Part shown: positions 1 through 64,000 of the stretch, one piece after another
How the letters are laid out: every line of letters begins with the position of its first letter
Numbering within the stretch: the first letter of the stretch is position 1
Source of the DNA: Candidatus Heimdallarchaeota archaeon
GTDB taxonomy: Archaea; Asgardarchaeota; Heimdallarchaeia; JABLTI01
Direction of reading: 5' to 3'
Assembly (NCBI GenBank): GCA_018238155.1
Contig: JABCTZ010000011.1
Span: 1-64,000, forward strand
DNA: 64,000 nt
Notes under the pieces: generated by a model
Told to the model about the DNA's origin: nothing
What the model saw: the letters and a program-made list of their open reading frames with translations, nothing else
Databases searched by the model: none
Made by a program: the position numbers and the translations under genes

Positions 1-78
1 ATGATATTTATTACCATCTTGGGATTCAACCTCATGGGAGATGCGCTTCGAGACGCATTGGATCCAAAACTAAAATAA
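1..78 (+). CDS. C-terminal end of oligo/dipeptide ABC transporter permease (OppC/DppC-like), truncated by window edge
   Basis: Translates ...ILGFNLMGDALRDALDPKLK*, the typical OppC/DppC C-terminus. Confidence 0.85.
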   Translation: MIFITILGFNLMGDALRDALDPKLK

Positions 79-416
79 TAGACGATCTATTGGATGCTTT
101 TGTATCCAATATCTTATCTTTTTTTATTAAATAGTGAATTTTCTTATTAAAAAACACTTAAAAATAAATATTTTTTCGAAACTTTTATATATGAAGTTCA
201 AGCAAAAAGGGTATAAGTAATATAAAAGTCTTTCTCGAATGAGTAAAAATCAAATTCCAAAGGAACTAGTGGAACTATTTTGCTAAAAAGATATATTCTT
301 CTTAGCTCATTTGTTCTCACTTACCTAGTAAGAAAAATTGACTAGAAATAATCAAATTGGATAACTTGTTCAAAAGTAAGGTAATTATATTAGTTGTAGG
401 AGTGGTTCGTTAGCTA

Positions 417-1352
417 ATGTCTGATGATAAAATTCAAGAAGAAAAATCTCAAATAGCATGTCCTGAGTGTGGATCAACTGAAATTATTAGTGACTCTACA
501 AGAGGAGAAAGGATATGTACAAACTGTGGGGCAGTTATTGATGAGCATATCATAGATGAGGGACCAGAATGGAGAGCTTTTACTTCTGAAGAAAGAAATA
601 AAAGAAGCAGAGTAGGTTCACCAACTTCTTTTGCGGTACATGACAAAGGATTGGCAACTCAAATAGGTTGGGAAGATAGAGATGTATATGGTAAAAAACT
701 CTCACCGAGAAGAAGAGCACAAATCTACCGATTAAGAAAATGGCAAATAAGAACTAGAGTTCATTCTTCAATGGATAGAAATCTAGCTTATGCCATGAGC
801 GAGCTTGATAGATTAAGTTCTCAAATAGGTATACCAAGAACTGTAAAAGAAACCGCTGCAGTAATATATCGTAAAGCAATTGAAAGACACCTCATTCGCG
901 GAAGAAGCATAGAAGCAATGATTGCAGCAGCTGTTTATGCAGCAGCAAGAATTAGAAGAGTACCAAGAACTTTGGATGAAATTGCAAAGAACAGTAGGAT
1001 TTCAAAGAAGGAATTGGGTAGATGTTATAGGTTAATTATAAGGGAATTACAAATTAGAATTCCATTAGCTAATCCAAATGACTACATAATTCGATTCAGT
1101 GCTGAATTAAGACTATCCGGACATACTGCACAAAGAGCTATTGAAATAATTGATCAAGCAAAAGAAAATGGGTTAACTGCAGGAAAAGATCCAACTGGGT
1201 TAGCAGCAGCATCAATTTATATCGCTGGAATTATTGAAGGTGAAAGAAGAACTCAAAGAGAAATTGCTGAAACAGCAACAGTCACCGAAGTAACTGTAAG
1301 AAATCGATATAAAGAATTAGTACGACGATTAGGCATTGAAATCACTGTCTAA
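417..1352 (+). CDS. tfb: Transcription initiation factor IIB
   Basis: CPECGS...CTNCG Zn ribbon, GPEWRAF B-reader, two cyclin repeats, TEVTVRNRYKEL. Confidence 0.98.
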   Translation: MSDDKIQEEKSQIACPECGSTEIISDSTRGERICTNCGAVIDEHIIDEGPEWRAFTSEERNKRSRVGSPTSFAVHDKGLATQIGWEDRDVYGKKLSPRRRAQIYRLRKWQIRTRVHSSMDRNLAYAMSELDRLSSQIGIPRTVKETAAVIYRKAIERHLIRGRSIEAMIAAAVYAAARIRRVPRTLDEIAKNSRISKKELGRCYRLIIRELQIRIPLANPNDYIIRFSAELRLSGHTAQRAIEIIDQAKENGLTAGKDPTGLAAASIYIAGIIEGERRTQREIAETATVTEVTVRNRYKELVRRLGIEITV

Positions 1353-1423
1353 AGCGAATATTAAGGATTCTGATATTACAGAATCTTCATTTTCTATTTT
1401 ACTTCAAACGTTGGTTTAAACAA

Positions 1424-2167
1424 ATGATCAATATCATTCCAATTGCAAATTTTCCGATAATTGAAGAAAGAGATAATATCGGTATGATTATTTTAAAGAC
1501 TCTAAAAGAATGTGAAATTGAATATAATGACATTTTTATCATTGCTCAAACGATTATATCTAGAGCAGAAGGTCAAGTAGTGGACTTGGGAAAAATAAAT
1601 CCATCTGATTTTGCTATTGAAATGGGAAAACAATCTAGTAAAGATCCCAGACATATTGAAATTATATTGAGAGAAGCAAAGAAAATATGCAAATTCAGAA
1701 ATGGAGTGTTAGTAACAGAAACGAAACATGGATTTGTATGTGCTAATAGTGGAATAGACAAATCAAATGTAAAAGGGGAAAATTGTATTACTTTATTACC
1801 ACAAGACTCTGATAAATCAGCAAAAAAAATTAGAAAATATATTGAGAAACAAACCGGGAAGAAAATAGCTATTATTATATCAGATACACATAATAGACCA
1901 TTTAGATTAGGAGCAATAAACATTGCATTAGGATGCTCTGGTATTGAACCAATATTAAATTATTCAGGGAAAAAAGATCTATTTGGTTATAAGCTGAAAT
2001 CATCCAGTATATCTATTGCTGATCAATTATGTTCTGCAGCAGGGTTACAAATGGGAGAAGCTAATGAAGGTTATCCAGTAATAATTATTAGAGGTTATAA
2101 ATACAAAAGAGGGGAAATTTCAGCTCAAACATTAATTCGACCTGAAGAAAGAGATTATTTTAGATAA
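1424..2167 (+). CDS. cofE: Coenzyme F420-0:L-glutamate ligase
   Basis: CANSGIDKSN, IISDTHNRPFRLG, GEANEGYPVIIIRG motifs. Confidence 0.92.
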   Translation: MINIIPIANFPIIEERDNIGMIILKTLKECEIEYNDIFIIAQTIISRAEGQVVDLGKINPSDFAIEMGKQSSKDPRHIEIILREAKKICKFRNGVLVTETKHGFVCANSGIDKSNVKGENCITLLPQDSDKSAKKIRKYIEKQTGKKIAIIISDTHNRPFRLGAINIALGCSGIEPILNYSGKKDLFGYKLKSSSISIADQLCSAAGLQMGEANEGYPVIIIRGYKYKRGEISAQTLIRPEERDYFR

Positions 2168-4087
2168 AAATTTGTTAAGAATAGGTTCTTGATTTGCTAG
2201 GGTTTCAATATAGACTGTTTCTGAGTAAAAGAAACCTGAACAATGCATATCTGTATGTAAATCTAAATCTACTGAAATTAGATTATTCATTAGATCTATT
2301 GAACTTATATTTACTGTACTCGTCAATATAACACCAGTCTCAACGGAATTATCAGGAATGTACCTAAGATCATGAGTTGAGACACGAATTCCAATCCAAT
2401 CAGCTTCAATTTTATGTAAACCAGTTATTGCATCACTTGGATAGGAATAATTTAGAGTAGCATAACCAGTAGAATTAGTATAATTTGAACCTAAAATTGT
2501 ACCTGTAGAAGAATCAATGAAAGTAATAAGTTCTCCCTCAATTGGAATCAAGCTTCCAGAAACTCCAGTAAGAAGGAAAACTAAGAAATCATCATCGTAA
2601 CCAGAACCCAAATAAGCAGAAATTGTAAAAACCTCAGTTCTATTTAGATAAGGGCCATAAATTTCTGATGGATTGTAAGGATTAGTACGCCATGCAGAAG
2701 AGAGAAGGTTTGGAATAAAATAAGGCGCAGTGATTTGACGATGCATATGTTGTGAATCGAGAAAGAACTCATTTGAACAATGAAAAACTGCTTGGAACCC
2801 AATAGTATTTACCCCATATTGATCTCTTAATCCAGGGATAAGAGGAGAAGGATCGAATGCAACCCAATAACCTGTTGAACCATCAATGGGAATGAATACC
2901 TCTACCCAAGAATGAATATGTTTTGCCCGAATTATAAACTCGCTTCCTACTTGATCACCATACGAGAATCCTAACACTAATCTCGAGGGAATGTTTTGAA
3001 GGCGAGAAATAATTGCTAGAGAAGCAGCAAAATGAGATGCAGTACCATTACGTCTATTTAGAAACCATTCAACATAATCCTCTCCTTCTGCAGGTGATTC
3101 ACTTGAATGCCCTAATAGCATATCATAATCATAATTATTGTTAGTTGTTAACCACACCATATTTCTAAAAACTTGATTATATATTGTATCTGTAGAATTG
3201 AAAAGATTGCTTGCAATTTGATTTGTATAAGGTGCAGAAGAAGAATAATCTACAGGTAATTGTAAATATCTAGTGTTCAATTCAGGATTGCTACTAATTA
3301 GACTATTTAAGGCTGAAAAACCAGCACTAGTATCTTTAATATAAGTATTATTTTGTAATGTATATGCAACAGGATAACTTAAAGTAGTATTACCAATTTG
3401 ATTTTCAAAAGTAGCATCAATACTAGTAGCACCATAAATATCTTCATTTAATGAAGTTTCACTAAACACCCAATCCTCTATAGGAGAGAAGGTATAAGCA
3501 TTAGAAAATTCCTCTCCATAAATATAATTGTACGGTGCTGGAAAGTAACTGGAGAAACCACTACCAGAATAAAGAAGATCAGCTGTAACAGTAAATTGAC
3601 CATCAGCATTCGAAGGCAAAGAAGTGTATCCGGTATACTCTACTGTTGTAAGTTCTTTTTCCCAAGTTTCCATAGTATAAGTATCATAAGCTTCATATCG
3701 CCAATAAAAGAATTCATCTGCAGGTGATATGTGAAAAAGAATTCTTTCGGGATCAGAAATTCCAGTAAAATTATCAAAATTGACTAGAGGTGCATTACTA
3801 TCTGGATCATCTTCTGGAGGAGGATAAGGATCAGTATCCAATTCAATTAAATTAGGAAAAGGATTAATTTCATCTGGAAGATTAGGGTTATCAATTACAT
3901 TATCTATTTGTTGGTGACGTATTTTGAAAACTTCAAAAGCAACAGGCGCTAAAATTATCAAAGTTAAAGCTAATGATGGGAGAAAGACTTTAGTGATATT
4001 TGCTTTTGTAAGAATCTTTCCTTTTTTAGGAGAAGGTTTTGGCTTCTGACTCAATATTACACCAACTATAGTACTTAACATAAACAT
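2132..4087 (-). CDS. Membrane-anchored transglutaminase-like (TgpA-type) protein, catalytic Cys absent
   Basis: GTASHFAASLAIISRLQNIPSRLVLG, HSWVEVF, WVAFDPSP match the TG core; N-terminal TM helix. Confidence 0.8.
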   Translation of the reverse strand: MFMLSTIVGVILSQKPKPSPKKGKILTKANITKVFLPSLALTLIILAPVAFEVFKIRHQQIDNVIDNPNLPDEINPFPNLIELDTDPYPPPEDDPDSNAPLVNFDNFTGISDPERILFHISPADEFFYWRYEAYDTYTMETWEKELTTVEYTGYTSLPSNADGQFTVTADLLYSGSGFSSYFPAPYNYIYGEEFSNAYTFSPIEDWVFSETSLNEDIYGATSIDATFENQIGNTTLSYPVAYTLQNNTYIKDTSAGFSALNSLISSNPELNTRYLQLPVDYSSSAPYTNQIASNLFNSTDTIYNQVFRNMVWLTTNNNYDYDMLLGHSSESPAEGEDYVEWFLNRRNGTASHFAASLAIISRLQNIPSRLVLGFSYGDQVGSEFIIRAKHIHSWVEVFIPIDGSTGYWVAFDPSPLIPGLRDQYGVNTIGFQAVFHCSNEFFLDSQHMHRQITAPYFIPNLLSSAWRTNPYNPSEIYGPYLNRTEVFTISAYLGSGYDDDFLVFLLTGVSGSLIPIEGELITFIDSSTGTILGSNYTNSTGYATLNYSYPSDAITGLHKIEADWIGIRVSTHDLRYIPDNSVETGVILTSTVNISSIDLMNNLISVDLDLHTDMHCSGFFYSETVYIETLANQEPILNKFLSKIISFFRSN

Positions 4088-4125
4088 TTAGCTATTTCAA
4101 TATACTCTTTGGAACATATTTATAA

Positions 4126-4638
4126 TTATAACTGCATGCGGAAAAGAATCTTATTAACAATCATTTCTGGTGTATTGTTAGTTGAATCAATTTCATAAAT
4201 AGGTTTAGAAGGAAATGCTCTCTTTACAGATAATAAGCATTCTTCCATTATTTCTGCTTGAATATTTTCCGCTATTTTCTCATTTGAATAGTCTCGAGAT
4301 AGTTTTAAACGCTCTCTGAGAATACCGGGATTACATCTAATAACAAATATTGAATCAACGAAATCATTTGGAACTAATTCAGATGTATGCCCCTCAATAA
4401 AAACAATTTTTGGATAATACAATAATTCATTAAATAAAATTTCTTGTAATTTTATATCATCAATAATAACACTACCTCGAGGGTAATCAAAACCAAAATA
4501 TAAACCATTATTGATTATGAAATCATTTAGATTCAATATAGTAAATCCTCTCTTTTTAAGAGAGAGACCAACTGATGTTTTTCCAACACCAGGAGTACCA
4601 GTAATTAATATCACTCGAGGTAATGATTGTTCTATCAA
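4126..4638 (-). CDS. Adenylate kinase / AK6-Fap7 family ATPase
   Basis: GTPGVGKT P-loop, EGH motif, RDYSNEKIAENIQAEI. Confidence 0.9.
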   Translation of the reverse strand: MIEQSLPRVILITGTPGVGKTSVGLSLKKRGFTILNLNDFIINNGLYFGFDYPRGSVIIDDIKLQEILFNELLYYPKIVFIEGHTSELVPNDFVDSIFVIRCNPGILRERLKLSRDYSNEKIAENIQAEIMEECLLSVKRAFPSKPIYEIDSTNNTPEMIVNKILFRMQL

Positions 4639-4699
4639 ACAAAATCACAAATAAAACTAGGATAAATAGATGATAAGGATTTCTTAAAAAAATGAAGAA

Positions 4700-5074
4700 T
4701 TAAGAGGTTGATTTTGCTAAACCTATAGATAGCAAATCAGCACTCTCTTCAATGATTTTTATTGCTTCAGTTGGAGCTACAACTGTATAGTGATTATGAT
4801 TACGATTACCATAAGAAGATTGTTTTCTACTAAACAAACGTTTAGATTGATTATAATCTCGTTGCCAATTGAAAAATTCAACACCAATGAAATTGTCAAA
4901 GTCAATGATCATCATTGTTTGTTTAATTAATTCTGCTTCCTCAACAGGTGTCAAACCATTTTCAATAATAAGTACTCTGTTTTGTCGTACCAACCGAATA
5001 ATCATCTTAATTTTTTCAAATGTAGTTAATTTATCGGTTGCATGCTTTGTGATGAAATCTATATAGTATTTCAT
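4700..5074 (-). CDS. oapB: Origin-associated protein OapB (DUF2073-like)
   Basis: EKIKMII..V..N.VLIIENGLTPVEEAELIKQTM...FIGVE pattern; directly downstream of oapA. Confidence 0.8.
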   Translation of the reverse strand: MKYYIDFITKHATDKLTTFEKIKMIIRLVRQNRVLIIENGLTPVEEAELIKQTMMIIDFDNFIGVEFFNWQRDYNQSKRLFSRKQSSYGNRNHNHYTVVAPTEAIKIIEESADLLSIGLAKSTS

Positions 5075-5083
5075 GATATCACC

Positions 5084-5698
5084 TCAAGAATTACTCCTTA
5101 TTGCTTTATACAAAGCGGAAATATTATCACCTGTTTTTGCAGAAACAGCAACAATAGTTTGATCAGTAAATGTTTGGCGAATTAATTCAGGACGGGAATC
5201 CGGTAAATCAATTTTATTTGCAACAATTATTATTGGTATACCTTGTAATTGAAGATTACCAATAATTGTTAAATTTACTTGTTCAAAAGGTGTTTTAGTT
5301 GAATCTAAGATAACTAAAGCAATATCAACCTGATCTATCATTTTAATAGCTTCAAGAATACCTTTTGTTGCTTCTTTGGCTCTATGAATTGCTTCTTCTT
5401 CAGTCAATCCAAATTTAACGAAATTTCGGTAATCAACAGTAGAAGCAATACCTGGCATATCCATCAAAGTGAAATTAATCTCATATTTATCTATTTTTAA
5501 TAGAGCATTCTCAAGTTTTACCATTTTTCTTGTTTCATGAGGAATTTCGGAAACAGTACCAAGATCATCATAACCAAGATCATTTGCCATTTTATTAGCT
5601 AAAGTCGTTTTTCCTGCATTTACCTCACCGTAAAATGCAAGTTTAATATCTTTCTTTCTCTTTCTAGTAAGAATCTTACTAATCCAACTCACTGCCAA
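5084..5698 (-). CDS. oapA: Era-like GTPase, origin-associated protein OapA
   Basis: GEVNAGKTTLAN, SEIPHETR, DMPG, RAKEATKG, NKID, SAK motifs. Confidence 0.88.
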   Translation of the reverse strand: MAVSWISKILTRKRKKDIKLAFYGEVNAGKTTLANKMANDLGYDDLGTVSEIPHETRKMVKLENALLKIDKYEINFTLMDMPGIASTVDYRNFVKFGLTEEEAIHRAKEATKGILEAIKMIDQVDIALVILDSTKTPFEQVNLTIIGNLQLQGIPIIIVANKIDLPDSRPELIRQTFTDQTIVAVSAKTGDNISALYKAIRSNS

Positions 5699-5791
5699 AT
5701 ATAATCCTCCAATATGGAAATTTATTTCTCAAATAAATATTATCGAATTATATCATAAGAAGTGTTATTATCTACATATTTCCCTAATATG

Positions 5792-6244
5792 ATATTCACA
5801 AAAAACACTAATTTATAGTATAAAATAATGAATACAGTATACACATATTCACAAGTGATTAAAATAGAACTAAAATAAATATTAGTTAATTCAAGCATTC
5901 TATCAATTTTTTTGAAATAATAATGTATAAATCCCTTGTCTTATAACTCAAAAAAAAGATCTATTCACAGATATTCACAGTTTTTTTGTGAATATTGTGA
6001 ACAAAAGAAGGATTTTCCTGCCGTCTTTTCACAAAATAACATTTTTCGTTTTATTTCACGTGAATTCACAAATTCTCTGTGAATATGTGAACAAAAGGAA
6101 AAATATCTATATTCCTTTTTACTCTCCAGTGGAAATTAAGGGGTTTTAAAAACGATTAAGGGAAAATAGTATTTTTGTCGGTTTATTTTAATTTATATAC
6201 TAATGAAAATTTTTGAGATTACAATAACAATAGATCTATTCACA
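5792..6244. repeat. Cluster of about 11 (A/C)TATTCACA / TGTGAA(T/C)A repeats in both orientations
   Basis: Copies at about 5792, 5845, 5961, 5971, 5987(rc), 5996(rc), 6026, 6062, 6078(rc), 6086(rc), 6236. Confidence 0.85.
6124..6144 (+). promoter_or_regulatory. Origin recognition box ORB1
   Basis: CTCCAGTGGAAATTAAGGGGT matches the archaeal ORB consensus with G-string. Confidence 0.88.
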
Positions 6245-6296
6245 AACATTGTAAACAGGTTAATTAAGAAATTTAATAATGAAATTAGAAAGCATC

Positions 6297-6317
6297 TCCC
6301 CTTTTGTTCCAATGGAG
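6297..6317 (-). promoter_or_regulatory. Origin recognition box ORB2 (inverted)
   Basis: Reverse complement CTCCATTGGAACAAAAGGGGA. Confidence 0.8.
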
Positions 6318-6453
6318 AATAGAACTAATTTCTATTAATAATCTTCGAATGAATATATATATAAAAAAAAATCTTATGTGGTACTTAAGATTCCACTTAA
6401 TATAATAATCTTTTGTCTATTTTAATAGATAATGAATAAATAGACTTTATAAT

Positions 6454-6474
6454 TTCCATTAGAAATTTAGGGGT
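6454..6474 (+). promoter_or_regulatory. Origin recognition box ORB3
   Basis: TTCCATTAGAAATTTAGGGGT. Confidence 0.8.
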
Positions 6475-6593
6475 GTCTCGAGATAAATACATAAGTAGGA
6501 AATAAGATAATTAGTATCTAATACAAGATAATGGCATTAATCATAATATCTAGATAATAAAATTAGTTATAAGTTAACTTACCTATATTTCTA

Positions 6594-7046
6594 TTGGAGA
6601 CTTATCCTTTGAGCAAAAGAAAAATAAAATTTGAGATGAGTGACGAACAAGATAATAAGGTTACAGTTACATTCGAAGGTTCAATAAATGAAAAAAGTCT
6701 CAAAACATTAATTTCTACCGTAAATAATATGTTAGGAAAGGAATCTTCAGATTTAGAAGATATTGAAGATATTGCAATTGTAGATGCATTAGATTTACCT
6801 GTATATGAAAGAGTAAAATTATTAATTTCAACTGCTTTCGGAATGGGATCATGGTTTACAACAAATGAAATATGTGATTCATTTCAGGATATTTATAATC
6901 ATCAACTAAAAACTACAACTGCAAGTACTTACCTGGCCAGGTTATTTGAAGAAGGCTTTTTAGAAAGAAGTGGTTCACGTAATGAAAGAAAATATAATTT
7001 AAGACGTGAATTAAGGGAAAAATTACCAAAGCTATTAACTCAATAA
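6594..7046 (+). CDS. Small winged-helix DNA-binding protein adjacent to origin (start may be 6609 or 6636)
   Basis: C-terminal WFTTNEI...TTASTYLARLFEEGFLERSG...Y wHTH pattern. Confidence 0.75.
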   Translation: METYPLSKRKIKFEMSDEQDNKVTVTFEGSINEKSLKTLISTVNNMLGKESSDLEDIEDIAIVDALDLPVYERVKLLISTAFGMGSWFTTNEICDSFQDIYNHQLKTTTASTYLARLFEEGFLERSGSRNERKYNLRRELREKLPKLLTQ

Positions 7047-7055
7047 TCACTAAAA

Positions 7056-7376
7056 TTAATATTCAAAATAGTATCTATTTTCTCGTTCAATAGCTACAGA
7101 AACTTCAATTTCTTTTTCAAATAAATTTTCTAATTTATCAAAAATTATTTTTCCTAAATCAGAAATAAATATTATTCCAGGAGCAAAACTAACTAAACCG
7201 GCTCTACCAAATTCTTGGAGATATCTTGAGATAGTTATACTTGAGAAGTTGGTCCATTGAATTAATTCCTTTCTAGTACAAAAATCTCTTTTAGAAATAA
7301 AAGTAAAAATTAAACGAGAAGAATACGTACTAAAACAATTTTTAGTAATTTTAATTAGAATCAGATCTTGAATCAT
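7056..7376 (-). CDS. Winged-helix protein (start trimmed to ATG 7376 to avoid overlap with tgtA)
   Basis: TRKELIQWTNFSSITISRYLQEFGRAGLV...ISDLG HTH-wing pattern. Confidence 0.6.
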   Translation of the reverse strand: MIQDLILIKITKNCFSTYSSRLIFTFISKRDFCTRKELIQWTNFSSITISRYLQEFGRAGLVSFAPGIIFISDLGKIIFDKLENLFEKEIEVSVAIERENRYYFEY

Positions 7377-7425
7377 TTTAATCTGTACTAAAATATAAAT
7401 TTCAGAATAAAAAACCAACTCTTTT

Positions 7426-9024
7426 TTAAAATTTAATGAGATTATTAATAATATCCCTAACAATATTGATTTTAGAGTCTTTAAAGGAAAAACCAATACT
7501 TTCTATCTTTAATTTTTGAAATAATTTTTGCTGGTTAATGATTGAATTAATTGGACCTAATTCACCCAAAATAATAATTCTTTTGAAATTATTTGAATCA
7601 ATAAATTTCAGTGAATTTAAAATATCATTCTTAATTTTCTCTTTAGAGATATTACCAGATCCAATATATTGGACGAGAGGGTAGACTTCATTTATCTCGA
7701 GAGGAATAATATTAAAGTATGGATCTAATAACCAAACTTCATAATTTTCACTAATAAATTGGTTATTTATAATAATCTCTTTTAATAATTTCACTAAAGA
7801 ATAAGTTTCAGAGATTGTAGAATTGATCAACGAAATTAAGAATAATTTTTTACGTTCACCAAATTGAATATTTTTCATTCTTTTTTTATGTAGCAACAAC
7901 TCTGGTCTATAAAAACTATTTTCTGAGAGTAAAAATACTCCTTTTCTCTTTGTTGATGGAGCATTTTTAGACAATAAAGTAGAATATTTCTTTAGAACAT
8001 CAAAGCCTTTCTTTAAATTAGGATGAGCGGTTGCACGATTTTCAAGTAATTCCCATAAAGTACCAGAATAAATAGCTCTTCGAATATTTCGAATTTCGGC
8101 CTGGCAAGCATAAAGATTATGAGCAGCTAAGAATCTCATTCGGGCTTTTTTTGTTTGTTGTTTAAGAACTTGAGGAGTAGAGGAAAGACACATTGGACAA
8201 CTACAAGGAAATGCTTCCAAATCTTCAAGAAGAAAAGTTTGTGTATTGGTTATATAGCGATCATCTTGAGCGTAAAGAGCATATGAGGCTGAATCAAAAG
8301 AATCACAACCAGCAGCAACAATAAAAGGAAAAATAGAAGGGTGCCCCGCTCCAAACAAATGAATGGGTTTTGCGGGATCTAGAAATTGTTTAGCAGTTAA
8401 GATCATCTCGAGTAATATATCATATCTGTAATCATTCATTATTTCAACAACACTACCAATAGCAAACATTCCGAAAGTATCAATGCCAGAAATTGTTATA
8501 GCAGATTTTTCAATTAGGTCCAAGTATTTTCCACCCTGAATTGGACCAAGCCATATGATATCAGAATCTTGTTTCATGTTTACTATATTTTTGCATCTTT
8601 CAAGTGTTGTTTCAATTTTCTGTTGGGCAATTGAATAAGAATCATTTTTAGAAATAGGAATATCTAAAGGAACACCAAAATCGGATTCAATTAGCTCTTG
8701 ATAAGAAATAGCATTTTCTGGAGTGATGTCAATTTTACCATAAACTAGAGCTTGATATGCACCTGAATCGGTCATAATGGGACCTGAAAAACTAGTTAAT
8801 TCATGGAGGTTTAGCTTTTTCTCTGCAAAACGTTTGCGAAGAATATATGAGCTTGTAATAATTAAATCAACATCAAAAACTGATTGAAAGGTACTAACAT
8901 CAATAAGATTCTTATCTGGAACAGGGTGAACTACAGGAACAAAACAGGGAGTACGTATTGTGCCTTTTGCAGTTTTTATAGTTCCTAAGCGACCTAATAA
9001 ATCAGTTGATGTTAATTCAAACAC
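7426..9024 (-). CDS. tgtA: Archaeal tRNA-guanine(15) transglycosylase
   Basis: MTDSGAYQ, PIQGG, HLFGAGHP, FDSASY, CSCPMC...HN Zn site. Confidence 0.96.
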   Translation of the reverse strand: MFELTSTDLLGRLGTIKTAKGTIRTPCFVPVVHPVPDKNLIDVSTFQSVFDVDLIITSSYILRKRFAEKKLNLHELTSFSGPIMTDSGAYQALVYGKIDITPENAISYQELIESDFGVPLDIPISKNDSYSIAQQKIETTLERCKNIVNMKQDSDIIWLGPIQGGKYLDLIEKSAITISGIDTFGMFAIGSVVEIMNDYRYDILLEMILTAKQFLDPAKPIHLFGAGHPSIFPFIVAAGCDSFDSASYALYAQDDRYITNTQTFLLEDLEAFPCSCPMCLSSTPQVLKQQTKKARMRFLAAHNLYACQAEIRNIRRAIYSGTLWELLENRATAHPNLKKGFDVLKKYSTLLSKNAPSTKRKGVFLLSENSFYRPELLLHKKRMKNIQFGERKKLFLISLINSTISETYSLVKLLKEIIINNQFISENYEVWLLDPYFNIIPLEINEVYPLVQYIGSGNISKEKIKNDILNSLKFIDSNNFKRIIILGELGPINSIINQQKLFQKLKIESIGFSFKDSKINIVRDIINNLIKF

Positions 9025-9088
9025 AAATATTCACCTAAATTAAAACAATATTCTATAAAATATTAGAAAATAAAGAAGAAATTAATAA

Positions 9089-9547
9089 TTAAGCTTCTTC
9101 TTCTTTCTCTGCGAGTTCTTCCATGAATTGCTCAAAAACAGCTCTAACTCGATCAGCAACGGGACCAGTGCCAACAACGCCTTTTTCCGAAACTTTGACT
9201 TTATTGAGAACTTGAATCATTCTTGCATCTTCAAAGATTTTAACATCTGCTTCTATCAAACTTAAACGATCCTTTAATGCCGATGCTAAAGCAGATAAAT
9301 CAAATGGCTGCTCATTGATTAGTATTTCAGAAATTGTTGGACCTCTAATAAATACCTTAAAGTAAGAATTCTTACCTTCAACAGCTTTTGCTAAACAAAC
9401 ATCAAAAGTATCAGGATTCCAAGCTTTTAGTATGCCACTAAAAACCTTGTTTGAAGTAGATACAACAGTGATATATTTACCCTTTAGATCAGCTAATTCT
9501 TTATTGAAAATCCATTTGGGAGTTGTAGTGGTAGACATGACAAACAT
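9089..9547 (-). CDS. Extended Lsm/Sm-like RNA-binding protein (SmAP3 type)
   Basis: Sm fold (GILKAWN...VFIRG) plus C-terminal domain KVKVSEKGVVGTGPVADRV. Confidence 0.85.
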   Translation of the reverse strand: MFVMSTTTTPKWIFNKELADLKGKYITVVSTSNKVFSGILKAWNPDTFDVCLAKAVEGKNSYFKVFIRGPTISEILINEQPFDLSALASALKDRLSLIEADVKIFEDARMIQVLNKVKVSEKGVVGTGPVADRVRAVFEQFMEELAEKEEEA

Positions 9548-9650
9548 TCCTTTAGTTATCTAATTGAACAAATTTTTATTAGATTAAAAAAAATTCGGTC
9601 GCTTCCTTTTAATAAAAAAAGGATAATTCGACCTAAGAGAAGGCTATTTT

Positions 9651-10415
9651 TTATTGAAAATGGTAGTTCTTGTTTTTTATTCCTGCTCTACGATTAATTC
9701 TATGGCTACAGTTAGGACAGGTATTCCAAGATGACTGCAAATCAAAACCACATTCAGAACAGAAGGGTTGTTCACTCTCTTGATGGGATCCGCGTCTACT
9801 ATGGTCTGAAAACATATCATCTCGAGAGAACGATTTCTCTTCTAATGAATCATTACGATAAAGAGAATCTTCAAATTGTTTAGTTTCGGGTTCTGAAAAC
9901 AAATCAGGCTCATCAAATAATCCTCTAATCTCGTCAACAGGTTCATCAAATAACCCAGGAGTATTCGAAACATTTCCTTCAAATAAATCATGATTATTTG
10001 GTTTAATGAAATCTCTTCTAGGATTTTCTTTTCTCATCTGTAAATCTTCTTGTTCATGATTACCTCCAAAGATATCGGAGGAGGGTTCATGCTCAGTACG
10101 ATTTTCTTGATGGTAATCTTCTCGAACATTTTGAGTTTTTTGCAATTTGAGAAAGTCAACTAAAGCTACACGTTTTTCACATGTACTTGCTAAGGGGCAC
10201 TTGTTTTCATCAAAACTTGAAATAGATGTTATCTGCTCACCATCAATTGATAATCCATCTCTATTAAGATGAATACGTAAACCTTGTCTACGCATAGCAT
10301 TAATAAGATCATTAACTGAAAAAATTTGACCATTAAGAACAAAAATGCCATCCGGACTATTAGTATCATTATTAATCAAAGGTTCTACCTCTATAGTATA
10401 GAAGAGATAAATCAC
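9651..10415 (-). CDS. Hypothetical protein, acidic disordered middle, C-terminal double Zn ribbon
   Basis: CSECG...CPNC at C-terminus; repeated (D/G)LF(D/E/S) motifs. Confidence 0.65.
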   Translation of the reverse strand: MIYLFYTIEVEPLINNDTNSPDGIFVLNGQIFSVNDLINAMRRQGLRIHLNRDGLSIDGEQITSISSFDENKCPLASTCEKRVALVDFLKLQKTQNVREDYHQENRTEHEPSSDIFGGNHEQEDLQMRKENPRRDFIKPNNHDLFEGNVSNTPGLFDEPVDEIRGLFDEPDLFSEPETKQFEDSLYRNDSLEEKSFSRDDMFSDHSRRGSHQESEQPFCSECGFDLQSSWNTCPNCSHRINRRAGIKNKNYHFQ

Positions 10416-10585
10416 TTCATAAAAACGCGGTATTTCTAGATGTTATCTTAATAGTATTTTAGCAATCTAAAGTAAATAAAACCACTTTTTTGAAAAAAGT
10501 CTATGTAATTCCACTAATTTCTTTTTTAACTATATACAAAACATTAAAAAGATGATTTGGTAGCAAAATTACTTGTCCTCTATAT

Positions 10586-10671
10586 GCGGGGGTAGCCAAG
10601 TGGTCAAAGGTGCTACGTTGAGGTCGTAGTCTCGTAGGAGTTCGCGCGTTCAAGTCGCGTCCCCCGCACCA
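10586..10671 (+). tRNA. tRNA-Leu(GAG), CCA encoded
   Basis: GCGGGGG acceptor, CTACG-TTGAGGT-CGTAG anticodon arm, long variable arm. Confidence 0.95.
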
Positions 10672-10752
10672 ATTTAATTTTCTTAATTTTTTTTTGTAAT
10701 CTCAAAATCATTAACTAAAGATAAAAAAAATAAAAAGAATAAGAAGAAAAGA

Positions 10753-11475
10753 TTATTTTCTTCCTCTTTTACGACCAGATTGCTTTGCAGCAATTAACCC
10801 TACTTTTGCACCAGGAGGGGCATTTCTTGAGACAGTGCGAGTACCACTACCACCACCATGAGGGTGACTAGCAGCATTCATTGTATTACCTCTGACTCGT
10901 GGGTATTTGTGACCCTTTGCTCTAAAGAGATGGTGTTTTGCTCCTGCTTTAAGGAATGGTTTCTCAGTTCGTCCACCACCTGCAACAATACCTATAGTTG
11001 CTCGAGAGCGTGGATTAAACTGTTTCAACTCACCACTGGGCATTTGGCAGAAAACTTTCTTGCGACTATGTGATACAACGGTAGCAAAGCCACCAGAGGA
11101 TCGAACCATAGCTCCGCCATCACCTGGACGCAATTCAATATTATGAATGTATGTTCCGACTGGAATGTTCTTCAAAGGTTTGGTTGTACCGATTTTTATC
11201 GGCGCAATAGGACCTTGAAAGATTTTTTGACCTACTTGGATGCCTTCTGGAGCAAGAAGGAGATGTAATTTACTATTAGCATCTCTTACCCGCATAATGG
11301 GGGCACCTCTACCAGGATCATGTAACAGTTCGATTACTTCCATATCACGAAGGATTCTTTTGTAATCGTTTGCGTGTAATTGTGGGTATCTAACTGCGCC
11401 TTTGCGTTTGTGTGTGTTTGCACTAAATATGGAGCCACCACGGCCCTTTCTTTGTGCTAATATTCGTTTTCCCAT
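10753..11475 (-). CDS. rpl2: 50S ribosomal protein uL2
   Basis: MGKRILAQRKGRG, HDPGRGAP, MNAASHPHGGG. Confidence 0.98.
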   Translation of the reverse strand: MGKRILAQRKGRGGSIFSANTHKRKGAVRYPQLHANDYKRILRDMEVIELLHDPGRGAPIMRVRDANSKLHLLLAPEGIQVGQKIFQGPIAPIKIGTTKPLKNIPVGTYIHNIELRPGDGGAMVRSSGGFATVVSHSRKKVFCQMPSGELKQFNPRSRATIGIVAGGGRTEKPFLKAGAKHHLFRAKGHKYPRVRGNTMNAASHPHGGGSGTRTVSRNAPPGAKVGLIAAKQSGRKRGRK

Positions 11476-11490
11476 TTTTTAGCCTCCAAA

Positions 11491-11763
11491 TTACATTAAT
11501 CCTAGAGCTGTAGCAAGATCAACAGCATTGTATGTTTCATGTAAACGAACAATGGCTTTTTTCTTGCCCTTTGGAGTGATCATTGTATTTATTTTTACAA
11601 TTTTCACATTGTAGAGTTTTTCAATGGCGCGTTTTATTGTTTGTTTATTTGCTGTGCGCTTAACAATAAAAGCAAGCTTATTTTGACTCTCAATTAGCTC
11701 GAAAATTCTTTCGCTACTAAAAGGGGAAATAATTATCGAGTATAAGTTTTCTTCAAGACTCAT
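11491..11763 (-). CDS. rpl23: 50S ribosomal protein uL23
   Basis: ANKQTIKRAIEKLYNVKIVKINT...KKAIVRL. Confidence 0.97.
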   Translation of the reverse strand: MSLEENLYSIIISPFSSERIFELIESQNKLAFIVKRTANKQTIKRAIEKLYNVKIVKINTMITPKGKKKAIVRLHETYNAVDLATALGLM

Positions 11764-11778
11764 TTGTGTTCAAATCTC

Positions 11779-12609
11779 CTATTTTGTAGCTGTTGTCTTC
11801 TTGGTTTTAGATGCAGTGACTTTTTTACTAGGATAGGTTGTATTGATAATATCAATAGTTTTTTCCATCCAGATAGTTAATCTGCCTGCATGAGTACCTG
11901 GTGCGAGCATTTCAGCATTCAAGTACTTTACATTAACAATTTCAACACCAGAAAGGTTTCTTATTGAGTTACAGAAGTTCGATTCTCTGTCAACAACAAA
12001 AAGTGGGCCAACAGGTTTCTTGTACTTGCGACCTCTACCTTTGCCTTTTCCGGCTCTGATGTGTTTTCCTTGTTTGGATCGTTCAATGTCATTAATCAAG
12101 CCTATTTTTGTAAGAAGCACTATAGCGTCTTTAGTTTTAGCAATTTTATCGTGAATTCCATCCTCAAAAATGATTGGAAGTAATTCAAAGCTATTAGCTC
12201 TATGACCGCGACCTAGGACTAAATCTTTTTTAGCTGTTGCGGCAATTGCACTACGAATTGCTAAACGACGTTCTTTCTTGTTGATATTCTCAACAATTTT
12301 CTTTTCAGCTTTAGGAGGATGAGCGACTCTACCACCAACGGTGTAATTCACTAATGCACCTCTAGATGCTGAATGTGTTCTGCTCCCATGACTTCTTGGA
12401 GTTCTAGCAGCACCTCTACCTGTGCCCCAACTTGAAGCTACAGTCCAACCTGCATGATATTTAGTTCCTTTTGGTTGTCTTTTAGTACTTTGTACAGCTA
12501 AGACAGCCCGTTTAATAAGATCAGGTCTATAGGGTGTATCAAAAACTTCAGGTAATTCTACCCTTGCTTTTTTAGCTAAACCAATTGCACCAAAGATTTT
12601 AGTTTTCAT
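11779..12609 (-). CDS. rpl4: 50S ribosomal protein uL4
   Basis: RPDLIKRAV, SWGTGRGAARTPR, LAPGTHAGRLTIW. Confidence 0.97.
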   Translation of the reverse strand: MKTKIFGAIGLAKKARVELPEVFDTPYRPDLIKRAVLAVQSTKRQPKGTKYHAGWTVASSWGTGRGAARTPRSHGSRTHSASRGALVNYTVGGRVAHPPKAEKKIVENINKKERRLAIRSAIAATAKKDLVLGRGHRANSFELLPIIFEDGIHDKIAKTKDAIVLLTKIGLINDIERSKQGKHIRAGKGKGRGRKYKKPVGPLFVVDRESNFCNSIRNLSGVEIVNVKYLNAEMLAPGTHAGRLTIWMEKTIDIINTTYPSKKVTASKTKKTTATK

Positions 12610-12623
12610 TATTTTCTTATCTC

Positions 12624-13619
12624 CTACATCTTACTGCTGAGAGAAATCTGCAAAATTTCAGGTGCAGCTACGGGTTTCTTACCCCGTATCGGACTCCTCA
12701 ATGTAATGAGTCTTTTAGGTGGTCCTTGGATACTACCTTTCATAACTACGAAATCACTTTCGACAACACCAAATCTCTTAAAACCGCCAGCAGGAGTAAT
12801 ATTATCCTCTTTAGTACCAATTTTCATAATGAGCTTATTATACTCAGTACGTTGATGGTACCCATGCTGACCTTGGTGTGCAACCGTGTACATAGTACGA
12901 GCGGGAGTCCATGGACCTAATGCTCCAGGTTTTCGTTTAACCCCTCGAGTCTTTCGAGGAAGTATCTTAATTCCAAACCTTCTAACAGGCCCTTGTATAC
13001 CTTTACCTTTTGTAACACCTATGGTATCAACAAATTCACCGATCTCGAAAACAGAATCAAATGTTACTGTTTTACCTAAAAGGGATTTAACAAACTCAAA
13101 GCCTTCCATCATATCTTTGGCGCCAACTTTTATCTCAAGGATATCAGGTGACTTACGCGGAAGTTTTGCTTGTTGTGGATTCGTCATGACAATAGCTCTC
13201 AATTCATAAATTGACCCTAGACGCTCTTGTAGGGTTTTTAGTTGTGCTTTGGCATCATATTTCTTTGGAAGAATCATTCTTCGACCAAGTTCTTCAGGAA
13301 GGTTCTTGATCATTGCTTCTCCAGCAATAGCAAGTCCTGTGGGGGTATAATGATATCCCCTGATACCAATCACCTTGAGAGGTGGGCATTCTAATATAGT
13401 TACAGGAACAATGCGTTCCTGATTGAACATTGGACTGTTCTTTCGATTTTCGATGACAGTCACATGCGTCATGCCGGCTTTGAATCCTGCGAATCCGAGG
13501 AGCTTAGGGGCTCCATCCCAATCAGGCCAAGATCGTATTTTTCCTTTCTGAGTCTTAACTCGGACTCTTCTGAAGGAGAGTGATCCCTGGTGTGGTGCGT
13601 TACTCTTACGATGACCCAT
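12624..13619 (-). CDS. rpl3: 50S ribosomal protein uL3 (start trimmed to ATG 13619)
   Basis: GFAGFKAGMTH, GVTKGKGIQGPVRRFG, GYHQRTEYNK; GGAG RBS before 13619. Confidence 0.97.
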   Translation of the reverse strand: MGHRKSNAPHQGSLSFRRVRVKTQKGKIRSWPDWDGAPKLLGFAGFKAGMTHVTVIENRKNSPMFNQERIVPVTILECPPLKVIGIRGYHYTPTGLAIAGEAMIKNLPEELGRRMILPKKYDAKAQLKTLQERLGSIYELRAIVMTNPQQAKLPRKSPDILEIKVGAKDMMEGFEFVKSLLGKTVTFDSVFEIGEFVDTIGVTKGKGIQGPVRRFGIKILPRKTRGVKRKPGALGPWTPARTMYTVAHQGQHGYHQRTEYNKLIMKIGTKEDNITPAGGFKRFGVVESDFVVMKGSIQGPPKRLITLRSPIRGKKPVAAPEILQISLSSKM

Positions 13620-13745
13620 GATAATTTTCTCCAATCGAACTTTTACGATTGACTTTTTCAAAGCCTAAAGTTTAAAGTCTTAAAAGACCAAACTTTAACC
13701 ACTGGAAACTTGGGTAATCTCACCCTCAATTGCCAGTGGAACGAA
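13620..13745 (-). promoter_or_regulatory. Structured 5' leader of rpl3 operon (three hairpins)
   Basis: Inverted repeats 13699-13739, 13667-13696, 13632-13651; TTAAAATA box about 25 nt upstream. Confidence 0.55.
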
Positions 13746-13864
13746 AAACGATTTTTACTCTTATTTTAACTTTGTCATCAATTGTAACAATAAATTCCTT
13801 ATAAATAGAAAAGGAACGATATTCTTTTACAATTCAAGCTATTAAATCTTAATTTCAATCGCAT

Positions 13865-14311
13865 TCATAAACTACCCAGAGATTGCTGATTACTACCTCT
13901 ATTCATTTGATAGAAGGTTTCAGGTTGAACTTCACCTAAATCAATAAGCGCTAACATTGCCAAAGTAGATTTTGCTCCAGGTTTGTAAAGGATTTCTTTA
14001 AGCTCTGGAACAGCATTTCTATCGCGTAATTCTAAAATATGATTGAAGATTCTTCTACTTGGTAACACTAGAATGAAAATAACTGCTATCAGTAGGATAA
14101 AACCACCCATACCTCCTATCAAATAATAAAAGGGAAGAAAATCATCCATAACATGAAGAGAGGAAGTAATAATAAGAGCAAGTATAAAACTGCTCCCCAT
14201 TACGGTCATCATAATCTTCATACCAAAGTAGGCTCGAACATAGCGCATACCATAAAGCTCAAGATATCTGATACCTGGGTCTGTTAAAAGCTCTTTAGAG
14301 GGACGAAACAT
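13865..14311 (-). CDS. Hypothetical membrane protein (2 TM)
   Basis: Two hydrophobic helices; GGAG RBS. Confidence 0.65.
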   Translation of the reverse strand: MFRPSKELLTDPGIRYLELYGMRYVRAYFGMKIMMTVMGSSFILALIITSSLHVMDDFLPFYYLIGGMGGFILLIAVIFILVLPSRRIFNHILELRDRNAVPELKEILYKPGAKSTLAMLALIDLGEVQPETFYQMNRGSNQQSLGSL

Positions 14312-14473
14312 AATAATAACTCCATCAATATTTTCTAATACAATGCCATTACATAAATATTGGCTTCAAGGAATACTAAGTATTTTTGTAAGAATCAAAA
14401 AAACGCAATGGAAAGTTTTTTAAAAGAAATTCAGAGAAAAAAAACCATACCAATAATAGGTAGGAAAACTAAA

Positions 14474-14788
14474 ATGACAGCGCATCGCGCAAGAATAAGA
14501 CTAAGCGGCCAAAATACTGATTCCTTGGCAAATGTTTGCAATCAAGTAAAAAGAATTGCTGAAAGAACAGGCGTTCGAATGAAAGGACCAATACCTCTCC
14601 CAACAAAAGTAATAACCGTACCAGTAAGAAAATCACCATGTGGAAATGGTACACAAACTTTTGAGCATTATGAAATGCGCATCCATAAAAGATTAATTGA
14701 TATCGATGCAGAAGAGAGAACTCTCAAACAAATTATGAGAGTAAAAATGCCAGATGACATTCACGTCGAAATAGAACTTTCACGATAA
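14474..14788 (+). CDS. rps10: 30S ribosomal protein uS10 (start trimmed to ATG 14474)
   Basis: GPIPLPT...[26 protein letters not shown]. Confidence 0.97.
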
Positions 14789-14972
14789 AGATATTCTGCT
14801 GAATAATCAAATAGCAGACTCTGTTCAAGCAAAAAAACAAGTGAAATTCGGTCTGGAAAACCTTCACTTGAAATACTTCTCCTTTTAGGTGTAACAAGAT
14901 TCCAAAAAACATTCATTCCCATAATTTATAAAAAATAATCGTTTTTTCATTAGTATTAAATAGAAAAATAGA

Positions 14973-15088
14973 TGCCGAAGAGGGGATTTGAACCCCCGAG
15001 CGTTTGCACGCAGTGGTTGACTCGAGAGAAAAGGTTCTCGACCTATGGTTTTCGAGACCACCGCCATACCGGGCTAGGCTACCTCGGC
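14973..15088 (-). tRNA. tRNA-Ser(CGA) with 32-nt intron at 37/38 (15019-15050)
   Basis: GCCGAGG acceptor, GTGGT-CTCGAA|intron|A-ACCAC, CTCG/CGAG central helix, long variable arm. Confidence 0.9.
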
Positions 15089-15251
15089 AGATTACTTCAA
15101 TTACTAAAGAATGCTAAACTAGAGTTCTCTTAAATAGTTTTGTAACTTTGCAAAATAGCTTTGTTAACATTAATATTTTATTCTACACAAAACTTTTTAA
15201 CAGAATAAAAAACAAAAAGTAATAACTGAGATGCTGTTGACATAATCTATT

Positions 15252-15387
15252 GCGGAGGTAGCCCAGCTAGGTCAACGGCGAAGGACTTAAGATCCCCGAT
15301 CATGTAGATCGAGTAAAACCTCAGGGCCAGATGGAATAGGAAATCCTTTCCTGTAGAGGTTCGTGTGTTCGAATCGCACTCTCCGCA
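15252..15387 (+). tRNA. tRNA-Leu(UAA) with 51-nt intron at 37/38 (15292-15342)
   Basis: GCGGAGG acceptor, AAGGA-CTTAAG|intron|A-TCCTT, CTTA/TAGG BHB helix. Confidence 0.92.
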
Positions 15388-15714
15388 TCATTTCTTTCCC
15401 CACCCAAGCTGTTTTTGTCTTTGGCTTTTTCTCCCTTGTGTTGCTTACTCTTTTGCTGGTCTTTTCCGTTATTTTTCCGTCCCTTTTCTCTCTGTCTCCA
15501 ACCCTTTTTTCGTCCTTTTTTTCTTCTGGTTGCTAACCTCTCCCTCTTTCTTTTCTTCTCTGTCGTTTTTTCTGTTCTTCTTTTCCCTTTTCCTTCTGGT
15601 TGCCTACTTTTCGTTCTTGGTTGGAGACTCCTTGGTAGTTTTTATATTTCTTTTTCTACTTCTTCTTGGTGAATATTCTGTCCTCTTCCTTCTCAATCTA
15701 AATGGTTTGACTCT

Positions 15715-16587
15715 TTGACCCACAGTATTCCTTCCTTTGAATTCTATCCTAAACGTTTTCTCTCTTCCGAGGAGAAGGAGTTCGTTCTCTGGTTGCAGTC
15801 TTTTCGTATTCACGATCATTATCAGCTCATTTCCGGCTTTGCTCTTGCTTCCAAGGTCAAGGAGCTTTGGTCTTGGCTTCTTGATGGTGTCAGCGTTTCC
15901 ACTCTTCAGAAGCATCTTGTCCGTTTGACCGCTTCCTCTTCCCGTCATAACAAGAGTTATCTTAATCGTGAGTTTCGTTTGAGCAATGGTCGCCCTTTTG
16001 GTCTTTGGTTGTTTCGCAAAGGTCTTATCCGTGGCTATTCCCTTCCTCAAGCTGGTGTTCGCCGTATCGTTCATTATGGTTATCCTGTTAATCGCTATCC
16101 TTTGGTTATGAAAAATTTCGTTTCCCCTTTTCCCCCTCACAATTTTTTCGCTTCCCTCTGCTCTTCCTCTCTTCAGTCTGACCTTGGTTCCAATGTCCTT
16201 CGTAAGGTCGATCCTCATAAATATTCTATTCCCCATAGTGATGGTTCTGGTCACTATGTCGTTGACAATTGCTATGCTTTTCATTATCGCGGTCGTGAGC
16301 ACTATCTTTGGCAAGAAGTCCATACTGGTACCGAAGGTTATGATTCGAAAATTTTTTTGAAACACCTCATTACCATGGAGCATTATCTCAATTCCACTCA
16401 GAACGGTTTCTATGTTGTCTTTCTCCCCTTCGTCCGCGACCTTACCCTCCGTGCTGAACCCGCTATTTCCCGCCTTTCCTCTCTCTCTCCTTCTACAAGT
16501 CCTCTTCGTCGTTGTTTCGTCATTCCCTATACTCATATTCCCCTTTTCAAAGAACGCTTAGGTTTTTATCGTCATCAGACACGATAA
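15715..16587 (+). CDS. Replication-relaxation (Replic_Relax/MOBC-like) PD-(D/E)xK protein with N-terminal wHTH
   Basis: PHNF...VVDNCY...LWQEVHTGTE...FLKHL resembles the H...pD...lEvDrgTE...K motif; coherent T/C third-position bias. Confidence 0.55.
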   Translation: MTHSIPSFEFYPKRFLSSEEKEFVLWLQSFRIHDHYQLISGFALASKVKELWSWLLDGVSVSTLQKHLVRLTASSSRHNKSYLNREFRLSNGRPFGLWLFRKGLIRGYSLPQAGVRRIVHYGYPVNRYPLVMKNFVSPFPPHNFFASLCSSSLQSDLGSNVLRKVDPHKYSIPHSDGSGHYVVDNCYAFHYRGREHYLWQEVHTGTEGYDSKIFLKHLITMEHYLNSTQNGFYVVFLPFVRDLTLRAEPAISRLSSLSPSTSPLRRCFVIPYTHIPLFKERLGFYRHQTR

Positions 16588-16597
16588 TATTTGAGCA

Positions 16598-16873
16598 TTA
16601 TTTCTTTCCTCGTATGAACTCGTATGCTTGTTGTATCATCTCTGCATTAATGGTCTTCTTTTTTGAAAAATAGCATAGTTTGTCTGCCACTTTTGTTATC
16701 TCTTCCGCGAACTCATAGATGATGTTTTTCAACTGTAGTGCAGCATCACTTGCTACATACTTTTCCTTTGCATGGATCTTTATTATCCACTTGAACGGTG
16801 CGAGCGGAAAATTGGGATCATCGTCTTTCTTCTTTATAGCATTTAATAACTCAAGTGAAATTATATCAGTCAT
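16598..16873 (-). CDS. Divergent archaeal histone-fold protein
   Basis: FPLAPFKWIIK...VASDAA..L...AEEITKVA...KKKTINAEMIQQA aligns to HMf/CBFD-NFYB pattern. Confidence 0.8.
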   Translation of the reverse strand: MTDIISLELLNAIKKKDDDPNFPLAPFKWIIKIHAKEKYVASDAALQLKNIIYEFAEEITKVADKLCYFSKKKTINAEMIQQAYEFIRGKK

Positions 16874-17245
16874 CTTTCTAACACAAAAGATAGTTTAGAA
16901 GTTAGATTAAAAAGTCAACATAAAAGAAGAATTCTCGAGACGAAAAAGGAGAAAATCGAGAAGAACAAAGAAATGCGTGCTCTCACAAACAATGCGAGGC
17001 ACAGTTCTATGCCAGAGGCAAAACTGTGTAGGCTCAAATTATTTTATCTCTTGACCTGACCTATCAAGTTTTTAATTTGTTTAAAGAAAAAGCTACAATG
17101 ATGTTTAAACAGACAGCTATAAAATACTTCAAAAATGAATATGAAATTGCTAAGAAAGAGTATGGATTTTCCATTTGATTTATTTGAATTCCAAATAATA
17201 ATTATTGACTTTTACCAAAACCTTTTGGAGAAAAAAAGGGGGAAA

Positions 17246-18133
17246 TTATTGAAGAAGCGTTTCTTCAATACCCTTTACCGAATGAGCAATGTGTTTGAGA
17301 GAGATGATCAGTTCTTGTGCAGTATCGCTGATCCTTTTAAGACATGCAAGTAACTTCTCTCGGTTGCCTTCATGAAGAGCGATATAATTGGGGGAGTTGA
17401 GTTTATAGCCAAAGTGATCAAGGACAACATAAGCGACTGCTTCTGCTTCCAGCTCGTTGATCTTTCTCCGGTCAGCGGTTCGCAATTCCTTGGGATGCAT
17501 TAGTTCGTGAGCAAACTCATGAGCCAATGTAGATGCTTGTCCGAGGGGAGTCATCCCTTCTTTCAGCTCTATTGTCCCTAAACCGCTTGTCCCCTGTGCA
17601 GTGAGTTCTTTAGTCACTACCGTAGTGTTGCATTGGTCGGCGTATACATTAAAATAAGCTATTAATTCTTGTCCACCATCGCCTTTATTGATCCATACAG
17701 GTTCTTCCGGAAGTGGTTCACCATCGGTCTGTTTTATGTCGAAGACATAGACCGCTCGGAAATAGATCCCTTTTTCGGTGACTTCCTCGCCTGTTCGGTC
17801 ATCGAGACGTTTCTTCTCGTATGTGCATGGTGCTAAGATAGCAATTCCTTTCTCACCTTTTCTTACGAATCGGTTGAGTTTTTTCCACTTGTTGATTCTG
17901 ACAACTTTTTGAGGGGTGTATCCAGCAACAAGGGAAGCGTTCGGTTGCTGACATAGGATTAACAGAATATTGTTGTAGGAGTATTTGTGGAACTTGGACA
18001 TCAATTGGAGATGTTTTTGCATTTCCTCTGATATACGAGCTTTTTCAGTCTGGTTGGCAAGTTCGTCGATAGCGTCTGTTATTTGCTCTTTGAGATCAGC
18101 TTGTTTTTGGGTCCAATCTTTTTTTGCAGTTAT
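17246..18133 (-). CDS. ArdC-like ssDNA-binding/antirestriction protein with zincin domain; probable ATA start at 18133
   Basis: YSYNNILLI..Q...VAGY..W...R.VRKGEKG, VFDIKQT, HEFAHE, ELEAEAVA; frame open up to an AAGGAGGT RBS. Confidence 0.85.
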   Translation of the reverse strand: MTAKKDWTQKQADLKEQITDAIDELANQTEKARISEEMQKHLQLMSKFHKYSYNNILLILCQQPNASLVAGYTPQKVVRINKWKKLNRFVRKGEKGIAILAPCTYEKKRLDDRTGEEVTEKGIYFRAVYVFDIKQTDGEPLPEEPVWINKGDGGQELIAYFNVYADQCNTTVVTKELTAQGTSGLGTIELKEGMTPLGQASTLAHEFAHELMHPKELRTADRRKINELEAEAVAYVVLDHFGYKLNSPNYIALHEGNREKLLACLKRISDTAQELIISLKHIAHSVKGIEETLLQ

Positions 18134-18258
18134 CGGATAGACCTCCTTAGGTTTTGGTTTATAAAGTCAATAATTAACAAGAAGTGAGAAGGGGAATATA
18201 AAAAGACAGAGAAGCGAAAAAGATATACACTGTGAAAGAAATAACAGATAATGTTTAA

Positions 18259-19020
18259 GTGTGGAGAAAGAAAATGGAATTATTAGATTTTTATTATATG
18301 GGTATTAATTTTGCGTATTGTTTACAGATATTATTTTTTACTCGAAAAGGTGTAACAGTTCCAATTTATGGCAAAGGTGGACTTTTATCAGCTTTTGTGG
18401 TTATTCGTTCTTTATTAGAAAAAAATAGAATTTCAAATAGAGCTCAAAGAGGAATAAAAAAAGAAATCGAATATCTAAAAGACAATTATACTGAAGAAAA
18501 ATCATTTTTAACCTTAATTGATGCAGAAAAGATAGATGGAAAAGTTATCTCTTGGAAAGAATTAGTAATGGATGAGTTGGAAAAGATAGTAGTTTTTAGA
18601 GCAGTTGCTGATGGAATATTAAATTCTAACAGATTATGTGAAGGAGCTAAAATTTTTTTCCAAAATAAAATTTGGAGAAAACTACCAAAGATAATTAAGG
18701 ATGACTTAGAAGAATCAACTAAGTGCCTTATAACAGAATCTTGGACCGCTTCTGGTTTAATGTCCATGAGAGCTCTTGAATCTGGAGTAAAAAAATATTA
18801 CACAAAAATTACTGGCATTTCTGCTGATGGAAAAACTTTTGGTGCAATGTTGGGAGAATTAAGAAATAATTCTAACGCAGATTCAAAATTGATTGGTTAT
18901 CTTGACTTCCTGAAAGATATTCGAAATGATTTAGCACATCCAAATAATCGAATAAAACAATCAGATGCAGAACAGGTATTCCAACATACCATACAAGTTT
19001 TGAGTATTTTCTTTGTTTAA
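18259..19020 (+). CDS. HEPN (DUF4145-like) domain protein
   Basis: MRALE...IRNDLAHP (RxxxxH) in C-terminal half. Confidence 0.7.
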   Translation: MWRKKMELLDFYYMGINFAYCLQILFFTRKGVTVPIYGKGGLLSAFVVIRSLLEKNRISNRAQRGIKKEIEYLKDNYTEEKSFLTLIDAEKIDGKVISWKELVMDELEKIVVFRAVADGILNSNRLCEGAKIFFQNKIWRKLPKIIKDDLEESTKCLITESWTASGLMSMRALESGVKKYYTKITGISADGKTFGAMLGELRNNSNADSKLIGYLDFLKDIRNDLAHPNNRIKQSDAEQVFQHTIQVLSIFFV

Positions 19021-19159
19021 GAAGAAATATAAAAGAACAAATTTTGATTAGAGAACACTTAGAATTAAAAATTGGGAGTATGAAAGCATTTTCTGTTATT
19101 GAAATTTCTTGGTTTTAACATGATTTTTGTTACTATAAAAAAGAAAGGAAAGAATGGAC

Positions 19160-19516
19160 TCAATCAAGGCCAATATGGCCTATGAGTTCACTCATACATA
19201 GGAAACTAAATAGTTCCTCAAGTTCCCAGCCGGTAAGTGTTCTGTTTATGGCGGATTTTTTTTGAACTGAGCGGAAATTATATCGTAAGATGTAGTCGAC
19301 TTTTATCCACGCATGTGTTGAAAAATAGAAACCGATTTTCTGTTTTGCAACATTGATTAGACATTTTTCTTGCCGGAAATAGACTCTAAAGCTTGTTACA
19401 GCTTGTCTATAGGAGAGAACCAAGGACTTACATAGATCCTTTTCTCTTTCGCGAAGATATTCCTGTAAGAATGCTTCTTCTTCAGGATTCTTACTTATTT
19501 CTATAGCTTGTGTCAT
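19160..19516 (-). pseudogene. Tyrosine recombinase/integrase remnant (N-terminal SAM-like part, catalytic domain lost)
   Basis: FLQEYL...SYRQAVTSF..YF core-binding pattern, RTLTGWELEELF linker, MSELI vestige of RxSEL; GAGGT RBS. Confidence 0.6.
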
Positions 19517-19643
19517 GTTAATGTACCTCATATTTCAATGTATAATGCTTTCAAACTTACAAAGAAGTAAGATTTAAACTATAAAAAGATAGAAAAATAG
19601 ACGACGAACCGATGCTCAAGTTAATTTTTTGAGGTACATTAAC
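19517..19643. repeat. Perfect 14-bp inverted repeat flanking a 99-bp TATA-containing segment
   Basis: GTTAATGTACCTCA (19517-19530) / TGAGGTACATTAAC (19630-19643). Confidence 0.9.
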
Positions 19644-19690
19644 TTCTTTGGTACATCGGTGTCGCTGTTAGCAAGTACTAACCGTTACTA

Positions 19691-20625
19691 TTAAACGAAG
19701 CGTTTTCTTTTTTTCTTGGTTCGCAGAACAGAAATTAGTATTATGGATGCCAGAGTTACAATTATCATTGAATTCTTATTTGATAAATCAAAGGAGGGAA
19801 AGAGGTTGTTGGTTAAAGGATAATCGGGATCATTAAGATAGCTCTCAGTCAAGTCATCTATGAAATCATTATCAGAATCCATCCACCCAGTGTGTAAAAC
19901 CGAACCTCTGAATGAATACCAAGGATTATCACCTGATTGAGAAACACCTGTTAGAGATAAGGAATAAACGAAATGGTCTGTAGAACAGATGAAAATTTCA
20001 GACAGATTATCATTATTAATATCAGCAATTAAAGGACTGGAAAAAATCATATTATCTGTTTTATACGACCAAATTTCTTTACCCATATAATCCAAACAAT
20101 AAAGATAATTATCATCGGAACCGCAAAGAACTTCCATAAATCCATCATTATTTAAATCAGCAATAGCTGGTGAAGAACGAATATTTCTCCAAGTATCATA
20201 AGACCATAATTCTCTACCAAGGTAATTAAGACAATAGATTTTATTATCTTCTGAACCAAAAATGATCTCTAACTTTTTATCCTGGTTGAGATTTGCTATT
20301 GCTGGAGAGGAATAAATATCACTACCTGTAAGAAATGACCATTCAATTTGACCATCAGAAGATAAACAATAAAACTTATTATCTGTAGAACCAAACAAGA
20401 TTTCAAAATCGCCATCTAAATCTATATCAGCGATTGTTGGTGATACAAACACAGAACCTGATGTTTTAAAAGACCAAATTTCATTCCCTTTTAAGTCAAT
20501 ACAATAGAGATAGTTATCGTCTGATCCGAACACTATCTCAAGTTCATTATCATTATTAATGTCCCAGACAGCAGGTGTAGATCGAATATCATCATTGGCT
20601 TGAAATGTCCAAATGGTTTCTCCCA
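19691..20625 (-). pseudogene. 5'-truncated FG-GAP/PQQ-like beta-propeller surface protein with C-terminal TM + basic tail
   Basis: Five repeats of SSPAIAD.N.D...EI.FGS.DN..YCL...G.E.WS; no signal peptide. Confidence 0.7.
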
Positions 20626-21197
20626 ATCGGTAACAACAATGATTCAATCATATCTTTTCTCTTTAAAAATTCATAACACAGTACTTCTAATTGTTCTGGT
20701 GCTAATGAATACACTGTATCTGGTAGTTCCTTTTCGTTGAATAGCTGTCTGATTACCTTTCCATATTTTCTTAGATTTACTATTGTTGATCCTCTTGGTT
20801 GTATCGCTCCCAATATTGGATACTTAATATAATGAAGTTCTTCTACATTTTTTAGCTGCATTGTTTTGAAAATTAGTTTCTCGTTTTTATACTCTAATTC
20901 CTCGTACTCTATTTTCGTTCCTTCTTCTATTTCCCCCAGCAATAATTTATTTCTATGTAATTGTCGGTAAACTGCTACGATTATTGCTCCTTTTTCCCTA
21001 CATTCTTTAAACCTATTCAATGCTGGCTTTACTCCTCTTTGAATGCTCTCTGAGTAATCTTTTGGATCAATACTTTTTACATTCTCATAATGAATGCCTA
21101 TCTTTCGATTATCCCATAGATATGTTAAGATATCATATCTATTGCTCAATTTGTGTCTAATAAAAATAACAGGTTTCGTTTCAGTCATAATTCTCAA
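20592..21197 (-). pseudogene. 3'-truncated restriction-endonuclease-like (Mrr-type) gene
   Basis: Ends LAPEQLEVLCYEFL...PIGR just where the catalytic D motif would follow, then runs into the propeller repeat. Confidence 0.5.
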
Positions 21198-21349
21198 CCT
21201 TTCCTATTTTGAAAGAAACTCTTCTCCTTTTCCAATTTAATTATTCTTAATTCGTACATATTCATTCTTATCTTCTTTCTTACTCGCTTTTTCTCATTAG
21301 CAATTCTTTTAATATCCCAATTCCCGTTCTCATTACGGGGATAGTAGTA

Positions 21350-21892
21350 TTGAATACCGATAAAAAATGGTTAATTATTTCGCTATTAGGTTTAAGTTTG
21401 CTTTTTGTAACTATTTTTGCACCATTTATTAGTTATAAATGGGATGATGGAATAAACATTCATGAAGAGTATGTTTATTTTGATGGTGATTGGAAAATTA
21501 TCGATATTGATTCATCTGGTGAAACTGTGGTTGTTGGTGATTTTCAAGATTGGGAAGGGCATTTTCTTCTTAGCAGTCCCATACTTCTTTTAATTGGAAT
21601 TGGTATCACTATAATAGCAAGTTTTGCATTAATTTTTGAAATAAACAATCTTTGGAAAACATCTTTTCGAGTTATTAATTTATTAGGTTCATCCCTCGGT
21701 TTTATAGGAGCTATGCTTTATGTGCCATTTGCCATTTATGTTGTTCAAATAAATTATATTACTTTCTCAGTCACTGCAGGTTTTGTTATTGAAACACTGG
21801 CACTTCTTTTCATTGCACTCTTTAATGGTTATTGTCTATTTGGCACTATTGTAAAAAATCACGAAAAAAGATTAGAGAGAAAAAGTATGTAA
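21350..21892 (+). CDS. Hypothetical 4-TM membrane protein
   Basis: Four hydrophobic segments. Confidence 0.7.
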   Translation: MNTDKKWLIISLLGLSLLFVTIFAPFISYKWDDGINIHEEYVYFDGDWKIIDIDSSGETVVVGDFQDWEGHFLLSSPILLLIGIGITIIASFALIFEINNLWKTSFRVINLLGSSLGFIGAMLYVPFAIYVVQINYITFSVTAGFVIETLALLFIALFNGYCLFGTIVKNHEKRLERKSM

Positions 21893-21920
21893 AGTAGTTT
21901 TTTCTTCATTTATTACACTT

Positions 21921-21941
21921 GTAAGTCGCTACATTTTTATC
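21921..21941 (+). repeat. 21-bp direct repeat, copy 1
   Basis: GTAAGTCGCTACATTTTTATC, identical to 24047-24067. Confidence 0.9.
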
Positions 21942-21981
21942 AAAATAAAAATAAAAAAGTGAAGCAGTTATTATCTGCAGA

Positions 21982-23871
21982 TTATCCTCTCTTTACTCGT
22001 TTTTCAAGTGTTCGCCAAATAATGACCGTTGCAATACCAAATAAAGTCACTATTGAAATTGAGTCTATTCCTATAATATAGGAGCCGTTATTTGTAGTTA
22101 CTGAGTTTAAGATTATTGTTGATATCCTAACGTTTCCTACTTTATCATAAGCATATAGTACAAAAACTTTAGTTACTAGTATTTTTGAATATTGATGTAG
22201 ATAATAAAAAATACTCTGATCAATATTTCTCTTAACAATACTAGTTACAGTGTGATTTGTATACTGAAAGGGTATGAGGGTATTGATACTATTATTACAA
22301 GGCGAGAAAATTGATGAATTATTAATTACGAATTTTGAATCCACAAATCCAGAAAGCTCATCTTTTATGATAATTTGTAATAGAAAATATTTCTCAGTTT
22401 TATGACTAGCAGTGAATGTAAAATTGTTATCTATTGCTTTGAACTGATTATTAACAAAAACACTATTATCAGCAAATACTGTTTCATTTCCAGTAGCATA
22501 GAATGTTTCAAGCATAGGCGTTTCAGTATCATCAATGGTACCAAATTCAGAACAGTATTGCCCAAGGAGTTTTGTCAAGTAAAATAAATAACCTTTAATT
22601 GAACAATATTGACTAGAATAAAGTCTATCTAGAAGTAGATATGTTTGTGTTGAATAGTCCATGGTATATCTATCTAATTCAGATGAATAGTAACATATTG
22701 AGAAGTAGTAATTCATTATTTTCCTTTGAATTGTCGGATAGTTTTCTTCAGGGTAATATTCATCTAAAACTTCCATTAATCCAAACAAGTCAAAGATATT
22801 GTAATAAATATAGACGCTTCCATAAATATCATTTTTGAGATAATCATAGAGTTCTTGTGAAGCAATTATAGGTTGTAGTAAATCAACTCCCATATTTGAG
22901 AATAATAAACTAATACCGAAATCTGTTATTTCCTTTGCATAGCTATTATTATAATCAACTAAATCTAGTGCTATTGCAAACTTATAACCTTCCCAATCAT
23001 CATCATTAGTGAACTCCTTATTGTTCCAAAGATTATCTATAACTGATTCACCAAAAGTAACAAGAGAACTATTAGAAAATTCTTCACCAGCTTCAATACA
23101 TAATAATCCATAAGCTGCTGATGAATACCAATTAGAGAAGGTTACTGTTGAAAGACTATCGATTTGTTTTTGGATTGTTGTTATTAGTAATGAAGTATTA
23201 AATGAATAATCTAGCCATTTCAATGCAGATCTTAGGTTGCTGATACTAGAGTAGTTTTTACCGTAATCAAAAGATCTACCAACTATTTTACCACTAATTT
23301 CTCGTAAGAGTAATGTATTAAGTGAAGCATTAATGAACTTCTCAATTGTTCCTACTTTTGTTATTTCTATTGAAAAATCTCATGAATAGTATTTAGTAGA
23401 TGCATTTAATGAATCAACTAGACTAAACAGTAAAAATTCTGTGAGATATGGAGTATAATAATTTAGATAGTTTGGATCAAAAATTAGAAGAGAACCATTA
23501 AATTCAGTTGGAGTTGAAACAGCTATCTCTCTAACTGAGGGACTCAAGTATTCCTCTTTATTTATCGCTAGTTCTTCTGACCAATACTTTGCGTTAGTTA
23601 CTACATCAATAAATGCTGAATGAAATTTGGTTTCATTATAATCATCGGTCAATAAATCCTGCGTATATAGCTGATCAACAAACATAGCAAACCAATCACT
23701 ATACGAGGAACTGTTTATTATAGATTGATTTTTAATTGAAACAGTTAATTGAACATTACTCTCACCATTCAATTCAATTTTCACTAAACCAAAATTCAAA
23801 ATTATTAATATTAATAAGAAAAATATTTTTCGTCTGAAATAACTTCTCCGAAATAAAACTTTAATCATCAA
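21982..23871 (-). pseudogene. Secreted, C-terminally anchored protein split by one in-frame TGA (23380-23382)
   Basis: ORFs 23380..23871 and 21982..23223 are in one frame with 52 open codons between; N-terminal signal peptide and C-terminal TM + basic tail. Confidence 0.8.
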
Positions 23872-24046
23872 AGATTAATTGAATTGATTGCATAAATAAA
23901 GGTTATGTTTCCCACACAAGTACCTTGAGTTAACTCGTGGAACTTTTTCTATTGAGCGCAAACTTAGTATTATAGACAGATTGTTGAACAAAAGTAAGAG
24001 CATAAAATGTGAACTTTAGATTATCTTTTTCCTCTTTTTTACCTTA

Positions 24047-24067
24047 GTAAGTCGCTACATTTTTATC
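24047..24067 (+). repeat. 21-bp direct repeat, copy 2, overlapping probable enolase BRE/TATA
   Basis: GTAAGTCGCTACATTTTTATC about 45 nt before eno start. Confidence 0.9.
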
Positions 24068-24111
24068 TAAAATTAATTAATTTTGATTAGAATAGAATTG
24101 GTGTTGGTAAT

Positions 24112-25437
24112 TTGACAGATGAAGTAAAATTCAAGATTAAGAAAATTCATGCTCGGGAAATTCTGGATTCTAGAGGTAATCCAACCGTTGAAGTTGAAAT
24201 GATTTCTGAGAGAGGAACAACTGTTATCGCTGCTGTTCCATCAGGTGCAAGCACAGGTAGTAACGAAGCCCTTGAAATGCGTGATAAAGATTCTAAGAGG
24301 TTTCATGGAAAAGGTGTGTTACAAGCAATTAGTAATGTCAATGAGAAAATCTTTCCTGCTGTGAAAGGATTTGACTCGAGAGATGTTAGATTATTAGATA
24401 CGACCATGTTAGAATTAGATGGTACTCCAAATAAATCTAATTTGGGGGCAAATGCTATGTTGGGTGTTTCACTTGCAGCATGTAAAATGAGTGCTAAAGA
24501 GAATGGAATTCCTCTTTACAAACAAATATATAATTTAGCATATGAAAAAACCTCTGAGAAGTTTTTACTTCCAGTTCCAATGGCTAACGTGATTAATGGC
24601 GGAAAACATGCCGGAGGGAAACTTGCTCCTCAAGAATTTATGTTAATGCCAATAGATTTTAGTAATTTCCGTGATGGATTAAGAGCTGTAGCAGAGATTT
24701 ATCAAAGCTTGAAAAAAATATTGACGAAAAAATATGGTCCTTTGTCTACAAATATTGGTGATGAAGGTGGTTTTGGTTCTCCTGTAGATACCAGTGATGA
24801 AGCACTTGCTTTATTAGAGGAAGCAACAGAGGCAGCTGGTTATATAGCTGGCAAAGAAATTAGTTTTGCTTTAGATCCTGCTGCAACAGAATTCTTCATT
24901 GATTCTAAATATACTATTGATGGTAAAACAATCTCCGAAGGAGAACTTGTTGATTATTGGATGAATCTGATAAGATCTTATCCAATTGTTAGTCTTGAAG
25001 ATCCATTTGATGAGGAATCCTTTGCAGGCTTCGCTGAATTAACAAAGAAAGCAGGAAATAAAGTTCAGATAGTTGGAGATGATCTTACTGTAACCAGTAT
25101 TAAACGTCTCGAGATAGCTATCAAGAATAAATCCATTAATTCACTCCTTTTGAAAATCAATCAAATTGGAACGATCACCGAATCTATTGATGCAGCTAAA
25201 TTTTGCTGGAAAAATAATTTCTCTGTTGTGGTATCTCATAGAAGTGGAGAAACCGAAGATACAAGTATTGCAGATTTAGTTGTTGGTTTATGTGCAGGTC
25301 AAATTAAAACCGGCTCTGTTGCTCGAGGTGAAAGAACAGCAAAATACAATCGGCTCTTACGTATCTATGATGAATTAGAATCCAATGCTGTTTATCCTGG
25401 TGGAAAGTTCAGAACTGCTTTCAATGATTTCATTTAA
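24112..25437 (+). CDS. eno: Enolase
   Basis: DSRGNPTVE, PSGASTG, GDEGGF, SHRSGETED, QIKTG. Confidence 0.99.
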   Translation: MTDEVKFKIKKIHAREILDSRGNPTVEVEMISERGTTVIAAVPSGASTGSNEALEMRDKDSKRFHGKGVLQAISNVNEKIFPAVKGFDSRDVRLLDTTMLELDGTPNKSNLGANAMLGVSLAACKMSAKENGIPLYKQIYNLAYEKTSEKFLLPVPMANVINGGKHAGGKLAPQEFMLMPIDFSNFRDGLRAVAEIYQSLKKILTKKYGPLSTNIGDEGGFGSPVDTSDEALALLEEATEAAGYIAGKEISFALDPAATEFFIDSKYTIDGKTISEGELVDYWMNLIRSYPIVSLEDPFDEESFAGFAELTKKAGNKVQIVGDDLTVTSIKRLEIAIKNKSINSLLLKINQIGTITESIDAAKFCWKNNFSVVVSHRSGETEDTSIADLVVGLCAGQIKTGSVARGERTAKYNRLLRIYDELESNAVYPGGKFRTAFNDFI

Positions 25438-25537
25438 TTGTAAAATAATTAGTAGTTTGAAAGGGTTTATTTCCTTTCAGGATATTTCTTTTTAATATAT
25501 AGACACTAAATAATATATGGACTTTGGAGATTCATAA

Positions 25538-26164
25538 TTGCGAGTAAAACGTAAAGACCTTGAAATATTCTTACAATACCTAAAGACAATTCCTAACCTA
25601 CAAATCAAATATGAACAATATCCTACTTCATCTCGAGTAGCAGCAAATTTACTCTGGAATGCTGGAATTGAAAATGATGATATCTATGAGAAGAACATAT
25701 TAGATCTTGGTTGTGGTTCAGGAATACTCGCTCTTGGAGCAGCATATCTAGGAGCAAAAAATATTTTCGGAATAGATATTGATCCGAATTCGATTACAGT
25801 AGCAAAGAATAATTGCAAGGAAAGAGATTTTGAAGAAATTTGTAATTGGATATGTGGTGATGTTAGAGAGTTAAAAATCAAGAAAATTGATACAACAATT
25901 ATGAATCCTCCATTTGGAATGAGAAAAGAGAGTATAACTCGAGATAGGGATTTTCTAATTACTGCTCTACAATATTCAAAAGTAATCTACTCGATCAACC
26001 CTCATTCGGAAAAAACAAGACAATTTTTTAGAAAATTCTGTAAAGAACATAGTGCAGAAGTAGTAGATATCTTAACAATGGATTTTGAAATACTAAAGCA
26101 ATATGATTTTCATAAGAAAAGCCAACATATAATTAAGATAGATTTGTATCACATCAGAAATTAA
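25538..26164 (+). CDS. METTL5-family N6-adenine RNA methyltransferase
   Basis: EQYPT, DLGCGSG, NPPFG. Confidence 0.9.
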   Translation: MRVKRKDLEIFLQYLKTIPNLQIKYEQYPTSSRVAANLLWNAGIENDDIYEKNILDLGCGSGILALGAAYLGAKNIFGIDIDPNSITVAKNNCKERDFEEICNWICGDVRELKIKKIDTTIMNPPFGMRKESITRDRDFLITALQYSKVIYSINPHSEKTRQFFRKFCKEHSAEVVDILTMDFEILKQYDFHKKSQHIIKIDLYHIRN

Positions 26165-26191
26165 ATACTAAATATTTTTAGTACTTAGTTC

Positions 26192-26530
26192 TTACTTAGA
26201 ATGGTTTTTTTCAGTGTCATAGAATATTGGTGGTTTAATGGGTGATAATTTGATTAAATTTAGCTTTTCTTCTCGAGAGCGCTTCTTAATGGCAATCTCT
26301 CGCCTTATTGCTTCTCTTTGTGATTGGTAAATTTCAACAAATACTAATTTGACTGGTCTACGGGTTTTTGTATATTTGGCTCCTTGTGATCCTGAATTGT
26401 GTTGCTTTATACGTTGTTCTAAATTGCTTGTATATCCTGTGTAAAGGGTGCTATCAGAGCATTTAACGATATAGACAAAATAATTCAATGTTTCTCCAAC
26501 CAAAGACTTAGTATATTCAATTACATTCAA
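26192..26530 (-). CDS. GIY-YIG nuclease family protein (UPF0213)
   Basis: VYIVKC.D.TLYTGYT...R...HN...GAKYT..RRPV. Confidence 0.9.
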   Translation of the reverse strand: MNVIEYTKSLVGETLNYFVYIVKCSDSTLYTGYTSNLEQRIKQHNSGSQGAKYTKTRRPVKLVFVEIYQSQREAIRREIAIKKRSREEKLNLIKLSPIKPPIFYDTEKNHSK

Positions 26531-26643
26531 TTTGTTAAAATGCTTTTAGTCTTTTGTACATTAAATATTTTTTTTGAATTCCAAAACATTATTATCTTTA
26601 ATAAAGAAATGAACAGTAAGATAAAAACAAGAAGTGTTTCTAA

Positions 26644-26946
26644 ATGTCTAGGCGAAGATCAAGTCTGAGAAGGTCAAAATATGAAATCTATAATGAGATT
26701 TTGAAAATTATTTACTTTCAAGCAGATCTTCCTTTAACAAGAATATCTCGAGCAGCCAATCTCCCTGTAGATAGAGCAAAACCAATACTTTTATTTCTCC
26801 TAGCAAGAAATTTGATTTTTGATGATGAAGATGATAACTTAACAGTGTATAGAATAACTCCCACAGGAGTAGAATTTTTGGAACTCTTTAAACGATTGGA
26901 AAAATTGATTCCTTCTAAAGAAGATTTTGAAGGAACAACAATATAA
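26644..26946 (+). CDS. Winged-helix transcriptional regulator
   Basis: RRSKYEIYNEIL...TRISRAANL...YRITPTG.EFL. Confidence 0.85.
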   Translation: MSRRRSSLRRSKYEIYNEILKIIYFQADLPLTRISRAANLPVDRAKPILLFLLARNLIFDDEDDNLTVYRITPTGVEFLELFKRLEKLIPSKEDFEGTTI

Positions 26947-26949
26947 ACT

Positions 26950-27327
26950 TCAAATTAGCTCAGCAAGTTGGGTACAAGATCTTCTAGCAAGAAGTAAAAT
27001 TAAACCTAAATTAGCATTAGTTTTTGCGAGAACAGTTAGAACAGCACGTGATGCTATATCTAGTAAGATAATATATCCATTATCACCAAGAATTGAAATA
27101 TTGTTAATTTTACCCTTTCCTAGCTCTTTAGTAACTCTTTCTGATACAGAAGAAATGGCTGCAGTCATAGCTGAAATTAAGTCTTCATCTGTGGATACTT
27201 CAAAAACAGAATCAATAGGTAATCCTTGAGCTGTAACAAGAAGACATCCTTCTACGCCATCATGACCTGCTTTTAATTTTGTAAGAATATTATGAATTTG
27301 TTCTACTCGAGATGACATGGCTAACAC
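26950..27327 (-). CDS. Roadblock/LC7 domain protein
   Basis: LVTAQGLPI.S...ISAMTAAISSVSERV..ELGKG...NLGLI. Confidence 0.92.
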   Translation of the reverse strand: MLAMSSRVEQIHNILTKLKAGHDGVEGCLLVTAQGLPIDSVFEVSTDEDLISAMTAAISSVSERVTKELGKGKINNISILGDNGYIILLDIASRAVLTVLAKTNANLGLILLLARRSCTQLAELI

Positions 27328-27711
27328 TCACTTATACAATGGTTGAACACTTAATTAATTATCCTTGTGCTTATTTTGATTTATTAAATCATCTAAACTT
27401 ATTAACTAAAGAATAATTCGTGATTAAAATATATCGTTTGCGTCATCTTCTAATGATTTTTCATTGAAATGATATTTAAGAATATAATTTGGTAGAAAAG
27501 ACATTGCTCAATGTATGAAAAACCTAGAAAACGGTCTCTTTTAGTTTATCAAGAATATTTTTCTACTACATAAAAGAAAATAAGCTATTTAGTAAAAAAA
27601 GCGAAAGAAAAGATTTTAAACTATAAAAAAAGCAGAAAATATAGCACTGAAGTTTTATTCGAATGAAAAAAGCTAAATGTACGTACTCTTACATCTAGAG
27701 GTGTTTAAGAC

Positions 27712-29463
27712 TTGCAATTGAAGATTAAAAAACTACTACTAATAATATCAATAATCTCCTTTTTAGTTATAGGAGAGAGCCTAGCAGCAAATGCAATGCA
27801 GAGTCAAATTGATGATGAATTAACACCTGATCTATTTCATGTTGGTGAGTTCAATTTACACATCAATGTGTCAAAGACAGAATTTACTCCAGGAACATTT
27901 ACAGTAAAAGAAAGTGCAGCTGTAAATCTCACAATAGAAAGTATTGATATTGGACATACTTTTGTTATAGTCGAGTACGGTATAAATGAAGCAATTGAAG
28001 CTAATACTACAATTGTAGTTGAATTCATTGCAGATAAACTCGGAGAGTTTTCTTACTCCTCTGTAAACTGTTCAGAAACAGGAACCTTTAGTGTAGAAGA
28101 TCCTTATGTTCCTGATATGCCTAGACATGATGAAATAAGCATCCTCTTCGATTTAAGACATAATTCTGATATAGATGCAATAAAATCAAAATATTCTGGT
28201 TTAGTTAATTGGACTCAAGATAGTGGGTTCAAGTTTAGTTATAATATAGATCATTTAATTAATCAAACACTAGCTGATATAGATCTTTTGATTATTTTAG
28301 AACCAAATGATTCAACAAAAAATTTCACTTCATTTGAAATTGAAGCAATAGCTCAATATGTGAGAGATGGTGGTGGACTTTTAATAGCCGGTTCGGCTGA
28401 CTCTATTTTTACGAATGTGAATGAACTAGTACAACCATTTGGAATTCTTTTTGATAATGCAACAGCTATGTGCATAAATTCAACTAATTTAATCAACCCA
28501 ATTGGAGAAAATAACACACTCTCAACGTTTTTTGTTTCAGAATTCATGGATCATCCAATTCTAACAGAAAATCAATATGTGCCATTAACAGATGAAACAG
28601 TTTCAACAATTAATTATGCTGGTTCCATGTTAAAATTAAATGAATCATGGATAGACGAAAGCCTAGAGTCCTATGACTTTCAAGTTGCCGGAGAAATTGT
28701 TGATAGTTACGTTTTAGCAAGTGGCAATGAAACAACCTTTGCTGACGAAAACGGAAATGGTGTTGTAGATGAAAATGAAACCATTGGTGTAAATAATACA
28801 CTAATTGTTTTAACAGAGACAAAGAATAATGGGAGAATTGCAACAATCGGTTCAGCAAATATTTTTAACAACACACAATTGGGACGAAATCCTGAAAATG
28901 AGTTGTTCTATCAGAGAACAATACAATGGTTGACAAAGATGTATGCAGTGATTCAAAATTCGAACTTTGATTTAAGTGTTTATACCCTAAATCAAGGGGA
29001 TATAATGAACTCGAATGTTACATATAGAGCTCAAAATAATACCATTCTTGAAGGAATAAATGTTACCCTCAGAGTAATGCGAAATTCTATTATTGAATTA
29101 GAAAAGAGCATGGAATCCATTGATAACACAAATTTCTCTATTATAATTGATACAAATGAGATTAACAAAGGAACAGTTTATATCAATGTTGTTGCCCATA
29201 AAAGAGGCTACGGGTATAATACCACACAGGATATTTATTTGGAAGTATATCCACAAGGACCTGAACCACAAAATGTTCCAATACCCTATATAATCACATT
29301 TGCGTTAACAATCATTGTAGGTGTAGTTGCAATAACTTTCTTTTTTGTTAGAGTAGTAAAAACATCTGATGTATCTTCTCCAGAAGAATCGAAAGATTCT
29401 GAAGAGGAACTCGATGACGAAGAGAAAGATGAAGTAGACTTAGATGAATACGAAACCGAGTAG
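27712..29463 (+). CDS. Surface protein: signal peptide, cupredoxin-like + GldG/GATase-like domain, C-terminal TM and acidic tail
   Basis: F.P....VK...V.L...DIGHTF; YVRDGGGLLIAG...N.L..PFGI; DENGNGVVDENE Ca-loop. Confidence 0.65.
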   Translation: MQLKIKKLLLIISIISFLVIGESLAANAMQSQIDDELTPDLFHVGEFNLHINVSKTEFTPGTFTVKESAAVNLTIESIDIGHTFVIVEYGINEAIEANTTIVVEFIADKLGEFSYSSVNCSETGTFSVEDPYVPDMPRHDEISILFDLRHNSDIDAIKSKYSGLVNWTQDSGFKFSYNIDHLINQTLADIDLLIILEPNDSTKNFTSFEIEAIAQYVRDGGGLLIAGSADSIFTNVNELVQPFGILFDNATAMCINSTNLINPIGENNTLSTFFVSEFMDHPILTENQYVPLTDETVSTINYAGSMLKLNESWIDESLESYDFQVAGEIVDSYVLASGNETTFADENGNGVVDENETIGVNNTLIVLTETKNNGRIATIGSANIFNNTQLGRNPENELFYQRTIQWLTKMYAVIQNSNFDLSVYTLNQGDIMNSNVTYRAQNNTILEGINVTLRVMRNSIIELEKSMESIDNTNFSIIIDTNEINKGTVYINVVAHKRGYGYNTTQDIYLEVYPQGPEPQNVPIPYIITFALTIIVGVVAITFFFVRVVKTSDVSSPEESKDSEEELDDEEKDEVDLDEYETE

Positions 29464-29584
29464 GTTTGTAGAATTTAAAGTGAAGATTATTAACAATCTT
29501 CACAAAAACTATTTTTTTATTCCAAGACTCATTCTTACCCTAAACATAGAATTTAAGAGTATAAAATTATAAAGAAGTATTGTA

Positions 29585-30382
29585 TTGTTCAAATTGGAAA
29601 GTGTTTTGGGAATGAAACCTCAAATAAAACAATTAAAATCGGAAGCTGAAGCTAACTTTGCAGCAAGTAGGTGGGAAGATTCCGCTAAAACATATGAACA
29701 TCTTGTTGGATTAGCTCAAGATAATAATGATCTTGCATTGTCTATTGATTTTGCTTTAGCAGCAATCCGTTCTTGGAAAAATCTACCTGACAAAGCTTCA
29801 AGGATAAATAAGCTCTACCAAGTAATTGGTATAATTGGCTTGAAAAAAGCTGCTGTTGGTTTTGAAACTGTTGCAAAAGAAGCAGTTATTAAGCAAAATC
29901 AAAAAGAAGCAGCAGCAAATTTCGAAGATGCTGCAGATGGATATAGCTATATTATGAATTTTGATAGAGCAAAGAATTGTTATGAACAATCAATTGAAAT
30001 ATTTGAGAATATGAGTGATCAAACAAAGAAAGACAATGATGTTGAAGGATCAATTCATTTATTTGAAAGAACAAGCAATCTCTATAGTAAGATATCATTA
30101 TTGCTCGAGAGAGTGCTATTACATAACAAAGATTTGGATTCCAAAGCCAAGAAGCAAATAATAGAAGAAAAAGACACGATAATAAAATTAGCTAAAGAAG
30201 CGAAAATTAATATTGCAAAATCACATGAAAATTTAGCCGTATTTTATTTAAAGAAAAACGATTCAGATTTCAATAGTATCATTGAAAAAGAATTTTCAAA
30301 TGCGATTAAAATTTTACTTTCTATTGGAGAAATACACGAAGCAAAGAAACTTGAAGCAAAGAAAAAGAAAATCGAAAAATGA
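29585..30382 (+). CDS. TPR/SNAP-like alpha-helical repeat protein
   Basis: AAANFEDAADGY...AKNCYEQSIEIF repeats. Confidence 0.65.
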   Translation: MFKLESVLGMKPQIKQLKSEAEANFAASRWEDSAKTYEHLVGLAQDNNDLALSIDFALAAIRSWKNLPDKASRINKLYQVIGIIGLKKAAVGFETVAKEAVIKQNQKEAAANFEDAADGYSYIMNFDRAKNCYEQSIEIFENMSDQTKKDNDVEGSIHLFERTSNLYSKISLLLERVLLHNKDLDSKAKKQIIEEKDTIIKLAKEAKINIAKSHENLAVFYLKKNDSDFNSIIEKEFSNAIKILLSIGEIHEAKKLEAKKKKIEK

Positions 30383-30393
30383 GTTTTAAACAT

Positions 30394-30843
30394 TTACTCT
30401 TCCGAAGAATTCTCTCTTTCTTCAATTATTTTTCTAATGAGTTTCTTTAAATCATTATTGAAGGTAGAAGCTATTTTACTCGAGATAGATTTTGCCAAAG
30501 GGCAGTCCGGATCGACAATAGCATTGTTTTTATCCAAATCAAATATAATGGGATAAAATTTACATCCTTGAGGTCGTGAAGAATAGATAATACATTTGTT
30601 ATCACGTAAAAAAAAGCAAACACCATTAATATTTTTTAAACGGGTAAACCCTTCTTCATCAACAAAACAAAAATCAATTTTACGATATCCACAATCTATG
30701 ATTACCTGTACATCTTCAGAAGAGAGCATCATTTTTGTTTCTTTGCAGCAAATAGCGCAAGAATGGTTTGAACAAATACCACCTAATTGTAACGATTTCA
30801 AGATATCACCAGAATTCCATGCCAGAAGAGGACTAATATACAA
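30394..30843 (-). CDS. YkgJ-family CxxCxxCC Zn/Fe-S protein
   Basis: CSNHSCAICC, CFFL...CIIYSSRPQGCKFYP; true start probably downstream. Confidence 0.85.
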   Translation of the reverse strand: MYISPLLAWNSGDILKSLQLGGICSNHSCAICCKETKMMLSSEDVQVIIDCGYRKIDFCFVDEEGFTRLKNINGVCFFLRDNKCIIYSSRPQGCKFYPIIFDLDKNNAIVDPDCPLAKSISSKIASTFNNDLKKLIRKIIEERENSSEE

Positions 30844-30903
30844 AATAGTAATAACTTATTGAATTTAAAACTAATTCCAAGTAAGCTGTTTATTGGTGAA
30901 AAA

Positions 30904-32475
30904 ATGACTCTTCCAAAACTAGAACCACTAGAATTAAGCACATCAAATCCAGGTTTTGTTTCAAAATATAATTTTAATATCAAGTTAGCCCAATTAACAG
31001 GGACAAATGGACCTCGAGATTTGTATTCCGCTTATAATGCGGATTTCTTTGATAAATACGCAACGGGGTTTGCAAAAGCAATTGAAAGTGACATTCTCAT
31101 TGGATATGATGGAAGTAGAGTACATAAATCAATTTCAGTAAGCTCAAAAGAATATATGAGAAGAAGTGGGATAAACATCATTGAGTTAGATGGTCCTGTA
31201 ACAGTACCAGAATTCATGTTTTCATGTTATAAACATAAACTACCAGGATGCTTTTTCGGAAGAAGTCATAGCCCCCAGCAATATGTGGGATTGAAATTGG
31301 TAATAAATATTGGTAATGCAGTTGATCTATTGCGAAAGAATGGAGCTGTAATTGACTTTCCAAAGAGCATAAAAAAGAATAGTATCTATGGATTTTTACC
31401 GAGAACACTCGCACCAGTAATAGAAGAGATAATTGGAGAAAATCAAATGGTGCATCCAAAAGATATCGGTTCAGTTGAACAGCTTGATACAAAAGATATG
31501 AGGGAAGAATTTTTCAAATCGCTAAAGAAAGTAACTCCAATGGATAAAATCGAAGGAGAATTTATTGTCGATTGTAGACATAGCATGGCTGGAGAAATAT
31601 GGGAAATAATCAATAGAGAATCAAATGCAACGATTACTCTAGACAATAATATCTTAAATCCAACAGCACCAGACCGCGATCCGAGAGAGATTTGGGATGA
31701 TTTAATAGAGAAATATTATAAAAAATCACAAGCAGTTTTCGATCATGATGCAGATGCAGATAGAACATTTCTAGTGAAAACACCTGGAATCGGGAAAGAT
31801 AAAATAGTAATGAATCAAGAAGAGTCATTTACGACAGGATTAATAGCAGAAGCCAAGGTGAACAAACCTGATGAGTATGTGTTAGTACAAGAAAGAATTT
31901 CATTATTAATGCTCTCGGCGTTAAATGAATATACCAATAAGATTTATGCAACAGCACAAGGAGAACCGGCATTCTTTTTAGGAGTAGCAGAAATACTGGC
32001 AGAAAATCCAAGCATAAATAAAATATCCGGTGCAGACTATACAGACATTTTCTTCAATAAATCACATCCAATATGTATGAAATCACCATTTCAACATGCA
32101 TTATGGTTAATGCATTGGTTCAAAGAGAATGAAAAGTTACCAGAATTCCCTGCGGTAGATGTGCTAAAAACACAAATAGATATGGTGAATTTAAACTATC
32201 CACAAAGATTAGAAAAAGTACTAAGATCATCAAAGGAAATAATGGACTATCTAACAAAAGAACATGAAGTAATCTATAGATCAACATTGGACGGTCAAAA
32301 CGTGATCGTTCAAGATAAAAGTGAAAACAGTCTCGTAATAAGCATAAGACCAAGTGGAACTGGACGATATACAAAAATAATAACCGAAATAGGTTTAGGG
32401 AAAGCGGATAGCAAAAAAAGAAAGGAAATCGCTGAAATAATGAACAAAAATATTGCTAAAATAATTGGTAGCTAA
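30904..32475 (+). CDS. Divergent alpha-D-phosphohexomutase family protein
   Basis: GTNGPR, IGYDG, RSHSPQQYVGLK, DADADR, IRPSGT; GGTGA RBS before ATG 30904. Confidence 0.85.
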   Translation: MTLPKLEPLELSTSNPGFVSKYNFNIKLAQLTGTNGPRDLYSAYNADFFDKYATGFAKAIESDILIGYDGSRVHKSISVSSKEYMRRSGINIIELDGPVTVPEFMFSCYKHKLPGCFFGRSHSPQQYVGLKLVINIGNAVDLLRKNGAVIDFPKSIKKNSIYGFLPRTLAPVIEEIIGENQMVHPKDIGSVEQLDTKDMREEFFKSLKKVTPMDKIEGEFIVDCRHSMAGEIWEIINRESNATITLDNNILNPTAPDRDPREIWDDLIEKYYKKSQAVFDHDADADRTFLVKTPGIGKDKIVMNQEESFTTGLIAEAKVNKPDEYVLVQERISLLMLSALNEYTNKIYATAQGEPAFFLGVAEILAENPSINKISGADYTDIFFNKSHPICMKSPFQHALWLMHWFKENEKLPEFPAVDVLKTQIDMVNLNYPQRLEKVLRSSKEIMDYLTKEHEVIYRSTLDGQNVIVQDKSENSLVISIRPSGTGRYTKIITEIGLGKADSKKRKEIAEIMNKNIAKIIGS

Positions 32476-32551
32476 AAAGTAAAAAAATGCACCAAAATAA
32501 AAGTGGTGCGAAGTAGTTTTTGTGTTCTTTAGGGATTAAGAAGCTATTGGA

Positions 32552-32665
32552 TTATTGTCTAGAATCGGCAGTAATAGCTAGAAAAGCCATAAAGCCAATA
32601 ACAGCGAGGACAATTAAACCAACAATACTTCCAAGAACGATTAATACAATAGCCCACCATTCCAT
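32552..32665 (-). CDS. 37-aa single-TM micro-protein
   Basis: MEWWAIVLIVLGSIVGLIVLAVIGFMAFLAITADSRQ with GGAG RBS. Confidence 0.55.
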   Translation of the reverse strand: MEWWAIVLIVLGSIVGLIVLAVIGFMAFLAITADSRQ

Positions 32666-32749
32666 AATTTTGTTCTCCATGAATTTTTTAGTTATAATAT
32701 AATATTGATTATGTTTACCTATTAAATCTTTAGGCAATGAAATAGAAGA

Positions 32750-33293
32750 GAAAATAATTGGAGAAAACAATGCTTGAAGATAGCAAAAATACACCAAAAG
32801 ATTCGCAATCAACGAAAAGACTACCTCCAAAAAGAAGCAACAAAATTAGTGAATACCTATGATTTAATTTCTCTTGAGGATTTAAAAATAGAAAATATGA
32901 TGCAGAATCGCTATTTAGCAAAAAGCATCGGTAATGTCTCTTGGGGAATGTTTCGCAATTTCCTTTCGTATAAAACTGTAGAAAGCGGAAAAGTAATGGT
33001 TTTAGTAAATCCATATAATACTACTCAACTCTGCAGTGAATGTGAAGAGAAAGTAGAAAAGAGTTTAGCAATGAGAATTCATAGTTGCCCTAATTGTGGG
33101 TTAGTCATAGATAGAGATGAAAATTCAGCAAAAATAATCCTTAAGAGAGGATTGAAGAAGTTCCAGTCATCTATTGACAACACCGCTGGGTTGGCGGGAA
33201 GTGCTTGTGGAGAGACTTCAATAGAAGCTCAAGGAAGCAAGAAGATTGTTAATTAACAATTGAAACCATAGAATGCTCGGCTTCGGTAATTAA
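32750..33293 (+). mobile_element. tnpB: IS200/IS605 remnant: 5'-truncated tnpB plus right end / omegaRNA region
   Basis: ISLEDL, SWGMF...LSYK, VNPYNTTQLCSEC, CPNCG...DRDENSA; RuvC-I missing; typical 3' GGGAAG..GCTTGTGGAGA..GAAGCAAGAAG sequence. Confidence 0.88.
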
Positions 33294-33336
33294 CATAAAG
33301 TTAAAAAACCGAACCTATTGAATAAAAATCATTGTT

Positions 33337-33414
33337 AGGCCTGTGGCGCAGCCTGGATAGCGTGCTTGGCTTCGGACCAAGAGGTCGGCGGTTCAAATCC
33401 GTCCAGGCCTGCCA
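33337..33414 (+). tRNA. tRNA-Arg(UCG), CCA encoded
   Basis: AGGCCTG/CAGGCCT acceptor, CTTGG-CTTCGGA-CCAAG. Confidence 0.95.
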
Positions 33415-33479
33415 ATTTTTATTTATAATTTAGAGATTCATTACCTTTAAATTAGTTATAAGAAATAACTAATATTTGT

Positions 33480-34604
33480 TTATGCCATTGCCATTACTGC
33501 TATTACTATTGCTTCGACTATACTAAGAAAAGGTGCTATAAAAAGACCTATTTTTTTCATAAACCCTTCTTTTTTCTTTTCGAATATAGATTCAGATAAT
33601 GTTTTCAAAGTAATTGCTAAATGTGCTCTTTTTTCAGGATCTTTTTCCTTACTAATATCATTTAAAGTTCTAGTCATTTCAGCTTGAGTTAGCTTATAAG
33701 GATTAGTTTTATAGTTATCAAGTTCATCTTCCAAAGATTCAATTACAGATTTTAACTCATCAATATTATTTTGCTGAATTTCAATTGTACTTTGTAAGCT
33801 CTTCATTTGTTCTATCGTTTCTTTTGATAAAGTAGTCACTTGAGAATAATGCGCTGTTGATGATATTAAAATTTCTCTTGATTTTTCTTCATCCTTATCT
33901 GCAGAGCTTTTTATATTTTCAATTTTATCTTCAAATACCAATCTCCTACATAAAGAATCATATTTCTTTTGCTCATCTTCAGGCAATTCATCATACATTT
34001 CATCAATAATCTTAGTGCCAATACTTTTACTTCCAACCAACTCAACGTGTGCAATCGCAAAATTAAACTTATAATCTACATTAGCTTGGTTATCTATTTC
34101 ATCTTTGATTACTTCAGTTACCTCTTCTCCACCAATCATTAACAAAGAATCCAATGCAAGCAATCTGTAATCTATATCTTCATCATCTTTCATTATACTG
34201 ATTAAAACATCTTTAGCTTGTATTGTACCCAAAATTTCTATCGCTCTTTCTCTATGTGATCCTTCTTTAGCCATTTTGGATAATTTCTCTATGTCTTCAG
34301 AGGCAATTAATTCATCGAATTCAATGTCAATTTTGTATTTAGAATAGTCATCATAAGCAATTCCTACTGCAATAATTAAAAATAAACATATTACAGAACC
34401 AAAAAATATTGTATGTAAATCAGCAGGTAATGTTATTATAAGTAAAACAATAGAAATGATAAAACCTATAATAAATAAAACTGTTAATGACTTTTCTTCT
34501 GTTCTTCTCCAAAACTCACCAATACTATAACCACTATATTCCAATTCTTCATCCATTTTATTTCTCTCACAAATTGATATTCTTAAACAATTAAGCTTGA
34601 CCAT
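33480..34604 (-). CDS. 2-TM + HEAT repeat + coiled-coil membrane protein (likely start 34556)
   Basis: RERAIEILG, RLLALDSLLMIG HEAT repeats; heptad region; C-terminal hydrophobic helix. Confidence 0.7.
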   Translation of the reverse strand: MVKLNCLRISICERNKMDEELEYSGYSIGEFWRRTEEKSLTVLFIIGFIISIVLLIITLPADLHTIFFGSVICLFLIIAVGIAYDDYSKYKIDIEFDELIASEDIEKLSKMAKEGSHRERAIEILGTIQAKDVLISIMKDDEDIDYRLLALDSLLMIGGEEVTEVIKDEIDNQANVDYKFNFAIAHVELVGSKSIGTKIIDEMYDELPEDEQKKYDSLCRRLVFEDKIENIKSSADKDEEKSREILISSTAHYSQVTTLSKETIEQMKSLQSTIEIQQNNIDELKSVIESLEDELDNYKTNPYKLTQAEMTRTLNDISKEKDPEKRAHLAITLKTLSESIFEKKKEGFMKKIGLFIAPFLSIVEAIVIAVMAMA

Positions 34605-34759
34605 ATTTAATTATATCTAGTTTTTTAAAAAAGAAAGGTATAATAATTCAGAAACACGTATCTTTTTCGGGATTAAATTCTCATATATATTTCATTTGAG
34701 AAAGTGATGCCAATTTGGAAAAAGCAACTTAAAAGTGTACTCTATTGTAGCAAAACATT

Positions 34760-35860
34760 TTGAGTCTTTTTATTCATAATATTATACAGGGGAAAAAATT
34801 GAATTCGATAAACTCTAAAGAAAAAAACCATATTGCAATTTATTGGGATTATGAGAATGTACAAGTTTCAAATTTAGGAGATCAAACTAACATTCCTTCC
34901 GTTGAAAGCATTCTTGATTTTGCTAAGGAATATGGATTAGTTAAATATCAAAATATATATTCAAATTGGTCAACAGAAAACAAAGCCCTAAAAATGAGCC
35001 TTTACAGTCTTGGTTTTGAATTGATTATTGTACCTATGTCAAAAAGCAATAGTTGTGATTTAAAAATAGCAGCAGATATTGCTAATGACATATACAGTGA
35101 CAATATGATTACAGATGTTATCTTGATTACCGGTGATAAGGATTTTATTCCCATAATTACTTGGTTAAAAAAAATCGGAAAAAACGTTGTGTTAATAGGT
35201 CAACCTGATATTACAAGTGATCACTTAATTTTAAGTGCAGATGAATATATTCCGTTTACGAGTTTTACAGCAAAAGAATCAATTTGGCAAGGTACATATA
35301 AAGAAGCTAAAATTCTATTATTAGAGCTACTAAAAGAGTTAACAGAACAACTAAGGTCTACACGCTTTTCTTTTGTTAAAGCTATGATGAAAGATAAAGC
35401 AAAAGGTTTTGATGAAAAAGAAATAACTAATCGACAATATCAGAAATTCCAGGAATTCATTTTTGAAGTTGAAAAGGATAAGGCTATACAAATTAATGGC
35501 AGTGGTGGCTTCTTGGAAATGTTCTTACCTGAAGTAAACTCTGTAACTGAATCTGAGTTTGCTGAAGTTATTTCACAACCAACATTGGAACACTGGGAGT
35601 TATTTTTTGATCGTATTGAATTATGTTTTAAAGATGGCAAAGGAAAGAAAACTGAGGGAACTGAATATATACTATTGGCTTACTTGAAAACTTTAAGAGA
35701 AGAAGAGAAACTTCCTTTAACAAAAAATCAGATTCGTGATATGTTTAGTTCAATTATTGATATAGGATTGCTTGTTGAATTAAAGAAAAAGCAATATAAA
35801 ATGAGTGTTAATTATCAAGAGCTCAAGAATATTTTCTTTGGACAATTTAGAGAAAATTAG
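34760..35860 (+). CDS. NYN (LabA/DUF88) RNase with OST-HTH/LOTUS-like domains
   Basis: IYWDYEN, SCDLKI, LITGDKDF, SADEYI. Confidence 0.9.
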   Translation: MSLFIHNIIQGKKLNSINSKEKNHIAIYWDYENVQVSNLGDQTNIPSVESILDFAKEYGLVKYQNIYSNWSTENKALKMSLYSLGFELIIVPMSKSNSCDLKIAADIANDIYSDNMITDVILITGDKDFIPIITWLKKIGKNVVLIGQPDITSDHLILSADEYIPFTSFTAKESIWQGTYKEAKILLLELLKELTEQLRSTRFSFVKAMMKDKAKGFDEKEITNRQYQKFQEFIFEVEKDKAIQINGSGGFLEMFLPEVNSVTESEFAEVISQPTLEHWELFFDRIELCFKDGKGKKTEGTEYILLAYLKTLREEEKLPLTKNQIRDMFSSIIDIGLLVELKKKQYKMSVNYQELKNIFFGQFREN

Positions 35861-36084
35861 TTGTAAACAAAATTTACAATAAATATATATGATGTTTTTT
35901 TGTAATATTGCATTTTTAATGCCTTAAATCAAACAAATTGAAGAAATTCTTTTAAATTATATAGCTATTGTTAATTCATAAAATATAAAATATCTAATGA
36001 TATTGCATGAACATTAAGAAATATATACTCAATCTAATATATTTAAATGTCCAAATGCTTAATAAATTAACAAAGTGATTGAAA

Positions 36085-36300
36085 ATGTCAAAAAGAGGAA
36101 ATGATTTAGGATTCAAAGAGTCAGATATAGTAGGTAAAATTGTGAAATATGATTCAATTTCTGCATTTCATTTGACTACTTCTGGTAGAAGTTCTTTGAA
36201 AGAAAAAGTAGCAGGAAGAGGTAAAGCCATTAAAAGGCACTCAACCATTTTTTCCAAAGATAATTATAAATTACTTAATGGAAAAATAATCAAAAAATAA
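36085..36300 (+). CDS. Small basic hypothetical protein (71 aa)
   Basis: Open frame with GTGA RBS and upstream TTTAAA box, co-oriented with HD gene. Confidence 0.55.
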   Translation: MSKRGNDLGFKESDIVGKIVKYDSISAFHLTTSGRSSLKEKVAGRGKAIKRHSTIFSKDNYKLLNGKIIKK

Positions 36301-36568
36301 TTTAGGTTTTTTCAGTAATAATCATTAAAATTAAGAAAAGCTTAAATTATTCAATCTATTTTTAAAATAGAATGGAATAGGAGATAATAAAATTAAAATT
36401 GGAGAGTATGGGTCTTTAAATTATAAAAATAATAAAAGTGATTCTTCACAAGACGAAGAAAAAAACCCTGAATTAGAAATTATAAGGGCCTATTTCTCAT
36501 TTTTTGAAACCCAGCTTGAATCAGCTGATCCAATAACTGTAGATTTTTCAAAAATAACACTAAAAAAA

Positions 36569-38158
36569 ATGGAAAAAGTTACTCTAAGCACTATTCAGGA
36601 AAGTGATTATTGTAATTTGATTGAATGGAAAATTCAGGAATCTGAATTACCAAATCATTGTCTGGAAAAAATCGAAATAAATTTATTAGAATTACTGGAA
36701 TTCCTTAAAGAGGAACTTGAAAACGATTTGCAAAGTAATGAAAATACATTCAAGCTATATGTATTATTAAAATCATTTTTTACAATTATTTCTGAATTCT
36801 TTATATTAAAAGAGATACTAGAAGACTTTATCAAAGAATATAACTTAGAGAGTTCAGAAGACAATCATAAATTTTCTGAAGAAATGAAAAAAATAAGCTA
36901 TTTTTGTAAATTAAAAATTCTTTGTTGTTTTAATATAGATGAAGAACTATATGTGAAATATCTGTGCAATAAAAAAACGAAGAATTTTTCTCCTGAAAAA
37001 GGGAAGAAAATTATATCAAGTATGTTAAAAACACTGGTTTTACTAGATGACATAAATAAAGAGAATATAACTGATGACTCCATAGATCTCCCATATATAT
37101 TGAATTTCAATGTAGAATATAGTCTATTCACACCATCTCAATTTAATCAAATGATTGAAAAGAATTTAAATTATATTAATTATGAAAAAATAATTGAAAA
37201 TTTACGAATTATTAATGATATATTTTATAGGGATCACTTTATTCATTCTTTTTTTGTGTCTGCTTTACTTCTATACATAGTCAATAAAATTGATGACATA
37301 TTACCTGATAATTTGAATAGACATCTATTAAATTTAGTAGGATTATTTCATGACGATGCTTATCCAATTGAGGAAATTACCTCTCTACTGCCAAAATTTC
37401 TTGAACCAATAGAAGAGATTTTTCCAATAAAATTTAATTTTTCAGATATTTTTACCGCAATAACCTCCAAACAAAATATTGTAGATGAAGAAATTGAAAA
37501 TGAATTCATTAGTAAATATTTTATAACTCCTATATGTCAAGATAATGAAATTAATGATAATTTTAAAAAAATTTTGCAAATTGCAATAAAAACCATTATT
37601 TTATCAAAGGAATGTGATCATGGATACATCTCATCATTATCACTGTTCTCAAATGTAAAAAGATTATCTACAAATTCTACTGTAATCGCAAGATTTGGTT
37701 ATAAGTTCAATCTAGATGAGAATGAGCTTAATAAAATTGGTATCACTGATTTTATTCCTAAAATATTTGAAAATGTTTTTTATTCAATCGCACTTCATAA
37801 TATAAAATTTAATAAAGGGGATGGAGTAGAATTATTATTTAACAATGATACTTCAAAATTTATCTCTTTATTAAATTTAGTAGATAATCTACAACATTGG
37901 AGAAGGACCCCAACAAAAGATTACGATAATGCTATATTAGAATCATTAAGTTTAGACACTGGGTCTCTAAAAATAAAATTAAAGTATATTTTTAATAATG
38001 TACCTACTTCGTTTAATAGGCATTCAATCGAAGATTATTTTAAAAAAATATTCACATTATTTAAATTTGATAAAAGAAGCATAAGTGAATTAGAAATTAT
38101 TATTGATATTAGTGATATTGGTGAAAGGAATATTGAACTAAAGTTTTCACATAATTAG
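36569..38158 (+). CDS. HD-superfamily metal-dependent phosphohydrolase (frame open from 36371)
   Basis: YRDHFIHSFFV, GLFHDDAYP, DHGYIS, IALHN, VDNLQHWRR. Confidence 0.8.
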   Translation: MEKVTLSTIQESDYCNLIEWKIQESELPNHCLEKIEINLLELLEFLKEELENDLQSNENTFKLYVLLKSFFTIISEFFILKEILEDFIKEYNLESSEDNHKFSEEMKKISYFCKLKILCCFNIDEELYVKYLCNKKTKNFSPEKGKKIISSMLKTLVLLDDINKENITDDSIDLPYILNFNVEYSLFTPSQFNQMIEKNLNYINYEKIIENLRIINDIFYRDHFIHSFFVSALLLYIVNKIDDILPDNLNRHLLNLVGLFHDDAYPIEEITSLLPKFLEPIEEIFPIKFNFSDIFTAITSKQNIVDEEIENEFISKYFITPICQDNEINDNFKKILQIAIKTIILSKECDHGYISSLSLFSNVKRLSTNSTVIARFGYKFNLDENELNKIGITDFIPKIFENVFYSIALHNIKFNKGDGVELLFNNDTSKFISLLNLVDNLQHWRRTPTKDYDNAILESLSLDTGSLKIKLKYIFNNVPTSFNRHSIEDYFKKIFTLFKFDKRSISELEIIIDISDIGERNIELKFSHN

Positions 38159-38169
38159 GGGAAATCAAT

Positions 38170-40917
38170 ATGTTGTTTATTAATAAATACAATAAAAAAG
38201 ATAACAATTTTTTAAATATTTTATTTATTCAAACACATAATGTGAATGAAATAAAAACGATAAAACAGAAAATTGCCGATAACAATATCAATGATAATGG
38301 AAAAAGTTCATATTTTCATTCTTTAGGAAAATATGATATTGTAATCTTAGAAGAAACAAAAGATCTTACTTCTATACAAAAATCACCTATTCTTACCGAT
38401 CCAACAATACAAATCAAAGGGTGGTTTCCAATATCTGCTGTTGAATTTTACTCTGATTTAGATCTGAAAAATAGCAATTTTGAAGTAGTAAATTCTGAGA
38501 ACAACGAACTAAAGCGTGGTTTTGAAATTAGTGAAACAGAAATAGTTCTTGTTACTTTGATTAATCTTCAAGATTTTATAAATTTAAATGAGAATATTTC
38601 CAATACCATTTTTCGTAATTTAAACGATTCTTCAAAAGTTATAGATACAAAATCCTTTTCTGATTTCTCAAGATTTTGCATTATTGAGGATTTGATACAA
38701 TTAGCTTATGAGAAGCAAATAGAAATGAGAATTTTTGGTGGTTTTGGTAGAAATGAAATTATTATACTAACAAATCTAACAACAAGTGATTCTAATAAAT
38801 TACAAAATGCTGAAAGCATATACTATCAAAGAAGAAATAATGGGAAAAAAACAACACAAAAACCTGTAACCGTTGCTTGGAGAGTTACAAACTTAATTAA
38901 TCAAATTCTTCCAATAAATAAAAATTTAGCAACAATATTACCACATATTGAATTGGATAATATCGAAAAAAGAATAAATGCCAATGCTATTAATATTTCC
39001 AGAGCTATAGATTTAACCTCAATTATATCAATATCATTTAATGCAAATAGTATTATCAATTTGGATACTGATACTGTTTCAATTATTGAAGAAGAAACAA
39101 AATTAAGCACTTTTATTTCCACTGATAATATACTGTCGTGTATAGAACTTCCAAAACTTGATAAATTAATAAAAAGAAACACTATTTTCGGGTTTTATGA
39201 TTATTATTATGAATGGGAATGTGGTATTTTTGAATGTATTGATAAAATAATTAGCTTTAAAAGAACAATAGAAGAAAGTGATAATCTTATTCAAACATAT
39301 ACTTTTATCTCCCCAATAAATCTTTCAAGTAAATTCGAAAAAGTTAATGGTTATCTAAAAACATTAGATTTTAAAAAAAGTAAGAATTATTTAAGCATTA
39401 TACCTAGAAAACCAAATTGTTCTGGATGCTCAGTTTTTAAAATATTAAAACAAAATAATTATCCCCCCTCAAATTTAAAGAGATTATTCTTTTATTTTGC
39501 TGAAAATAAACTTTTTGAATTAGAATCCATTATAAGAAATTCCTTTGAAGATCCTTCAATAATTTGTTCATTAAGGAATATATGTAACTATATTGAAGGC
39601 ATTTATAAAGACATAGTTAAATATTCAGAGATAGAGGAAGAAAAGAGAAATAAAATTGAAAATCCATTATTATACCCTAAATATATAAAATATATTGAAA
39701 ATGAAAAGAATAGAAATAGAAACAAATTAATGCAAGATATTGGAACATTACAATTTGTTTTGCAACAAAGACTTTCAAATCTACAACAAACAAAAATGAT
39801 AGGTGGCAAATCTTTAGAAATAAATCAAATTCCTATTAATTATGAACAAATAATTATTGCTGCTGAAACAATGTGTTTTTATACATTTAATCAATTTAAT
39901 ATGAATTTATTCGAAATGGATTTAATTAAAGCTAAATTATGGCCAATTGTTACAATTGGATTAGATAGCACTTTTACACTAATTCCACCAGGTTTTATAA
40001 ATTTACCAAATAAAAGTATTTATGAGCCAAGCACTTGGTCTGGTATTATCCATGAATCGATACATTATATATTCAATCATATAAAAATAGAGGGAAAGAA
40101 ACTAGAAAAATATAATGAAATATCAAATTTAGTAAAAAATGAAAATGATGAGAATATTGAATACTTTGAAATTTTTGATGATTTGCTAATTGATTTAATT
40201 ATATTAATAATTGGATTTGATTTTAATATTACGCCATTTATAATCTCCTCTATAACAAATATGATTGAAGAGAATTTTACTTGGGAAAACTTTAGTCGAT
40301 TGATTATTTCTTTTACATTCTCAATTTATTATGAATTAAACAAAGAAAATGATATAGATTTAATCCCCCTCAATGAGATTTTGTCTCATAAATTTCCGAG
40401 TAAAAACAAAAATCATGAACTAGATTTCTTTGATAAGATATGTGAAATAGTTTCTATTTTTTATCAAAATATAATCGATCAAGAAAAACTACCTTATAAA
40501 AGTGATGAAGTCAAAAAAATATTTAATACATTTTGTAATAAAACATACAAAGTTAAAAACTTTGAAACTAAAAAATCTTTATTGGAATTATTTTATGATT
40601 ATTTGATTATTCAAGGGGATATGATAAAGATTAAAGATTCAAAGAAAAATGATATTAGAACCTTACGGAAATATCTCGAAGAAGGAAAGATATCCAATTT
40701 TTCACCCAAAGATATATTGTTGTGTTTAAATGAACCTTTAGAAAAAAACACTCATAAATTGAAATTTTCAATACGAGGTAAGGAAATGGAATATGAATAT
40801 TATTTTCCAAAAGAAAATTTCAGAATAACTAATAGTCTAATAGTAAAATATACTGCAATAATGAATTTAATTAAATGGCAAGAGGAACAAATACTTGGGG
40901 AATATAAAAAATTATAA
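38170..40917 (+). CDS. 915-aa protein with repeated ferredoxin-like GxYD units and HExxH metallopeptidase motif
   Basis: SLGKYDIV, GFGRNEII, IFGFYDYY; WSGIIHESIHY followed by EIFDD; 11 nt downstream of HD gene. Confidence 0.65.
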   Translation: MLFINKYNKKDNNFLNILFIQTHNVNEIKTIKQKIADNNINDNGKSSYFHSLGKYDIVILEETKDLTSIQKSPILTDPTIQIKGWFPISAVEFYSDLDLKNSNFEVVNSENNELKRGFEISETEIVLVTLINLQDFINLNENISNTIFRNLNDSSKVIDTKSFSDFSRFCIIEDLIQLAYEKQIEMRIFGGFGRNEIIILTNLTTSDSNKLQNAESIYYQRRNNGKKTTQKPVTVAWRVTNLINQILPINKNLATILPHIELDNIEKRINANAINISRAIDLTSIISISFNANSIINLDTDTVSIIEEETKLSTFISTDNILSCIELPKLDKLIKRNTIFGFYDYYYEWECGIFECIDKIISFKRTIEESDNLIQTYTFISPINLSSKFEKVNGYLKTLDFKKSKNYLSIIPRKPNCSGCSVFKILKQNNYPPSNLKRLFFYFAENKLFELESIIRNSFEDPSIICSLRNICNYIEGIYKDIVKYSEIEEEKRNKIENPLLYPKYIKYIENEKNRNRNKLMQDIGTLQFVLQQRLSNLQQTKMIGGKSLEINQIPINYEQIIIAAETMCFYTFNQFNMNLFEMDLIKAKLWPIVTIGLDSTFTLIPPGFINLPNKSIYEPSTWSGIIHESIHYIFNHIKIEGKKLEKYNEISNLVKNENDENIEYFEIFDDLLIDLIILIIGFDFNITPFIISSITNMIEENFTWENFSRLIISFTFSIYYELNKENDIDLIPLNEILSHKFPSKNKNHELDFFDKICEIVSIFYQNIIDQEKLPYKSDEVKKIFNTFCNKTYKVKNFETKKSLLELFYDYLIIQGDMIKIKDSKKNDIRTLRKYLEEGKISNFSPKDILLCLNEPLEKNTHKLKFSIRGKEMEYEYYFPKENFRITNSLIVKYTAIMNLIKWQEEQILGEYKKL

Positions 40918-41206
40918 TGAAAGGATTGATTTGAATGAATCTTAAGGATGTTTGTTAAACATCTATACCTCTTTCAAGAATTAATCATTATAAATTGTTT
41001 TTTAATAAGTAGAGTTGTTAATAAAAATTGGCAAAATTTCACAAGGTTCATTGAACTTTCTATTTAGCATATGTATTCTTTTTTCTCTCTTTATTTTAAT
41101 TTCCTTGATTTAAAATAGAAATTTTTATTACTTATTAAAAATAAATCTGATTTCTTACTTAGTATACGTTTTTCTGTTGATTGAGCAAAAATCAAACTTT
41201 AAGGAT

Positions 41207-41285
41207 TGGCGGATGTGGGGAGATTTGAACTCCCGAACCTCCTGGTCCGGAGCCAGGCACTCTATCCAAGCTGAGCTACACATCC
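41207..41285 (-). tRNA. tRNA-Arg(CCG), CCA encoded
   Basis: GGATGTG acceptor, CCTGG-CTCCGGA-CCAGG. Confidence 0.95.
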
Positions 41286-41401
41286 AAGTAGAAAAAAAAT
41301 TCTTTTTAGTAATTAATTCTTTTTGCCTAATCGTTAAATTTAAGTAGTAATAACATTGGACAGACACCATAAGAATGGATAATTAGGAGAAAATCGAAAA
41401 A

Positions 41402-41614
41402 ATGTCCGAACCAACCATCCCAAAACCAACTTCAGAATTCATTCAAGTTGAATGTCCTGATTGTAACAAGGTTCAAAGAGTCTTTAGCCATGCTTCCACG
41501 CAAGTTCATTGTCAAGTATGCAATTGCTTATTAGCAAAACCTGCAGGTGGCAAATGTAAAATACTTGGTAAAATCGTTGAACCAGAAAAAAAGGTCGTAG
41601 AACCACAAGCCTAA
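41402..41614 (+). CDS. rps27e: 30S ribosomal protein eS27
   Basis: P.SEFIQVECPDC...VFSHAST.V.CQVC...PAGGK. Confidence 0.96.
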   Translation: MSEPTIPKPTSEFIQVECPDCNKVQRVFSHASTQVHCQVCNCLLAKPAGGKCKILGKIVEPEKKVVEPQA

Positions 41615-41706
41615 AACCGTTATTTCATTTTGAATATGAAATCCTTCAAAGAACGTTTTAAAAGAGATTAGGTTTATTTTTTCAAACCTATTCAACTATT
41701 TATTTT

Positions 41707-42297
41707 CTACAAGTTTGGTAGATCTACTCTATCTGCCGCATTTTTCATTATCAGTGTTTTTGCATATATGATTGGTAGTCGTACAATGTCTTCTTTTTTG
41801 AAAGGACCAAATGTTTTCTTTGTTTCACCTTTCGCTGTAGCAGCAACTATTTCAGGTATATCTTCTAAAATTCGAATAATCATTAATTCTATTTCTTCTG
41901 TTTTTTTCTCTTCTCTTGGTAATTCTATTGATACTTTTCCGTAAATGCTTCTTTGATTATGCTCATCAAATAGGCGCTCAAGATTGGACACCAGGTCAAT
42001 TTCTTCAGCAGCCAAACCATCTTTATTTAAATTATCATCTAAAATTTCATGAATGATTTTATGTTTTCTGACTTTTGATAAATCACGTAAAATTTTATTT
42101 AAACGCTCAATTCGTTCATTGATTATCGTGAAGGAAACGGTCTCTTTTTTATCTAATTTTTCAAGATCTTTTACAAGCATGTTAATTTTCTGTCTTATTG
42201 TTGAATAGATTACACTTTTTACTTCAAGTAATTTATTTGATTGTCTTTCGCTTTTCCAAAGCAGAACGATTTGATTATATTGTTTATCTCTACTCAT
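41707..42297 (-). CDS. gins: GINS complex subunit (Gins51/15 type)
   Basis: Helical A-domain (ER..., R..KI) plus C-terminal B-domain FGPFKKEDIVRLP..A..LI; next to PCNA. Confidence 0.8.
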   Translation of the reverse strand: MSRDKQYNQIVLLWKSERQSNKLLEVKSVIYSTIRQKINMLVKDLEKLDKKETVSFTIINERIERLNKILRDLSKVRKHKIIHEILDDNLNKDGLAAEEIDLVSNLERLFDEHNQRSIYGKVSIELPREEKKTEEIELMIIRILEDIPEIVAATAKGETKKTFGPFKKEDIVRLPIIYAKTLIMKNAADRVDLPNL

Positions 42298-42513
42298 TCA
42301 TTTATCCTCGATGTTGTATAGATTGCATTTTCTGATTACTTTCATTTTACTTTCTAACGATAAATAGTCATTTTTATCTTTTACTTTTTTGGCACTTGCT
42401 TACAAAACAATTTGTTATATTTCTATTGATAGAAAGAAGGAAAGATGGGCGAGTAAGCCTCCTTATCCTCTGAATATGATAGCTAATTCCTATGAAATAA
42501 ATGCTGAAATTTC

Positions 42514-43275
42514 TTAGGTTTCAATTCTTGGTGCAAGGTAATAAGTAAGTTTTCCTCCAGCGACAATTGGAAACTCCAATTGAATTGGCATACTAGCAGA
42601 GAATGCTAGCATTACTAATTCACTTGCTTTGATTGCTTTTGTCATCTCAGTTAAATAGCTAAGTGAATACATTGCACTTGATTCTTCTCTTACATTGAAT
42701 TCAGCAATTACATCACTATCTTTTTCGATGTAAATCTTTACATCCTTGGTTTCACTAGAAGCAGAAAATGTTAAGCCATTTTCATCTGTTACAATTCTAA
42801 TATGATCACCGATTATTTCAGCGTCTTTTACTGCTTGTTGCAAAGCATCTGCAGTGAGTTTTATCTTTGATTTACTATCAATTGCTGGTGCAGGGTAATC
42901 GCTTTCTCCTAAATCGAGCAAGCTTATACCAAAACTTCTAACATTTTGCCCTTTGAATGTCATTACAAGTTTTGCTGTTCCTTCAAGCTCCATTATAAGT
43001 TCATCAGATGAACTTGAGCGTCTCATGATCTGAATCATTTCATCTAAATTAATGCCTAAACGAGTGACTTCCGAACATTCATATTCTTCGAAAGCATTTG
43101 CAGGAAGGAAAAAGTCGACCATAGCTACTCTACTGGGATCCATTGCCCGTAGTTCAATGCCTCTTTCTGAGGCGATGAAATTTGCTTCATCAAGTAAGGT
43201 GAGTGATTCGATAATATTTTTCCATATTTTTGCGTCTGCTAAAACCATTCTAAGTGCCATTATTTTATCCTCCAT
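42514..43275 (-). CDS. pcn: DNA polymerase sliding clamp PCNA
   Basis: LRAMDPSRVAMV, YSLSYL, LTYYLAPRIE. Confidence 0.98.
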   Translation of the reverse strand: MEDKIMALRMVLADAKIWKNIIESLTLLDEANFIASERGIELRAMDPSRVAMVDFFLPANAFEEYECSEVTRLGINLDEMIQIMRRSSSSDELIMELEGTAKLVMTFKGQNVRSFGISLLDLGESDYPAPAIDSKSKIKLTADALQQAVKDAEIIGDHIRIVTDENGLTFSASSETKDVKIYIEKDSDVIAEFNVREESSAMYSLSYLTEMTKAIKASELVMLAFSASMPIQLEFPIVAGGKLTYYLAPRIET

Positions 43276-43492
43276 ACTGTATATTGGACCCTCAATTTTT
43301 CTATTAAACTTTCAATTTGTTTCTGTTTACTCTTGTTACTATTCTTCATTTTAATTTCTCTATTAAAAAGTTCTTATCACTGTTTTGTAATCACATAGCC
43401 TTTTTTTTGAGGTAAGAACTTTTCTCTTCACAATTATTTCCTAATTCTAGAATAAAAGTTCATCTTTTTTCCAAAAATCGACTTTTTCAACC

Positions 43493-45112
43493 TTAATTTC
43501 CTACTATTTTCCCATGTACCAATTTTTCAGTGATTACTTTGTCAATATAAATGGTAACGATCTCTCCAATCCTTTCCTTTGCATTTTCAACTGCAACCAT
43601 CGGTCCACCCTCAAGGATATTGCCAATTGCTCCACCTTCTTCTCGATAATTAGGTTCACTTAATATCACTCTTACTTTTTTTCCAACCAAATTGGTCTTC
43701 TTCCGGAGATTGACTTCATTAGCAGCATCAGCAATCATTTTACTGATAGGGTTTTTCACCGCAGGTTTTGGCGGAGGAACATCGCCAAAAGCAGACATTG
43801 GTAGAGGACGAAATCGATAGATAGTTACTTTTTCGATGAATGGTTCCAAATTATGAATTAATTTTACTGTTTCTTTTGCTGTTTGTTTTGTTTGACCTGG
43901 CAAACTATGGATAAAATAAACATGGGCTTTCAAACCATATTTGTGAGCGATTTTCACAGCACGGAGAGTTTCCAGAGGCATACTTGATCGTCCCAACTGA
44001 ATAGCATGAGATTCACTTCCTGTTTCACAACCGATACTAAAAGAAGAGTTTGGAAGATATTTAGATAGAATTTTAGCTACTTCCTCTGTAAAGAGGTGTG
44101 CTTTAATATTTTCTACCTCTATCCATGCTTTCCCATTCGCAACACTTCCAATAGACGTTATTTGTGAAAGGAGCTCTTCGATTAACTTGGTATTTGCTTT
44201 TGGAAAATACGGATTCATCAGCAAATTATCTCCTATTTTACTATCTCTCCCAAAATCGAGAAAATCTGGTGCACTAAGTATAATTCTCTTAACATTTTTT
44301 TCAAGTAGCTCAGTAATTTCTTTTACTACCTGTTCAGGTGTTCGACTACGTGCAGGACCAAATAAGTTAGGTACACTACAAAAACCACATCCAGGAGGTA
44401 TTCCTTCTGGGCAATTCAATCTATCCTCAAGAGAAAAGCTATCACAAAAACCACAATTTGAGCATTCTCTACCATCAGGTAGGAGAAGCTTGGTTCCTTT
44501 AAAATTAGAACAACCTCTCACACATTCTACATATACTTTGGCTGAGAAATACTTGGGATAATCAGTTATGCATTTAGTAGATGCTTGATATGTTCTGAAT
44601 TCCTCTCGAGAGGAATAATTTCTAAAACCATTAATTTTCATTTTGCCTTTTGAATCAAAAAATCCAATACCAAGAATTTTCTCCAAAATTTCTACTGAAG
44701 GCGTTTCTCTTAAAGCATCATATTCAATTAGCTCTTTGATTGTTTTTTCTCCTTCTCCAATAACAATAATATCTGCTTGAGTTGAGAGCAAGGTAGAACC
44801 TAATTCAGAGGAAATTGGACCTCCAACTACTATTCGACCATCAGAGTTTTTCCTCCAAGAAGAGATTACTCTTTTTACAGCTATTTTATCCATAGACATA
44901 GCGCTAATAAATAAAGAAGAAAAATCATTTGGAATCCCTTTCTCGAGGACGTCTTCTGCGAGAAAAATTTTTGCCTCAATTCCTAACCTTTCAAGAACAC
45001 CATATACACTTCTAGAACCGGCACCAATAGCATCTCGAGTGAATCTTCTTTTTCCTTTACCTGAACCTGTAGCATCGACAATAGCAATCTTGTGAAAAGC
45101 AGTATTCATCAT
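43493..45112 (-). CDS. B12-binding radical SAM protein with C-terminal TRAM domain
   Basis: VVGGP, IGEGE, ECVRGC...PGCGFC, SIGCETGS, TRAM-like C-terminus. Confidence 0.88.
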   Translation of the reverse strand: MMNTAFHKIAIVDATGSGKGKRRFTRDAIGAGSRSVYGVLERLGIEAKIFLAEDVLEKGIPNDFSSLFISAMSMDKIAVKRVISSWRKNSDGRIVVGGPISSELGSTLLSTQADIIVIGEGEKTIKELIEYDALRETPSVEILEKILGIGFFDSKGKMKINGFRNYSSREEFRTYQASTKCITDYPKYFSAKVYVECVRGCSNFKGTKLLLPDGRECSNCGFCDSFSLEDRLNCPEGIPPGCGFCSVPNLFGPARSRTPEQVVKEITELLEKNVKRIILSAPDFLDFGRDSKIGDNLLMNPYFPKANTKLIEELLSQITSIGSVANGKAWIEVENIKAHLFTEEVAKILSKYLPNSSFSIGCETGSESHAIQLGRSSMPLETLRAVKIAHKYGLKAHVYFIHSLPGQTKQTAKETVKLIHNLEPFIEKVTIYRFRPLPMSAFGDVPPPKPAVKNPISKMIADAANEVNLRKKTNLVGKKVRVILSEPNYREEGGAIGNILEGGPMVAVENAKERIGEIVTIYIDKVITEKLVHGKIVGN

Positions 45113-45362
45113 GTTTCATCCAGAAAATTAATTACTAATTTGTTAAGTTTACGTTTACTTAGCTTGTTTTGCTCAAAAATATTTCGAAATTTAAACGTTT
45201 TATTAGATACAAAACAACAGCAAACAAAAGAAAGATATTCTAGTAAAGTTACCAGTCAAATATAAGAATGAAAACCAATGCTATTTGAATTCAATCGAAG
45301 AATAGATTTAAATTCCGAAAGATTTGGTGCTAACAATAAGACGTAAAGGATTGAATGAAAAA

Positions 45363-45929
45363 ATGAAAGAAAATGGTGAATTTCTTTTACCTGGCGATTA
45401 CATTTGTGTTGAAGAAGAAGCTCTCCCTGGAGAGGGAACCTATGTTGCTGAAGGTAAAGTATTAACAACAGTCACTGGTACTGTTTTTAACGATACAAAG
45501 AAACGAACAGTCAGTATTTTTCCAAAAGTAAGAAAACCATTAGTTCCTAAAAAAGGAGATGTTATTATTGGGCAGGCTGAAAATGTCAATAAACATATGG
45601 TTTCTATGTCTGTCTCATATATTAACGGACAATCTATAACTCCATCTTACTCAGCAATTATGCATATCTCTCATACTACAAGATCTTATCTCGACTCAAT
45701 GTTTGATGCTCTTAAAGAAGGCGATATTATTAGAGGAAAGATAATGGATGCTCATACACTTCCAATACAGTTCACAACAACCTATAATGAACTTGGTGTA
45801 ATCTATGCACTCTGCAGTAAATGTGGAGAACGATTGCGATACTTACGAAGGGGCACACTCAAATGTGATAATTGTGATAACATAGAACCCCGAAAAGTCG
45901 CAGAAGATTATGGACGAGCACGATTATAA
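45363..45929 (+). CDS. csl4: Exosome RNA-binding subunit Csl4
   Basis: LPGD...EEE.LPGEGTY, S1 domain, LGVIYALCSKCG...C..C..IEPRKVA. Confidence 0.93.
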   Translation: MKENGEFLLPGDYICVEEEALPGEGTYVAEGKVLTTVTGTVFNDTKKRTVSIFPKVRKPLVPKKGDVIIGQAENVNKHMVSMSVSYINGQSITPSYSAIMHISHTTRSYLDSMFDALKEGDIIRGKIMDAHTLPIQFTTTYNELGVIYALCSKCGERLRYLRRGTLKCDNCDNIEPRKVAEDYGRARL

Positions 45930-45956
45930 TTGAAATAAGATATAATATTTAGTAAA

Positions 45957-46589
45957 GTGAGGGATTTTCTAATGGCTCGTTGGACAGCAAAAGAAATGGT
46001 ATTGACTGTTTCTTCCACAGAAGAAGCAATTCTCGTGCTAGAAACAATACAAAAACAAATAAAAAAAGTTGATATTATTGCTGACTACCATTCTGGAAAG
46101 GTAACTATTCGGTTCGAAGGAGCAAAAGACCATCTTAAAGATGCCATCGAGCGAGCAAAGAATGTTCACCAAACTGTAAATGGTATGCTCTATCCTGATA
46201 GAGATGGCTTCTACGATTATGATATAACTCATATCTCCAAAATGATTGGTAAAACATTTCCAATAAAGATTCTTTTAAGAGTTTTAGAAAAACGAGGTAT
46301 TGAAAGCAGTCGTGATGAGAATATCATTTATTCTAAAATGGTCTATAAACAATTAGTTCAATTAATCATTGCAATAGATAACTACCTCACCTCAATGCCA
46401 TATGAGGTTTCCACAAAAAGTTTGAGAGAAGTACTGGCAACAATTGCAGTAGTAAAAAACATCTCCATTGAAAAAGCAATAGCATTAGCTCAAAAGATGA
46501 AAGTAACAAGTGAGGATGACTATAAAAGGTTAATATTATCTGTTGAACCTTCACAAGCAATTGACAAATGCTTAGAGAACTCGAAATGA
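45957..46589 (+). CDS. DUF2067-like protein
   Basis: Position between csl4 and rpoL, where DUF2067 usually lies, and compatible size. Confidence 0.55.
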   Translation: MRDFLMARWTAKEMVLTVSSTEEAILVLETIQKQIKKVDIIADYHSGKVTIRFEGAKDHLKDAIERAKNVHQTVNGMLYPDRDGFYDYDITHISKMIGKTFPIKILLRVLEKRGIESSRDENIIYSKMVYKQLVQLIIAIDNYLTSMPYEVSTKSLREVLATIAVVKNISIEKAIALAQKMKVTSEDDYKRLILSVEPSQAIDKCLENSK

Positions 46590-46685
46590 AGCAAAAGATT
46601 AATAGAAGTAATGAAAAATCGAACAATTAGCAACAAATTCTTATTATTAATTATCTTTTAACAATGAAACGGCGGTTCGAAAAAA

Positions 46686-46964
46686 ATGGAAATCAAAATT
46701 TTAGAATATGACGAAGAAAAAGAAATTACTCTCGAGATAAAAGGTGAAGGACATACTTTTACAAATGTTATAAGGGAATTTTTGAGTGATGTAAAAGATG
46801 TGGATTCAGCAGGGTATTTCAAAGCACATCCTTTCGTCGAAACAACAAAACTAGTTATTAAAGCTGTACCAAAGAAGAAAATAGACAAAGCGGCAAGAAC
46901 AGCAGCAAAAGAACTTGGTAAAACCTGTGATGAGTTTTACAAATTATTAGATAAGGTTGCTTAA
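46686..46964 (+). CDS. rpoL: RNA polymerase subunit Rpo11
   Basis: GEGHTFTN...AGY..AHP. Confidence 0.95.
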   Translation: MEIKILEYDEEKEITLEIKGEGHTFTNVIREFLSDVKDVDSAGYFKAHPFVETTKLVIKAVPKKKIDKAARTAAKELGKTCDEFYKLLDKVA

Positions 46965-47066
46965 ATGCAATACTGGATTGATCTCAAATGACAATGAGGT
47001 CTATTCTAGAAATTTATCAAATTCCTTTTTATTTAATATTAATGTCTATCATATAGTTTCTCATAG

Positions 47067-47504
47067 TTGATTCCAATGAAAAAAAATAATCTACCTGAAC
47101 CCTTGAGAACAAGATTAACACAAGTAATGAGAGATCATAGTTTAGCAAAATTTGGTGACTCTCTAACGAATTTTGTTTATTCGTTAGCAAAAACAAGACG
47201 ATACAAGCAATCATTTGGAGAGCGAGTATTAGATAAATCACTGGCGGAAGCAATAAGAAATGCGAATCTAAGATCTGTTATGCCATCAAGTGTGTCATCA
47301 GGTGATCTAGGAGATGGAGCAGAAGCACTAATTGGTCATGCGTATTTAAAAAAGATAATGACTATAGATGAAATGGTGGAAATAATCATTTCAGTAATGC
47401 AAGCAAAGACATTGGAAGAAATTTCTTACAGGAGTAATGAACGATTGCTTATGGCAGAAGCATTCGAAAAAGTATTGTTGGAAATTGTAGCGCGTATATC
47501 ATAA
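47067..47504 (+). CDS. Archaeal ribonuclease III-like protein
   Basis: LAKFGDSL.NF.YS...GDGAEALIG. Confidence 0.85.
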   Translation: MIPMKKNNLPEPLRTRLTQVMRDHSLAKFGDSLTNFVYSLAKTRRYKQSFGERVLDKSLAEAIRNANLRSVMPSSVSSGDLGDGAEALIGHAYLKKIMTIDEMVEIIISVMQAKTLEEISYRSNERLLMAEAFEKVLLEIVARIS

Positions 47505-47519
47505 AGAAATTAGCTTGCA

Positions 47520-48131
47520 GTGCGAAAATTAAACTTGAATTTTGTGGTGAACGTATTGACCCAACAGTTGAAGAAAGGAGTTAAGATACTTGGAATAGCT
47601 TGTGCTTCTTTTAATCGATTAGAGGATAAATTTGTTCCTGTTATTGGAGTAGTGTATCGAGGAGCATCCCTCATTGAGGGGGTAATGAAAACATCAATTG
47701 AGGTTGATGGTGAAGATGCAACAGAAAAAATACAAACAATGATAAAACAAAGTTCTCAAAGCAAACAACTCAAATTGATAATGACTCGAGGTATTACTAT
47801 TGCAGGTTTCAATTATATAGATATCAAGAAATTGTATGAAAAAACAGGGTTGCCTGTGTTATCTGTAGTTGATAGGAAACCAAATTTTGAAAAAATCCGT
47901 TCAGCAATAAAGAATGTTACAAATTGGGAAGAACGCTACAAGGTTATTACTAATTCTGGTTTAATAAGAGAAATTCAATCAGTAGAAGACGAGGAACCTG
48001 TTTTCATACAATCAATTGGTTTCAATGATGAGGAAATAGCTGCCTTTCTGAAAAAAATAACTATTGTCGGGAGAATACCCGAACCAATTAGAGTCGCAAG
48101 ATTGATCGCTACTACAGAAATATGTGAGTAG
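47520..48131 (+). CDS. DUF99 family (endonuclease V-like) protein
   Basis: VDGEDAT, GITIAGFNYID, GRIPEPIRVA. Confidence 0.88.
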   Translation: MRKLNLNFVVNVLTQQLKKGVKILGIACASFNRLEDKFVPVIGVVYRGASLIEGVMKTSIEVDGEDATEKIQTMIKQSSQSKQLKLIMTRGITIAGFNYIDIKKLYEKTGLPVLSVVDRKPNFEKIRSAIKNVTNWEERYKVITNSGLIREIQSVEDEEPVFIQSIGFNDEEIAAFLKKITIVGRIPEPIRVARLIATTEICE

Positions 48132-48197
48132 TTAATTCATCAATCAAATAAATACTAAAAGATTCTTCCCAATAAAAATACTGGGAAGTTAACCCAA

Positions 48198-48563
48198 CTA
48201 ATCATATTCTCGCCATGTTTGTTTGCATTTCGTGCACCGATAGAAGCGTGTTGGTGCTTCATCACCACTTCTTGTCTGCACAGCCCAGTATTGGGTATCA
48301 ACTACTATCTTGCACTTTGGACATCTCATAGGCTTTGTTGGCATAGTGCTTATTTCATCCGGATTTTCTATTATGACCATTTCCTTATCATCAGAGTGCT
48401 TTATTTCTTGTGTTAAAATATTATCTTCTTCTGTTATGCCTTTTTTTCCTGTGCCACATTTTGGGCATGCCATAACATATTTTCCATCTATTTTTGTTGG
48501 TTTTAACATTGATTCACATTCTTCACAAAATTCCATAGCCATATCAGACATCGCCTTTAACAT
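48198..48563 (-). CDS. tfs: Transcription factor S
   Basis: FCEEC...CPKC, QTRSGDEAPTRFYRCTKC. Confidence 0.95.
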   Translation of the reverse strand: MLKAMSDMAMEFCEECESMLKPTKIDGKYVMACPKCGTGKKGITEEDNILTQEIKHSDDKEMVIIENPDEISTMPTKPMRCPKCKIVVDTQYWAVQTRSGDEAPTRFYRCTKCKQTWREYD

Positions 48564-48663
48564 TTATTTTTTAATACTAATTAATCAAAAATAGTTTCCA
48601 CTTTAACAATATTGCTAAATATCTCAATCAAAAAAGGGAAAAATAAGTGAAAAGGAAAGATTA

Positions 48664-49422
48664 TTACTCTTTTTTCTTTCCAAGTTCTTCTTCTTGCATC
48701 TTTTTAATCAAAGCTATAATTGGAATTGAAATGTTCTTGCATTTTAATGCAGACATATCAAACATATCAGAATCTTTGAGTTTTAATTCCTTTGAGATAT
48801 CTTTAGCGCTGTAAACGTTAGGCAAATCTTGCTTGTTTACTACATAAATAATTGGTACTTTGCGCTCAACATTTTTGATGACTGTTTCTTTGAACTCCTC
48901 ATAATTCTCCTTAATTTTTGGATCAAGCGGATCAAGGATGAAAATTACTCCATCTGCTCTTCGTTCAGCGAAAGCTCGAATGTCTTTAAAGCGCCATTGT
49001 CCTGGAGTTCCAAAGAGATAGAAGATAGTTACCCATTTGATACCTTTTTCGGTGAGATAATCCTCAGACAAATCAGTGAATTTAATGATTTCTGCACTTT
49101 CATCTCCACCTGTGAGGAGAGCAACAACAGTGAAATCAAAGGTTTGTGTGGCTGTATTAGATTCTGGGAAAAGATCGGGGTTTTCTTTTAAAAGTTCATA
49201 ATCGACATAGAAATATCTTGGAACTTCTCTACCATGAGCTTCAGGATCAAAACATCTAATCATAGTTGTTTTTCCACTGCCAGAATTACCTGTAATACAT
49301 ACTTTGTACACGCCTCGTAATTTTCCACTAAGGTATGGATAAGTATTCAATACATTGTTTGCTGTTAAGATGCGGAGTTTTTTTACTTCAAATTCTATGT
49401 CTTCTGTCAAAGGATCACACAT
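48664..49422 (-). CDS. Small GTPase, MglA/CvnD-like
   Basis: GNSGSGKTT, TATQTFDF, LFGTPGQWRF, NKQD, SAL. Confidence 0.85.
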   Translation of the reverse strand: MCDPLTEDIEFEVKKLRILTANNVLNTYPYLSGKLRGVYKVCITGNSGSGKTTMIRCFDPEAHGREVPRYFYVDYELLKENPDLFPESNTATQTFDFTVVALLTGGDESAEIIKFTDLSEDYLTEKGIKWVTIFYLFGTPGQWRFKDIRAFAERRADGVIFILDPLDPKIKENYEEFKETVIKNVERKVPIIYVVNKQDLPNVYSAKDISKELKLKDSDMFDMSALKCKNISIPIIALIKKMQEEELGKKKE

Positions 49423-49506
49423 CCAAATCTATACTGTGACTATATTTTTCTAGCTAAAAAATACTTTCGATAGAGCTATATTCTACTCATATGATTATTA
49501 TTAGCA

Positions 49507-49956
49507 CTAAATAGATATCTGAATTGGTAATTTAAACAATTCCTTTAGTGCTATGAATGCATGTTTGTCAATATTGAAGAGCTTCTTGTTTTCAGCAAAA
49601 CTCTTAGGATCTACAACAGCAACAAGGTCATTATCAATTTCTTGTAAACCAAACAAACGTTTTGCTACACGAAGCTGTCGATAATCAAAATACTTGCAAT
49701 CACAACAATATTTAACATATTTCCTTCCCTCAATATCAATCAATTGTATCCAGAGCAAATGCTCTCGAGACTCTGATTCCTTTCCTTTTGTTTGCTCCTT
49801 TGTTGTAAAATGAACCCGTAAAAGCCCATTGTCAAATTTACGAAAACTTAGTATATCCGTTGGTAATTCGGAATATAATTTATCATATCTAGTTCTGTCA
49901 AAGAAACAATAATCTATTGGAAGAGCTAAATATTCTTTTTTGAGATTCTCAGACAA
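49507..49956 (-). CDS. Hypothetical protein with SWIM-like Zn finger
   Basis: YCCDCKYF...DKH. Confidence 0.55.
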   Translation of the reverse strand: MSENLKKEYLALPIDYCFFDRTRYDKLYSELPTDILSFRKFDNGLLRVHFTTKEQTKGKESESREHLLWIQLIDIEGRKYVKYCCDCKYFDYRQLRVAKRLFGLQEIDNDLVAVVDPKSFAENKKLFNIDKHAFIALKELFKLPIQISI

Positions 49957-50088
49957 ATGATATTACCTCAATAATAGGTTTACCAATTCGGTCTTATATA
50001 CTTTTTAGAATCTACTTTTATTTTGTAAACAAAAATGATATAATGCTAGACTATTAAAGTAAGAACTAATTCAAAGGGAAGGAAAATC

Positions 50089-50583
50089 ATGCCTGTAAAA
50101 TTAACTAATGTAAAACTAAAGAATCCAGAACTCAAGTATCAAATAATTGTTGGACAAGCAAATTTCTCTATATTTACTACTGATAATCTCTTTATGACGA
50201 TGTTAACTACTGTTCCAAGAATAAAATGCGCTGTAGCAATGAACGAAGCAGTACCAAAACTAACACGAGTAACAGCGAATGATTCTACAATAAAAAAACT
50301 GGCAGCTGAAAATGCATTAGCAATAGGTGCAAGTCATGCATTTGTTATCATGATGGAAAAAGCATTTCCAATAAATGTTCTACCACAAATAAAAAATCAT
50401 CCCGCTGTTTGTAACATATTTGTATCTTCAGCAAATGAAATAGAAATTATTGTAGGAGAAACAGCATTGGGCAAAGCTATTCTAGGAGCTGTTGATGGAA
50501 CCAGTGTAGAGAAAATAGAAACTGATACTCAAAAGAAAGAAAGAAGAGAATTAGTGGAAAAATTTGGTTATAAAATAGAATAA
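50089..50583 (+). CDS. Adenosine-specific kinase family (COG1839-like)
   Basis: IVGQANF, AFPINVL, GAVDG, RRELVEKFGYK. Confidence 0.85.
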   Translation: MPVKLTNVKLKNPELKYQIIVGQANFSIFTTDNLFMTMLTTVPRIKCAVAMNEAVPKLTRVTANDSTIKKLAAENALAIGASHAFVIMMEKAFPINVLPQIKNHPAVCNIFVSSANEIEIIVGETALGKAILGAVDGTSVEKIETDTQKKERRELVEKFGYKIE

Positions 50584-50629
50584 AAATCAACTAAAATTGG
50601 TACATAAAAAAAGGCTAGAATGAAAGAGA

Positions 50630-50649
50630 TTCAAGAAATTGCTCTTGAA
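50630..50649. terminator. Hairpin downstream of micropeptide pair
   Basis: TTCAAGA-AATTGC-TCTTGAA. Confidence 0.5.
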
Positions 50650-50675
50650 TTTTGCTCCTGTCAAGGAAATGAAGA

Positions 50676-50762
50676 TTATATTCCATTAATAAGTGCGAGT
50701 TTCATTCTAGCTTTAGCTTTATCTTGGATAATTTTCTTTTTGAGTTGGTATTTTTTAGTCAT
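50676..50762 (-). CDS. 28-aa micropeptide B, MTKKYQLKKKIIQDKAKARMKLALINGI (not in ORF track)
   Basis: AAGGTGA RBS, ATG...TAA; paralogous to adjacent peptide A. Confidence 0.75.
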   Translation of the reverse strand: MTKKYQLKKKIIQDKAKARMKLALINGI

Positions 50763-50791
50763 TAGTTATCACCTTATTTTTTTTATTTCTT

Positions 50792-50881
50792 CTATTGACC
50801 AGCAATCATTGCGAATTTAATTCTGGCTTGGTCATAATCCTTCTTGATATTTAGTTTGATTTTTTGTTTGGTATTGGTCAT
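50792..50881 (-). CDS. 29-aa micropeptide A, MTNTKQKIKLNIKKDYDQARIKFAMIAGQ (not in ORF track)
   Basis: GGAG RBS, TTTATATA box at 50929-50936; paralogous to peptide B. Confidence 0.75.
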   Translation of the reverse strand: MTNTKQKIKLNIKKDYDQARIKFAMIAGQ

Positions 50882-51071
50882 TTTTTGTTCTCCGAGTTTT
50901 ATTCGTAATTAACATACAACTAGTTTGATATATAAAACGGATTCACTTTTTAGGAACTCAAAAAGAAGACTCATAAAGAGGTCACAAATTGTGACTAAGA
51001 TAAGTATTTCATGAAAAAAAGTGTTAAAATAATAAAGGAATTCAAGATGATGAATCCCACTAAAGGATTCA

Positions 51072-52493
51072 CTAATCTTCTTTCCTCTTGAAATATTGAG
51101 AAGTAACCTCATCAATGAATATTTTGTACATTTCATCTACGCCCTCACCAGATATTGCTGAGGTTTCAAAGAAAGGAACGTTGATACCGTACACTAGTGA
51201 GAGCGTTTTAGCTAAATTAAAACCATCTTTATTGCTTACACACTCAATCGTCTGATTTGCACGGAGATCACTCTTATTTCCAACCAAGACAAAAATTAGC
51301 TCTTTTCCTTCAAGATTGATTATTTCGGTGATTAAATTTTTGATATTGTCAAATGATTCTTTTTGAGAAATATCATAGATTAAGAGTACACCATTCACTC
51401 CTCTAAAGAAAATTTCACTACTAAAGTAGGAATGATCACCTGTAGATACATCCCAGAATTGGAAAACGAATCCTTCGCCTTCAATTTCAAGCTGCTTTGA
51501 AGTAATATCTGCTCCAAAAACCTCGTTGTATTCATGGGTAGAATCGTCACCAACAAATTTCCTTCTAAGTGATGTTTTTCCAACTGGACCTTCACCAACA
51601 AGTATAACCTTCATTATAGTTTTGGATATTTTTCTAGTGGTGAGTTCCTCTGGTTTTACTTTTTCTTCAGTAACATGTGGTGTTTCTTCAATAACTTCAG
51701 TACTAGCTTCAACGGGAATTTCATCAACATTTGAGGTTTCTTCAACAAGTTCTGGTTGAGACTCTATACTATTTTCATGTGTTTTTTCAGGAATATCTTC
51801 TATGACTGCTTCAATAGCCTTTTCCATGGGTTCCTCTTCGGATACCTTTTGAACTGGCTCATCTTTCACCTCTTCGATAATTTCCTCGGTGATTTCTTCA
51901 GCAATATCTTCTAAAATATCATCATCAAATTTCTCATCAGTGATTTCTTCTACAGCATCTTCAAGAGCGTCTTCTATTGAATCTTCAATGAAATCTTCGA
52001 CTTCATCTTCAATTTCCTCTTTATCCTCAGCTTTATCTGGAGAAATTTCAATACTCGGTTCAGCTGGTTTAACAACTTCTGGGGGAGCAACTTTTGTAGG
52101 AACTATTTCGCTTTCAATTTTGGATTCCTTCGTAATTGAGACATCATCTGAGGGAATGATTTCTGGTCCACTAGTTTGGATCTTCTCTAAAGTGATTATT
52201 GCAGAACGAAAAACCCCTTTCTTTGACTTATTGCGGGGTTCTAAAAGGGCGTTCTTTAAAGCAGCAAGACTAGGTATAGCTTTCTCACCGATAATTCTGA
52301 GAGCATTAGCAGCTTCAGCTCGAACAAGCCAATTATCATCATCAAGTGATAAAGTAACTGATGGAACAACCTTATCAAGATTCTCTTTGCTTTCTCCAAG
52401 CTTTTCAATTGCACTGCAACGGAGATCGATATTTTCACTTTCTTTGGATTGAGAAATGAGTAAATCAATATTTTTTTCTTTAAAATCATTCAT
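51072..52493 (-). CDS. HEAT repeat + acidic linker + Rab-like small GTPase
   Basis: LRCSAIEKLG, VRAEAANALR; GEGPVGKTSL, QFWD, GNKSDL, FFETSA. Confidence 0.88.
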   Translation of the reverse strand: MNDFKEKNIDLLISQSKESENIDLRCSAIEKLGESKENLDKVVPSVTLSLDDDNWLVRAEAANALRIIGEKAIPSLAALKNALLEPRNKSKKGVFRSAIITLEKIQTSGPEIIPSDDVSITKESKIESEIVPTKVAPPEVVKPAEPSIEISPDKAEDKEEIEDEVEDFIEDSIEDALEDAVEEITDEKFDDDILEDIAEEITEEIIEEVKDEPVQKVSEEEPMEKAIEAVIEDIPEKTHENSIESQPELVEETSNVDEIPVEASTEVIEETPHVTEEKVKPEELTTRKISKTIMKVILVGEGPVGKTSLRRKFVGDDSTHEYNEVFGADITSKQLEIEGEGFVFQFWDVSTGDHSYFSSEIFFRGVNGVLLIYDISQKESFDNIKNLITEIINLEGKELIFVLVGNKSDLRANQTIECVSNKDGFNLAKTLSLVYGINVPFFETSAISGEGVDEMYKIFIDEVTSQYFKRKED

Positions 52494-52575
52494 GCTTCAT
52501 TCACCTTACTAAGATAATCTTCAATTGAAAATTAAAAAGAATTCGCTATTGACATATTATAAAAAATAAGAGGAC

Positions 52576-52806
52576 TTATATCAACATTAGAATAAGAACA
52601 TCTCCTAATAGAATTAGAATTCTAATTAACAAACCAATTTGGATGATACTACTAATAACAAGAATTCCTAGTAATATTCTAACACTAAGTGCATGATTTC
52701 TGTAATTGCGACGAAAAATATTGAATCGTTCACTATGTGTTGCAGAATTATCTGCATCAAGTATTTCTTCTTCAATGTCATTGACCTCTTTCTCAAAAGT
52801 ATTCAT
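52576..52806 (-). CDS. Small membrane protein
   Basis: GAGG RBS; C-terminal hydrophobic stretch. Confidence 0.55.
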   Translation of the reverse strand: MNTFEKEVNDIEEEILDADNSATHSERFNIFRRNYRNHALSVRILLGILVISSIIQIGLLIRILILLGDVLILMLI

Positions 52807-52867
52807 AAAAATTTCCTCTAATGATATTGAAAATGAGTAATAAATAAAGTTATCTAAAGAAAAAAAA

Positions 52868-53007
52868 TGGCGGGCGTGACGCGATTTGAATTCGCGGAAC
52901 TGGGATCACAACCCTGATTCTCACGCGACCTCTTAGTTAAAAGCCAAGAGCTCTACCTAGCTTTGCCTGATATTGGAAATCTTCCAAAATCATTGAGCTA
53001 CACGCCC
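52868..53007 (-). tRNA. tRNA-Lys(UUU) with two non-canonical introns (D-loop 52962-52993; T-arm 52891-52921)
   Basis: Removing both gives a 77-nt cloverleaf with CTTGG-CTTTTAA-CTAAG and CCA. Confidence 0.9.
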
Positions 53008-53123
53008 GTGTTGTTTTATTTTTGTGAGTTTTCTCTTTTTAAATTTGCCGTTTTGTTTATTTTTCTTTTACGCTTCTATATTCAAATAATCGCTAATTTT
53101 TTCTTTTCTTCCCTTTCTATCAT

Positions 53124-53306
53124 CTATTTATTCTTTGAATAGTTGTAATATTTATCACCGTACTTTTTTGTACGTACTTTCTTTCCTTTATATCGATGCC
53201 ATTCAGCTTTCTTTTCTGCTTCTTTTTTAGTCATTCCTTTACTTATTAATGAAAATCTTTCATTCTCAACTTTGATTGTTTTTGGGACTTCTGTTTTCCT
53301 TGACAT
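53124..53306 (-). CDS. Small basic hypothetical protein (60 aa)
   Basis: Open frame, Lys/Arg-rich. Confidence 0.5.
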   Translation of the reverse strand: MSRKTEVPKTIKVENERFSLISKGMTKKEAEKKAEWHRYKGKKVRTKKYGDKYYNYSKNK

Positions 53307-53400
53307 TGTAAACCAGCTAGCTTTCCGTATTATAGAATTTCAATTATACTAAATAAAAGATTCCCAGAAATTTCGTCTATTTTCTAAGTTAACGTGCTTT

Positions 53401-54396
53401 TTAAGGCATTTTATTGAGTTTTAGAGTTACATATGGGATATCCTTCTCTATCATTGGTTTCCATTTCTCAATCAATTTTTTTGACCATTCTGTTGGGTTT
53501 AGTTTATGTTCTCTAATAATTACAGCGTAAAGTAGAATGTGTCTCATTCTAAGAAATAATGCTATTTTATTTACCCACCAATTACTAAGGTTGTTTTCTT
53601 GATTATATCCTTTCAAAAATTTGATTAAAAAATCACTGATGAATTCTTCTCTGCTTCTTTCACCATTCAATTTTGCCCATAGTGCAGTGAATAGAATTAC
53701 AGCAATATCTGCAATAAACCAATTATATTCGGAATCATCAAAATCAAAGAGAGTAATTTTACCGTCACTAATTAAAAAATTTGATTGATGAATATCATAA
53801 TGAATTAGTCCGTATGAATCTCTATCTTTGGGTAAAGATTCAATTGTCTGAATAATTTCTTTTGCTCTTTTTAGTGCTACCAGTTCTTTATTTAGATATT
53901 CTTCAATTTTTGGTATATATTCGCTCCAGACAGGTCGTCTTCTCTCTTTGCTCGTTGGCAAATATTCTTTGGTAAGCCTGTGAAGTCTTCCAACCAATTT
54001 TCCCCATTCTATAATGAGAGAATCAGTAAGTAGATGTTTATTTTTATTCAAGAATAATCCTTCAGCTTTTTGGAATGCAGCTATTAAAAAATAGGTTGAA
54101 TCTTGTTGAGTAATTTTTTCCACATAATTACCTTTAGATGAAGGATACGCTTGGCATACACGTGCTTCATTTTCTGCTAGAAAATTTATCCACTCAAGTT
54201 CTCCTTTTATCTGTTTGATATTTCTATGTGAACTATGCGTTATTCTCAAAATACATGGTGTCCCCTTCCAAATGCTTTCAAAAATGAAACTTTCAAATGA
54301 ATCTATTTTTTTTGTTTTCTCTTTCTCTAATTCAAAAAGCTCAATAGCTTGATTTAATATTTCATCTGAAAATAAATTCTCAATTTCTGATTTCAT
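53401..54396 (-). CDS. APH/homoserine-kinase-II-like phosphotransferase
   Basis: LRITH, GLIHYDIHQSN, LFDFDD. Confidence 0.9.
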   Translation of the reverse strand: MKSEIENLFSDEILNQAIELFELEKEKTKKIDSFESFIFESIWKGTPCILRITHSSHRNIKQIKGELEWINFLAENEARVCQAYPSSKGNYVEKITQQDSTYFLIAAFQKAEGLFLNKNKHLLTDSLIIEWGKLVGRLHRLTKEYLPTSKERRRPVWSEYIPKIEEYLNKELVALKRAKEIIQTIESLPKDRDSYGLIHYDIHQSNFLISDGKITLFDFDDSEYNWFIADIAVILFTALWAKLNGERSREEFISDFLIKFLKGYNQENNLSNWWVNKIALFLRMRHILLYAVIIREHKLNPTEWSKKLIEKWKPMIEKDIPYVTLKLNKMP

Positions 54397-54595
54397 TGGT
54401 TAAAGCTCCAATTTTACTCAAGAATGATATCAAATAATCTCTTTGTTTAATCTAGTTTGTTATATTATGAAAGATTTTTATTTATGAGCGGTGCATAAAT
54501 AGTCAAGATATTGCCACAAAATCATTTGCCTCTTGAGAACTATTTAATTAGATTAAGTTTAACGTATAGTAATTAAAAGAATCAAATTAGAGAAA

Positions 54596-56887
54596 GTGTC
54601 GGGGAAAAATTGTATGTCAAAATCTGAATTATTCGATGTTTTAAATGATCAACTTTTTGATCGCTTGGTGGACTTTGATGCTCTTCGAAAAGATATTTTT
54701 ACTTCTTTAGAGGGGTCCAAAATGGAAAAACTAGGTGATATTTGGTTAGTATTTGCAAAAAGTTGTGCATCCTCCTTAAGTCAAATTGCTACTGCTTCTC
54801 GATTAGAGCGATATGAATATCAAGAAACTTTAATGGATAATATCAAATCACTTCGAAAAAATCCTAAGGCACTTGAAGTGGTTACAAAATCTCGTGATCA
54901 ATCAATTCTGTTAGAGTTTTTTGCTAGGGCACTTTCCTTGCTCTACTATGAAACAATTATTGAAGGTCTATGTAATGGACCTAAAGATCCTTCTTTGATT
55001 AAAGAATTCGCTAAACAAGCACAAGAACTTTCAGATCTTATTTTGTTTAGTTTAGGTAAGGAACTATTGTTCGATAAAGAATTCCTAAAGATATTTGTAA
55101 ATATTGGTAAAATAAATTTTGAATCAAATATCAGTGAACAATTAGCTTCTTTTGAAAAAAGTAAGAATGAGGACCATAGAGAACTTCTTCTCGAGAGAAA
55201 AATAAAGAATCTTCGATATAGAGGAACATTATACAAAGATAATTACACAAAAATTCTCACAATTGCAAAAGAAGACTTTTGGTGGGATGATCAGATCCTT
55301 CGCTTTTGCCTTTTCTCGAAAGCAGAGAGTTACTTTGCAGAAGCACGAGCTATATTGCTAAAAAATCCCATTGATCCAGGATTATTAATGACCATTGATT
55401 TTGAGATTGCACTATGCAAAGGACAAGCTTTACTTGCTCGTGGAGAACATTTTCTTGAATTAGCAATAAATACACTAATTTCAGGTACTCATCAAAAGGC
55501 ATATGACTATTTCATGCTAGCTAATAAGCATTTTAATGATAGCCTCATTGAGTTGAAACAAGTTTCAGTTGAATCTACTTCTTCGTCAGATATTGTTTAT
55601 CAAATAGAATCAAATCTAGAGTTCACAGAATTATTTACTACTCTTTTGGCATTGTCATGTTCAATAATAGAAATTTCATCTCAGAAATTGACCAAAAAAG
55701 AATTGAAAACTCGATTAGAGAGTTTAACTTCTTTATCAGAAGCTCCATTAGCTAACATTGAATTTTATAGTCAATCTGCGTTTTTAAATACCATTGGTTT
55801 TGTTTTGGAGAATTTGAAAATTCTAAGTAAGCATGAAACTTTAACATTTGATCGAATTCAGAAAGAAATTAAAAAGGGTTTCAAAAGACTTGGTTTAATA
55901 TTCAAAGGTCGTATTGATAACATTGGTCGTTCCTTCTTACAGTTAAATTGGGATGATGATGAAAAAGATATTGAAATTAAGAACTCCTTCTGTGCAAAGG
56001 AACCTGAGAAGATACAAGAAATTCTAATTTCAGTACTACTCATGCCATCTTTTGTTAAAGATAGAAAAACATTGATCGCAAAAAACAAGTCAATGTTGAG
56101 TATTGTTAATAGTGAATCCTATAGATTAAGGGGATTAAAAGAGAAAAATGCTACAAAAGCATTGACTTTACTTGTTAAAAGTCATTTAAGTGCAAAAGAA
56201 TCATTTGAAAACATCTCGAAAGGAAAAGTTTTGGGTGAGCTGAAGCAATTTATTGAAAGAGAGTTTAGTCGAACTTATATTCAAAGTCATTTGAAAGAAA
56301 CAACAATTTTGCAAACGGGAAATCAATACTTCTTTGCTCGCTATCTCTTGAGAACACTTCCCGATATTTTACGTACAATGGATTTAACAAAAATCCCTCG
56401 AGATATTGCCATTTTAATCATTGAAAATCATGGTGCAATGTTTGATTCAATGATAACAATTTGGGGAAGGTTAACCTCTCACTACAATAACCTTATAGAT
56501 CACAACCAAAAATATCCGGACATATCAAATGAATTAGTTGATTGGCAATATATCTTAAAGAAAAGAGAACATACAAAGGGTTCCATGTTATTTTTCAAAT
56601 CATGTCAAGCGGTAGTTCAAGCACAGGAATATGCTCGAATAAAAGAAAGGATAAAGGCTGAAAAATTCTTCGCCGCTGCAAGTAAATATGCAGGAGAATC
56701 AGCTCAAATCTTCAATTCGGTTATTGATACTCTGAAAGGTGAAGTGCAACAAATGCCAGCTGATTTGTACAATTTTGCCAACTTTTGTAAAGTGCAAGGA
56801 CAAAAAATTTCACAGAGCAAAAAGGTTGATGAATTGCCTATCAAGGATTTTGTTGTGTTGATTGGTATTATTTCAGCTTCACTTTAA
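54596..56887 (+). CDS. Large all-alpha hypothetical protein (TPR-like)
   Basis: 763-aa ORF with helical repeats. Confidence 0.7.
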   Translation: MSGKNCMSKSELFDVLNDQLFDRLVDFDALRKDIFTSLEGSKMEKLGDIWLVFAKSCASSLSQIATASRLERYEYQETLMDNIKSLRKNPKALEVVTKSRDQSILLEFFARALSLLYYETIIEGLCNGPKDPSLIKEFAKQAQELSDLILFSLGKELLFDKEFLKIFVNIGKINFESNISEQLASFEKSKNEDHRELLLERKIKNLRYRGTLYKDNYTKILTIAKEDFWWDDQILRFCLFSKAESYFAEARAILLKNPIDPGLLMTIDFEIALCKGQALLARGEHFLELAINTLISGTHQKAYDYFMLANKHFNDSLIELKQVSVESTSSSDIVYQIESNLEFTELFTTLLALSCSIIEISSQKLTKKELKTRLESLTSLSEAPLANIEFYSQSAFLNTIGFVLENLKILSKHETLTFDRIQKEIKKGFKRLGLIFKGRIDNIGRSFLQLNWDDDEKDIEIKNSFCAKEPEKIQEILISVLLMPSFVKDRKTLIAKNKSMLSIVNSESYRLRGLKEKNATKALTLLVKSHLSAKESFENISKGKVLGELKQFIEREFSRTYIQSHLKETTILQTGNQYFFARYLLRTLPDILRTMDLTKIPRDIAILIIENHGAMFDSMITIWGRLTSHYNNLIDHNQKYPDISNELVDWQYILKKREHTKGSMLFFKSCQAVVQAQEYARIKERIKAEKFFAAASKYAGESAQIFNSVIDTLKGEVQQMPADLYNFANFCKVQGQKISQSKKVDELPIKDFVVLIGIISASL

Positions 56888-56936
56888 TCTGCTAAAACAT
56901 TAATAAAAGTTAAGAAGGAATGAGTAGTTCACATAT

Positions 56937-58160
56937 TTGATAAAGATGCCAAGTATAGCTACTAATCAAACTGAACTTTTATTTTGGAAAAATTCTTACA
57001 CGAAAGAATTCGAAGCAAAAATACTTGATATAACCAAAAAAGGAGTTGTTTTGGATAAGACTCTTTTTTATCCAACAGGTGGTGGTCAGTTTTCTGATAT
57101 AGGATATTTACAATTAAAATCAAATAAAGATGTTCGATTAAATGTAAGTTCAGTAGAAAAAATTGACGGAAAAATAGTCCACATTATACAAGAAAAACAG
57201 CTACTTAAACTGAAAATAGCTGATCTTGTTATTGGTCGAATCAATTGGGAAAGAAGATACAATTTGATGAAAGCTCACACATCTCAACATGTTTTATCTG
57301 CGATGATAATGAAGCATGTAAATATCAAAACTTCAAAAGCAGTAATCGATGTCTCAGATGTATCAATCCATTTAGAAAAACCAATTATTAAAGAAAAACT
57401 CCTTGTAGCATTACTGGAAACAAATAAAATACTAAATACGGAAATAAAGATTGAATCCAAAGTCATTTCAAAAGAAAAAATACCTGTCTCTTTAAGGGAT
57501 AGTTTGAGAGGTCATTTAGAAGAAATTTCAGTTGATAAAATTAGAATTGTTTCTATTGAAGGAATAGATAATTCCTTGTGTGGAGGAACGCATTGTAAAG
57601 TTACATCTGAAATTGGGTCATTATTTTTAAGTGATATTAAAGGAGATAATATCACATATGTGTTTGGAACCTCTGCATTAGAGAACCTAACAAAATTGTC
57701 CTTAGAAGCAACTACAACTGCAAAATTGCTCTCAGCAAAACCTGACGAAGTTTTTCAAAGAATGGAAAAAATGATAAATGAATTCAATGAAATGAAAGAG
57801 CTTAACTATCAGCTGGTAAAAAAAGTTGTTAAATCACAAATGGCAGAAATAAAGAAAAATCCGAATCGAATAAATGCTTTTCAGATACTTATGGGTGATT
57901 TTTCATTTGCAGAGAAAAAACATGTTCTTCAAGAATTGGGAAAATTACCTGAGGAATTCCTTGCTATTTTTGTTGTTAAAGGACCTATATTGTTAATTGC
58001 TTCTTCATCCAAACAACTCGCAGCTAACAAATTGATTCAACTTTTTATTGAAGAAACCAATAATAATGGTGGTGGTTCCTCAACTATAGCACAAGCATCC
58101 ATTAGTGAATCTGAAAAGGATCTTAAAATAATATCAAAAATAATTTCCGAATATAAATAA
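56937..58160 (+). CDS. alaX: AlaX editing protein with C-terminal DHHA1 domain
   Basis: FYPTGGGQ.SD.G, HTSQH, CGGTH, GGGSSTIAQ. Confidence 0.92.
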   Translation: MIKMPSIATNQTELLFWKNSYTKEFEAKILDITKKGVVLDKTLFYPTGGGQFSDIGYLQLKSNKDVRLNVSSVEKIDGKIVHIIQEKQLLKLKIADLVIGRINWERRYNLMKAHTSQHVLSAMIMKHVNIKTSKAVIDVSDVSIHLEKPIIKEKLLVALLETNKILNTEIKIESKVISKEKIPVSLRDSLRGHLEEISVDKIRIVSIEGIDNSLCGGTHCKVTSEIGSLFLSDIKGDNITYVFGTSALENLTKLSLEATTTAKLLSAKPDEVFQRMEKMINEFNEMKELNYQLVKKVVKSQMAEIKKNPNRINAFQILMGDFSFAEKKHVLQELGKLPEEFLAIFVVKGPILLIASSSKQLAANKLIQLFIEETNNNGGGSSTIAQASISESEKDLKIISKIISEYK

Positions 58161-58182
58161 AAGAAGAAATAAAGATGGTAAT

Positions 58183-59028
58183 TTACAACCATTCTTCTTT
58201 AATAATTTCCAAAGCAGTAGGGTCAAAACCTGCTACAATATCGATAATTAAATCATAAGCATCTTGACTAACATCCATTTTGACGAGATCAATTGCTTTT
58301 GAACCGATTTGGGGTTCTTTTGCAAGTTCAATCAACATCTTTGCAAATTCAATTATCATGTCGATTTTCAGCTTAGCGGCATATGCTATTCCTTTTGGCT
58401 CCAAAGTAATCAATTTATTCAGAAAAGTTCTAGAATAATTAGAGGTTTTACCGTTTAGAACTTTATTTGAATCCAGATTAACAATTACTGCATCATTATA
58501 TTGTTTTGCTAGTTCAGGTTTTGTTCCAATAATTTGTTTGTTCTTAGTTACTTTCTCTGCCCATTCTACAACAGATGGGTATCTTGTTGGTGCAAAGAGC
58601 TGAAGTGTACGAACAATACGCTTTACAAATTTGCTATTTTTGCTTGTAATAACGATTTGCTTGCTTGATAGAACTGCATGGATAACCTTATCCGCTTCTT
58701 TAACTTGACTTACAAGGAATTTTACATCAGCTATTTCTTCTGTAGACCATTTCTCATCCTCATCACTACCTGTTTCCAGATTACCTACAAAAGGCGAAAC
58801 AGATGCTTGTCTCACAGCATAATTTCTATCAAGAACAATATTCATGATCATTTCTTTACCGTCTTTGCAATGATGAATTGTTGAAACTTGATATAATCCT
58901 CCAATGTGAGGTAAAAGATCTCTGGTAGAGATTTGAAAAACGTCTACATTTTTGCATTGATCACACATAGCACGGACGGAAATAATTGATTTCGTAGTTT
59001 TCCCTTTCTTGCTTTTACTCATTATCAT
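58183..59028 (-). CDS. Cys/His N-terminal domain + DENN-like domain protein
   Basis: CDQC...HHC; VIHAVLSSKQIVITS...TLQLFAP...IIGT...DAVIVNLD. Confidence 0.55.
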   Translation of the reverse strand: MIMSKSKKGKTTKSIISVRAMCDQCKNVDVFQISTRDLLPHIGGLYQVSTIHHCKDGKEMIMNIVLDRNYAVRQASVSPFVGNLETGSDEDEKWSTEEIADVKFLVSQVKEADKVIHAVLSSKQIVITSKNSKFVKRIVRTLQLFAPTRYPSVVEWAEKVTKNKQIIGTKPELAKQYNDAVIVNLDSNKVLNGKTSNYSRTFLNKLITLEPKGIAYAAKLKIDMIIEFAKMLIELAKEPQIGSKAIDLVKMDVSQDAYDLIIDIVAGFDPTALEIIKEEWL

Positions 59029-59235
59029 AGATTCTCCAATGGTTTAGTTGTTTAATAATACTGTATAGTTAAACACAATAATTCTATCTGATAACTTATC
59101 AAATAAAAAAGTAACCAATGTGGAAAATTAACTAAAAAACTGTTTTAGGCGATAAAAATAAATCATGATCTCTAAGTTGAGATTATCAAGATCTTCTAAT
59201 TTTGAGTAAAATCTTTACAGAGGTAAAGATAAAAA

Positions 59236-59661
59236 ATGATGTGGTCGCGTGTTTCCAAAATCTCACATAAGAAACATTTCACAACATTCAATCAGTATGA
59301 TTTGGATGCCAGTAGAATTAACTTCAAAGAAGTCAAAGAGGAAATTGAGTCCAGACAGAATTGTCCAATTAGATTATACTCGTTTATATACAATTCAAAA
59401 GATTTAAGTAGAATTGTTGAATCTCTAAAATATGGTAAGAGTAGTTTAAGGAATCATATTCTCCTGATGGTGAATATAATACTAAACGACTATTACGGAA
59501 ACATACAAAAGTATGAAAAAACTATTATCTCTACATCGGTAAGTAACCGAGATGAAAACTCATTACTGCTATGGATGTCGAGAGGCATTCCTTCAATGAC
59601 CGTAATAATGCTGAATCCAAGAGTGCAACAAACTCAATGCGGAAAGAGGCTTGAAGTATAG
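59236..59661 (+). CDS. Hypothetical protein (uncertain)
   Basis: 141-aa ORF with GAGGT upstream; no recognisable motif. Confidence 0.35.
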   Translation: MMWSRVSKISHKKHFTTFNQYDLDASRINFKEVKEEIESRQNCPIRLYSFIYNSKDLSRIVESLKYGKSSLRNHILLMVNIILNDYYGNIQKYEKTIISTSVSNRDENSLLLWMSRGIPSMTVIMLNPRVQQTQCGKRLEV

Positions 59662-59706
59662 GCAGTGAAGTAGATTGACTGAGAAAGTCAAAATGGTGAC
59701 AGTACT

Positions 59707-60204
59707 ATGATCAATGTTAAAGCGTTCGACAATGTCCTTAGTAAAATCATTAAAGCCGAAGCTGGCATAAGAAAAGTTATCCTAGTCGATAGAACAGGGT
59801 TAACTATTGCACACGTTTCAAAGTTCTCGTACTTCCCCATTGATGTAGATGGAGTAGGCGCGATTGCTAGTGCAGTCTTTGTTGCCAGTGAAGAACAAGG
59901 AGTAAACCTTGATCTAGGTGATTTAGATATTGTCTCATCAGAATTTAGCAAAGGGAAGATTTTTGCTGCAAGTTGTGGAAAGGGGATCCTCTGTGTTATA
60001 ACAGACAATGATGTTAATATTGGGTTAGTCAGACTTGTCTTAAAAAGAGAGGCTTCCGAAATTGAAAAATTATTGAATGAATTCTTATCAGAAAAGATAT
60101 CATTTCCATCTACAGCTGCAGAAGATGCAGCAAATCTAACAAGTGCAGATGAGTCAATGGATGATAATCTAGAAGAAGCTCTAAAGGAGCTCGAAAAATT
60201 CTAA
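59707..60204 (+). CDS. Roadblock/LC7 protein with acidic tail
   Basis: ILVDRTGLTIA, GAIASAVF.ASEEQG, NIGLVRL; GGTGA RBS. Confidence 0.9.
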   Translation: MINVKAFDNVLSKIIKAEAGIRKVILVDRTGLTIAHVSKFSYFPIDVDGVGAIASAVFVASEEQGVNLDLGDLDIVSSEFSKGKIFAASCGKGILCVITDNDVNIGLVRLVLKREASEIEKLLNEFLSEKISFPSTAAEDAANLTSADESMDDNLEEALKELEKF

Positions 60205-60289
60205 AAAAAGTAAAATAATGATTCAATGAAAATATAATGATAGAAGCTTCTGAAAAATGAGCTTCTAGTTTTTATCTTTCTAAAAGGAA

Positions 60290-60598
60290 TTATTTCTTTT
60301 TCTTGTCTTTCAAAACGATTAGAATATAATCATTCTCAGGTGCTACTAGTATTTCTCCTTTAGTTGTGTCGATGGTAAAGAAATTCAAATCCCCTTCTTC
60401 TAATTGATCTACTGCTTGCTTCGCTTTTCCTACGAGAGATGAAACTAATGCAGCAATAGATTCTGTTTTATCCGTTTCTATATCACTAGATATAGGTAGA
60501 CCCTCTTTTGTTGTAATAATAACTCCCCTAACTCCATCGAATCCTGCGAGTTTTTTAAGAGTGGATTGAAATTGTTTTTGAGATATCATAATAGTCAC
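60290..60598 (-). CDS. Roadblock/LC7 protein
   Basis: [17 protein letters not shown]...IAALVSSL. Confidence 0.92.
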
Positions 60599-60689
60599 CA
60601 GATATAGATTACTTAGGTATAAGAGCTGTTTTAAGGATTTCTAAATTAGCAAAAATAGCTCTTTTTTCTTAAATATAGTCGCTTTTTTT

Positions 60690-60914
60690 CTATTCTTTTG
60701 ACCAATATTTGCCTTTTTGTCTTCGTTTTAGTTCGGCCTTTTTGCTATTATTCCAGTTTTCAATAACTGAAAAATAACCAACTACTCTGCTTATACCATA
60801 AACATTCACACTTGAACAGAGTGGACATTGTGGGGTCATTATATCTGCAGTATTCTCTTTTTTCTCAATTGAACTAAGGCTATTTTTCTTTTTGGAAGTG
60901 GGGTTAGCAGTCAT
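60690..60914 (-). CDS. Stand-alone NrdD C-terminal (Zn-knuckle + glycyl radical loop) protein
   Basis: CPLCSS.NV.GISRVVGYF...NWN.SKKAELKRR. Confidence 0.85.
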   Translation of the reverse strand: MTANPTSKKKNSLSSIEKKENTADIMTPQCPLCSSVNVYGISRVVGYFSVIENWNNSKKAELKRRQKGKYWSKE

Positions 60915-61035
60915 TTTTCTAATCACAAGCTCTCTTCTGTACCTTAGTATATTGTAAAAAGTATAAAAACAGCTCAATACTTACCAATAGCGAAACTATT
61001 ATTTTGGTTAATAGTTAATATTTAGAGTATAGAAA

Positions 61036-61794
61036 TTGGATGGAAAGCTCTTGAAAGTCTATTCTTTAGTTGGTAGAAAACTCGTCGAATGTTCTCCAGA
61101 TGAATTACTGGAATCACAAGTTGGTATGATCCTTGATGAAGAAGAAGAAATGATTCGTTTAGTTATCACACGTGATGCACGCAAAAAACAGCGAGAATAC
61201 CTCTTGCAACAAACTGCTGATTTTAATAAGAAGGAGTTTGCAGGTACTTTTCTTGTGTCATATTTAGAAAATCCTGAAATAATTAGTGCCTTTCTTGATG
61301 AAATAAAGAAAATTGAATCAGGAGAGATTTCTGAAAAACCAGCTGAAAAACAAAAAAGCAAACAAAAAAAGAAAAAGAAGAAGAAGAAAAAACCTGAAAC
61401 TGAAGAGGTTGAAAAAGAAACAACCATTTTGGAGCGATGGAACCCTGATCTTGTAAAAAAAGCAGTTATTTTTTTGGATGGAAAAGATTTTGTACATCTT
61501 CTTGAAATTCAAGAAATCTTAGAAGTAACAGAAGGTGAAGCGTATTGGTTAACTCAAGATTTAATTCATGTTGGCATTGTTCCTGGACGTTGGACCGGTT
61601 ATGCAGAAGGTCAATGGGTTTATCAAGTATTATCTGAACATCTCAAAAGCAAACAAAAATCCAAGAAAACTTCTACAAAAAAGCCGGCTACTAAAAAACC
61701 AACCAAAAAGAAACCTGCTGCTAAAAAGTCTACTACAACTAAATCCTCTTCTAAGAAGTCTACAAAACCTAAATCTAAGAACGATACTTCATAA
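61036..61794 (+). CDS. Gelsolin-like N-domain + wHTH + Lys-rich tail protein
   Basis: See findings; KKPATKKPTKKKPAAKKS tail. Confidence 0.6.
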   Translation: MDGKLLKVYSLVGRKLVECSPDELLESQVGMILDEEEEMIRLVITRDARKKQREYLLQQTADFNKKEFAGTFLVSYLENPEIISAFLDEIKKIESGEISEKPAEKQKSKQKKKKKKKKKPETEEVEKETTILERWNPDLVKKAVIFLDGKDFVHLLEIQEILEVTEGEAYWLTQDLIHVGIVPGRWTGYAEGQWVYQVLSEHLKSKQKSKKTSTKKPATKKPTKKKPAAKKSTTTKSSSKKSTKPKSKNDTS

Positions 61795-61815
61795 TGTGAT
61801 TCAAAAAATATCTTT

Positions 61816-62715
61816 TCATTGAAAAATGCCCATAAAAACAAAGGAGATTGCATATGTGAGGTAGAAGGTAAATAATACTACCAAACTTGACCTACTCATT
61901 GTTAGCTCTTTTGATTGACAAACAGCAGTAGTCATCAATGAAAGAGCCCAAATTTGCCCTAAAACAATTAATATTTGTCCTTCAAGGAAGAGAAAAGTAA
62001 CGGTAACTTTTGTTTGAAGCCAAATAAAGAATAATGCAACCATACTTGGAATCAAAGTAAAAGGGACAACAGCTAATAATTTTACCGGATTAAATTTACG
62101 TTTGTAGAACAAAGCATAAAGTAATTCAGAAAACAAAGCAAGAAAAGTCCACAAACCGATTATGCTTAAAGTAGAAAAATACCATCCCTCAACTTCAAGA
62201 GGATAAAATCCAATCAAAGCTAATTGACTATCAATTGCAAAGAAAAGCATTGCACCAATAATAATTGCTCCTTCAAAAAGCGTTCTGAGTGGTTCTGAAG
62301 CTAAATACTGAAATATCTTTCTTGGAAGGAAGAAAAAAATAATTAACTCAAGAGATTTTTTACCAAATGAATCTTCCTTTTTTGTAACGCGTTTTACATT
62401 TGATGCTTCAATTTGATCTCTATTTAAAATTATTAAATTATGAGCTACTTTACCAAGATCCGATAAAAGGTATTTCTTATTTTCATCTTGTTTAAGAAGT
62501 TCCTTTAAGGAATTTAGTTGATGATAGAGTGAACCTACTTTGAGGGATTTGAATTCCTTTCTCAGATCATTAAAACCCACGATTTGATGTTTGTTTACAA
62601 AAGAAAGAATGTTTCTTCTAATTTGATTACCTAAAGCAGTATAGATAATTTCTTCTTCAAGGTGAGATATTTCAACTTGCAGTAGATTGTTATCTAACTC
62701 GTTTTTTTTGCCCAT
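61816..62715 (-). CDS. ArsR-type wHTH fused to multi-TM domain
   Basis: ALGNQIRRNIL...GSLYHQL...YLLSDLG then 5 TM. Confidence 0.85.
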   Translation of the reverse strand: MGKKNELDNNLLQVEISHLEEEIIYTALGNQIRRNILSFVNKHQIVGFNDLRKEFKSLKVGSLYHQLNSLKELLKQDENKKYLLSDLGKVAHNLIILNRDQIEASNVKRVTKKEDSFGKKSLELIIFFFLPRKIFQYLASEPLRTLFEGAIIIGAMLFFAIDSQLALIGFYPLEVEGWYFSTLSIIGLWTFLALFSELLYALFYKRKFNPVKLLAVVPFTLIPSMVALFFIWLQTKVTVTFLFLEGQILIVLGQIWALSLMTTAVCQSKELTMSRSSLVVLFTFYLTYAISFVFMGIFQ

Positions 62716-62742
62716 TGATAATCACGTTAGAAGATAAATTGT

Positions 62743-63756
62743 CTATTGATTTTCCCGATCTTGTTGTTGATATTCTTGGGGAGGAGGCGGTGTTGGTAAT
62801 TGTTGTTGTTCATCTACAAAAGAGCTACTCGCATAGTAATCTTCGGATTGAGTAGTGTCTTGTACGTAAATTTCTTGTTGAGGTGCTGCTTCTTGTGAAT
62901 GTTCGTGAGTTTCATATATATCAAGAATTTGATTGGTCTCAACTCTTTCTGCTTCTGCAGGAAATTGAAAGAGTCTTTTTCGTTCTATTAATCCTCCACC
63001 TAAAATTGCAGATAAGAGGGCAATTGCGATATATTGTTCAGCCATAAGTAATACAATAGGAATTGTAGTAGCTAAATTAGAGGTATCTCCAAGTAAAATA
63101 CCGGCAACGGCAATATCATACACAAAATAACCAATTACAGGTAGAATACCAATAGTATTCGCAATCAATGCGTATTTTCTTGTTCCTGCAGTTATTGCTC
63201 CAACAAAAAAACCCGGAATACAAGCTAGAAAAATAAGATAAGGGAGATTACTCAATACACCTGAACCCAAATTGGGAAAGATATTCGGGATTTGTATTAT
63301 AATAAATAATGTGCCAATAGTAAGTGCCATTGTAACAATAGTACCAAATATTGTTGATGCTGCACCACGAGCTAAAATTTTCGGAAAAAGTATTTGATCA
63401 ATATCGGTTTCAAACCCTTCGAAGATATTTAGGTCTATATACATGTCATCAGTTAGATACTTGGAAAATTTTTCTTGAAAAGCAACAGAAATTTTATTTA
63501 TTAAATTTTCAACTAAGCTTGGATCATCTCTTTTATCTGCTAAAGCTGCAACAAGAAACTTTCCAGCGGAGCCATAAACAAATTGATTATCTTCTCCTCC
63601 TATTTGTTGTATGCCGCCAATACCACTCTCAGCAGAGAAAGCATTAAATGCTGTTAAAAGACCGGAAATTAATTGATCTTCAATATCCATTTTGATATAT
63701 TTATGACTAAAGATACATTGACCAGTTTCTGTAATTATCCATATAGCTTGGATCAA
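62743..63756 (-). CDS. Longin-like domain + 4 TM + Gln/Pro-rich tail
   Basis: IWIITETGQCIF...DQLISGLLTAFNAFS.E...F.EKF...F..F. Confidence 0.8.
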   Translation of the reverse strand: MIQAIWIITETGQCIFSHKYIKMDIEDQLISGLLTAFNAFSAESGIGGIQQIGGEDNQFVYGSAGKFLVAALADKRDDPSLVENLINKISVAFQEKFSKYLTDDMYIDLNIFEGFETDIDQILFPKILARGAASTIFGTIVTMALTIGTLFIIIQIPNIFPNLGSGVLSNLPYLIFLACIPGFFVGAITAGTRKYALIANTIGILPVIGYFVYDIAVAGILLGDTSNLATTIPIVLLMAEQYIAIALLSAILGGGLIERKRLFQFPAEAERVETNQILDIYETHEHSQEAAPQQEIYVQDTTQSEDYYASSSFVDEQQQLPTPPPPQEYQQQDRENQ

Positions 63757-64000
63757 AATGATGCCTCCATAGCAAACAAGTTAGCTAACTTTATGATTAA
63801 AGATTGCGTAATAAGTAAAACGCGTAAACTACAATAAAAATAATTCTAAATCGGCATTCAGAAGAGATTAGATTGGAAAAATCTTACCCTAAACATAAGA
63901 ATTTTATGAGGAAAAAAGATATTTAGGTTAACTGAAATGGATTACTAGTAAATTGTTAAAAAACAAATAGCATCGAAATAGTAATACCTAAAAAACAAAA

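Follow-up and report, generated by a model that had tools for sequence, protein, structure and literature searches.

Origins of transfer of the MobC type consist of repeats and an inverted repeat lying beside the relaxase gene. Replic_Relax proteins (PF13814) make up a PD-(D/E)xK family whose members are usually fused to helix-turn-helix (HTH) domains (PMC3424549), and CONJscan recognizes PF13814 proteins as MobC relaxases (PMC5357655). In a 64,000-nt stretch of a Candidatus Heimdallarchaeota archaeon contig (hereafter the window), a first-pass annotation had likened to these enzymes the product of an open reading frame (ORF) located in an adenine-depleted, pyrimidine-rich block at positions 15388–16590, and had suggested that the block may mark an Asgard mobile element. 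We find that the block is the control region and the first gene of a two-gene cassette of ~1.2–1.5 kb, in which a histone-like gene is usually the second member. New features described here are a codon bias that extends to 145 of 149 four-fold codons, a leader with four phased repeats, an inverted repeat, and a single TATA element, and the convergent histone-fold gene.

The cassette resembles Replic_Relax/MobC systems (PMC3424549) in that a predicted PD-(D/E)xK domain follows an HTH/winged-helix part, of which the winged helix is weakly matched. By analogy with MobC-type origins of transfer, the cassette gene also adjoins repeats and an inverted repeat of its own that are candidate sites, and an ArdC-like anti-restriction gene lies near the cassette. 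It differs in that its host is archaeal, that it has no coupling protein, type IV secretion, or integrase partner, that the third catalytic position of its protein is His rather than Lys (E-V-H), and that the gene has a histone-fold partner and an extreme strand skew. We know of no report of histone pairing or of extreme strand skew for Replic_Relax genes. With XisH (2okf), Can2/Cdn1, and type II restriction enzymes the cassette protein shares the predicted core fold of residues ~140–285; unlike them, the cassette comes without a CARF/SAVED sensor, a methyltransferase, or an XisI partner.

Single-stranded DNA (ssDNA) phages and strand-displacement genomes such as vertebrate mitochondrial DNA show a strong strand-specific bias at synonymous and noncoding sites, set by the DNA strand irrespective of gene orientation, and the coding strand of ssDNA phages is T-rich and A-poor. 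The cassette differs from ssDNA replicons in that its skew is confined to 1.2–1.5 kb inside a chromosome and is far more extreme (adenine at third codon positions [A3] 0.02–0.10, 97% NNY), and it is not known to have an ssDNA form, a capsid gene, or an HUH initiator. In bacteria, pyrimidine-rich antisense RNAs are terminated and the purine loading of genes escapes Rho (PMC13323073). Common to purine loading and the cassette is a strand-wide purine/pyrimidine asymmetry that is tied to the direction of transcription and constrains codon choice (PMC13323073); however, the cassette gene is loaded oppositely, with a pyrimidine-rich sense strand, its host is an archaeon without Rho, and the bias is found in one cassette rather than genome-wide.

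An Adenine-Poor Block in an AT-Rich Genome

An exact count of the 180 nt between 15421 and 15600 gives 6 A, 53 C, 20 G, and 101 T, in agreement with the six adenines originally reported. Over the block as a whole the composition is 15.4% A, 26.9% C, 15.8% G, and 41.9% T, compared with means of 34.9%, 15.8%, 16.0%, and 33.3%, respectively, for the whole window, and GC content is 43% in the cassette versus 32% in the host. Sliding windows of 180, 330, 870, and 1,200 nt all place the lowest A fraction of the window inside the block, with minima of 16.7–24.7% outside it; on all of these scales no stretch of the window is poorer in A than the block. Only seven 300-nt windows of the 4.08-Mb genome contain 12% or less A or T, and three of the seven are copies of the nuclease-like gene family described later. 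The other four (C1, C8, C13, and C16) are low-complexity or repeat tracts with several frames open; they are unrelated to the family and are most likely antisense strands of purine-rich repeat genes. No nonrepetitive locus with such a composition was found elsewhere in the 4-Mb genome. Two more copies in the same genome show the adenine-poor trait, as do copies in independent assemblies (ENA, JGI, NCBI, and Logan), which excludes the assembly artefact considered in the first-pass annotation. A further possibility, that the block is unstructured as RNA or ssDNA, is not supported, its predicted folding energy (−18.0 per 100 nt; host −19.8 ± 2.3) being ordinary.

The Left Boundary and the Flanking tRNA

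The intron-containing tRNA to the left (table 1) is a flank of the cassette and not a part of it. ARAGORN does not call this tRNA at default settings and, when introns are allowed, calls it Ser(UGA) with the intron placed inside the anticodon. A canonical 37/38 intron gives the anticodon UAA with discriminator A, and we prefer Leu(UAA) because no other Leu(UAA) tRNA is present in the genome, which does have an intron-less Ser(UGA). The block had been thought to start exactly at the 3′ end of this tRNA. It does begin at 15388, directly after the Rfam-defined tRNA, but the cassette proper probably starts near 15400, because the first ~12 nt 3′ of the tRNA (CATTTCTTTCC) look like the trailer native to the tRNA of cassette-less relatives. 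In the close relatives G001 and G009, the match to the window stops at the tRNA end, extending to 15397 at most.

No duplicate of the tRNA 3′ end is present anywhere in the window. A 15-bp direct repeat, GCAT[C/T]ATTTCTTTCC, at 15385 and 16595 was considered as the target duplication of a 1,210-bp insertion and rejected: its right copy belongs to the histone gene, as the conserved 3′ end, a sequence also present beside the L009/L014 copy, where there is no tRNA, and its left copy is similar to the trailer that the tRNA natively has in cassette-less relatives. By chance, such a repeat arose in 15 of 200 shuffles when the search was wide (marginal) and in none of 200 when it was narrow. The 12 copies checked showed no consistent flanking direct repeats, and no copy other than that of the window is flanked by any.

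A Leader with Phased Repeats

Table 1. Features of the cassette and its left flank (positions in the window)
Feature	Coordinates	Strand	Remarks
Intron-containing tRNA, most likely tRNA-Leu(UAA)	15252..15387	+	Rfam RF00005, 34.2 bits, 54-nt insertion
Control region (leader), pyrimidine-rich	15400..15714	+	about 8% A, 80% pyrimidine
Repeat 1, GTTGCTTAC, candidate protein-binding site	15440..15448	+	
Inverted repeat, left arm (10 bp, perfect), GTCTCCAACC	15494..15503	+	
Repeat 2, GTTGCTAAC	15529..15537	+	within the 11-mer at 15523
Repeat 3, GTTGCCTAC	15599..15607	+	within the 11-mer at 15593
Repeat 4 = inverted repeat, right arm, GGTTGGAGAC	15619..15628	+	directly upstream of TATA box
Sole TATA-like element of the leader (TTTTATATTT), presumed ORF promoter	15640..15649	+	read from sequence
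Gene for 290-aa winged-helix-like + PD-(D/E)xK nuclease-fold protein	15715..16587	+	frame open from 15673
Convergent histone-fold gene, second gene of the cassette	16598..16873	−	PF00808, E 7.6e-11; stop-to-stop gap 10 nt

The few purines of the leader concentrate in repeated sites, and the leader contains eight runs of at least five T and no run of at least five A. The 11-bp direct repeat CTTCTGGTTGC, already noticed at 15523 and 15593, represents two of four phased GTTGC-type sites. The spacing of the four repeats (89, 70, and 21 nt) is the same in the window and in copy L039, whose protein is 65% identical and with which leader homology starts at the word CCCCACCC. In copy L007 the arms of the inverted repeat are the same, measure 9 bp, and are separated by 29 nt; this copy also conserves the stretch GGTTGGAGACTC...TTTTTATA, of which L039 has the variant GGTTGGGTACTC. 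The TTTTATA columns are invariant in an alignment of four copies, and the TATA-like element is the presumed promoter of the ORF. Elsewhere in the family the repeat words are clade-specific (e.g., GTTGAGCACTT, found three times in L011).

The First Gene Encodes an Orphan Nuclease-Fold Protein

The 290-aa ORF is a real gene: its frame is the only one that stays open throughout the 17 copies examined. An antisense ORF at 15604–16536 (310 aa) is an artefact of A-depletion, since scarcity of A on one strand makes stop codons rare in both directions. The other copies do not keep this antisense frame open, and its closure is plainest where the composition is normal. One search yielded 14 homologues and a profile search of 1.84 billion representative proteins yielded 25 matches, among which P0029 (5,126 aa), a low-complexity repeat protein, was set aside. 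The ORF matched nothing in Pfam, PADLOC, or PHROGs, and in a PDB-sequence profile search the best E value was 0.59.

The protein was modeled with AF2 (pLDDT 84.5, pTM 0.81). In VIA-align, its C-terminal domain (residues ~140–285) aligns to XisH 2okf with a Z of 8.6 (rmsd 3.4 Å over 116 residues), to Cdn1/Can2 with a Z of 8.3–8.4, and then to many restriction enzymes, with PD-(D/E)xK nucleases accounting for more than 40 of the top 50 matches; because a Z of 7–8 is the typical best score in this tool even for unrelated models, only the fold class is secure. For the N-terminal 135 residues the top matches are exclusively winged-helix proteins, all of them weak (Z up to 4.8). Residues H142, H174, D184, E201, T204, and G205 are invariant and H203 and E207 nearly so; in the model, D184, E201, and H203 lie at the ends of strands 180–182/185–191 and 194–202. 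The predicted alpha-beta core, together with conserved acidic residues on strands 2–3, places the protein in the PD-(D/E)xK superfamily and bears out the nuclease fold that the original annotation implied.

The proposed likeness to Replic_Relax/MobC enzymes holds for language-model features, by which PF13814 is the nearest named family, and for predicted structure, but does not amount to membership at the level of HMMs. In a comparison of language-model features, 79 of the 100 nearest named clusters are PF13814 (score 0.93, 196 of 256 features shared), and a PF13814 cluster of the ESM Atlas aligns to the model at a TM of 0.44/0.47, among the nearest predicted structures. Conversely, neither the ORF nor any of 13 homologues matched PF13814 in hmmscan at E values up to 10, the PF13814 profile gave none against the six-frame genome at the same threshold, and no Replic_Relax proteins were among the 25 matches of the family profile to the 1.84 billion representatives. 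The gene defines an orphan winged-helix-like plus PD-(D/E)xK family in Asgard archaea that is remotely similar to MobC relaxases.

The preference for T- and C-ending four-fold codons turned out to be stronger than claimed, with 145 of 149 (97%) being NNY. None of the 23 Arg codons is AGR, ATA is absent, and two-fold purine boxes favor G over A. A3 is 0.07 versus 0.38 in the host, and G3 is 0.12 versus 0.11, the sole G-ending four-fold codon being one TCG. Because G3 is at the host level in the window copy, A-to-G hypermutation, one of the adenine-directed processes originally envisaged, does not fit.

A Convergent Histone-Fold Gene Completes the Unit

A related convergent histone-fold gene lies 3′ of the ORF in about 15 copies, with stop-to-stop gaps between −3 and about 21 nt, and by sequence similarity it falls into groups that match the groups of the nuclease-like gene. 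Between distant copies the homologous unit extends from the leader to the start of the histone gene, and the unit includes the histone-fold gene, which had been described separately. A complex prediction of the ORF protein with its histone partner scored 0.01, a value that counts neither for nor against an interaction. Copies L007 and L011 are without a histone partner and are skewed nonetheless.

The statement that the skew stops at about the stop codon of the ORF is correct for the strong skew; a weaker mirror-image skew runs on into the histone gene. T3 of the histone gene is 0.19–0.22 in the window versus 0.37 in two host histone genes, and it falls to 0.02–0.09 in L003, L017, L045, and L049 versus host values of 0.37–0.40. 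The A-poor tract of L017 spans the leader through the start of the histone gene. Given the T-depleted third positions of the convergent histone genes, the skew is a property of the DNA strand and not of one mRNA. With 97% NNY codons and the mirror bias on the other strand, the cassette is an unusually clean case of a strand-specific force acting on ~1.5 kb of chromosome, and it could help to separate mutation from selection in codon usage.

Distribution and Insertion Polymorphism

Among 41 related genomes, the family is present in one Heimdallarchaeial genus only; within this genus, 6 of the 10 other genomes have the cassette, and none of the 30 genomes from outside does. Genomes have one to four matches at different loci, including decayed copies such as C6, which is frameshifted, and C39, which is truncated, and copies within one genome share only 36–42% protein identity. 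Three copies are flush with a tRNA 3′ end, and the counterparts of those tRNAs elsewhere are unoccupied. L007 is located at the same tRNA as the window copy, and L039 at another tRNA whose counterpart in the genome of the window is unoccupied. Apart from these three, only L020 has a tRNA nearby, about 200 nt downstream on the opposite strand. Adjacency to a tRNA, which had been raised as a possible trait of all homologues, is a feature of one subclade, and most copies are found elsewhere. This distribution supports the suggestion of an Asgard mobile element, in that within Heimdall-group genomes the unit acts like an insertion-polymorphic element.

The unit does not have the properties of an insertion sequence or transposon, as near-identical copies were not found and 12 copies showed no consistent flanking direct repeats, nor those of a tRNA-targeting integrative element, as there is no tRNA-end duplication, the cassette contains no integrase, and most copies lie off tRNAs. 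Between the tRNA and the enolase gene, Pfam gave no match to integrase, coupling protein, or secretion genes. The viral contigs scanned contained no relative, and terminal overlaps indicative of a free or circular form were absent from 12 metagenome contigs.

Skew and Substitution across Copies

The strand-specific skew is a family trait. Most copies have a leader A fraction of 0.07–0.16 and an ORF A3 of 0.06–0.16, but the expectation that homologues share the skew holds for most copies only, about one third having a near-normal ORF composition; the old fragments at L005 are host-like. Mean A3 over successive thirds of the ORF is 0.13, 0.14, and 0.26 (21 copies), which constitutes a 5′-to-3′ gradient. 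DNA identity between copies goes down to 42–50% and the skew is kept in most, implying that it has been maintained for a long time.

For the L011 trio, A changes to T at a per-site rate ~7 times that of T to A. The trio of the window copy shows ~50 inferred T-to-C changes; because this copy avoids both purines and is enriched in C, loss of adenine alone is insufficient to account for it. In three of four skewed trios the net change is towards A, and third-position substitution counts are roughly balanced or towards A when inferred by parsimony, which is biased towards common-to-rare changes. Runs of at least five T on the sense strand are no more frequent in the family (2.96 per kb) than in host genes (2.84), which gives no support to self-silencing by sense-strand terminators. 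Because these runs remain at host frequency despite the much higher T content, selection also shapes the sequence. On the antisense strand, such runs occur at 1.5 per kb in family ORFs versus 5.8 per kb in host genes. Host genes have A-rich coding strands.

Origin of the Skew

We favor strand-specific exposure of single-stranded DNA as the cause of the skew, a tentative choice to which we give somewhat less than an even chance. The protein would bind the repeats of its own leader, where it may repress its own promoter, a role proposed because repeat 4 lies directly against the TATA box, and by analogy with MobC-type relaxases the bound protein may cut or nick the DNA there. The pyrimidine-rich strand would be exposed repeatedly as a single strand, either through nicking or strand displacement in situ or, alternatively, while the cassette resided in a rolling-circle or ssDNA replicon prior to integrating, and adenine would be lost preferentially from the exposed strand, mainly by A-to-T change. 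The account as a whole, which joins the cassette, a MobC-like self-binding and nicking protein, and a skew caused by ssDNA exposure, is our best explanation and is held with the same reserve, as possible rather than probable. In its favor we count the skew at the level of the DNA strand, its gradient along the ORF, the A-to-T excess in the L011 trio, the conserved spacing of the leader repeats, the predicted fold with Replic_Relax clusters as nearest named neighbors, the insertion polymorphism, and the lack of such a composition at other nonrepetitive loci. The data establish the anatomy, fold, and distribution of the cassette and the strand-level skew with its gradient, and from these we infer binding, nicking, and a mutational origin of the skew. 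Against it stand the absence of an HUH or other known rolling-circle initiator and of adjacent conjugation genes, and the sharp boundaries and 97% NNY codons, which demand a very strong and very local chromosomal mutation bias. That no free, circular, or viral form was found, the C enrichment of the window copy, the host-like frequency of sense-strand T runs, and the third-position substitution counts also count against it. A bolder version, which we think quite improbable, is that the cassette is an integrated minimal (1.2–1.5 kb) archaeal replicon of the ssDNA/rolling-circle type, with a MobC-like nickase replacing the HUH initiator and its own histone, and that adenine loss is the scar of a single-stranded phase. 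To our knowledge, very little has been described of Asgard mobile elements and their mechanisms of DNA transfer. If the single-strand replicon reading is true, the cassette would represent a new class of mobile DNA and the first such element in Asgard archaea.

Selection on a transcript is unlikely to be the cause of the skew, yet several observations fit it. Antisense RNAs are known to control transposases and type I toxins. The cassette would be one minus-strand unit transcribed from the histone promoter and running antisense through the ORF and leader; depletion of U would remove oligo-U terminators, and the antisense RNA would silence a potentially toxic nuclease gene. The convergent gaps of −3 to about 21 nt leave no space for terminators, the skew of L017 is coextensive with leader, ORF, and histone gene, antisense T runs are depleted as described earlier, and the coding strands of this host are A-rich too. 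Bacterial purine-rich RNAs escape factor-dependent termination, but this concerns Rho and not archaea (PMC13323073). Moreover, avoidance of U runs does not need the near-total removal of A at synonymous sites, the skew peaks farthest from the histone promoter, and the histone-less L007 and L011 are still skewed. If true, the transcript reading would extend to archaea the connection of purine bias with the termination of transcription.

Selection on the DNA itself is a quite improbable cause. A homopyrimidine/homopurine duplex could be useful because it has few palindromes and hence few restriction sites, or because it might form triplex or rigid tracts or adopt a chromatin state read by the cassette histone, the remaining purines spelling binding sites. 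In line with this, 4-bp palindromes number 24 per kb in the block versus 63 ± 11 in host windows (host minimum 39), but 6-bp palindromes are within the host range. The clustering of leader purines in repeats and the presence of a divergent histone of the cassette's own also fit, as does a ~11–12-nt periodicity in the TT autocorrelation, whose signal is very weak. The predicted single-strand folding energy is ordinary, however, and about one third of the copies do without a skewed ORF.

That the composition is a relic of a foreign donor, slowly ameliorating and with nothing strand-specific in the present hosts, we consider very unlikely. It would account for the GC difference (43% vs. 32%), for copies that range from extreme to normal, for the host-like composition of the old L005 fragments, and for the net change towards A in three of four skewed trios; however, neither a donor nor a relative outside the genus was found among the 1.84 billion representatives, and the retention of the skew at 42–50% DNA identity in most copies implies long maintenance. 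We also know of no genome type with 97% NNY codons.

Selection on the mRNA or its decoding, whereby an A-poor NNY message would need only G34 tRNAs or resist adenosine-specific (HEPN-type) RNases so that the nuclease is still made during mRNA or tRNA destruction, is highly improbable, for although the 145 NNY codons among 149 four-fold ones, the lack of AGR and ATA, the excess of G over A in two-fold purine boxes, and HEPN, MazE-like, and TIR genes close to several copies agree with it, the most skewed part is the leader upstream of the only TATA box and arguments from sense mRNA or tRNA do not predict the mirror-image bias (U-poor mRNA) of the convergent histone genes.

Gene Neighborhood

HEPN, MazE-like, and TIR genes are found near several copies of the cassette. 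In the window, the neighborhood comprises an ArdC-N/M78 gene, a HEPN gene, and unannotated genes beside the histone-fold gene.

An Adenine-Poor Block and Its Gene

The adenine-poor, pyrimidine-rich block reported by the first-pass annotation was confirmed, and its interpretation was partly supported: the block belongs to a new, genus-restricted cassette around a remotely Replic_Relax-like protein, with striking strand-specific adenine loss. The block (15388–16590) consists of 15.4% A, 26.9% C, 15.8% G, and 41.9% T, compared with window means of 34.9%, 15.8%, 16.0%, and 33.3%, and the 180 nt at 15421–15600 do contain just 6 A (with 53 C, 20 G, and 101 T). The lowest A fraction in the 64 kb falls inside the block at window sizes of 180, 330, 870, and 1,200 nt, far beyond the remainder. 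In the 4.08-Mb assembly, just seven 300-nt windows have at most 12% A or T; three are copies of the nuclease-like gene family, and the remaining four, all low-complexity or repeat tracts, are most likely antisense to purine-rich repeat genes. On contig C13 (165050–166900), more than 1.5 kb has 13–20% A on one strand with several frames open; this tract is probably the antisense of a long purine-rich low-complexity gene unrelated to the family.

A-poor DNA has few stop codons whatever the frame, and an antisense ORF of 310 aa is also present in the A-poor DNA of the window. Across 17 copies, only the plus-strand frame remains open, which identifies it as the gene (table). The reading frame encodes the conserved N-terminus of the family (PLPSQSKW...) from 15673 on, ahead of the first canonical start codon (TTG, 15715). 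GTG 15668, the counterpart of the start in the related copy L007, falls in a different frame; a small indel may have arisen at the start of the window copy, or a noncanonical start may be used.

Features of the cassette and its tRNA flank in the window
Feature	Position	Strand	Remarks
Intron-containing tRNA	15252–15387	+	Rfam match; overlooked by default ARAGORN
Leader	15400–15714		
Perfect 10-bp inverted repeat	15494–15503 and 15619–15628		In leader; right arm is the last repeat site
TATA-like element	15640–15649	+	Sole such element of leader; abutted by last repeat site
Nuclease-like ORF	15715–16587	+	290 aa
Histone-fold gene	16598–16873	-	PF00808; convergent with ORF, gap 10 nt

A Remote Relative of Replic_Relax

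Fourteen relatives of the protein were found in an index of 5.8 billion proteins, the named ones being hypothetical proteins of Candidatus Heimdallarchaeota, and 25 matches came from an exhaustive profile search covering 1.84 billion representative proteins. Among 41 related genomes, the family is confined to the genus of the window (its own genome and six of ten others), with one to four matches per genome at differing loci. Two further copies in the same genome are both still A-poor: C6:4750–5433 (L003) has a C-terminal frameshift ahead of the conserved KE.LGFY.H motif, and C39:192078–192909 (L004) is truncated and broken.

The protein has no match in Pfam, PADLOC, PHROG, or PDB sequences. 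The family alignment gave a confident AlphaFold model (pLDDT 84.5, pTM 0.81), in which residues ~140–285 are predicted to form a PD-(D/E)xK nuclease domain; this domain matches XisH (2okf, Z 8.6) and Cdn1/Can2 (Z 8.3–8.4), followed by Bax1, BstEII, FokI, PaqCI, and many more. H142, H174, D184, E201, T204, and G205 are invariant and H203 and E207 nearly so, within a W-x-E-V-H-T-G-S/T-E motif. Modeled separately, the N-terminal 135 residues match only winged-helix DNA-binding proteins, and weakly (Z ≤4.8). Replic_Relax is itself a PD-(D/E)xK family typically fused to HTH domains (PMC3424549), and PF13814 proteins are recognized by CONJscan as MobC relaxases (PMC5357655). The proposed resemblance to these nicking enzymes held for the nuclease fold and for feature and structure neighbors: Replic_Relax accounts for 79 of the 100 nearest named clusters by language-model features (score 0.93; 196 of 256 features in common), and one of its clusters is among the closest predicted structures (TM 0.44/0.47). 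No sequence test, however, gives PF13814 membership, and the PF13814 profile found nothing in the whole genome even at E 10. A remote relationship to Replic_Relax is thus reasonable.

The Cassette Unit and Its Leader

In ~15 copies, a related convergent histone-fold gene follows the ORF with stop-to-stop gaps of −3 to ~21 nt, and the histone similarity groups run parallel to those of the nuclease-like gene. Because the DNA common to distant copies spans the leader through the histone start, we regard leader, nuclease-like gene, and histone gene as one unit of ~1.2–1.5 kb. A 64-nt stretch just past the histone gene start (16968–17031) recurs at 89% identity on C6, ~0.8 kb past the paralogous cassette's histone gene, and may be a small repeat or shared regulatory element.

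The leader (315 nt) has ~8% A and 80% pyrimidine. Its purines cluster in four sites, GTTGC[TCA][TA]AC or GTTGGAGAC, at 15440, 15529, 15599, and 15620, and the 11-mer CTTCTGGTTGC is duplicated at 15523 and 15593, as previously described. The site spacing (89, 70, and 21 nt) is the same in copy L039 despite only 65% protein identity, L007 has the same inverted-repeat arms 29 nt apart, and other clades have their own repeat words (e.g., L011 has GTTGAGCACTT in triplicate together with inverted copies). Arrays of operators or iterons that evolve in step with their own DNA-binding protein, putative here, show this pattern.

Strand Character and Cause of the Skew

As first noted, four-fold codons of the ORF end in T or C (145 of 149). 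Arginine is CGY in 22 of 23 cases and never AGR, the isoleucine codon ATA is absent, and G exceeds A at purine-only choices. Third positions are 0.07 A, 0.27 C, 0.12 G, and 0.55 T (host: 0.38, 0.11, 0.11, and 0.40), and the amino acids have moved to pyrimidine-rich codons, with His, Arg, Tyr, Ser, Pro, and Phe up and Lys, Glu, Ile, and Asn down. The leader is A-poor in most family copies. In most homologues, the ORF also has an A fraction at third positions of only 0.06–0.16, but in about one-third, such as the L009/L014/L040/L041 clade, it is 0.21–0.30; it climbs along the ORF (0.13, 0.14, and 0.26 for successive thirds, averaged over 21 copies). The convergent histone genes mirror the skew, with a third-position T fraction of 0.02–0.09 in L003, L017, L045, and L049 and 0.19–0.22 in the window; it is 0.37 in the two chromosomal histone genes, and every long ORF of the genome has 0.14 or more. 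In L017, the A-poor tract spans the leader to the histone start. Mirror image and tract together establish that the bias tracks the DNA strand through noncoding DNA and two opposed genes, in agreement with the strand-specific character originally claimed, and rule out explanations by sense mRNA or its decoding alone.

We tentatively favor strand-specific single-strand exposure as the cause, given a skew that follows the strand, peaks at the 5′ end, and is confined to the family, together with an excess in the A-to-T rate. Such exposure might come from the cassette's own nuclease, if this nicks the leader and a strand is displaced, or might date from an earlier rolling-circle or ssDNA phase. 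Against exposure, no free form of the cassette was found among viral contigs and 12 metagenome contigs, the bias is extreme with sharp edges, the T-to-C shift is specific to the window copy, and T-run avoidance is a sign of selection. The main rival, in which selection keeps a minus-strand transcript from the histone promoter U-poor and free of terminators, is unlikely: it fits the tiny gaps between the convergent genes, the fourfold scarcity of antisense T runs, and an analogy with bacterial purine bias and termination (PMC13323073), but it leaves the extremeness of the bias unexplained, and copies without a histone gene are nevertheless skewed. Selection on DNA structure is more doubtful still; 4-bp palindromes occur at 24 per kb versus 63 in host windows, yet folding energy is ordinary and periodicity weak. 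A pure relic of foreign composition is likewise less probable, because no relative occurs outside the genus (41 genomes; 1.84 billion representatives) and the skew is kept in copies only 42–50% identical in DNA.

Location and Insertion Polymorphism

Assuming a canonical 37/38 intron, the flanking tRNA is most likely tRNA-Leu(UAA), since the genome has no other such gene, UUA is its most frequent leucine codon, and Ser(UGA), the reading of ARAGORN with an intron placed within the anticodon, is already covered by an intron-less gene. A second intron-containing tRNA that default ARAGORN overlooked, Ser(CGA), lies divergently at 14973–15088 (-).

Two close relatives (G001 and G009; 89–90% DNA identity) match the window to 15397 and diverge beyond; in G001, a small ORF and then enolase come after the tRNA. 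The window has enolase 8.7 kb from the tRNA; a HEPN gene and an ArdC-N/M78 gene, the latter multi-copy in the genome, also lie between them. Adjacency to a tRNA applies to part of the family: the window copy and L007 (67% protein identity; other genes downstream) are flush with the 3′ end of the same tRNA-Leu and L039 with that of a different tRNA, but other clades lie away from tRNAs. Counterparts of the L039 tRNA in the window's genome carry no cassette (C21, exact 3′ end; C15, one mismatch), and tRNA-flush copies seem to have 12–30 nt of T/C-rich native trailer ahead of the cassette. The tRNA 3′ end has no duplicate within the window, no Pfam-recognizable integrase lies between tRNA and enolase, and no flanking repeat is consistent across 12 copies; a 15-bp repeat of the window, considered as an insertion mark, is best read as a chance likeness of the conserved 3′ end of the histone gene to the native trailer of the tRNA.

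The tRNA-Leu–enolase interval (15388–24111 in the window) is a variable island of 8.7 kb here, ~0.7 kb in G001, and ~4.7 kb in the L007 genome, with ArdC, HEPN, and beta-propeller genes in the window and HEAT, MazE-like, and TIR genes around L007. Its ArdC-N/M78 anti-restriction-like region (17198–18100) is repeated at C11:65658–66082 (96%) and C4:432–753 (93%) and also in G009, and is therefore part of another multi-copy element. Near the distant copy L020 (G008:C143), a tRNA-Leu(CAG) at 2357–2441 lies ~200 nt past the ORF on the opposite strand, a proximity different in kind from that of the window clade.

Follow-up and report, generated by a model that had tools for sequence, protein, structure and literature searches.

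A protein of the HD superfamily and a 915-residue protein of an unnamed family, here called ZnP, form the conserved two-gene core of a module in a Heimdallarchaeota genome. We tentatively read the pair as a two-gene operon that serves as a conflict module directed against viruses or mobile elements, in which ZnP would be the sensor-regulator and the neighbouring enzyme the effector, and we give this reading a little less than an even chance. The observed basis is the conservation of the gene pair, the domain content, the conservation of motifs, the swapping of partners and the island context; from these we infer the part played in defence, the direction in which control would run, the substrate of the HD protein and any role of a small upstream ORF. 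The window, i.e. the whole stretch of 64,000 nucleotides that was analysed, carries three co-oriented ORFs between positions 36079 and 40917 on the + strand:

36079..36300, + strand, small basic ORF, 73 aa from a TTG; module membership uncertain
36569..38158, + strand, HD-superfamily protein, 529 aa
38170..40917, + strand, ZnP, 915-aa protein of an unnamed family

The ORF coordinates confirm the arrangement that had been described by the sequence-only reading, with 11 nt separating the stop codon of the HD gene from the ATG of ZnP. The ZnP ORF is not a product of chance, since a frame of 915 codons stays open in DNA of 24% GC and homologues are present elsewhere. Three loci have a close member of the ZnP family, and in each of them an HD homologue lies directly upstream (gaps of 11, 1 and 19 nt). 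Co-occurrence of the two genes, named earlier as a check on the proposal, is seen in every locus of this kind. In 3/3 HD-type loci the two genes stay adjacent and co-oriented, with proteins that share about 30-37% identity. The HD proteins match each other in BLASTP with E-values of 6e-36 and 1e-35, and no further gene is common to the three loci.

To speak of a three-gene system, as had been proposed, is too strong: the HD/ZnP pair is conserved, but the 71/73-aa ORF is without a sequence homologue in the sister loci. This ORF (71 aa when read from the in-frame ATG at 36085, with 18 K+R) has no detectable homologue and none among the small ORFs of loci L001 and L002 or of the kinase-type loci. 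In comparisons with small ORFs of related loci, BLASTP aligned nothing at E <= 100 and the hhalign probability was 0.2%. In sequences simulated by a first-order Markov model from the base transitions of the 708-nt spacer, chance produces an ORF of 73 aa or more in 5.5% of cases on either strand and in 1% on the + strand. Most related operons also open with a small basic ORF, a likeness that is positional only, and by its position the ORF may belong to the module and may head the operon.

Judged by sequence searches, the ZnP family is unnamed and very rare. The 915-aa protein has only two close homologues, both from one metagenome, and when 1.8 billion cluster representatives were searched exhaustively with an HMM, only three close and five distant full-length members were recovered; about 11 loci are known. 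The five distant relatives are shorter (about 700 aa) but have the same architecture over their full length: the G-x-x-[DE] unit occurs three times, the HExxH is invariant and a [DE]xxx[DE] lies downstream of it. Over 540 columns hhalign joins the HD-type set (alignment A1) to the distant set (A5) with a probability of 99.6% (E 2.6e-24). The impression that no named system was recognisable is borne out for the large protein, which has no matching model in PADLOC, Pfam or NCBIfam. Specifically, the small ORF, the HD protein and eight family members searched against PADLOC-DB v2.0.0 gave no match other than a spurious one to 4TM (E 0.021), the large proteins of the family found none in Pfam, and ZnP of the window found none in NCBIfam and no significant one in PHROGs.

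In the ZnP chain the three RAM-like units come first; a helical linker then leads to a zincin-like core, behind which the C-terminal region is conserved as well. Of these parts the following were delimited:

38197..38454, + strand, aa 10-95, RAM-like unit 1, with a G53-K-Y-D56 hairpin and strands and helix in the model
38527..38814, + strand, aa 120-215, ferredoxin-like unit 2, with a G193-R-N-E196 hairpin, conserved motif and matching tandem-barrel fold
39001..39324, + strand, aa 278-385, RAM-like unit 3, with a G341-F-Y-D344 hairpin
39835..40344, + strand, aa 556-725, predicted zincin-like catalytic core, from invariant columns and model secondary structure

Each of the three G-x-x-[DE] motifs is placed at a predicted beta-hairpin; the first G-x-x-D is invariant across the ZnP homologues, and there is very little variation in the other two units. 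ZnP shows the make-up of a RAM domain, a beta-alpha-beta-beta-alpha-beta domain with a G-x-Y-D hairpin. The resemblance of these GxYD units to Lrp/AsnC ligand-binding domains, noted earlier from the sequence, is supported by hhalign for units 1 and 3, which match the RAM domains of Lrp/AsnC proteins encoded by this genome with probabilities of 86% (E 5.1e-6) and 88% (E 2.8e-6), and by the fold search, which assigned the N-terminal third of the ZnP model to a tandem ferredoxin-like barrel. Unit 2 gave no significant hhalign match to RAM domains, and Pfam PF01037 (AsnC_trans_reg) gave no match to ZnP at E <= 0.1. The nearest folds to the N-terminal barrels are the tandem ferredoxin-like alpha+beta barrels of the NirDL/AhbAB siroheme decarboxylase, chlorite dismutase/HemQ and the ABM monooxygenases. 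Lrp/AsnC regulators have an N-terminal helix-turn-helix, whereas none was detected in ZnP with Pfam; its chain opens directly with RAM-like unit 1 and has three units fused to a protease-like region.

The HExxH of ZnP, H628-E-S-I-H632 (nt 40051-40065), is followed by an acidic pair, [DE]671-x-x-x-[DE]675 (nt 40180-40194), with two Asp residues in the window but Glu in the majority of relatives; the core also has a G-x-I-N-x-P strand and an invariant R710. Both motifs are kept in 10/10 ZnP homologues, and the HExxH, whose conservation had been named as a check on the proposal, is invariant in all ten. The model of the core has three short strands, then the HExxH helix and later a helix with the acidic pair. 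This order is that of the gluzincins (MEROPS clan MA(E): M4 thermolysin, M1 aminopeptidase, M13 neprilysin; Lit), in which an HExxH helix likewise comes after short strands; the ExxxD-type acidic pair lies on a downstream helix as it does there, and the G-x-I-N-x-P strand is positioned like the edge strand by which gluzincins bind their substrate. No match of ZnP was found among the Pfam peptidase families or PDB sequences, hhalign against the M1 peptidase of the same genome reached E 0.16 and aligned the HExxH helix only, and fold searches with the whole protein were taken up by matches to its N-terminal and helical portions and barely covered the zincin core. Motifs and predicted secondary structure, the basis of the fold assignment, point to a putative gluzincin-type metallopeptidase.

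The HD protein consists of a helical N-terminal region, the HD core and a beta-rich C-terminal tail:

37181-37933, + strand, aa 205-455, HD core, within 36569..38158

The complete set of metal ligands read from the sequence (R221-D-H223-x-x-H226, H261-D262, D350-H351-G352, H410-N411 and D439-x-x-Q442-x-W444-x-R446) is present, and all of its residues are invariant in 3/3 homologues (alignment A2), so that every motif quoted for the HD and the 915-aa protein was found and is conserved. HD effectors of immunity, namely dNTPases of the dGTPase/SAMHD1 type, Cas3 and other HD nucleases, have a common H...HD...D signature, represented here by H226, H261-D262 and D350, to which the HD protein of the window adds H223, H351, H410 and D439. 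Such a signature with extra His and an Asp like D439 is typical of two-metal HD phosphohydrolases. The long helical N-terminal region and the beta-rich tail set this candidate enzyme apart from those effectors. Profile alignments to HD families are confined to the H..HD segment: Pfam PF01966 scored 13.7-14.5 bits, below the gathering score of 22, the homologue from L002 reached 22.3 bits (E 1.7e-4), and an hhalign comparison with the genome's own HD domains gave a probability of 64% (E 6.6e-5) over 42 columns only. An AF2 model from three sequences is predicted to be helical and, with a pLDDT of 38.8, was too poor for a fold search. Against PDB chains the full profile had no match at E <= 1 and the core profile only spurious ones at E <= 10; PADLOC-DB v2.0.0, dGTPase models included, had none at E <= 0.1. 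In these PADLOC and PDB searches the protein showed no sequence similarity to the dGTPase/SAMHD1-type dNTPase family.

Homology of the HD protein seems to reach upstream of its first ATG into the in-frame stretch 36482-36568, which contains no ATG, GTG or TTG. A start codon could have been lost here, and this, like the extreme rarity of the family, would fit decaying cargo, i.e. ORFs that persist as remnants and no longer have a role here. Such decay is very improbable, because both long ORFs are intact in DNA of 24% GC, where stop codons are frequent, and because the catalytic residues are all invariant among homologues of about 30% identity.

The pair is cargo of a strain-specific, low-GC insertion (GC 24-28%, compared with about 32% for the window) that lies between two tRNA genes, next to a TnpB fragment:

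33337..33414, + strand, tRNA-Arg(UCG), left edge of the variable island
41207..41285, - strand, tRNA-Arg(CCG), right edge of the variable island

None of 399 further genomes of the phylum, 10 congeners included, contains ZnP. In congeners the two tRNA-Arg genes are 0.6-1.9 kb apart; the nearest relative has different cargo at this site. Among the related loci, integrases adjoin the module in L007 and L009, and a ParB_N gene is found in L011. The insertion at tRNA genes beside the TnpB fragment, the integrases and ParB_N would also suit a module without an immune function, and RAM domains are classically sensors of amino acids in metabolic regulation. The pair might then be a selfish or regulatory module of a mobile island, such as an addiction pair of the toxin-antitoxin kind, or a metabolite-responsive protease with a nucleotide-metabolising enzyme that serves the physiology of the element or the host. 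We consider such a role unlikely: for a toxin-antitoxin pair both proteins would be large, profile searches detected no DNA-binding, antitoxin-like domain in the module, and an exchange of HD, SIR2 and kinase genes around a constant large protein is atypical of metabolic operons.

This exchange is seen across the family, where a gene of the HD, SIR2 or kinase type adjoins ZnP in 10/11 loci. The distant relatives are paired not with HD proteins but with SIR2_2 enzymes (27.4 and 27.6 bits, gathering score 24.5) or APH-like kinases (26-30 bits, gathering score 23.2), often with a 4-nt overlap of the two genes. The type of partner follows the ZnP clades, with support of 100/100 for the HD clade and 100/99 for the SIR2 clade. 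The SIR2 partners match PADLOC models weakly (E >= 5e-4), and the kinases show a similarity to TCAD9 of 23-35 bits, below the Pfam cut-off of 40. In these partners the distant loci resemble the SIR2-based systems (Thoeris ThsA, DSR, SIR2-HerA) and the ternary conflict systems with a TCAD9 kinase, but the ZnP loci are without STAND, HerA, TIR or another signature partner of those systems.

Partner swapping, the strain-specific low-GC island and the integrases in related loci are the reasons why we favour the conflict-system reading. ZnP is the constant part across the family and the adjacent enzyme the exchangeable one. The RAM-like domains would receive a ligand or trigger that controls the ZnP protease, and the nucleotide-directed neighbour, here presumably an HD hydrolase, would be the effector that is activated by proteolysis or release; for example, the protease could take away either the small basic protein or the N-terminal part of the HD protein, which is helical and variable. 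The sequence-only reading had proposed a protease that might activate or release an HD enzyme, a depletion of nucleotides by the latter, which would be of dNTPs, and the small protein as a possible inhibitor or substrate.

No adaptor domain common to the HD, SIR2 and kinase partners was found, which makes a single conserved protein-protein interface unlikely. A diffusible link would suit this finding better than a shared docking surface, and the polarity could accordingly be the reverse: the partner would make, modify or destroy a nucleotide-derived molecule, the RAM-like domains would sense it and the metalloprotease would be the effector that cuts a host or viral protein. Lit peptidase, the model for such an effector, cuts EF-Tu in phage exclusion. 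All three types of partner act on nucleotides, NAD or ATP, RAM-type domains are sensors of small ligands, and conservation within the ZnP family is highest at the protease motifs. Nevertheless, a domain of the signal-synthase type is absent, the variable component of described systems is usually the effector, and so usually are SIR2 and HD proteins; we therefore regard the reversed order as having a small, though real, share of the probability.

With ZnP as the regulator of an effector, the logic would match that of type III CRISPR CalpL-CalpT-CalpS, of Craspase and of bacterial gasdermins with their protease, where a sensor-controlled protease licenses a separate effector. The correspondence is one of analogy, as no homology to these protease-gated modules was detected; they use Lon, caspase-like or serine proteases and SAVED, TPR or crRNA-guided sensors, whereas ZnP would combine a zincin with RAM-like domains. 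Less probable than the conflict module itself, and in our view rather doubtful, is the wider proposal of a new modular immune family of uncultured archaea and bacteria, in which an array of RAM domains that senses a metabolite or trigger, fused to a gluzincin protease, would license by proteolysis interchangeable, nucleotide-directed effectors (HD hydrolase, SIR2 NADase or kinase).

Should these readings be correct, a defence architecture that is invisible to current detectors would be added, in which metabolite-sensing RAM domains and a zinc protease form a constant controller and HD, SIR2 or kinase are exchangeable. Protease-gated immunity would be widened by a zinc-protease counterpart of the mechanisms gated by caspase or Lon, and one controller coupled to unrelated effector folds would become a testable case. 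The example would come from an Asgard archaeon, a group whose immune repertoire bears on the origin of eukaryotic immunity; the extreme rarity of the family limits the general impact. Among the neighbours of the related loci, a Cas4-like (9e-7) and a PDC-M19A-like (2e-6) protein provide weak hints of defence.

All three ORFs of the candidate module are real and lie on the same strand, in agreement with the sequence-only reading, which had described three co-oriented genes, the second and third of them 11 nt apart:

36079-36300, + strand, small basic ORF of 73 amino acids from a TTG (an in-frame ATG at 36085 gives 71 amino acids)
36569-38158, + strand, gene of the HD protein, 529 amino acids (ORF call)
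38170-40917, + strand, gene of the 915-amino-acid protein, hereafter ZnP, which starts 11 nt past the HD stop codon

Archaeal housekeeping genes are found close by:

41402-41614, + strand, S27e-like gene
42514-43275, - strand, PCNA

PCNA shares 86-98% identity with its counterparts on Heimdallarchaeota MAG contigs. The source assembly comprises 4.08 Mb in 46 contigs, with a completeness of 90.7% and a contamination of 5.9%.

Among 5.8 billion protein clusters only two homologues of ZnP were found, both 33% identical and both from the same single JGI metagenome. On each of the two contigs a homologue of the HD protein is encoded directly upstream of ZnP, with gaps of 1 and 19 nt, and the window's HD protein matches these two proteins in BLASTP with E values of 6e-36 and 1e-35. 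The expected co-occurrence of the HD and HExxH genes was thus found at both loci. Used by itself as a word-index query, the HD protein retrieved nothing except itself; its relatives were reached solely through the gene neighbourhood of ZnP. No ORF other than HD and ZnP is common to the three loci, and the conserved core consists of these two genes. One of the metagenomic loci (L002, 1-7105) carries, ahead of the pair, a LAGLIDADG-type gene, a Cas4-like PD-(D/E)xK nuclease (PADLOC Cas4, 9e-7), a wHTH protein and a 646-amino-acid HTH/zinc-ribbon protein, and these surroundings may be mobile or rich in defence genes.

With the three-sequence ZnP profile, HMMER searched 1.8 billion cluster representatives exhaustively and recovered the same three proteins, a 68-amino-acid fragment and five further proteins of 687-712 amino acids (E 7e-6 to 2e-4); a metagenome scan added three extra loci. 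Profile-profile comparison of the close and the distant set gave a probability of 99.6% and an E value of 2.6e-24 over 540 aligned columns, spanning residues 14-704 of the window protein, i.e. full-length homology. A word-index search with the 10-sequence alignment found the window protein only, and a scan of genome contigs with the distant-set profile found no related locus. The partner of ZnP differs between loci: three (the window and the two metagenome contigs) pair it with an HD protein, five with an APH-type kinase that scores 26-30 bits (gathering score 23.2) and has sub-threshold similarity to TCAD9, and two locus types with a SIR2_2 enzyme, at 27.4 and 27.6 bits where the gathering score is 24.5. 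The kinase and ZnP genes usually overlap by 4 nt, the SIR2_2 and ZnP genes overlap as well, and one contig carries a small ORF and ZnP only. In a maximum-likelihood tree of ZnP the HD-linked (100/100) and the SIR2-linked (100/99) proteins form clades, both on long branches. Such partner-type clades indicate that the associations are old and co-inherited. An adaptor domain common to all three partner types was tested for and rejected (hhalign probability 0.1-0.2%).

Conservation in ZnP was scored in the 10-sequence alignment. Invariant columns include G53 and D56 of unit 1, R534, W591, G608, N611, P613, P620, W623, G625, H628, E629, H632 and R710, so that the predicted conservation of the HExxH motif is borne out; G193 and E196 of unit 2 and G341 and D344 of unit 3 are near-invariant, and positions 671/675 hold Asp or Glu in all ten sequences. 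An AlphaFold2 model from this alignment (mean pLDDT 64.6, pTM 0.49) shows repeated beta-alpha-beta-beta units at residues 8-365, with every G-x-x-[DE] at a hairpin, followed by a long helical hairpin or bundle at residues 436-540. Shape searches (Foldseek, VIA-align, ESM-atlas) assigned the N-terminal part to tandem ferredoxin-like alpha+beta barrels, with the ABM and Dabb families as matches (TM 0.55-0.66). The suggested resemblance of the GxYD units to Lrp/AsnC ligand-binding (RAM) domains was tested directly by hhalign against the AsnC_trans_reg domains of the same genome. It holds for unit 1 (probability 86%, E 5.1e-6) and unit 3 (88%, E 2.8e-6), where the alignment takes in the G-x-Y-D turn, but not for unit 2, which gave no significant match.

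In the model, three short strands precede the helix of the HExxH motif (624-637), and one of them bears a conserved G-x-I-N-x-P; the acidic pair lies in a later helix (666-683). An order of strand, HExxH helix and acidic helix, together with an ExxxD-type motif, is a trait of the gluzincins of clan MA, and the predicted ZnP core resembles them in having its HExxH helix after strands and an ExxxD-type acidic pair in a later helix. No solved or Pfam peptidase matched ZnP, the HExxH region being hardly covered by the whole-protein fold searches; hhalign against an M1 peptidase was not significant. A genome search for Peptidase_MA_2 (PF13485) gave no signal, nor did it give one in the control genomes. 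Against PDB sequences, the full profile of the close set gave nothing at E <= 1 and a profile of the HExxH region gave spurious matches only at E <= 10. A protein-atlas feature search returned unnamed 'hypothetical protein' clusters only.

The metal-ligand motifs ascribed to the HD protein are all present and are invariant in the three homologues. The pattern H226 / H261-D262 / H351 / H410 / D439, plus D350, resembles the signature of two-metal HD phosphohydrolases. Profiles support the assignment modestly: the window protein scores 13.7-14.5 bits with the HD profile and the L002 homologue 22.3 bits (cut-off 22), and an hhalign comparison with the HD domains found in this genome aligned the H..HD segment only (probability 64%, E 6.6e-5). 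HD and HD-CE clusters (0.87-0.92) were retrieved with the HD core in the protein-atlas feature search and serve as leads only. PADLOC and NCBIfam gave no match for this protein; among PDB sequences its full profile found nothing at E <= 1 and its core profile spurious matches only at E <= 10. The AlphaFold2 model from a three-sequence alignment (pLDDT 38.8) was unusable. Ahead of its first ATG the HD frame contains a further 66 open codons (36371-36568), none of them ATG, GTG or TTG, and the last ~29 can be aligned to the N-terminal ends of both homologues; homology upstream of any canonical start codon suggests that the start is either non-canonical or lost.

The small ORF of the window encodes 18 Lys and Arg among 73 residues, and such an ORF would arise by chance in 1% of cases on the + strand alone and in 5.5% when both strands count, which makes it only mildly unlikely. 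Small basic ORFs head most of the related operons, often with a Lys/Arg-rich C-terminus. At the kinase-type loci they are mutually homologous, forming a conserved basic protein of ~70 amino acids directly upstream of ZnP:

L010, 660-872
L011, 5758-5973
L005, 1376-1591

An E-F-D motif lies in the middle of this protein, and Arg and Lys are abundant at its C-terminus; it belongs to no known family. Homology between the small ORFs of different locus types was tested for and rejected; the window's ORF resembles none of the others detectably. The sequence-only reading had counted it among the three genes of the module, a membership for which its position gives a hint and no more.

The HD-ZnP pair is located in a segment (33415-41206) bounded by two tRNA genes:

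33337-33414, + strand, tRNA-Arg(UCG)
41207-41285, - strand, tRNA-Arg(CCG)

The GC content at 34-42 kb is 24-28%, compared with ~32% across the window. The flanks on both sides are syntenic in genomes of the same genus, where the distance between the tRNA genes, or between their flanks, is about 0.6-1.9 kb instead of 7.8 kb. In the nearest relative, with a flank nucleotide identity of 87-88%, the inter-tRNA space (L014, 722-2617) contains ORFs of 192, 181 and 61 amino acids, all three unrelated. None of 399 further genomes from the phylum, 10 congeners among them, matched the profile of the 915-amino-acid protein. The island is thus cargo peculiar to this strain, at a hot spot that varies between genomes. 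No convincing att-like direct repeats were found at its ends.

PADLOC matched the module to no described system, as had been expected; NCBIfam gave no match for its three genes and PHROGs insignificant matches only. In the literature on HEXXH/SIR2 anti-phage systems, TCAD9 and Asgard defence we found no description of such an architecture. The features of the module fit a conflict or defence module because a constant, catalytically conserved, controller-like protein is tightly coupled to exchangeable partners acting on nucleotides, NAD or ATP, because the distribution is very patchy and because the genes sit within a low-GC insertion peculiar to the strain or adjoin integrases. We favour a model in which ZnP would be a sensor-protease and its partner enzyme the effector; a reversed polarity, with the protease as the effector, is a less likely alternative. 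Integrases adjoin two of the ZnP loci and a ParB_N gene one; scans of viral contigs with the profiles of both ZnP sets found nothing, and two distant members had no match among plasmids by tblastn. A non-immune role, in which the module would serve a mobile element, we regard as another, less likely alternative.

Three other genes in or next to the island do not recur in the related loci:

33480-34604, - strand, membrane/coiled-coil/HEAT gene, 374 amino acids (PspA/IM30 3e-4 and PycTM 0.01, both weak)
34760-35860, + strand, NYN (LabA-like) nuclease-domain protein, 366 amino acids (Pfam 3e-23; PADLOC NYN 1.8e-10)
32774-33256, + strand, TnpB/Cas12f-like C-terminal fragment (TNB domain 2e-20, OrfB_IS605 2e-10)

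The 374-amino-acid protein has hydrophobic segments at both termini, a HEAT-like stretch and a coiled coil. The NYN protein, encoded in the same island as the HD-ZnP pair, has a 200-amino-acid C-terminal extension of no recognised family. The TnpB fragment lies just beyond the island and abuts tRNA-Arg(UCG); a copy with 96% identity is found at this position in the nearest relative, which has an additional 5.4-kb insertion to the left of it, and a 69% identical copy is found further along the contig of the window (C11:126271-126789).

Follow-up and report, generated by a model that had tools for sequence, protein, structure and literature searches.

Two short reading frames on the minus strand of the window, i.e., the 64,000-nt stretch of DNA analysed here, are almost certainly real genes. 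They belong to an undescribed, genus-restricted family of basic helical peptides of about 29 residues, and the family is real and comes with a testable regulon. The unit in the window can be read as a self-contained, inducible two-gene cassette made of an operator array, a weak BRE with TATA box, two ORFs led by Shine-Dalgarno (SD) sites, and a terminator. We put the probability that the peptides act in trans in the regulons described below at about 80%; their partner and mode of action are proposals. The genome that holds the window (4.08 Mb, 33% GC, 91% complete) falls in genus JABLTI01, which we take to be Gerdarchaeales. The features of the locus, and the one distant gene that bears on it, are as follows.

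50995-50981, strand not assigned: operator dyad GTCACA-N3-TGTGAC, with conserved columns in 15 cassettes
50939-50973, minus: three phased half-sites (TGAGT, TGAGT, GTGAAT) in 13-14 bp steps from the dyad to the TATA box, invariant alignment columns
50936-50929, minus: TATA box TTTATATA, with a pyrimidine-rich, non-consensus BRE directly upstream
50894-50889, minus: SD site of ORF1, with GGAG inside
50881-50792, minus: peptide gene 1 (ORF1), 29 aa, net charge +5
50775-50769, minus: SD site of ORF2, AAGGTGA
50762-50676, minus: peptide gene 2 (ORF2), 28 aa, net charge +8
about 50649-50630 and 50612-50603, minus: 9-bp hairpin and T-tract, likely terminator, kept in duplicated cassettes
51058-51037, minus: terminator-like hairpin 3' of the upstream GTPase gene, separating that gene from the cassette
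51072-52493, minus: flanking gene outside the unit, HEAT repeat plus Ras-like GTPase
50089-50583, plus: flanking convergent gene outside the unit, adenosine-specific kinase family
26644-26946, plus: HTH_45 (Sso10a-like) winged-helix protein, candidate operator regulator, 100 aa, single copy, Pfam E 5.7e-13

The original prediction had placed two paralogous, SD-led micropeptide ORFs between a TATA box and a hairpin on the minus strand, and both are present there. Its placement of the ORFs stands, but the unit starts further upstream than had been assumed, i.e., at the operator dyad. The 16S rRNA tail of the window genome carries a matching anti-SD, and the hairpin with its T-tract (50603-50649) may double as the terminator of the convergent gene. 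ORF1 and ORF2 are paralogous (alignment score 44, p = 0.0004 vs. shuffles), and their likeness at the peptide level is kept despite diverged DNA, with 10/27 residues and 56/87 bases (64%) identical.

The peptide genes are coding and under purifying selection, as had also been proposed. The cassette occupies the same syntenic place in all eight same-genus genomes with a covering contig, with the gene pair in seven, and in L010 (locus L032). Orthologous frames are found in the genus, third codon positions are the most variable, and pairwise Nei-Gojobori dN/dS values, for which the pairs are not independent, are below 1 for both genes (0.21 for ORF1, 0.34 for ORF2) and range from 0.16 to 0.48 for seven other orthologous peptide groups. 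An SD-like site precedes 70/76 distinct members, compared to 13% of random ATGs and roughly 43% of long ORFs. Frame, start, stop and SD site are retained among the homologues.

The small size of the frames and their place behind a Ras-like GTPase gene at the syntenic locus would also fit modified-peptide precursors or regulators of the adjacent GTPase, both suggested at the outset, or non-coding repeats or RNA. We regard this group of explanations as very improbable. Regulation of the GTPase is disfavoured by the terminator-like hairpin in between, by the cassette's own promoter, and by the many copies, in fact most, that lie away from any GTPase. With regard to precursors, there is no modifying enzyme, radical SAM included, among the neighbours listed and neither YcaO nor a C39 peptidase in the 91% complete genome. 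A non-coding RNA is at odds with the codon-periodic substitutions, and the cassette has no Rfam match and no unusual folding stability (z = -1.6). As to the surroundings of the cassette, a second small-GTPase gene (48664-49422) lies near it besides the one at 51072-52493, which combines an N-terminal HEAT repeat with a long acidic linker, and a basic 60-aa ORF without Pfam match is found at 53124-53306 on the minus strand.

A profile search yields seven family copies in the window genome (ORF1, ORF2 and five more) and 2-15 copies per genome in 11/11 genomes of the genus. No credible copy was found in other Asgard lineages by the same profile among 400 Asgard genomes, nor in the one genome (75% complete) of the sister genus. 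Two apparent exceptions were rejected: the match in G066 (L099) lies on a contig that is 84-87% identical over 4.6 kb to Gerdarchaeales loci and is probably misbinned, and the match in G275 is weak and sits inside a 320-aa frame. Misbinning is also probable for a contig in a genome of another family (L005 in G041), which resembles Gerdarchaeales DNA at 80% protein identity. In a search of 1.84 billion representatives, 61 clusters matched, of which 58 are 27-50 residues long and none is fused to a domain; the clusters looked up are unnamed or 'hypothetical', and Asgard annotations omit nearly all family genes. Pfam gave no family match (best E 0.014 in 2/51 members), and PDB chains and the ESM Atlas gave no usable match to the peptides, all of these searches being insensitive for queries this short. 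The literature searched contains no published description of the family.

Profile, consensus and structure prediction support the original proposal that these basic helical peptides form a new family and that their C-terminal motif is conserved. The consensus reads M-x3-K-x2-I-K-x-Q-I-K-K-D-x-E-x-A-R-x-K-x-A-L-x2-G-x-stop, where R20 and G28 are present in 46/51 members and the C-terminal motif is fixed relative to the stop codon. AlphaFold2 predicts a single helix over residues 3-29 (pLDDT 90), along which positions 8, 12, 16, 19 and 23-26 form a hydrophobic stripe; the helical moment is 0.364 vs. 0.265 for shuffles and exceeds all 500 of them. Net charge in the family ranges from +3 to +10, with 22% lysine, about 10% acidic residues and no tryptophan. 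The GRAVY value is -0.98, the N-terminal two thirds are highly charged, and a hydrophobic signal region is absent; the peptides would probably remain cytoplasmic as one amphipathic helix. Besides the up to 15 recognisable copies per genome, more diverged ORFs of 23-36 residues extend some loci into arrays of three or four, and the peptide tree is poorly resolved. Known motifs (HbYX, the GG of SAMPs, PIP, MIM1, VIM, IQ, the double-glycine leader) did not fit the consensus in a by-eye comparison. One member (L040/L098 in G002) has an internal TAA after 21 codons, i.e., it is a broken copy or an assembly error.

The original prediction had overlooked how large the family is, the operator, the regulon, and the link to ArsR, PadR and HTH_45 regulators. 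In 4.08 Mb there are three exact copies of the dyad, against 0.11 expected, and all of them precede a peptide gene. A weight matrix, with which looser operator copies are picked up, adds further regulon members: the two other bactofilin-like genes, the genes of an ABC ATPase and two ABC-2 permeases, and another small ORF; in a relative, an MFS-type transporter gene (named by eye) also lies behind the operator. Peptide genes, bactofilin-like genes and the ABC-2 exporter have the operator in common. In cassettes of this type (class A), the TATA box lies 55-58 nt before the ATG, and the octamer upstream of it is mostly GAATCCGC, which is pyrimidine-rich and unlike the VRAAA consensus. Among observations at single loci, a weaker operator copy is followed by an ORF of 35 aa that has a strong SD site and is of another type (L181, about 960-1070; G000 C15:29460).

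Outside the genus, the operator precedes a bactofilin-like gene in 22/26 loci of other Asgard classes vs. 5/259 control windows, and an HTH_45 gene lies within 1.5 kb of the operator-bearing bactofilin-like gene in 15/26. No peptide was found at these 26 loci. The form GT[ACT]ACA-N3-TGTGAC together with a bactofilin-like gene, often accompanied by an HTH_45 gene, is conserved across several Asgard classes (L187-L212), and these loci make up a candidate Asgard-wide regulon independent of the peptides. The protein at 26644-26946 is the single orthologue in the window genome of this HTH_45 regulator and, judged by the gene neighbourhood in the other classes, is the factor that probably binds the operator. 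In five genomes (L101, L112, L122, L124, L125) the same operator precedes a diverged 32-aa peptide, whose GC-rich 3' region is probably structured, and deoxyhypusine synthase lies downstream. We judged this link to be positional, since each of these cassettes closes with a T-rich tail of its own and deoxyhypusine synthase has no cassette in the window genome.

The cassette promoter, with its palindrome ahead of a weak BRE and TATA box, shares the arrangement of the TFB-RF1 regulon: in Pyrococcus furiosus, TFB-RF1 activates an ABC-2 exporter via the palindrome TCTG-N5-CAGA (5-base spacer), which likewise precedes a weak BRE and a TATA box (PMC5937170). Both regulons have an ABC-2 type exporter among their members. 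The TFB-RF1 regulon differs in its motif, has no phased array and no described peptide genes. By analogy with TFB-RF1, a winged-helix factor, probably the HTH_45 protein, would occupy the phased sites that precede the weak BRE and would thereby switch on transcription when the cell is under chemical or envelope stress.

The presence of the ABC-2 exporter behind the same operator also suggests a different use of the peptides, namely as leaderless antimicrobial or signalling peptides that are secreted by this co-regulated exporter and resemble phenol-soluble modulins, multi-peptide leaderless bacteriocins or Rgg/SHP pheromones. Leaderless multi-peptide bacteriocins and the PSM-alpha operon indeed consist of 2-4 tandem ORFs of about 20-35 aa with their own ribosome sites that encode cationic amphipathic helices, and the related tandem ORFs of the family, each with its own SD site, share these traits. 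So do the divergent layout of regulator and peptide and the family-5 substrate-binding gene near some arrays fit export. The peptides are, however, far more hydrophilic than such toxins, lack tryptophan, contain about 10% acidic residues, have no hydrophobic leader of the SHP type, and evolve under purifying and not diversifying selection; most arrays have no linked exporter or immunity gene, and no C39 peptidase was found. We therefore consider export rather unlikely.

Whole stand-alone cassettes, operator and terminator included, have been duplicated (97% identity over 512 bp). Paralogues inside one genome can be identical and yet differ between genomes, a pattern that points to gene conversion or else to collapsed repeats in these assemblies. 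The cassettes also bear on whether the peptides are leader peptides (uORFs) that stall ribosomes or couple translation and so act in cis on a downstream gene. A leader would fit three locus types in which the peptide ORF comes first and a bactofilin-like, ArsR or GNAT gene follows after 15-41 nt, and it would also fit a length near that of the exit tunnel and a motif fixed relative to the stop codon. Yet the window cassette and most others end in a terminator without a downstream gene and are still under selection; in the window, the terminator faces a convergent gene, and a downstream regulated gene exists only at those three other locus types. Where there are downstream genes, they have their own SD site, no attenuator hairpin is seen, and the same promoter also stands before paralogous bactofilin-like genes that lack a leader. 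Since stand-alone cassettes are conserved, and have been duplicated whole, in places where no gene follows them, a purely cis-acting role is insufficient, and we consider the leader reading improbable. Action in trans is likely, as the terminator-ended cassettes stay under selection. The family fails membership in the bacteriocin, RiPP and uORF classes.

Three further promoter types carry family members. Members behind TTCTCA-N5/6-TGAGAA lie beside divergent PH1932-like ArsR genes, and with TGTAA...TTACA the peptide heads an operon with an ArsR of 350-390 aa. GGTCA-N24-26-TGACC precedes a large GNAT gene, and six relatives also have it in the syntenic cassette, where it lies before ORF2. Some other arrays are found next to another ArsR and next to a PadR. 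In sum, winged-helix genes of four kinds (divergent PH1932-like ArsR, co-transcribed 350-390 aa ArsR, another ArsR, PadR) adjoin about half of the distinct locus types, and at several loci the peptides are the only adjacent target of the regulator; the window cassette has no adjoining regulator gene. Among the diverged arrays, three ORFs of 34-36 aa lie between two PH1932-like genes (G000 C8 96100-96480; L028, about 5100-5480, minus); they are conserved in L155 and L156 and fall below the profile threshold. At L084:1600-2084, L086:1770-2102 and L083:3130-3447, three or four diverged peptides form an array that is divergent from ArsR-type genes, with sub-types that end in YSDGLI or contain IKKEL. 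A related palindrome, GTCCCA-N3-TGGGAC, is found upstream of the second of two tandem PH1932-like genes (G000 C7, about 58190-58210).

For the peptides acting in trans, the conserved C-terminal end R-x3-AL-x2-G would dock on a protein, and the lysine-rich half would add contacts to DNA or acidic surfaces. The likeliest partners may be the winged-helix regulators themselves, which would give feedback. They are favoured because one or another of four unrelated kinds of regulator adjoins about half of the distinct locus types and because for several regulators the peptides are the only adjacent target. On the other hand, adjacency to a regulator indicates a target and not a ligand, which counts against regulators as partners, as does the absence of an adjoining regulator at the window cassette; that similar peptide types occur under different operators would be expected of a generic effector no less than of a ligand specific to one regulator. 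The predicted complex of a PH1932-like regulator dimer with its own divergent 32-aa peptide, i.e., not with the window peptides, scored 0.01, a value that we count neither for nor against. The peptide profile has no match in the regulator helices, so there is no SinI-like mimicry by sequence. Overall, a winged-helix regulator as target is a tentative assignment to which we give somewhat less than an even chance.

Short peptide genes that adjoin or are controlled by a DNA-binding regulator are familiar from Rgg/SHP, SinR/SinI, and PmtR with the phenol-soluble modulins, which also resemble the family in a basic N-terminus, a hydrophobic C-terminus ending near a glycine, and an exporter in the regulon. 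The family has no sequence likeness to these peptides and no hydrophobic export or processing leader as in Rgg/SHP. The linked regulators are ArsR, PadR and HTH_45, not RRNPP, XRE or GntR, and do not show the TPR-like peptide-binding domain of RRNPP. In class-B arrays the peptide gene is divergent from the regulator with the operators in between; the window cassette is not so arranged. At best, the cassette may work like such peptide-regulator modules (SinI, SHP, PSM with PmtR), and it fails membership in each of them. The regulators linked to the family fall in the groups of PH1932 (PDB 1ULY) and Sso10a/HTH_45 (PF14947), neither of which is known to have a peptide partner.

The peptides could also serve as stress effectors at high dose and, independently of the regulators, bind nucleic acid, ribosomes or some other abundant complex, e.g., as inhibitory helices or in the way of small acid-soluble spore proteins or hibernation factors. 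The net charge of +3 to +10 and the high lysine content suit such binding, many copies, some of them near-identical cassettes within a genome, are what dosage selection would give, and the same peptide types occur under several operators. Small acid-soluble spore proteins, eL41/eS32 and hibernation factors are likewise small, basic, helical, and multi-copy or stress-induced. They differ from the family, which has a hydrophobic C-terminal motif, is confined to one genus, and matches no PDB chain or Pfam entry, ribosomal and chromatin proteins included; its conserved acidic residues and hydrophobic tip suit a protein surface better than plain charge binding. Such effectors are a possible but less probable reading than a regulator as target.

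Judged by distribution and not by a rooted tree, the peptides seem to have been added to older circuits in this lineage. Other Asgard lineages, in which no peptide was found, have both the operator and the regulators, i.e., the circuit does not need the peptide, and in other Heimdallarchaeia PH1932-like regulators with the same operator face long genes and not peptides. In another Heimdallarchaeia family (L161-L171), PH1932-like regulators with TCTCA-N6-TGAGA face a conserved gene of 233-241 aa that is GNAT-like by eye. It is conceivable, at a doubtful level, that Gerdarchaeales added an expanded peptide layer, i.e., dozens of helices of 23-36 residues whose genes form arrays next to, or controlled by, the regulators, to an old Asgard stress circuit, where they would serve as ligands, anti-activators or signals for ArsR, PadR and HTH_45 regulators.

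The range of one genus limits the general weight of the finding. Its yield includes a conserved operator and, as candidate regulator, a protein of 100 residues, both present in several Asgard classes, for which hardly any regulon has been defined, and peptides, regulator and operator are small enough for synthesis and in vitro testing without culture. If the proposal of an added peptide layer is true, archaea near the root of the eukaryotes would possess a transcription network under the control of peptides.
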